From contig CT868097.1 of the NCBI GenBank assembly GCA_000165425.1, forward strand, positions 564,867-584,889: 20,023 bases of DNA, read 5' to 3'. This DNA is from Paramecium tetraurelia (Eukaryota). Below, in pieces: positions 1-20,023 of the stretch; positions within the stretch are counted from its first letter, which is position 1, and each line of letters begins with the position of its first letter. The position numbers and the translations under genes were made by a program. The notes beneath the pieces were generated by a model. It saw only the letters and a list, made by a program, of their open reading frames with translations, made no database searches and was not told where the DNA came from.

Positions 1-182
1 TTTTAACAAAAAAAATCAATTTCTTTTAGTAGCATGGACTATTATGAAAACTCCTCTTATTAAATTAGAGGAGCATGAAGAGGTTTTGGTTTCTATAGTA
101 CCATCATTGTCTCTTCCATCTACTTTAAAATATCTCTTTAAGGTTAAAAATTTGGAGTCACATCGCTTTCCAATTTAATCAT
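1..182 (-). CDS. 5' part of a hypothetical protein gene, running off the left edge
   Basis: ATG at 182 opens a TGA-free frame (code 6): MIKLESDVTPNFQPQRDILKQMEETMMVLQKPKPLHAPLIQQEEFSQQSMLLKEIDFFCQ... to the window edge. It is divergent from RPL5. Confidence 0.6.
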
Positions 183-581
183 GAATACTTATTAACTGAA
201 AAATAATTAATTCAAATTAATTATTTATTAAATGAAAAACAAATAATAAATCCATTTAAGAAGACAATCATAGATGCTCATCTATAATATACAAAACAAT
301 TCGATATTTATTATATTATAAAGTATCCTATAAAGTCTCTGATCTATTTCAGGTTTAATTCTACATTATATACATAAAATGAACTCAGAAGATTGTTATA
401 GGATATTATTTTTTTAATGAATTATTAATTATATCTAATGAACTTTGAGCCATTCATGTTGCAAATTGGAAAATTAGGGAGATAGTATTTAATTCTAAAT
501 AATTATAACTCAGAATTATGGATTATTTATATATAAGTATTAGTGCCTAATTTGTGAAAATTCAAATCTTTTTAATAATTA

Positions 582-1549
582 ATGGCATTTGTTAAGCTTG
601 TTAAAGGAACACCCTATTTCAAAAGATTCTAAACTAAATTCAGAAGACGAAGAGAAGGAAAGACTGATTATTATGCAAGAAGCAGATTGATCGTGTAAGA
701 CAAGGATAAATATAACTCACCAAAATACAGATTTGTAGTTAGACACACAAACACAAAGATCATTTGCTAAGTGATCTATGCTACCTTAAAGGGAGACAAG
801 GTAGTGGCTGCTGCTGAATCTACTGAATTAAAGAGATTTGGTTTAACAAGTGGTTTGACTAACTATGCTGCTGCCTATGCCACTGGTTTATTATTGGCCA
901 GAAGAACACTTAAAACATTGAAGATGGATAAGTTTTATGAAGGCAACAAAACCATCGATGGAAACTTGTATGATGTTGCTGAAAAGGAAAACCCAGAGAG
1001 AAGACCATTCTTTGCCGTACTTGATATTGGTTTGGTCAGATCAACTCTCGGAAACAGAGTATTCGCTGCCTTAAAGGGAGCAGCTGATGGTGGTATTCAC
1101 ATCCCACACAACAACAGAAGATTCCCAGGATTCTCTGTTGATAATGACAAGAAAGAAAAATATGATGCCAATGTTCACAAGGACAGAATCTTTGGTGTTC
1201 ATGTTGATAAATACATGGCTCTCTTATAAAAGGAGAAGAAGACTAACAAAGATGGAAGATCTAAGTTCGATGTCTAATTCCACAATTGGGAATAAACCTT
1301 GAAGACTGTAATATAATAAATTAATATTAATAGGCTGGTGTCAAATCAGTTTAAGAATTGTTCAAGAAGATTCACGATGAAATCAGAAAGAATAGTGACA
1401 GAGTAAAGAGAGGTGCTAAATAAAATCCAAAGAGAGATCACACCAAATACAGAGCCAAGAGATTAAACGCTAAATAAAGAAGAGCTAACGCTTTAAAAAA
1501 GATCGATATAGCCACCAAATAAGCTGCTAAATTAAAGAAGAAGGCATGA
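582..1549 (+). CDS. RPL5: 60S ribosomal protein L5 (uL18), 313 aa; intron 1308-1333 (26 nt)
   Basis: [33 protein letters not shown]...QDKDKYNSPKYRFVVR...GLTNYAAAYATGLLLARR...GAADGGIHIPH are hallmark eukaryotic L5 motifs. In-frame TAAs fall at conserved Gln positions. The spliced frame ends at TGA 1547-1549. Confidence 0.98.
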
Positions 1550-1740
1550 TTTCATTTATATTTGGTACATTATAAAATATTCCAATCTTTTTCGATTTTG
1601 TCTTGACTAACCTAATTAATATCACTACTTGACATTTATTATTTATATATCCAAATATGTCTCATGGCCACTTTAATGGTTATATAAGAATAATCTTTTT
1701 GTTATTTCAATTAATTTCAAGAATAATAAAAATATAATAT

Positions 1741-2783
1741 ATGTCAACTTAGTATAGAATACCATCTAACGATAATTATATTCGAGACTTAGAAAACATT
1801 TCTCAAAGGTAATTTTGAATTTATACTAAAAGAGAGCGTCATGGATTGTTTAATCAGCCTCCTCCATTACTAATAGGTGATTAATATAACGACGCATTAA
1901 AAAGTAATGAATTACTTATTTAAATATAGGCTAAGGCAAGGAGAAAGGTGTATTGGTCAATAAAAAATTATAAAAAAAGCATGAACCTACTTTATTTTTA
2001 GAGCCTGGATATACAACATTAAATGATCCTTACAAAGATTAATTTAAAGCCAAATAAATTTACGACAAAGAAAGAGAATTAGCAATTAAAAATCCAAATT
2101 GTTTCAAGCCAAATGATCATGTTAAATCAATGTAAATATATGCACTGAGTATCAAAGTAAACATTCAGAATTTGAACACATGAAAGAATTCAATGATAAA
2201 GTATTTAATACAAGAACTCCAAAAGGAGATGTTAGGACTTAAGCTCGAAATTTCTTAACCAATCCTGCAAAGAAAGGATTAGGCAGAACAACCACTAATA
2301 ATTTATTTGGATAAATTGAATATATACCTGATCCGTATGACAGACAAGAGGAATTAGATAGATAAGATAGAATTAAACATAGAAGCAAATTTTTACCAGG
2401 AACAACTAGGTTTATTACAACAAGTCACGGCAATCGACCATTTACGGCTGATGGAATATTACTTGATGGAGCAGGATATTTATCAGGTAATTACTTTATT
2501 CTAATACCAATAAGCGAAAAAAAGACCACTGTATAAAGGTGCCCCTTTTAGACCTGCTAACTAAAATAAAAATGGATTTTAAGGAACATTTGAAGTGCTC
2601 TAATACATGGAAGAAGGTGTACCAGATCCTAAAACGAAATAAAATACCTTCTAAAAATTAAGTGCCACTTAAACCTATGAAAATCCTTGGAGACCAAATT
2701 CAAATGGAACCTTTGCTCGACCATGTCCTAGTGTTTCGTAGCAATTAAGACATAGAAGCGTAGGATCAAATTAAAAATCTTGA
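1741..2783 (+). CDS. C4orf47/CFAP96 (UPF0602)-like ciliary/centrosomal protein; introns 1809-1832, 1904-1929, 2132-2157, 2487-2514
   Basis: Four short introns give one continuous frame ending at TGA 2781-2783. Motifs ERHGLFNQ..LIGDQY, GYTTLNDPY, RNFLTNPAKKGLG, EYIPDPY, PFRPAN and PWRP resemble the C4orf47 family (recognised by eye). Confidence 0.75.
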
Positions 2784-2876
2784 AAATAAAGAATACATTA
2801 ATTGCATTAATTTGAATGTTTAATTAGACGTAATGAATGCAATTCTCAATAAGTACTCTGTTTAAACTATATATAA

Positions 2877-3365
2877 TCATTTCCCTTCTCTTTGTTCTAT
2901 TTATGCATATTTTCTATAAATCCTTCTCATAACAAATAATATTTACTCATATAGTTTTTGTGAGTCAAACTAGTCTATGTCACAAAATTGAATTTCTCCT
3001 CCTTTCAGATATTCAAAAGGTAATCCTAGTAAAACACATTTCTGAGAAAAAATTATTGCTTAAGGAATGTAATACTGTTAAGGAAATTACTTATTAAAAA
3101 AGTAATCTTGCAATTATTTTTAGGATTAATAGAAATCATACAATTTGTCATCAAACATTTTTTAATTCTCACTTTTGATATTTAAGTTTCCAACTTTATA
3201 TTATCTCTATTCCAAAATTCCAAATTGATCATATATTGTCAGATGCTCTGTTTTTGACTATTGTAATTCTTTAATAACCAGATCAATGATAGGAATTACA
3301 TTTTTATGTTTTGGCTATTGAAATCCCAATAAAAGATGAAGAGGTTGTTTCTATAATCCTTGCAT
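2877..3365 (-). CDS. NUS1: NUS1/NgBR-like subunit of cis-prenyltransferase (dehydrodolichyl-PP synthase complex), 162 aa, intronless
   Basis: TGA-free frame ending PQAIIFSQKCVLLGLPFEYLKGGEIQF...YRKYAQIEQREGK*. This matches the NgBR/Nus1 C-terminus (Y..CEQRLGK, RxG motif) and its GFLPW..RLTEI block. Confidence 0.7.
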
Positions 3366-3843
3366 TAATTTTAAAATGTAATAAAAACAATAATTTCATA
3401 TTTTCTGAATATTTTCGAATGAACGTGTTTTCACCTAATAATTTAAAAAAAATTATATTATAGTATCGAATCTTAGAAAATATGTATCAATACTGTAATT
3501 AAAATATTAACAATATGCATTAAATGTTTTGATTGATTGAAATATTATTCGAACAATCTAATTGATTTTTGTGATTGCACATATTCATGTTCATGTATAT
3601 TGTGTTGTGAAGTACTCCTATGTTTAAGAATGCCATATTAATTTTTTTTGATCACTAACTCAGCTTGTTGGTCATAAATTCTGGAATGGTAGTTTCCTTT
3701 GATTACTACTTTTTAACTCTTAATAACAGCAGCACCTACTTATAGAATTGATTCCTTACGTTTTTGGAGTTGTTTAATTCACAATTTAAGTTTCTAATTG
3801 TTAATTCAATAATAATTAATTTTTAGAACAAAATTTTGATTCA

Positions 3844-4748
3844 ATGACCGCAACTATGCAATAACATCATTAATTGATGGACGAAGAGTCTGAATTAGTA
3901 AATAAGATACTCAAGGAAATTTAAATCGATTCTAATATGTGCAACGAACAAGTGCAACTTATGATTGATAATACTCCGGTATATTTTCCTCATCAACCTT
4001 ATGAAGTCTTGAAGGTTTATATGGAAAGTGTAATAAATGCATTAAATAAGAAGTAGAATGCATTGTAAATTATAAAAATCACTATGGAAGATTGGAATCA
4101 CCAACTGTAACAGGTAAAACCCTATCCTTGCTCTGTGCCTCCCTAGCATGGTTAAAGAAGAACAGAAAAGATTAATAGAATTCTGATTAGCCTAAGAATA
4201 TTAAGATTATATATTCATCAAGAACTTACACTCAATTAAAATAAGTGGTCATAGAATTGAAGAAGACAATCTACAAACCCAATATTTCAATACTTGCCTC
4301 AAGAGATCAATATTGCATCAGAGAGGAAGGTTGCTGAAGGAATAGACTTTTCTGATGAATTATGCAGAGCTATCTTCTTAGTAGGTGTTCCCTATCCAGT
4401 TATAATAGATAATCGTTTTATCGAAAAAATGAACTACTTGGATAGGGTCTTCAACGATCTAGAATTCAATCATTAATAAAGAATAAAAAGCTCTAAATGG
4501 TACACTCAACAAGCTATTCGTGCTACAAATCAAGCTATTGGAAGAGTTATTCGGCATATCAATGATTATGGGTATAATATTGTGTTAATAATTTTAGAAT
4601 TGTTTATTTATGTGATAAAAGATTTGAATACAAAGAAATTAGACAAGGATTATCAAAATGGGCATAGCCAGCTATCTAACCTTGGATCAATGATGACGAT
4701 GTGATTCAGCAAACCAAGTCATTTTTCAACAGATCAATGTTGGAGTGA
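3844..4748 (+). pseudogene. RTEL1: RTEL1-like (XPD/FANCJ/RTEL1 family) helicase pseudogene with a large internal deletion and frameshift; introns 4065-4090, 4572-4597
   Basis: The N-terminal block VYFPHQPY...[21 protein letters not shown]...KIIYSSRTYTQL...LASRDQYCI stops at TGA 4335-4337. A different frame starts at the same point with KVAEGIDFSDELCRAIFLVGVPYP...[25 protein letters not shown]...CDKRF and ends at TGA 4746-4748. Confidence 0.88.
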
Positions 4749-5224
4749 TCTATATTCGAAATTTGATACTGAAAGAATTTACATGATATTTATATTTTTT
4801 TGACATCCTGTTCCAGTAGAATACATTGTTCAAAAATAGAATCACTAAAAGAAGAAACTGCGTATAAAATAAAAAATGAACTTATTATTATTTATTTATA
4901 TTTTTGATTTATTCATTTCGATCTTGTGCATCCTCTCCAGCCTTTGGGAATTCATTTAAATGTGTTCCCTCTATTTCAGGATCTTCCAATAGGGCTTCCA
5001 TTATTGTTTCCTTAGCATATGGCTGTGATTTGCTAGTTAAATGCACAATGAAATAATATTTATTAGAATTTAATATAATTGAATTGATAATTGAGAAATA
5101 GAGTTGTCAACTGTTACTGCCGATATTCAGACTGCTATAAAAGATCGAATTGCTGAACGTTCATTTTAATAGTATGAAACTATATTAGATTGAATATATC
5201 CTTATTAATGAATATCAGTATATC

Positions 5225-5677
5225 TCATTATTTCGACAATTAAAATCTTTTGACAAAATTTTAATTCAAGTAGTCGAATTACTTTTCATCGAATTTTTCT
5301 CTGTATTGTAATCTTGTAAAAATAGATTGAGGTAAATCATATTTTAAGGATTTATTGAATTCAACATGTTACCCATATGCCATCACAGTAAAGGAAGCAT
5401 AGCAAGTTGCCACTATGTAATATTTGTAAAATACAAATGACTTTTGAGATTTATTTACTAAAGTACCAACTTAATAATGCAGCATTTGATACAACTAAAA
5501 AGAATGTTTCATGGAGATATTACTACGGCAATAACTCCTTACGAGCATAAAAGTAATTTGACATTTATATCTGAAATAATTTTCTTGCAAAATATGGTTA
5601 TTCTTTTGTGAGATTTTTTTAAAATCTGGGTTCCTCCATTTGTTTAATTTATTAATAATTATATTTCTTTATTACAT
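5225..5677 (-). CDS. hypothetical protein, about 150 aa, with a possible hydrophobic segment
   Basis: Continuous frame from ATG 5677 to TGA 5225-5227: MQQRNIIINKLNKWRNPDFK...SFVFYKYYIVATCYASFTVMAYGQHVEFNKSLKYDLPQSIFTRLQYREKFDEKQFDYLNQNFVKRFQLSKQ*. The 5' structure is uncertain because a second frame is also open from ATG 5639. Confidence 0.5.
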
Positions 5678-5728
5678 TATAATTATTAATTCAGAGTTCA
5701 AAAATTTGAATGGTTGGGATTTTATTGA

Positions 5729-6892
5729 ATGCTTGAGAAGTTTATAAATGATTAATTTGTTGTTTGATCTCCAATTATTAGATAAAATGATTTTGAAAAT
5801 TATTTTATAGAAACTACTAAACTTCTTAAGCACTCTTATTTAAGATTATAATCAGTAATTGCCATATATCTTAGAATTATGAAAAACACACAGCACCGGT
5901 TACAATCAATATAATTTATCAAGCAATGGCCTTCAATTCTATCTCTATAATTTACAATAAGTATCTTGAAATGAAATTAATTTGGTAAAAGAATAAAGGA
6001 CACAAAATATCGCAACGTATAAATTATCTATTAGAAAATAAAGTAAACATGTTAATGATTGATATTTGGATACTATTATCGAACCTTATGCTCAAAAATA
6101 ATAATTATGAATTTTAAAAAAGAAAGATATTTAAATGAGCTAAATTAAGGCTAAACTAGTTATACATCTGCTGGTTGAAAGATCTTTCTTGAAATTATTT
6201 AATAGTCACAACAATTTATAAATGATTAAAACGTTGATTTCAGCCTAATCAAAAAATTAACTTTATAATAATGCAAGAATGATTATTTAAGAACTTATGC
6301 TTGAACTCAAAAAAACTCTAAAATAGTCTCTAAATATCATTTATTAAAATGATGTTCATGAGGCTTTAAAAGTAAGCAGTAGTTTCATCTTAATTCGACT
6401 TATACTCTAATTCAAATTAGTTTAAACCATCACTAAATTGCAAATAGTTAAAATAGATAATATAAAATATTTGATGAATTACCTTAATACTAAAAATTGA
6501 AGAAGTTTCATTTAAGTAAATACAAATTATTTTTACTTGTGTTATAATGAGATTTAGCATATTCTGAAATAATTTTTTTGAATATTTATCATCAATTAGC
6601 AATTATTATGAGGTTTAATAATACATAGCTTTTATTTTTTAGGACATTTTGTTCAAATATTATTAAATACACATTGTTATTAATAATAATTTTATAATAA
6701 GTTTAACATTTCATTCAAAGCCAAAATATTCAGCAGGCTGATTTATTATTTATAGCCAAAATATTAAATCATTCTCTTCAGCAAAAATTAAGCAATAAAT
6801 CTAATTAAAATATTAGATAACTGTTGAGTTAAATTAATCTGAATCCTGTTGATATCACAGAATATAGGAGAAACAAACATTAAATCAAGTGA
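5729..6892 (+). pseudogene. probable decayed gene of unknown family
   Basis: Protein-like segments (MLEKFINDQFVV*SPIIRQNDFENYFIETTKLLKHSYLRLQ; YLNELNQGQTSYTSAG*KIFLEIIQQSQQF; QNIQQADLLFIAKILNHSLQQKL...HQIK*) are broken by in-frame TGAs (5765, 6176, 6302) and frame changes that short introns do not resolve. Confidence 0.4.
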
Positions 6893-6914
6893 ATTATATC
6901 TTATAAATAATATT

Positions 6915-7921
6915 ATGAATAAAAAAATAGTTCACACATATAACAAAATCTCAGATGTTTTTTCGAGGGCCTAAATAAAAAATGCTGTTGAATCCCTTGA
7001 TAATTATCAGGATAGACTTAAGTTAATTGACTCAGTCATTGACAGAAGGCAATAGATCATCCAGGTTAATGATTTATCTAAAATGTCTCAATATGCTCAT
7101 CTTTTTAGAAGGATGATTCACAGATATCGAAGTAAAAAGGAGGGTGAAGCTGCTAATGAAAGATTATAAATGCGAATGGTCGTAAGTGTGTTTGCTTCTC
7201 AAGAAAAATAATCATCGCCATGTCTATAACCCAAAAATCTAGAATAGAGAAACCTAGATCAAAAACGAATAAGAATAAATGAAATATCAGATTAACGTAG
7301 GGATGCTGTTCAATTTAAAGTAAATCGAACCTAAAAGATCACTAATATGAATTCTGAAAGAAAGAGTTTCAATTAAAGAAGCAATACTAAAGAAGGTTGT
7401 CAATTTTCGAATAGAACTTAAAGAGTTTTGAGCTCGATTGATGTAGATAATAGGTATCAAGAAAAAGAACTATATTTATTGACTGGGGAGGATCAAGAGA
7501 TTAAATCATTATAAAGTAAGATAAAGCAAAGTGTAGTCCTTAAAACAAGGATAAACCTGAATCAGAATACTAAAGTATGAAATTCTACTTACTTTAGGAT
7601 AATGAGAATCTTGTAAGATTGTTGTAAAAATAGCATAGTTCGTTATCCCGTAGATAATATAAGCCATATTCTTAGCAGTAAATATAAGATAATTGTGAGA
7701 AAGAATAAGAAATCAAAAGATGTGATAAAATTTAGAATATTCTTAATTAGGAAGAGTCTTTCTTATCATACTCTGAAAATCTTCTAAATTAGCTTTACAA
7801 AAAATCTTCTTAAATTCAAAAAAAAGACTCTCAAAGTCAGCACAATCATTAGAAACTAATCAAAACTAACAAAGAAATTATAGAATTATCAAAGATTAAA
7901 TTGGCATTATAAGTGTCCTGA
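6915..7921 (+). CDS. hypothetical protein, 327 aa; intron 7575-7597 (23 nt)
   Basis: Long TGA-free frame MNKKIVHTYNKISDVFSRAQIKNAVESLDNYQDRLKLIDSVIDRRQ... One GTA..TAG intron removes a TGA and restores the frame to TGA 7919-7921. No recognisable domain. Confidence 0.85.
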
Positions 7922-8797
7922 TTAAACAGTTTTTTTATATATTAATTAACCAAAATTTTTATTTAATCCCTAATAAATATCTACTTTAATCTATTTAATA
8001 ACAATTAATGATTTTTTTAGTTCAAAATAATATGATTCATCTCACAAAAATATAAAGTAAACTAATCTTAATTAAAAATTTATCTTTATCTTTAATTGAA
8101 TTAGTTAACTCAGTAATGTAAAGTATTTAGTTTAAAAATTAATATATGTTTACATTAAAAACAATGAACATTCACATAATGTATTATGAAATCTAATGAA
8201 TGATACTTCAGTAATTTAAGATTTAAGTCATAAGCGGCTTTAATTGCTCGGTACTAAATAATCAAAATGGGTTTTTGTTTATGGACGAAAGTAAATCAAT
8301 AAATTAAAAATCGGATGCCAAAAATTATAAATAGATTCAACTTTATGTTTATTTTTTATTATTTAAGATAAAAGATCGAATAAATGAAAAAGAGAAATTC
8401 AAGAATAAATATAATAAAGAGCCATTAGTTATATAATTATTTGAATTCCTTTTAAAAAATCTGAAATAAAATTAAGCTTGTTTTTTTAATTATCAATCAA
8501 GATGAATAGATTATTGTAAAGTCAAATAATTTTTGAAGATAATAATTTAAGTTATTTAGGAATCTATCTTCAGATAACTTTTTATGGATAAATAATAAAT
8601 ATACTCTTTTAGAATTTCAATATTAATGTTAGACTAGGTTGAAAAAATTTTTAATGTCAGAAATTCTAGCAGATTACTATTCATTAATTAATACTAGAAT
8701 ACTTTATAAAGATGGAATTCAATGTCATCATCTTTGATATCAATTGCAAAATAGTGATTTGAGTTTTTTTTATATTTATCCATTTTTGTCTGTATAA

Positions 8798-9460
8798 ATG
8801 CTGCAGAAAAGGATGAAAGGGATGTAAAAACTTAATTATTTTGAGCAGATGTAAGAATTGACAAGTATCTCATAAAATAATGATGATGAATTGAATTCTA
8901 CTTGCTAGTCTATATAAGTTCCAGGGTTTAAAAGGCACTTTGGAAACAATTTGACATTATTTCATATTTGGGGTGAGCCTTTGATAACAATTGGACCACA
9001 TTGTAAAACATTTATAAATGATTAGTTTAGGGCCTTTAACATTATGCATGATTATTTCATTTGGTGGAGCTAGCTATTTGTTAATTTACGAGATAGCCAT
9101 TAGAAAAGGACTTTATGTTTATTACTTTTCAATTTTTATAGCAGCACTATAAATGCTTAGTTACTTGATAACTGCCCTAAAAAATCCAGGCATTGTGACT
9201 AGTACTAGAGAATACAAAGGGATATTATAGTGTATAGTAAGAAATATATATAATTAAAACCTTATTAGGTTTGTAATAATCCAAGAAATATAGGTTCGTT
9301 ATATCATTGTGAAGATTGCGATGTTTGCATTTCTGGATTTGATCATCATTGTCCTTGGACAGGAAAATGTATAGGAAGAGGAAACATAGGTTCCTTTTAT
9401 ATATTCGTAACTATGATACCGATATATATTGTATATTTCGTCATAGTTTCCTTATTATGA
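8798..9460 (+). CDS. DHHC-type palmitoyl acyltransferase (zDHHC), about 200 aa; introns 9003-9030, 9237-9268
   Basis: IGPHWP, two TM segments, KNPGIV, then CIVCNNPR...[31 protein letters not shown], which is the canonical DHHC cysteine-rich domain. The start could be any of several nearby ATGs. Confidence 0.93.
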
Positions 9461-9477
9461 TTAATGAAATAATATAT

Positions 9478-11036
9478 TCAATCAATTTTTTGTTTTTTGA
9501 TTGCCTAATCTTCTTCTAATTCAACGATTTTCCTAAAAATTGAATTTAAAAAAATTACCTTTGAATAGCTTTTGATTTTGGTCCATACCCTTCCAAATTA
9601 GGGTAGAACATTTTAGCAGAGTTGAAAGTAGGTTTGAATGTAAAGTCCGGTGTATGAGTTGTTTCAGAAGTCAAAATTGTATAAGCTGGAGTGTTCTCTT
9701 GAATACTCTTTAGATAATTTTCACCGTATTTAATTTTTTTCTATGAATAAAATCAAATATTACCCAAGTTTTTATGATATCATAGATTGCTTAATTGGGA
9801 GCATTAGTCTTATAGAGGTCTACTTGAAGATAGCATTGAGCAATTTTGAAACCCAAAGATTGAAATCCAGCACTAAAATCGATTAGATTATTTACAAAAT
9901 TTCCTTTTTACTGATATTTGTGCATTTCAAATTAGATGCCAAGTAAGTCATATTATAAGAATAGGGATTTGAAGAAACTTCATTTTAATTAATAATTCCT
10001 GTCAATTTTCCTTATATCTAATCAAATGTTTAGAAATGAGTATGTCTAGTTTCTAGATTGGTTAACATTTTCTTAACAAATTCAATGTTATTTATTTCGT
10101 CTATCCATACAGGACCATTAATTTTGAACGAACTTCCACAAACCTCACATTTGGATGGGATGGGTTTTTTATTGATTTTGTACCCTTTGTCTTCCTTTTA
10201 ACCATAAGGATAAACATGAAATGATTAGCAAGATTAACAGAAAAATAAATTACCAATTTGAGAAAATAACTTATGAGTCTAAACTTTATCCTTTGTTACA
10301 TGTACAAAAACTCTGAGGTAAAACTCTCCATAAAATGAAATCAACGGCTTTATTGCTTTACCTAGTCTACCAGCTGCTTGACTGATTGTATATAGCAATG
10401 TTCTTAATCCGTTCTCAGCAAAACAATTCATCTTAGTTCTTGCTGTACCGTATTACTAGTATAGATTATAAATCATACAGCAAAACACTTTTATGTATCA
10501 GGACCACATAATACTCTGCTATCTGTACAAGTGATACATAATAAAGAATCATCACAAGAATGAATGGCTGAATCTAAGAATGGACAAACTGTTCCATAAG
10601 GATCCAAGTCTATCACATCAAATTTAATGTCTTCTTTCATTAATTTGTTTGCATCCATGTTGTATATTTTGACATTGCTAACATTATTGAGTTTTATATT
10701 TTCATCAATTAATGCTAAACTTGCTAATGAAAGATCATTTGCGTAGATTTCTTTAACATTTTATATTTCTTATGCAAATCTAACACTTCTTAACCCAGAA
10801 GCAGACAAGGCATCTAAAATTGTTATTGGTTAGCGATTTTCTTAGAAAGTATCTATTACCAATACTGTCAAATCACGATTAATGATTTGTGCAGGATTGT
10901 AGAATACTTCTTCTTCAATCAATTTGCCTTCTTTTTTTTCGATTCTCTTAGTTTATATGAGGGCTTTTCCTTCTTTTATGAATCTTTACCCATCTTTTTC
11001 AATAAACATTGACAATTCTTTCACAATTTATTTCAT
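9478..11036 (-). CDS. TRM1: tRNA (guanine26-N2,N2)-dimethyltransferase, 487 aa; introns 10456-10478, 9873-9895, 9741-9763, 9533-9558
   Basis: [56 protein letters not shown], a CxxC pair, GPVW and KTNAP are Trm1 motifs. The spliced length is a whole number of codons. Confidence 0.96.
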
Positions 11037-11136
11037 TTAAATTATTTATTTTAAAAAATCAATATGTATGAAATTCACAAATAATTAAATATAATAAAAT
11101 AATGATATGATTTGTGATTTATTACTCTTTATATTT

Positions 11137-12762
11137 TCATTTCATTGTAGGCATAGCTGTGCTTAATGTATAGCTGTCAGATGGCTCCTTCCATCTCGAA
11201 GTGATTGTTTTCATTTAAGTGAAAAATCTTATGCCAGCTTTGCCATAGAAATTGGCATCACCATTAAAGGATCTCTTATTTCCAGTGAAAGAAAACATAG
11301 GCAAAGGAACTGGGATTGGTAAATTGATACCAATTTAACCTGCATTCACTTCATTTTAGAATTTTCTGGCAATTGATCCATTTTATGTAAAAATGGCTGT
11401 TCCATTACCCCATGGATTGCTAATGATATAAGTATGTAATTACTTATTAATAATCTCTAATGCTTAATCAAGAGTATCAGCATACAAAATATTAAGAACT
11501 GGACCAAAGATTTCTTCTTTGTATGTTGTCATATTAGTGTTCATCTTCAAATAGGATAATTATATACATTATCAATAACAGTAGGACCAACAAAATAACC
11601 TTTTGGATACTTTGGATGCTTGAATGATCTTCCATCCAAAATCAATTTACCTCCTTCTTTTTCTGCTGTGCCCAATAAATAATGAATTCTTTCGTATAAT
11701 TCCTTATATGAAACAGGAGCTATGTCAATATTTTCATGTCCAGGTCCTACTTTGAAAGATTTAGCTTTAGCAATCAGATCAGGAATCCACTCTCTGCTTT
11801 TTCCTACAAAAATAGCAACGCTCAAGGCCATGCATCTTTAGCCAGTTGAGCCAAAAGCTGCAGAAGCCAAAGCATTCAAACAATCCTCCTTATCAGCATC
11901 TGGCATAATTACACCATGATTCTTAGCCCCCATATTTATTTGACATCTCTTAAATGTTTTTGATGCATTTTCATAGATATAATCACCAGCTTTATTTCCT
12001 CCTACAAAAGAAACAGCTTTAATATCAGGATGTTCGCAGATATGCTTTGTTGTTTCAAAACCTCCTTGTACTACGTTGACAACTCCTTTAGGAACTCCAG
12101 ATTCTTCTAGTAATTTGGTCAAATAGGTGACTGCCCCTGGTACTCTCTCACTTGGTTTCAATATATATGTGTTTCCTGTTACAATTGCGATTGGGAACAT
12201 CCATAACTAGGAATGTTAATCTATAAATATACTGGAATCATTGCAGGGAAATTAAAAGGACAGACTCCTGCGCAAACTCCCAATGGTACTCTATAACTAT
12301 ATGTGTCAACACCTTTGGCCAAATTTTCCACTGTTTCACCCTACATTACATGAGTAATTCCACAAGCAGCTTCCACAACTTCCAATCCTCTGATTACATC
12401 ACCTTTAGCATCAGCCAAAGTTTTTCCATGCTCTTCTACTATTATATTAGCAATATCATCAACTTTAGATCTGATTTTGGCTTAATACTCAAACATATAT
12501 CTAAGGTAACATTTATGAATTACCTTTATCTGGTTGGTAATGGCACCTAAGACCATGTTTTAAATGCTGTTTTTGCTGCATCAACTGCCTCATTGAATTC
12601 CGCTTAGGTTGTTTACTTTGTTATTCCAACTACTTCATCAGTCAAAGGGGACTTTCTTTCCAAAGCTATGCCTCCATTTGATGTTTTCCAAACTCCATTA
12701 ATGTAATTCTAAGCAATATTGCTGAATCTAAAAGATTGCTTTCTCAGCTAGGTGTGGAACAT
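11137..12762 (-). CDS. ALDH6A1: methylmalonate-semialdehyde dehydrogenase (acylating), likely mitochondrial, 509 aa; introns 12501-12523, 12207-12232, 11545-11567, 11420-11443
   Basis: [90 protein letters not shown] and [17 protein letters not shown] form an ALDH6-specific signature. The N-terminus resembles a basic presequence. Confidence 0.97.
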
Positions 12763-13031
12763 TAATAAATATTTGCGTATTATTTTAAATCTTTTTACTC
12801 GAATATTAACAATTAAACACAGAAACAATATTAAATTTTATTATGTATCTAATGATTTTAATTATTATTCACTTCATTTAACTAATTTTCACCCAATTAT
12901 GTATATTTTAAATAATTGCTCTTTTCTCTAAATCTCAACTTTGTCTACTTAGTTTGAAGAATTACCAACTAATTATATATTATTAGTTCTGATTTAAAAA
13001 TGAAAAGTAATACAAAATATAAAATGAATCC

Positions 13032-14809
13032 TCATTTAACTGCATCATAAAATAGAGAAATTATTAAATGAAGCTACTCATCTTTATTATTTAAAGCATC
13101 AACATAATATTGATTTAATGCTTACAAGTCATTTTAATGCTTCTCTCTCATTTCTTGCATTTAATCTGAAGATTTATTCTTTAGGATTATGGAATTTAAT
13201 TTCTAGATTTATTCATTTTATTTAATTAATTATTTGCACAAATCTATAAAATTTGAATTTTATTATTCTCTTATTTCATTGATTTCCCTATCTCTTTATT
13301 CTGACTACTGCATATAGTATTTTAGTTACTTTCATATGATATATAAAATACTTCTTAATTTACCTATTAGTCTTAATGTCGTTCCAATTACTTTGCCATT
13401 GAGTTTCTCCTTGAATGTGAACTTTATTAGTAGCAACTCAATTATTTTTCCAGCAGCGTTATCTATTTTGATTTCTCAATTAATTATAATTACAACTTCG
13501 TCACATTTGTTTCATCGGTGTATTTTAATGATTAATTATTATGAGAAATAGCGTGATCTATCACAGATTTATTTTAAGATTAGAAAAAATCAAAACATGT
13601 TGATTTTGGAGACTGTCCAAATCTTTAATCAATTTCAAGTATATAACTATTGTTCGATGAATAAACTCCTTGGTGTCTTAAACTTTCAAAAGGCTATTTC
13701 CTTTCATATTAATTCATGTTTTAATATTCTTCTAATTCAAATTTAAACATCTCCATCTTCTTTTTGAAAGATGCAGCTTACTTTTCTGACTCATAAAGTT
13801 AACCTTTTAATTTTTTTAACTCTACCTCATACTAAAATTCTTTCCATTCTAATTTTTTTTTGTTATCTTCTATTAATTTTTGATTTTTAGCTTTTAAATT
13901 TTCTATAGTCTTTTATTCCTTCGGATCTTTCACTAAAATCTATTGTTATTCTGGCTCTATTGATCTTGCTGTTGGTGGGCAAGACAATAACTATGATTTC
14001 AGGGTTTGGTTCTTTTATTGCAATTTGGCTATCTCCTTCTATTAGTTTTAAACCACTTAATTCAAATCTTCAATTGATTGCTTGCATTTTTCAATTTCTT
14101 TGATGTATTCCTCAAATTTATTGAATACTTCTTCAAAATCGCAACAATTTAGTTTTTATAAACAGAACAATTCCGAGTCGTATAGTTGTTCATATAATTC
14201 ATTTAATTATGTAATTTTGTTTTGTTGATCAATGATTTTACTTTGATATTCTGTTTTCATTAATTCAAATTACTTATTTTGTTGGGCGATAATGTTATCT
14301 TTTGTATTGATATTTTCTTCCAAGGAGATAATAGTATTTGTAGTCTAATGTTCAAAATATCCACACTCTTGAAAACTGCCGATGTCATTAATTTAATTTT
14401 AGAGCAACCCCATTATTTCTGATTATTATTGTGGTAATAATTATTACATCATTTCTACTAATTCTTCCTAATTTGCTCTCAACAGAGTGTCAATAAAATA
14501 CTGTATAAATTTAAGCAATTCTAAATTACAATCAGAAAGTGAAATGTCATCATCAAAATTTCTAATTTCTAGTTTGCATTTTTTCCTTGCTAATTAGATA
14601 TTTGTAATTATTAGGTTCCAAAATGGTCTTCTAAAGTCATATCCTAAACTAAAAATTTTGCAATTCATATATACTAGTCTTCTATCAATTAAGCAAACAG
14701 AATGCCATCTTAAATTTCCGTAAAGTTATGTATCTGTCTTTTTTAGTAATTCCATTTGTTTAGCTATATCAATAGTGATTATTGTTACAAGTGTTATAGC
14801 ACTTTTCAT
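13032..14809 (-). CDS. Hook-family (HOOK/CCDC88-like) coiled-coil protein, 567 aa; introns 14764-14788, 14649-14674, 13329-13351
   Basis: The spliced N-terminus MKSAITLLNKWNYQKRQIHNFTEIQDGILFAQLIEDYL...WNLIITNIQ...ELLKFIQYFIDTLLRANQEELVEMMQQLLPQQQSEIMGLLQ resembles the CH-like Hook domain. A long E/K/Q coiled coil follows. The C-terminal EQLHLIISLFYD resembles Hook EEKLIVSAWYN. The CDS is solid; the family call is by eye. Confidence 0.75.
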
Positions 14810-15591
14810 AATAAAAAAAATTTGATAAAAATATTATATGTATTAAAGAAAGCCTTAAATTATGAAACTTTTCTCATTTTGAATTGTTTAATTACTTATT
14901 TACTATTAAATAGAGCGAAATACAAGCTTGATAATAATTTTATCAAACTTTACCAAATCTCTAATTATATAAAGATGTTTTACTTCATTTTTAAGAGTGA
15001 AAAATTGAATCAGTATCTCAAAATTGTAGAATTATTTCTTACATTGCCTCCTGTTTTTCTGAAAAATAAATCCAATAGAAATACAATATTACAAATCTCG
15101 AAAAAACTCCTGATATTGAAATTTTTCTATTAATTATAAATGAGCCATTTTTCTTAATACTTAATTTCTGCAAGATTATAACACATAAAAATGAATATCA
15201 ATCTTACCAATTGATTTAAGAAGATAATTTAATAAATTAACCAATAGATAATTTAAAATATATTTTAAGAATCATTTTAAGATATGGAATTTCACAGATC
15301 ATAACGAGAAATTCATTCTTTAAGTGTTTCGTTTCCTGTTTTTGTGTAAAATAATAGTATAAATTTTGTTTAAATTCTCAAAAACATGAAAATAAAAAAT
15401 AAAAACTACCATAAACATAGGAAGTACTATTTATCCTCAAAGAAGATCTTTAATGTTCTTTAGTTTCGAATTTAGAGTCACTCAGCCCATTCTCGGTGAG
15501 GTTTAATGAAAATCCTTAACAATAAAAATAAATATAGATTTCTAAGAAATGCCAAATACAAGGGTGAAAATGTGTTTAGTATTTATATTTT

Positions 15592-16114
15592 TCATTATTA
15601 TTCTTATCTTGATCTGATACTTTTTAAATGAGTAATCCAATTACTATCACATTTAGGTAAGTAGTAGTTTTTAGAAGATTTCTCTGCTTTCTAAGACGAC
15701 TCATTTCTTTCTATTTGATAATATGCAGTTTGTATTGCTCGGGCTGAATTCATCTAATTCTCTATTTTTTATTCCTAAATTATCGAATTGGCTTTCAATC
15801 TTGGGGTTGATTAAGATTGATCATTTTAAAGAGTGCTTAAATAAATTTGTTTCCTTTTTGGTTATGCTTTAAAATATTTATACTGAGCTCCAATTAAAGT
15901 TGGATCTACTTTAAGATGACGCTTTACATTTTTCTTTTGGACGATAACTAATTGATGGTCTAGTCTTTTACTCTACAGAACTGCTAACTCTTTACTATTT
16001 ATTTTAGGTTTTCAAAAGTTTATCAACCATTTTTTTATTGCAGAGAGTCAAGAGATATTTATGAATATCATGAATTTTATTTGATTCTTTTCCTATTGCA
16101 TAATATTCAAACAT
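15592..16114 (-). CDS. hypothetical protein, 166 aa; intron 15906-15927 (22 nt)
   Basis: MFEYYAIGKESNKIHDIHKYLLTLCNKKMVDKLLKTQ... One GTA..TAG intron joins two open frames, ending YYLPKCDSNWITHLKSIRSRQEQQ* at TGA 15592-15594. Confidence 0.7.
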
Positions 16115-17184
16115 TTATAATAATTTATCATATAAACTATTTTGATGTTATGAGTACATTGAAAAAATCATAATTACAAATATACATAAAATGATTAATT
16201 AAGAATGCAATATCCTAATGAGAATCTACATTTTATGTAAAATTTGAAACTAGTTTCTAAAATTTATTTTAAAATTAGAGTTCTATCAAAAGAAATAATT
16301 ATAATTACATGTGAACCTTTAACTGAGATTTTTATCGTGGTCTTAAAATATCAGAGATATGAAGAAAGTTGTAAATGGTTTATTTTAGTTAAATTTCTAT
16401 ATTAAGGATTTAATAACAAGAACTTTTTTTTCTACTAAAAATAATCTTATTATTTATTTTGGATTTCCTATAATTCCTGTAATTTCTATTTTAGAAAACT
16501 TTCTTTAAAAAGTAGAAATAAATAAACTTTTTATACTAATCGGTTATGTTTGTATTAATGAAATCGATTTTTAGATAATATTTTTGGATAAGAGAGCATT
16601 CTTTTTCATATTTATGCTTTACCTATTTAGTTTTTGAGATATCATAATTAATCTGTTTTGGAAATACGATAAAATTTTAGTTAATTGAGGTTTAAGCTTT
16701 AAGAATATTTGATCAAATTTAAGTCATTTTTAGGGAGAAATGGATTTCAGGATTATATTCATCCTAATATTATACTACAAGAACTGTTTATTAAAATATA
16801 AGTGTGATTTATAATCAGCATTTTATTTCAATAATGCATAGTATAAAAATATAACTAAGATTGAATTACAAAGGGCTCAAATTAAGGAATCATTTGAAAA
16901 GAAAACGAATAAAAGTTTAAAAATAATCAAATTTTCAACATAATTATTAACTATTCTAACAATATGAATAAAATGAATTAGTTTTCCTATTTGTAAATAA
17001 TTAAATATCAAGATTTAAAAAAAGCTCTGATTAGATTTCAAGAATTTGTATTATTTAAAATAATTAAATCAATTATATAAATATTTAATTTTAGAAGACT
17101 TTAAATGGAAATTCAATAAATTTTGATAAAAATGTTCTCCTTTCCTCTTTGTATTGATCACTTATTCATTGTTTGATTAAAAAA

Positions 17185-20023
17185 ATGAATTTGAATGGAA
17201 ATTAATTTAATCTTTTTCATACTAGACACATTAATCATTCAATTCATGAATAATTTGATCGATATTTAAATATACAAATTCCACCATATTAGGCTGTTTA
17301 ATAGGTGTTTTAGGAGTTAAATAAGATAAATGAAATTATTTAGCTTGTAATCAAAATTAGAAAAGACATCATTTATACTTAGTATAAAGAATCAAACACA
17401 AGTAATTTATTCTTAATACTAGATGACACATGTTCAATGTTTGGAACGTATTAAAATCTATAAAACTATCTTGGTAAATATTTTGAAATAGAAATGAAAC
17501 CGTAATATAGGAAATATTAGTTAACTAAATATGGAATCATCGATTTATTAGTTTTTAGTTTTTTACATAAAAGCAGAAGTTTTCATAGAGTAATAACAAA
17601 AGGAATAGCTCCTTAAATATCATGTTTGTATAGTTGGTATTAGGAATTTATTGCAGAATTTGAAATCAACAACAATATTGATCCCAATTATCTGCCAAGG
17701 AAGGAGAAAAGAGTTTAAATATAGAAAAACAAATAGCAAAAAAGTAACCCTGAACTGATAGAATCCATTAAGGATGACAAACTTATTATTTTTAAAGATT
17801 TAATTGAGAATGGCGCTTCAATTTATACTGTATCTTTAAGAGATAAGGAGAAAATGCTTGTTCCTCATTTAGTGTGTGCATTTGCAAGATTAAATTATGC
17901 ATAATATTTATAAAGTAAAAATGTGGATTGGGAATGTGAAGATGATGACAGAATGACTGCCTTTATTTAGTATGCTATCAGAAGTGAATCTAAAGAAATG
18001 ATTGAATATCTACTTAATCTAAAAGTAAATTTAGAACACAAAGATATTTAAGATAGAACTCCATTTTATTATGCTTGTTCATTAGGATAATTATGTTATT
18101 ATTAGGTTCCTTGTAGAAAGAGGAGCTAATATAAATGCTAGAACTGCTTTGGGAAGAACTCCATTTTCAAAGGCAAGCTTTTTAGGATTGTATAATGTGA
18201 TTGAATTTCTTCTTCAATAACCAAACATAGACTTTAATTATGCGGATAAGCAAGGAAGAAATGCCTTACACAATGCAGTTTTTGGCCCTAAAGGAGGTAG
18301 AGATGGAAGAAAGGTTGGCACTTGGTGTTATGATAGTCCTTTGATTGCTTAATTATTACTTGAACATGGAATGGATGTGGAAGCAAAAGACAAAGATGAA
18401 AATACTCCATTACATGTGGCAGCATCAAGTGAAGCTTTAAGTTCCATTCCTGTTTTAATAGCTTTTGGGTGCGATATCAATAGAAGAAATAAATGGGGAG
18501 AAACTGCTTTAATTATAGCAGCAAAATTTAATCATCATGAAACTGCTAAATTATTAATTTAAAATGAAGCCGATTATTTCTTTGAAAATGAGGGATATAC
18601 AGCAATGGAAATTGCTGCAAAAAATGATTAATTTGAAGTATTTCAATTTCTATTAGATAAAATGAAGCCACAATTATTGGAATTAGAAAGGTTAAGATAA
18701 TATAAGTTGCAATCAGTTCTCTAATCTTTAATGAAAATTACCAAGAGTTTCAAAGCAAATAAATATATAAGATATTTTTTAGAAAATTTCTAACCATATT
18801 ATGATTAAGAGCATGCAGGATTGATAATTGAGATGCAAGACGGGTAAAACGAACTTATGTAAAGTTATTTAAAGAATTAAATTATCTCATAAGAATAAAT
18901 AACTAATGCTTTTGAACTTTGTTTGAAAAGAAAAAACATGTCAATTTTCAAATAATTATGCCTTCATACCTAAATCTAATATACAGTCTGCCTTTAAAAA
19001 TCATTAATTACAATGTTGCTCGAATCACCAGAATTAGATATATTACTGTTTTAATTTAATATTGATTGGTTTAACTATAGAAGCAAATTGGGTGAAACCT
19101 TTTTACATAAACTTATAGAGAAGAGAAAGACTGAGACTTTTTTAAAAATACTAAATTTATTTTAAGAAATAATAGATGAATAGGGTAAAAGCAAAGTTAA
19201 AAATATCTTTTTAAATTCTATTACTAAAAATGATATTTATAATGTTTTAATATTCTAAAATTCTGGTGCATCTACGATCATCGAAATAGCTGTAATTCAT
19301 AAATTTATGGATATATATTAAATGCTTGACAATTTTATTTCAGTTAACTATGGTTCAAAATAAGGACTCAAATTTAAATTGATTAATTATTCTATTGAAT
19401 TAGATCATCTTACAAAGTTACCTCAAATTTAACTATAAGATGAAGAAAATTATAAATTTATTAAAAAATTTTCAGAAATAACATAATTAACAGATAAAGA
19501 ATTGTAATTTTTTGAGACAGTCTTAAGATAACATAAATAAGGTAAAATTAATTTATCCTAATTTTATTCATAAATTTAATCCAAAAAATAAGTTATTGTT
19601 GTTGAATCAGAGGATCATCTAAAATAATCATGTATTGATATTATTCAAAATTATACTATTTTGGGAGTTGATATTGAGCATTACTCTGATAAAGTAGATG
19701 AATTCAAAATATCCTTTGCTTGCACTATTTAATTATCTACTGTAGAAATGGATTATATAATTGATGTTATGAAATTGAGGCATGTCTGTAATAAGTATTT
19801 AACTCCGATTTTCGAGAATTAAAAACTATTAAAGATTTTTCATGGTTGCGAGGTTGATTTAAGAGTTCTTTTTAGTGATTTAAAATTAATGGTTAAAAAT
19901 ATATTAGACACTAGCAAAATTGATATGGCTTTAATTAAATCACCTAATGCTTAGTCTTTTAAAAAATTATGCAAGCAATATTTAAACATCCCTTTTAACC
20001 AACTTTATCAAACATCTGATTGG
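17185..20023 (+). CDS. ankyrin-repeat plus Rrp6/RNase D-like DEDD 3'-5' exonuclease fusion protein; +1 frameshift near 18094; 3' end outside the window
   Basis: Ankyrin repeats at about 17850-18660 (DRTPFYYAC, GRTPFSKA, GRNALHNA, ENTPLHVAA, GETALIIAA, GYTAMEIAA), with weaker ones near 19090. Exonuclease domain from about 19590: ILGVDIEHY..ACTIQLST.EMDYIIDVMKLR...IFENQKLLKIFHGCEVDLRVL...NILDT...QTSDW. The start is uncertain (17185 in frame, or 17105 with a further indel). It could be a young pseudogene or an assembly error. Confidence 0.85.

Follow-up and report, generated by a model that had tools for sequence, protein, structure and literature searches.

The distal end of the window (by which we mean the whole stretch of 20,023 nucleotides of Paramecium tetraurelia DNA analysed here) carries what is likely to be a single intact, transcribed gene for a four-part protein of about 1026 amino acids, a ciliate paralogue of Rrp6 that would act as an exosome-independent RNA exonuclease. 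The predicted protein runs from a GST-C-like domain through about 8–9 canonical ankyrin repeats and a stretch of degenerate ankyrin-like repeats to an Rrp6-type DEDD-y exonuclease, and this last part would end shortly after its ExoIII motif. A preliminary description of this DNA had recognized the fusion of ankyrin repeats to an intact DEDD exonuclease and had proposed a search for Ank and DNA_pol_A_exo1; Pfam finds both, the Ank families and PF01612, in one open reading frame. The GST-C-like domain, the probable intron at 17402–17422 and the frame breaks in the 5' third had escaped it.

Extent and integrity of the gene

The window was translated under the ciliate code (NCBI table 6). Frame 2 stays open between 18071 and 20023, a run of 651 codons that contains no TGA and is still open at the 3' end; a TGA-free run of ~57 codons is expected at about 25% GC (an estimate from the composition of the window), so the observed frame is far beyond chance, and it does lead in one piece from the ankyrin repeats to the exonuclease, as had been claimed. 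The start of the gene, previously set at 17185, has to be moved upstream. Two Paramecium orthologues, P0001 and P0002 (1026 amino acids each and 72–82% identical to the window gene), align from residue 1 at 17105, where they place the ATG, to residue 964 at 20023, and the stretch 17105–18094 is spread over three frames in the window sequence. The probable intron in this stretch was deduced from both orthologue proteins. The window ends at QTSDW, a point that the preliminary description took to lie just before ExoIII; both orthologues read RIRPLPQQMIEYARLDS directly past it, YARLD included, and thus ExoIII exists.

Table 1. Features of the ankyrin-exonuclease gene, in window positions
Feature	Position	Strand	Basis and remarks
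Gene for GST-like/ankyrin/Rrp6-like exonuclease protein	17105..20023	+	5' end complete; 3' end cut by window end, ~62 codons missing
Extra base, frame 2 to frame 3	17172	+	Orthologue alignment changes frame; DNA contig X5, the only cover here, is without the base
Extra base, frame 3 to frame 1	17228	+	Orthologue alignment; DNA contig X5, the only cover here, is without the base
Probable 21-nt intron GTA...TAG, in frame, no TGA	17402–17422	+	7 codons skipped exactly by both orthologue proteins
Predicted GST-C-like domain, aminoacyl-tRNA synthetase complex kind	17428..17745	+	P0001 residues about 101–206; HMM, profile, fold search
Canonical ankyrin repeats, about 8–9	17764..18667	+	Pfam Ank families, AF2, fold search
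Window and reads differ: in the window, 1 extra base at 17959 and 2 at 17969	17959..17970	+	X5 and 2/2 RNA reads of X23 are without them
Extra base inside ankyrin repeat, frame 1 to frame 2	18095	+	Base missing from two contigs, X5 (DNA) and X20 (RNA library)
Region of helical pairs, taken as degenerate ankyrin-like repeats	18692..19366	+	AF2, fold search, alignment A1
Rrp6-like DEDD-y exonuclease domain	19373..20023	+	Pfam match 19601–20023; cut at window end before ExoIII
ExoI D-x-E (VDIEH 19667–19681)	19670..19678	+	D 19670–72, E 19676–78; P0001 D847, E849
ExoII aspartate of FHGCEVD	19856..19858	+	P0001 D909
Six substitutions in window relative to all 4 sequencing runs compared	19960..20000	+	Reads and orthologue sequences

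The window was checked against independent DNA and RNA assemblies from four sequencing runs. All five window insertions (Table 1) are missing from X5, an independent DNA contig with a word depth of about 130. The read version of 17959..17970 yields an orthologue-like ankyrin motif, MTPIFYAI, and that of 19960..20000 restores an orthologue-like SLEKL and HLDK; the orthologues themselves run through position 18095 as SLGQLFIIRFLVE. Introns were considered as a cause of the frame changes and rejected, since in the orthologue alignment each exon is followed by the next after a single base and the independent assemblies do not have those bases. Because independent DNA and RNA assemblies are without the frame-breaking insertions, the gene is probably intact, and the breaks at 17172, 17228 and 18095 are most likely assembly errors; such indel errors would break automatic annotation of this gene. 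It is unlikely, in our view, that the window copy is instead a real pseudogene or decaying duplicate, recently disabled in the assembled strain. Three frameshifts in the first 1 kb, the 1+2-base change and the six clustered substitutions do all lead away from the orthologue sequence, as expected of such a copy, and a decaying allele of the source strain could be missed when four runs are compared, with one DNA contig as the sole cover of 17172 and 17228. However, the four runs all side with the orthologues, and with each other, rather than with the window; of the 20 runs that contain the stretch (10 studies), 19 carry 0.88–0.93 of its sampled words; and the remaining 651 codons are open. The differences listed are indels and, close to the window end, one compact group of substitutions, scattered substitutions being absent from the list, which is a pattern typical of assembly error.

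The gene is transcribed at a low level. Stranded oligo-dT reads from two runs map to it at a depth of about 0.2–8. Their first mates all fall on the minus strand, which in most stranded libraries denotes plus-strand RNA. Coverage by RNA reads and contigs is zero at 17000–17500 and at 19222–19625, so none connects ankyrin and exonuclease sequences in the window species. The second of these gaps is what might be seen if two adjacent genes, one for an ankyrin protein and one for an exonuclease, were being read through by chance. Against this exceedingly improbable arrangement stand the continuous reading frame, the collinear 1026-residue models of the orthologues and the same order of domains on single-ORF, two-telomere chromosomes of other ciliates (below).

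Domains of the predicted protein

A GST-C-like domain, new in this analysis, is predicted at the N-terminus; it comes nearest to the domains of this type through which aminoacyl-tRNA synthetase complexes are assembled. An HMM built from eight non-Paramecium N-termini, and containing no Paramecium sequences, matches P0001 at 101–206 (30.8 bits) and P0002 at 102–206 (30.6 bits). A family profile of the N-terminus (A2) finds the GST-like domains of EPRS (E 4.1e-8), AIMP3 (1.2e-5) and AIMP2 (2.8e-3), and Pfam Arc1p_N_like is above its cut-off in the family member P0127 (29.1 bits vs 27). AF2 gives pLDDT values of 27–57 over Paramecium residues 1–200; the confident GST-like model is that of P0127, a distant member (N-terminal pLDDT 83), and shows the helical GST-C half only. 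Fold search with this model returns EPRS (Z 10.3), AIMP3 (9.8), GluRS (8.9) and eEF1B-gamma (8.9), a Z of 10 being middling for a small helical domain. Foldseek finds no match to it at E ≤ 0.001 (best E 3.3e-3), and its 10 best rows are, without exception (10/10), synthetase-complex GST-like domains. Domains of this kind are found in EPRS, AIMP3/eEF1E1, AIMP2, yeast GluRS/Arc1p, eEF1B-gamma and Plasmodium p43, and they glue aminoacyl-tRNA synthetases, AIMPs and eEF1 subunits together.

Tandem 33-residue ankyrin repeats of helix-turn-helix form follow, confirmed by Pfam, AF2 and fold search: five ankyrin families match the window ORF (Ank_2 E 1.1e-31), Ank_2 matches P0001 at 3e-45, AF2 pLDDT is about 90 over P0001 205–520, and the fold search gives VIA Z 27–30 to ankyrin-repeat chains. 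The region between these repeats and the exonuclease had been described as a helical linker. AF2 and fold search replace this with more ankyrin-like solenoid: the model has paired short helices (pLDDT 60–90), long ankyrin chains can be superposed on model residues 205..738, though at an rmsd of about 8 Å, and the full-length alignment A1 shows conserved ankyrin-like motifs such as GETFLHKLI. We read it as a degenerate ankyrin-like solenoid.

PF01612 (DNA_pol_A_exo1) matches the window ORF with E 4e-20 (72.8 bits; residues 511–651, profile positions 4–141 of 173) and P0001 with E 1.8e-30, and only 34 residues follow the match in P0001. The acidic residues of ExoI and ExoII are intact in the window, as previously noted. 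Beyond its end, where the preliminary description had proposed to look for ExoIII and HRDC, both orthologues carry ExoIII (Y-x3-D, here YARLD with Y976 and D980; known from the orthologues only), and HRDC is absent. D847, E849, D909, Y976 and D980 are invariant in 14/14 full-length members of the family and in 33/33 ANK-side and 35/35 HRDC-side rows of the tree described below.

A branch beside canonical Rrp6

By sequence and predicted fold the exonuclease is nearest to Rrp6/EXOSC10, the relative named in the preliminary description. In a PDB sequence search Rrp6/EXOSC10 entries are the top 13 of 41 matches (E 5.4e-27 to 5.4e-22, the best being T. brucei Rrp6 at 5.4e-27); other matches include a reconstructed diDNase ancestor (3.7e-15), EXD2 (2.3e-6), RNase D (2.4e-6), Mut-7 (6e-5) and WRN (9e-5). 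Fold search gives T. brucei RRP6 at Z 24.3 (rmsd 2.8, 232 aligned, model 750..1019), human RRP6 at Z 23.1 and RNase D at Z 23.4 (rmsd 1.9, 191 aligned, model 816..1016). The alignments with Rrp6 structures begin at P0001 residue 748 or 750 and, unlike that with RNase D, also take in an Rrp6-specific stretch before the core. PF01612 takes in both DNA and RNA enzymes, and the matches to the diDNase ancestor, EXD2 and WRN would be compatible with a DNA 3'–5' exonuclease (WRN-exo, EXD2 or diDNase-like) with a role in, for example, DNA repair or programmed DNA elimination. We think this quite improbable, as those matches fall short of the best Rrp6 match by 12 to 22 orders of magnitude and the Rrp6 fold match takes in the stretch before the core (748/750..1019 vs 816..1016 for RNase D). 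RNA rather than DNA would then be the substrate, judged from closeness to Rrp6 only.

The flanks of the exonuclease differ from the PMC2NT-EXO-HRDC plan, another point made at the outset: Pfam finds neither PMC2NT (PF08066) nor HRDC (PF00570) in P0001 at E up to 1, or in any of the 14 family members at E up to 0.05, and Mut7-C is likewise not found in P0001 at E up to 1. PMC2NT is the part of Rrp6 that docks Rrp47 and Mtr4. With neither domain present and 34 residues after the exonuclease, canonical exosome docking is thus unlikely, in agreement with the suggestion in the preliminary description that this might be an exosome-independent ciliate nuclease.

A search from the P0127 exonuclease at E ≤ 1e-10 returned 12 proteins, two ANK-exo and 10 canonical Rrp6 (nine of them named fungal records). 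In a quick tree of 150 rows, 16/16 ANK-exo rows fall inside a 37-row set (SH-aLRT 98) that holds no HRDC row. A more careful, unrooted tree of 68 rows (35 HRDC-bearing and 33 ANK-side, the latter including 20 ANK-exo) has the 35 HRDC-bearing rows as one side of a branch supported at 98/83 and 20/20 ANK-exo rows opposite, and the split of the 35 is recovered in 98% of 200 bootstrap trees. An exonuclease tree, which had been proposed as a check, thus sets ANK-exo apart from HRDC-bearing Rrp6, and its best reading is that the ANK-exo family forms a paralogous branch beside canonical Rrp6/EXOSC10, outside the HRDC-bearing group. The nearest solved and named relative being Rrp6, one could also take the gene for the canonical Paramecium Rrp6/EXOSC10 orthologue, acting on the nuclear exosome with ankyrin repeats in place of PMC2NT; but PMC2NT, HRDC and the C-terminal tail are all absent and the protein lies across the 98/83 branch from every one of the 35 HRDC-bearing rows, which makes this very unlikely.

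Judged by telomere repeats and stop-codon use, the GST-like/ankyrin/exonuclease architecture is that of a conserved family in several ciliate classes, spread over Paramecium, spirotrich-type and rumen-type ciliates. Ankyrin repeats with a C-terminal exonuclease are found in 14 among the best 150 representatives at 50% identity, and among 79 environmental loci there are 32 whose match begins in the GST-like or ankyrin part and runs on into the exonuclease. Locus L055 (4197 nt) has (CCCCAAT)n-type repeats at both ends and a single ORF, 158–4075, with ankyrin repeats and exonuclease; L018 (3715 nt) has C4A4/G4T4 at both ends, and its ankyrin part and exonuclease are joined by an intron. A programmed +1 frameshift in L018 was rejected, since this 32-nt GT..AG intron, at 2840–2871, joins the frames exactly. 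For the standard-code contigs of 33–36% GC a giant-virus origin was considered and judged unlikely: L002 and L010 each have six ORFs of at least 100 amino acids in about 10 kb, a low density that is not viral-looking. Two other searches, a word-indexed one with the full-length alignment A1, which gave mostly ankyrin proteins (PF01612 in three among the best 120 matches listed), and one of the ESM Atlas with residues 520–1026, which gave a best score of 0.75 and no lead, were less informative. The preliminary description had asked whether the architecture is widespread and already characterised. It recurs across ciliate classes, and in the literature searched we found no description of an Rrp6-type exonuclease fused to ankyrin repeats or to a GST-like domain; as far as that search goes, the architecture is uncharacterised.

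Proposed function and comparison with known systems

We propose that the enzyme would trim RNA at the 3' end, with the two-metal mechanism that is usual for DEDD-y exonucleases. It would probably do so apart from the exosome core, given that PMC2NT, HRDC and a C-terminal exosome-binding region are missing, and its GST-like domain and ankyrin solenoid may bring the exonuclease to its target by protein-protein contacts; we infer both the exosome independence and this mode of targeting. More specifically, but with low probability, the GST-C-like head might dock the exonuclease on a ciliate synthetase/elongation-factor complex, where it could serve as a dedicated nuclease for tRNA 3'-end (CCA) trimming or quality control at the site of aminoacylation. 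Our literature search found no Rrp6-type exonuclease attached to a synthetase or elongation-factor complex. The GST-like head nevertheless offers a concrete hypothesis that is open to pull-down, and Paramecium genetics provides RNAi by feeding and GFP tagging.

The preliminary description had suggested a role in developmental small-RNA pathways, and nothing was found that links the gene to small RNAs. A nuclease for small-RNA trimming or turnover in the scnRNA/iesRNA pathways, functionally like Nibbler or Mut-7, would suit a DEDD-y exonuclease that lies outside the exosome and is fused to protein-interaction domains, and ciliates have large developmental small-RNA pathways. We nonetheless hold such a role to be improbable: similarity to Mut-7 is weak (6e-5 vs 5e-27 for Rrp6), only low expression is seen in the RNA runs compared, which are of unstated conditions, the literature searched on Paramecium, Rrp6, ankyrin and exonuclease gave nothing relevant, and it is towards translation-related complexes that the N-terminal domain points.

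Several known systems resemble the proposed exosome-independent Rrp6 paralogue in part. Mut-7, Nibbler and EXD, small-RNA trimming DEDD exonucleases that act outside the exosome, share its PF01612 superfamily, but the similarity is weak (Mut-7 6e-5) and P0001 has no Mut7-C. RNase D, the bacterial tRNA 3'-processing exonuclease, has the DEDD-y fold in common with it (Z 23.4); it is much less similar in sequence than Rrp6 (2.4e-6), and its exonuclease is followed by a pair of HRDC domains, with neither ankyrin nor GST-like parts in the protein, whereas the ciliate protein is without HRDC. RNase L offers an analogy only, an N-terminal ankyrin solenoid joined to an RNA-degrading domain. Its ankyrin domain is among the fold matches (Z 26.7 and 26.3), but RNase L, which also has a pseudokinase, is an endoribonuclease of the KEN type and has no relationship to the DEDD fold. 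The GST-like domains of the multi-aminoacyl-tRNA synthetase complex and eEF1 are the best profile and fold matches of the ciliate N-terminal domain, which differs from them in being attached to a nuclease rather than to a synthetase or elongation factor. Finally, Rrp6/EXOSC10, a 3'–5' exoribonuclease usually seen as the exosome's nuclear partner, shares all five DEDD-y catalytic residues and is the best match in sequence and fold, including the stretch before the core. Unlike Rrp6, the ciliate protein has neither PMC2NT nor HRDC, nor a C-terminal region for exosome binding, its exonuclease is preceded by about 800 residues of GST-like and ankyrin sequence, and it occupies a separate branch of the tree. 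It would thus represent a sister branch of Rrp6 that is without every exosome-docking module, has gained two protein-interaction modules and has kept its catalytic residues across distant ciliates, and this conservation points to a conserved, unstudied RNA 3'-end pathway in a genetically tractable model group.

Reading frame and gene structure

The window is AT-rich (GC 0.20-0.32 in 1-kb steps), and its coding sense requires that TAA and TAG be read as sense codons. With table 6, an open frame 2 of 651 codons extends from 18071 to the end of the window and has Pfam matches to ankyrin families and to PF01612 (DNA_pol_A_exo1; E 4e-20), which confirms the single open ankyrin-exonuclease frame of the preliminary description; its readings of VDIEH (ExoI) at 19667-19681, of FHGCEVD (the D lies at 19856-58) and of the QTSDW with which the window closes are likewise correct. 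The PF01612 match (residues 511-651 of this frame) covers profile positions 4-141 of 173, so the exonuclease domain is cut by the window end. Ankyrin families are matched as well by a frame 1 ORF at 17185..18204. A word-indexed protein search found two relatives of 1026 aa each, P0001 from Paramecium pentaurelia and P0002 from P. sonneborni, which are 82% and 72% identical over the exonuclease part and whose source annotation is only "unnamed protein product" or "3'-5' exonuclease domain-containing protein". Past QTSDW these orthologues continue with RIRPLPQQMIEYARLDSASLL; thus ExoIII (Y-x3-D), expected at just this place, is present in both, and since they end 62 residues beyond the W there is no room for an HRDC-like domain. 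Alignment of P0001 to the window's three forward frames gave the gene model in the table, and it puts the ATG at 17105 rather than at 17185, where the gene had been thought to start.

Segments of the gene model and other coding features of the window
Feature	Position or frame	Strand	Evidence
P0001 residues 1-23	frame 2, from ATG at 17105	+	P0001 alignment
P0001 residues 24-41	frame 3	+	P0001 alignment
P0001 residues 43-321	frame 1	+	P0001 alignment
P0001 residues beyond 321	frame 2	+	P0001 alignment
Seven codons absent from both orthologues	17402-17422, GTA..TAG	+	P0001, P0002
Ribosomal protein L5e, PF17144	558-1100	+	E 6.7e-77
Start of DHHC palmitoyltransferase domain, PF01529, at ORF end	8738-9457	+	E 2.6e-17
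Trm1-type N2,N2-dimethylguanosine tRNA methyltransferase, PF02005	9724-11141	-	two overlapping ORFs, E 3.4e-56 and 2.3e-34
Aldehyde dehydrogenase, PF00171, over at least 2 ORFs	11550-12873	-	
707-codon open frame, Q/K/E-rich, coiled-coil-like	13151-15271	-	

Introns were considered as the cause of the frame changes and rejected, since each comes down to one surplus base in the window. The stretch is present in 20 of 24 listed public runs (10 studies); the fraction of its sampled words recovered is 0.88-0.93 in 19 of these and 0.52 in the other, an RNA run. Four public runs were compared base by base with the window. Within 3 kb the window has five small insertions relative to the runs covering each place (17172, 17228, 17959, 17969-17970 and 18095), and all changes between window and runs lie in coding sequence, each away from orthologue residues. 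X5, a DNA contig of 7987 nt (word depth about 130) that spans 17015-20023, is shorter by one base at four places (17172, 17228, 17959 and 18095) and by two at 17969; an RNA-library contig (X20) likewise lacks the base at 18095, and the extra bases at 17959 and 17969 are missing from 2 of 2 RNA reads of X23. A tight cluster of six substitutions in 19960-20000 sets the window apart from all four runs. Since the read version restores orthologue residues in every case (MTPIFYAI, SLGQLFII, SLEKL, HLDK), we conclude that the gene is probably intact and the window assembly in error at the frame breaks. The breaks may instead be those of a strain-specific decaying allele, as the corrections at 17172 and 17228 are covered by one contig (X5).

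Comparable errors may be present elsewhere in the window and split genes. A short intron or a further indel may account for the split of the Trm1-type ORFs, and the L5e open frame continues to 1880 in sequence unlike L5, probably by reading across an intron or beyond the real stop codon. For the 707-codon frame Pfam gives no clear family; its one match, to SlyX (1.5e-4), is under the cut-off.

Transcription of the gene is low. Two runs have stranded oligo-dT reads over 17505-19221 and 19626-20023, at a depth of about 0.2-8, and the first mate is always on the minus strand, which for the majority of stranded library types denotes plus-strand RNA. RNA coverage is nil at 17000-17500 and 19222-19625, so RNA evidence in this species covers the gene in parts only.

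Exonuclease, ankyrin region and GST-like head

When the C-terminal 265 residues of P0001 were searched against PDB sequences, Rrp6/EXOSC10 proteins took the top 13 of 41 distinct matches (T. brucei 5.4e-27, human 3.1e-23, yeast 6.4e-23), followed by a reconstructed diDNase ancestor (3.7e-15), apicoplast polymerase exonuclease domains (8e-9) and NrnC; EXD2 (2.3e-6), RNase D (2.4e-6), Mut-7 (6e-5) and WRN (9e-5) matched more weakly. An AF2 model of P0001 built from an alignment of 14 sequences has a mean pLDDT of 75 (about 80-94 in the exonuclease part), and the best fold match of its exonuclease is T. brucei RRP6 (Z 24.3, rmsd 2.8, 232 aligned, model residues 750..1019), with human and yeast Rrp6 at Z 23.1 and 22.4.

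Residues 205-520 of P0001 are confident ankyrin repeats. The region that follows (520-745), previously described as a helical linker, is best read as degenerate ankyrin repeats, since it is modelled as more short-helix pairs (pLDDT 60-90), long ankyrin chains align to the model over 205..738, albeit at rmsd about 8 A, and ankyrin-like motifs within it are conserved in an alignment of 14 full-length family members.

At the N-terminus, Pfam matched Arc1p_N_like in two, GST_C in three and GST_C_3 in two of these 14 members; the best E for Arc1p_N_like was 1.3e-6, and one relative, P0127, reached 29.1 bits where the cut-off is 27. Searched against PDB sequences, a profile made from nine N-terminal stretches picked out the GST-like domain of human EPRS (4.1e-8), AIMP3/eEF1E1 (1.2e-5) and AIMP2 (2.8e-3), and after these a mix of GSTs and eEF1-gamma. 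For the N-terminus of P0127, the AF2 model (pLDDT 83, pTM 0.76) matches EPRS with Z 10.3 (rmsd 2.8, 103 aligned), AIMP3 (9.8), yeast GluRS (8.9), eEF1B-gamma (8.9) and AIMP2 (8.1), and its Foldseek top ten are of the same domain kind, although the best E is no lower than 3.3e-3. The Paramecium N-terminus itself is poorly modelled by AF2; an HMM made without Paramecium sequences matches P0001 at 101-206 (30.8 bits) and P0002 at 102-206 (30.6 bits).

Relatives and spread among ciliates

With the C-terminal 265 residues of P0001 as query, HMMER was run exhaustively on 1.84 billion representatives and produced 5297 matches at E <= 1e-3. Among the best 150, ankyrin repeats followed by a C-terminal exonuclease were found in 14, the same 14 whether by Pfam on 38 of them (34 top matches and four with a late-lying exonuclease domain) or by purpose-built HMMs on all 150, and HRDC was found in 103 (HMM from five Pfam-defined HRDC stretches). 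D847, E849, D909, Y976 and D980 (P0001 numbering) are invariant across the 14 full-length members. In a quick unrooted tree of 150 exonuclease domains (two of 152 rows were left out as incomplete), all 16 ankyrin-exonuclease rows and 21 short or N-terminally different rows form one set (SH-aLRT 98) that contains zero HRDC rows. A more careful tree, also unrooted, was built from 68 rows: one HRDC row in three, every ankyrin-exonuclease row, 13 of those 21 short rows, and the translations of four loci. In it a branch with 98/83 support, which recurs in 98% of 200 bootstrap trees, separates the 35 HRDC rows from all others; since the trees are unrooted, the ankyrin side is a clade or a grade beside canonical Rrp6. 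The five catalytic positions are kept in 33/33 rows on the ankyrin side and 35/35 HRDC rows. Seven proteins of 460-530 aa on the ankyrin side (P0018, P0020, P0046, P0057, P0061, P0068 and P0117) form a well-supported subgroup with a C-terminal exonuclease and no ankyrin match to the purpose-built HMMs; they may be incomplete gene models from short contigs, or else represent an additional architecture.

A scan of metagenome contigs gave 421 relative-encoding stretches, and 79 loci were retained; 32 of the 79 match P0001 from residue 271 or earlier as far as about residue 990, and so cover the GST-like or ankyrin part together with the exonuclease. Stop-codon use was checked in 33 loci: the standard code leaves 24 fully open, three (L020, L022, L026) are open only with TAA and TAG as sense, and L018, whose family gene has in-frame TGA codons, is most open with TGA as sense, while five are open under none of these codes owing to introns or errors. 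Contig ends were inspected in 12 loci. C4A4/G4T4 repeats, which are telomeres of the spirotrich type, stand at both ends of L018 and, as G4T4, at one end of L026; CCCCAAT-type repeats stand at both ends of L036, L049 and L055 and at one end of L053 and L065; and five of the 12 have no telomere-type repeats. The telomere repeat of rumen ciliates is reported as (CCCCAAT)n (bioRxiv 10.1101/2022.01.05.474053). In L036 and L049 the end repeats lie head-to-head (GGGGATT... into ...CCCCAAT), which looks like an assembly artefact at gene-sized chromosome ends. The single ORF of L055 (4197 nt), at 158-4075, encodes ankyrin repeats and PF01612, and in the two-telomere L018 (3715 nt) the ankyrin part and exonuclease lie in two frames linked by a 32-nt GT..AG intron (2840-2871). 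The whole architecture on gene-sized two-telomere chromosomes is independent evidence for one gene, and these chromosomes show that it arose before at least three ciliate lineages diverged.

Function and comparison with Rrp6

A single gene thus encodes a GST-C-like head, ankyrin repeats and an Rrp6-like exonuclease with conserved catalytic residues, and it has been kept across distant ciliates. By analogy with Rrp6 and RNase D, the exonuclease would strip nucleotides off RNA 3' ends by two-metal catalysis, and the nature of the GST-like and ankyrin domains suggests that targets may be chosen via protein partners. That the head plugs the enzyme into an aminoacyl-tRNA synthetase or eEF1 assembly, with the tRNA 3' end as substrate, seems to us rather unlikely. 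The small-RNA pathway role proposed in the preliminary description is supported by none of the results.

In the full-text literature searched, mostly outside subscription journals, no Rrp6-type exonuclease fused to ankyrin or GST-like domains was found described. RNase D resembles the modelled exonuclease in fold (Z 23.4), but over the core only (model residues 816..1016). Neither PMC2NT nor HRDC is found in P0001 at E up to 1; the Paramecium protein differs from canonical Rrp6 in missing both domains and the C-terminal region, and canonical exosome docking is accordingly predicted from sequence to be absent. We rate the protein as an Rrp6 paralogue with a new, conserved architecture.
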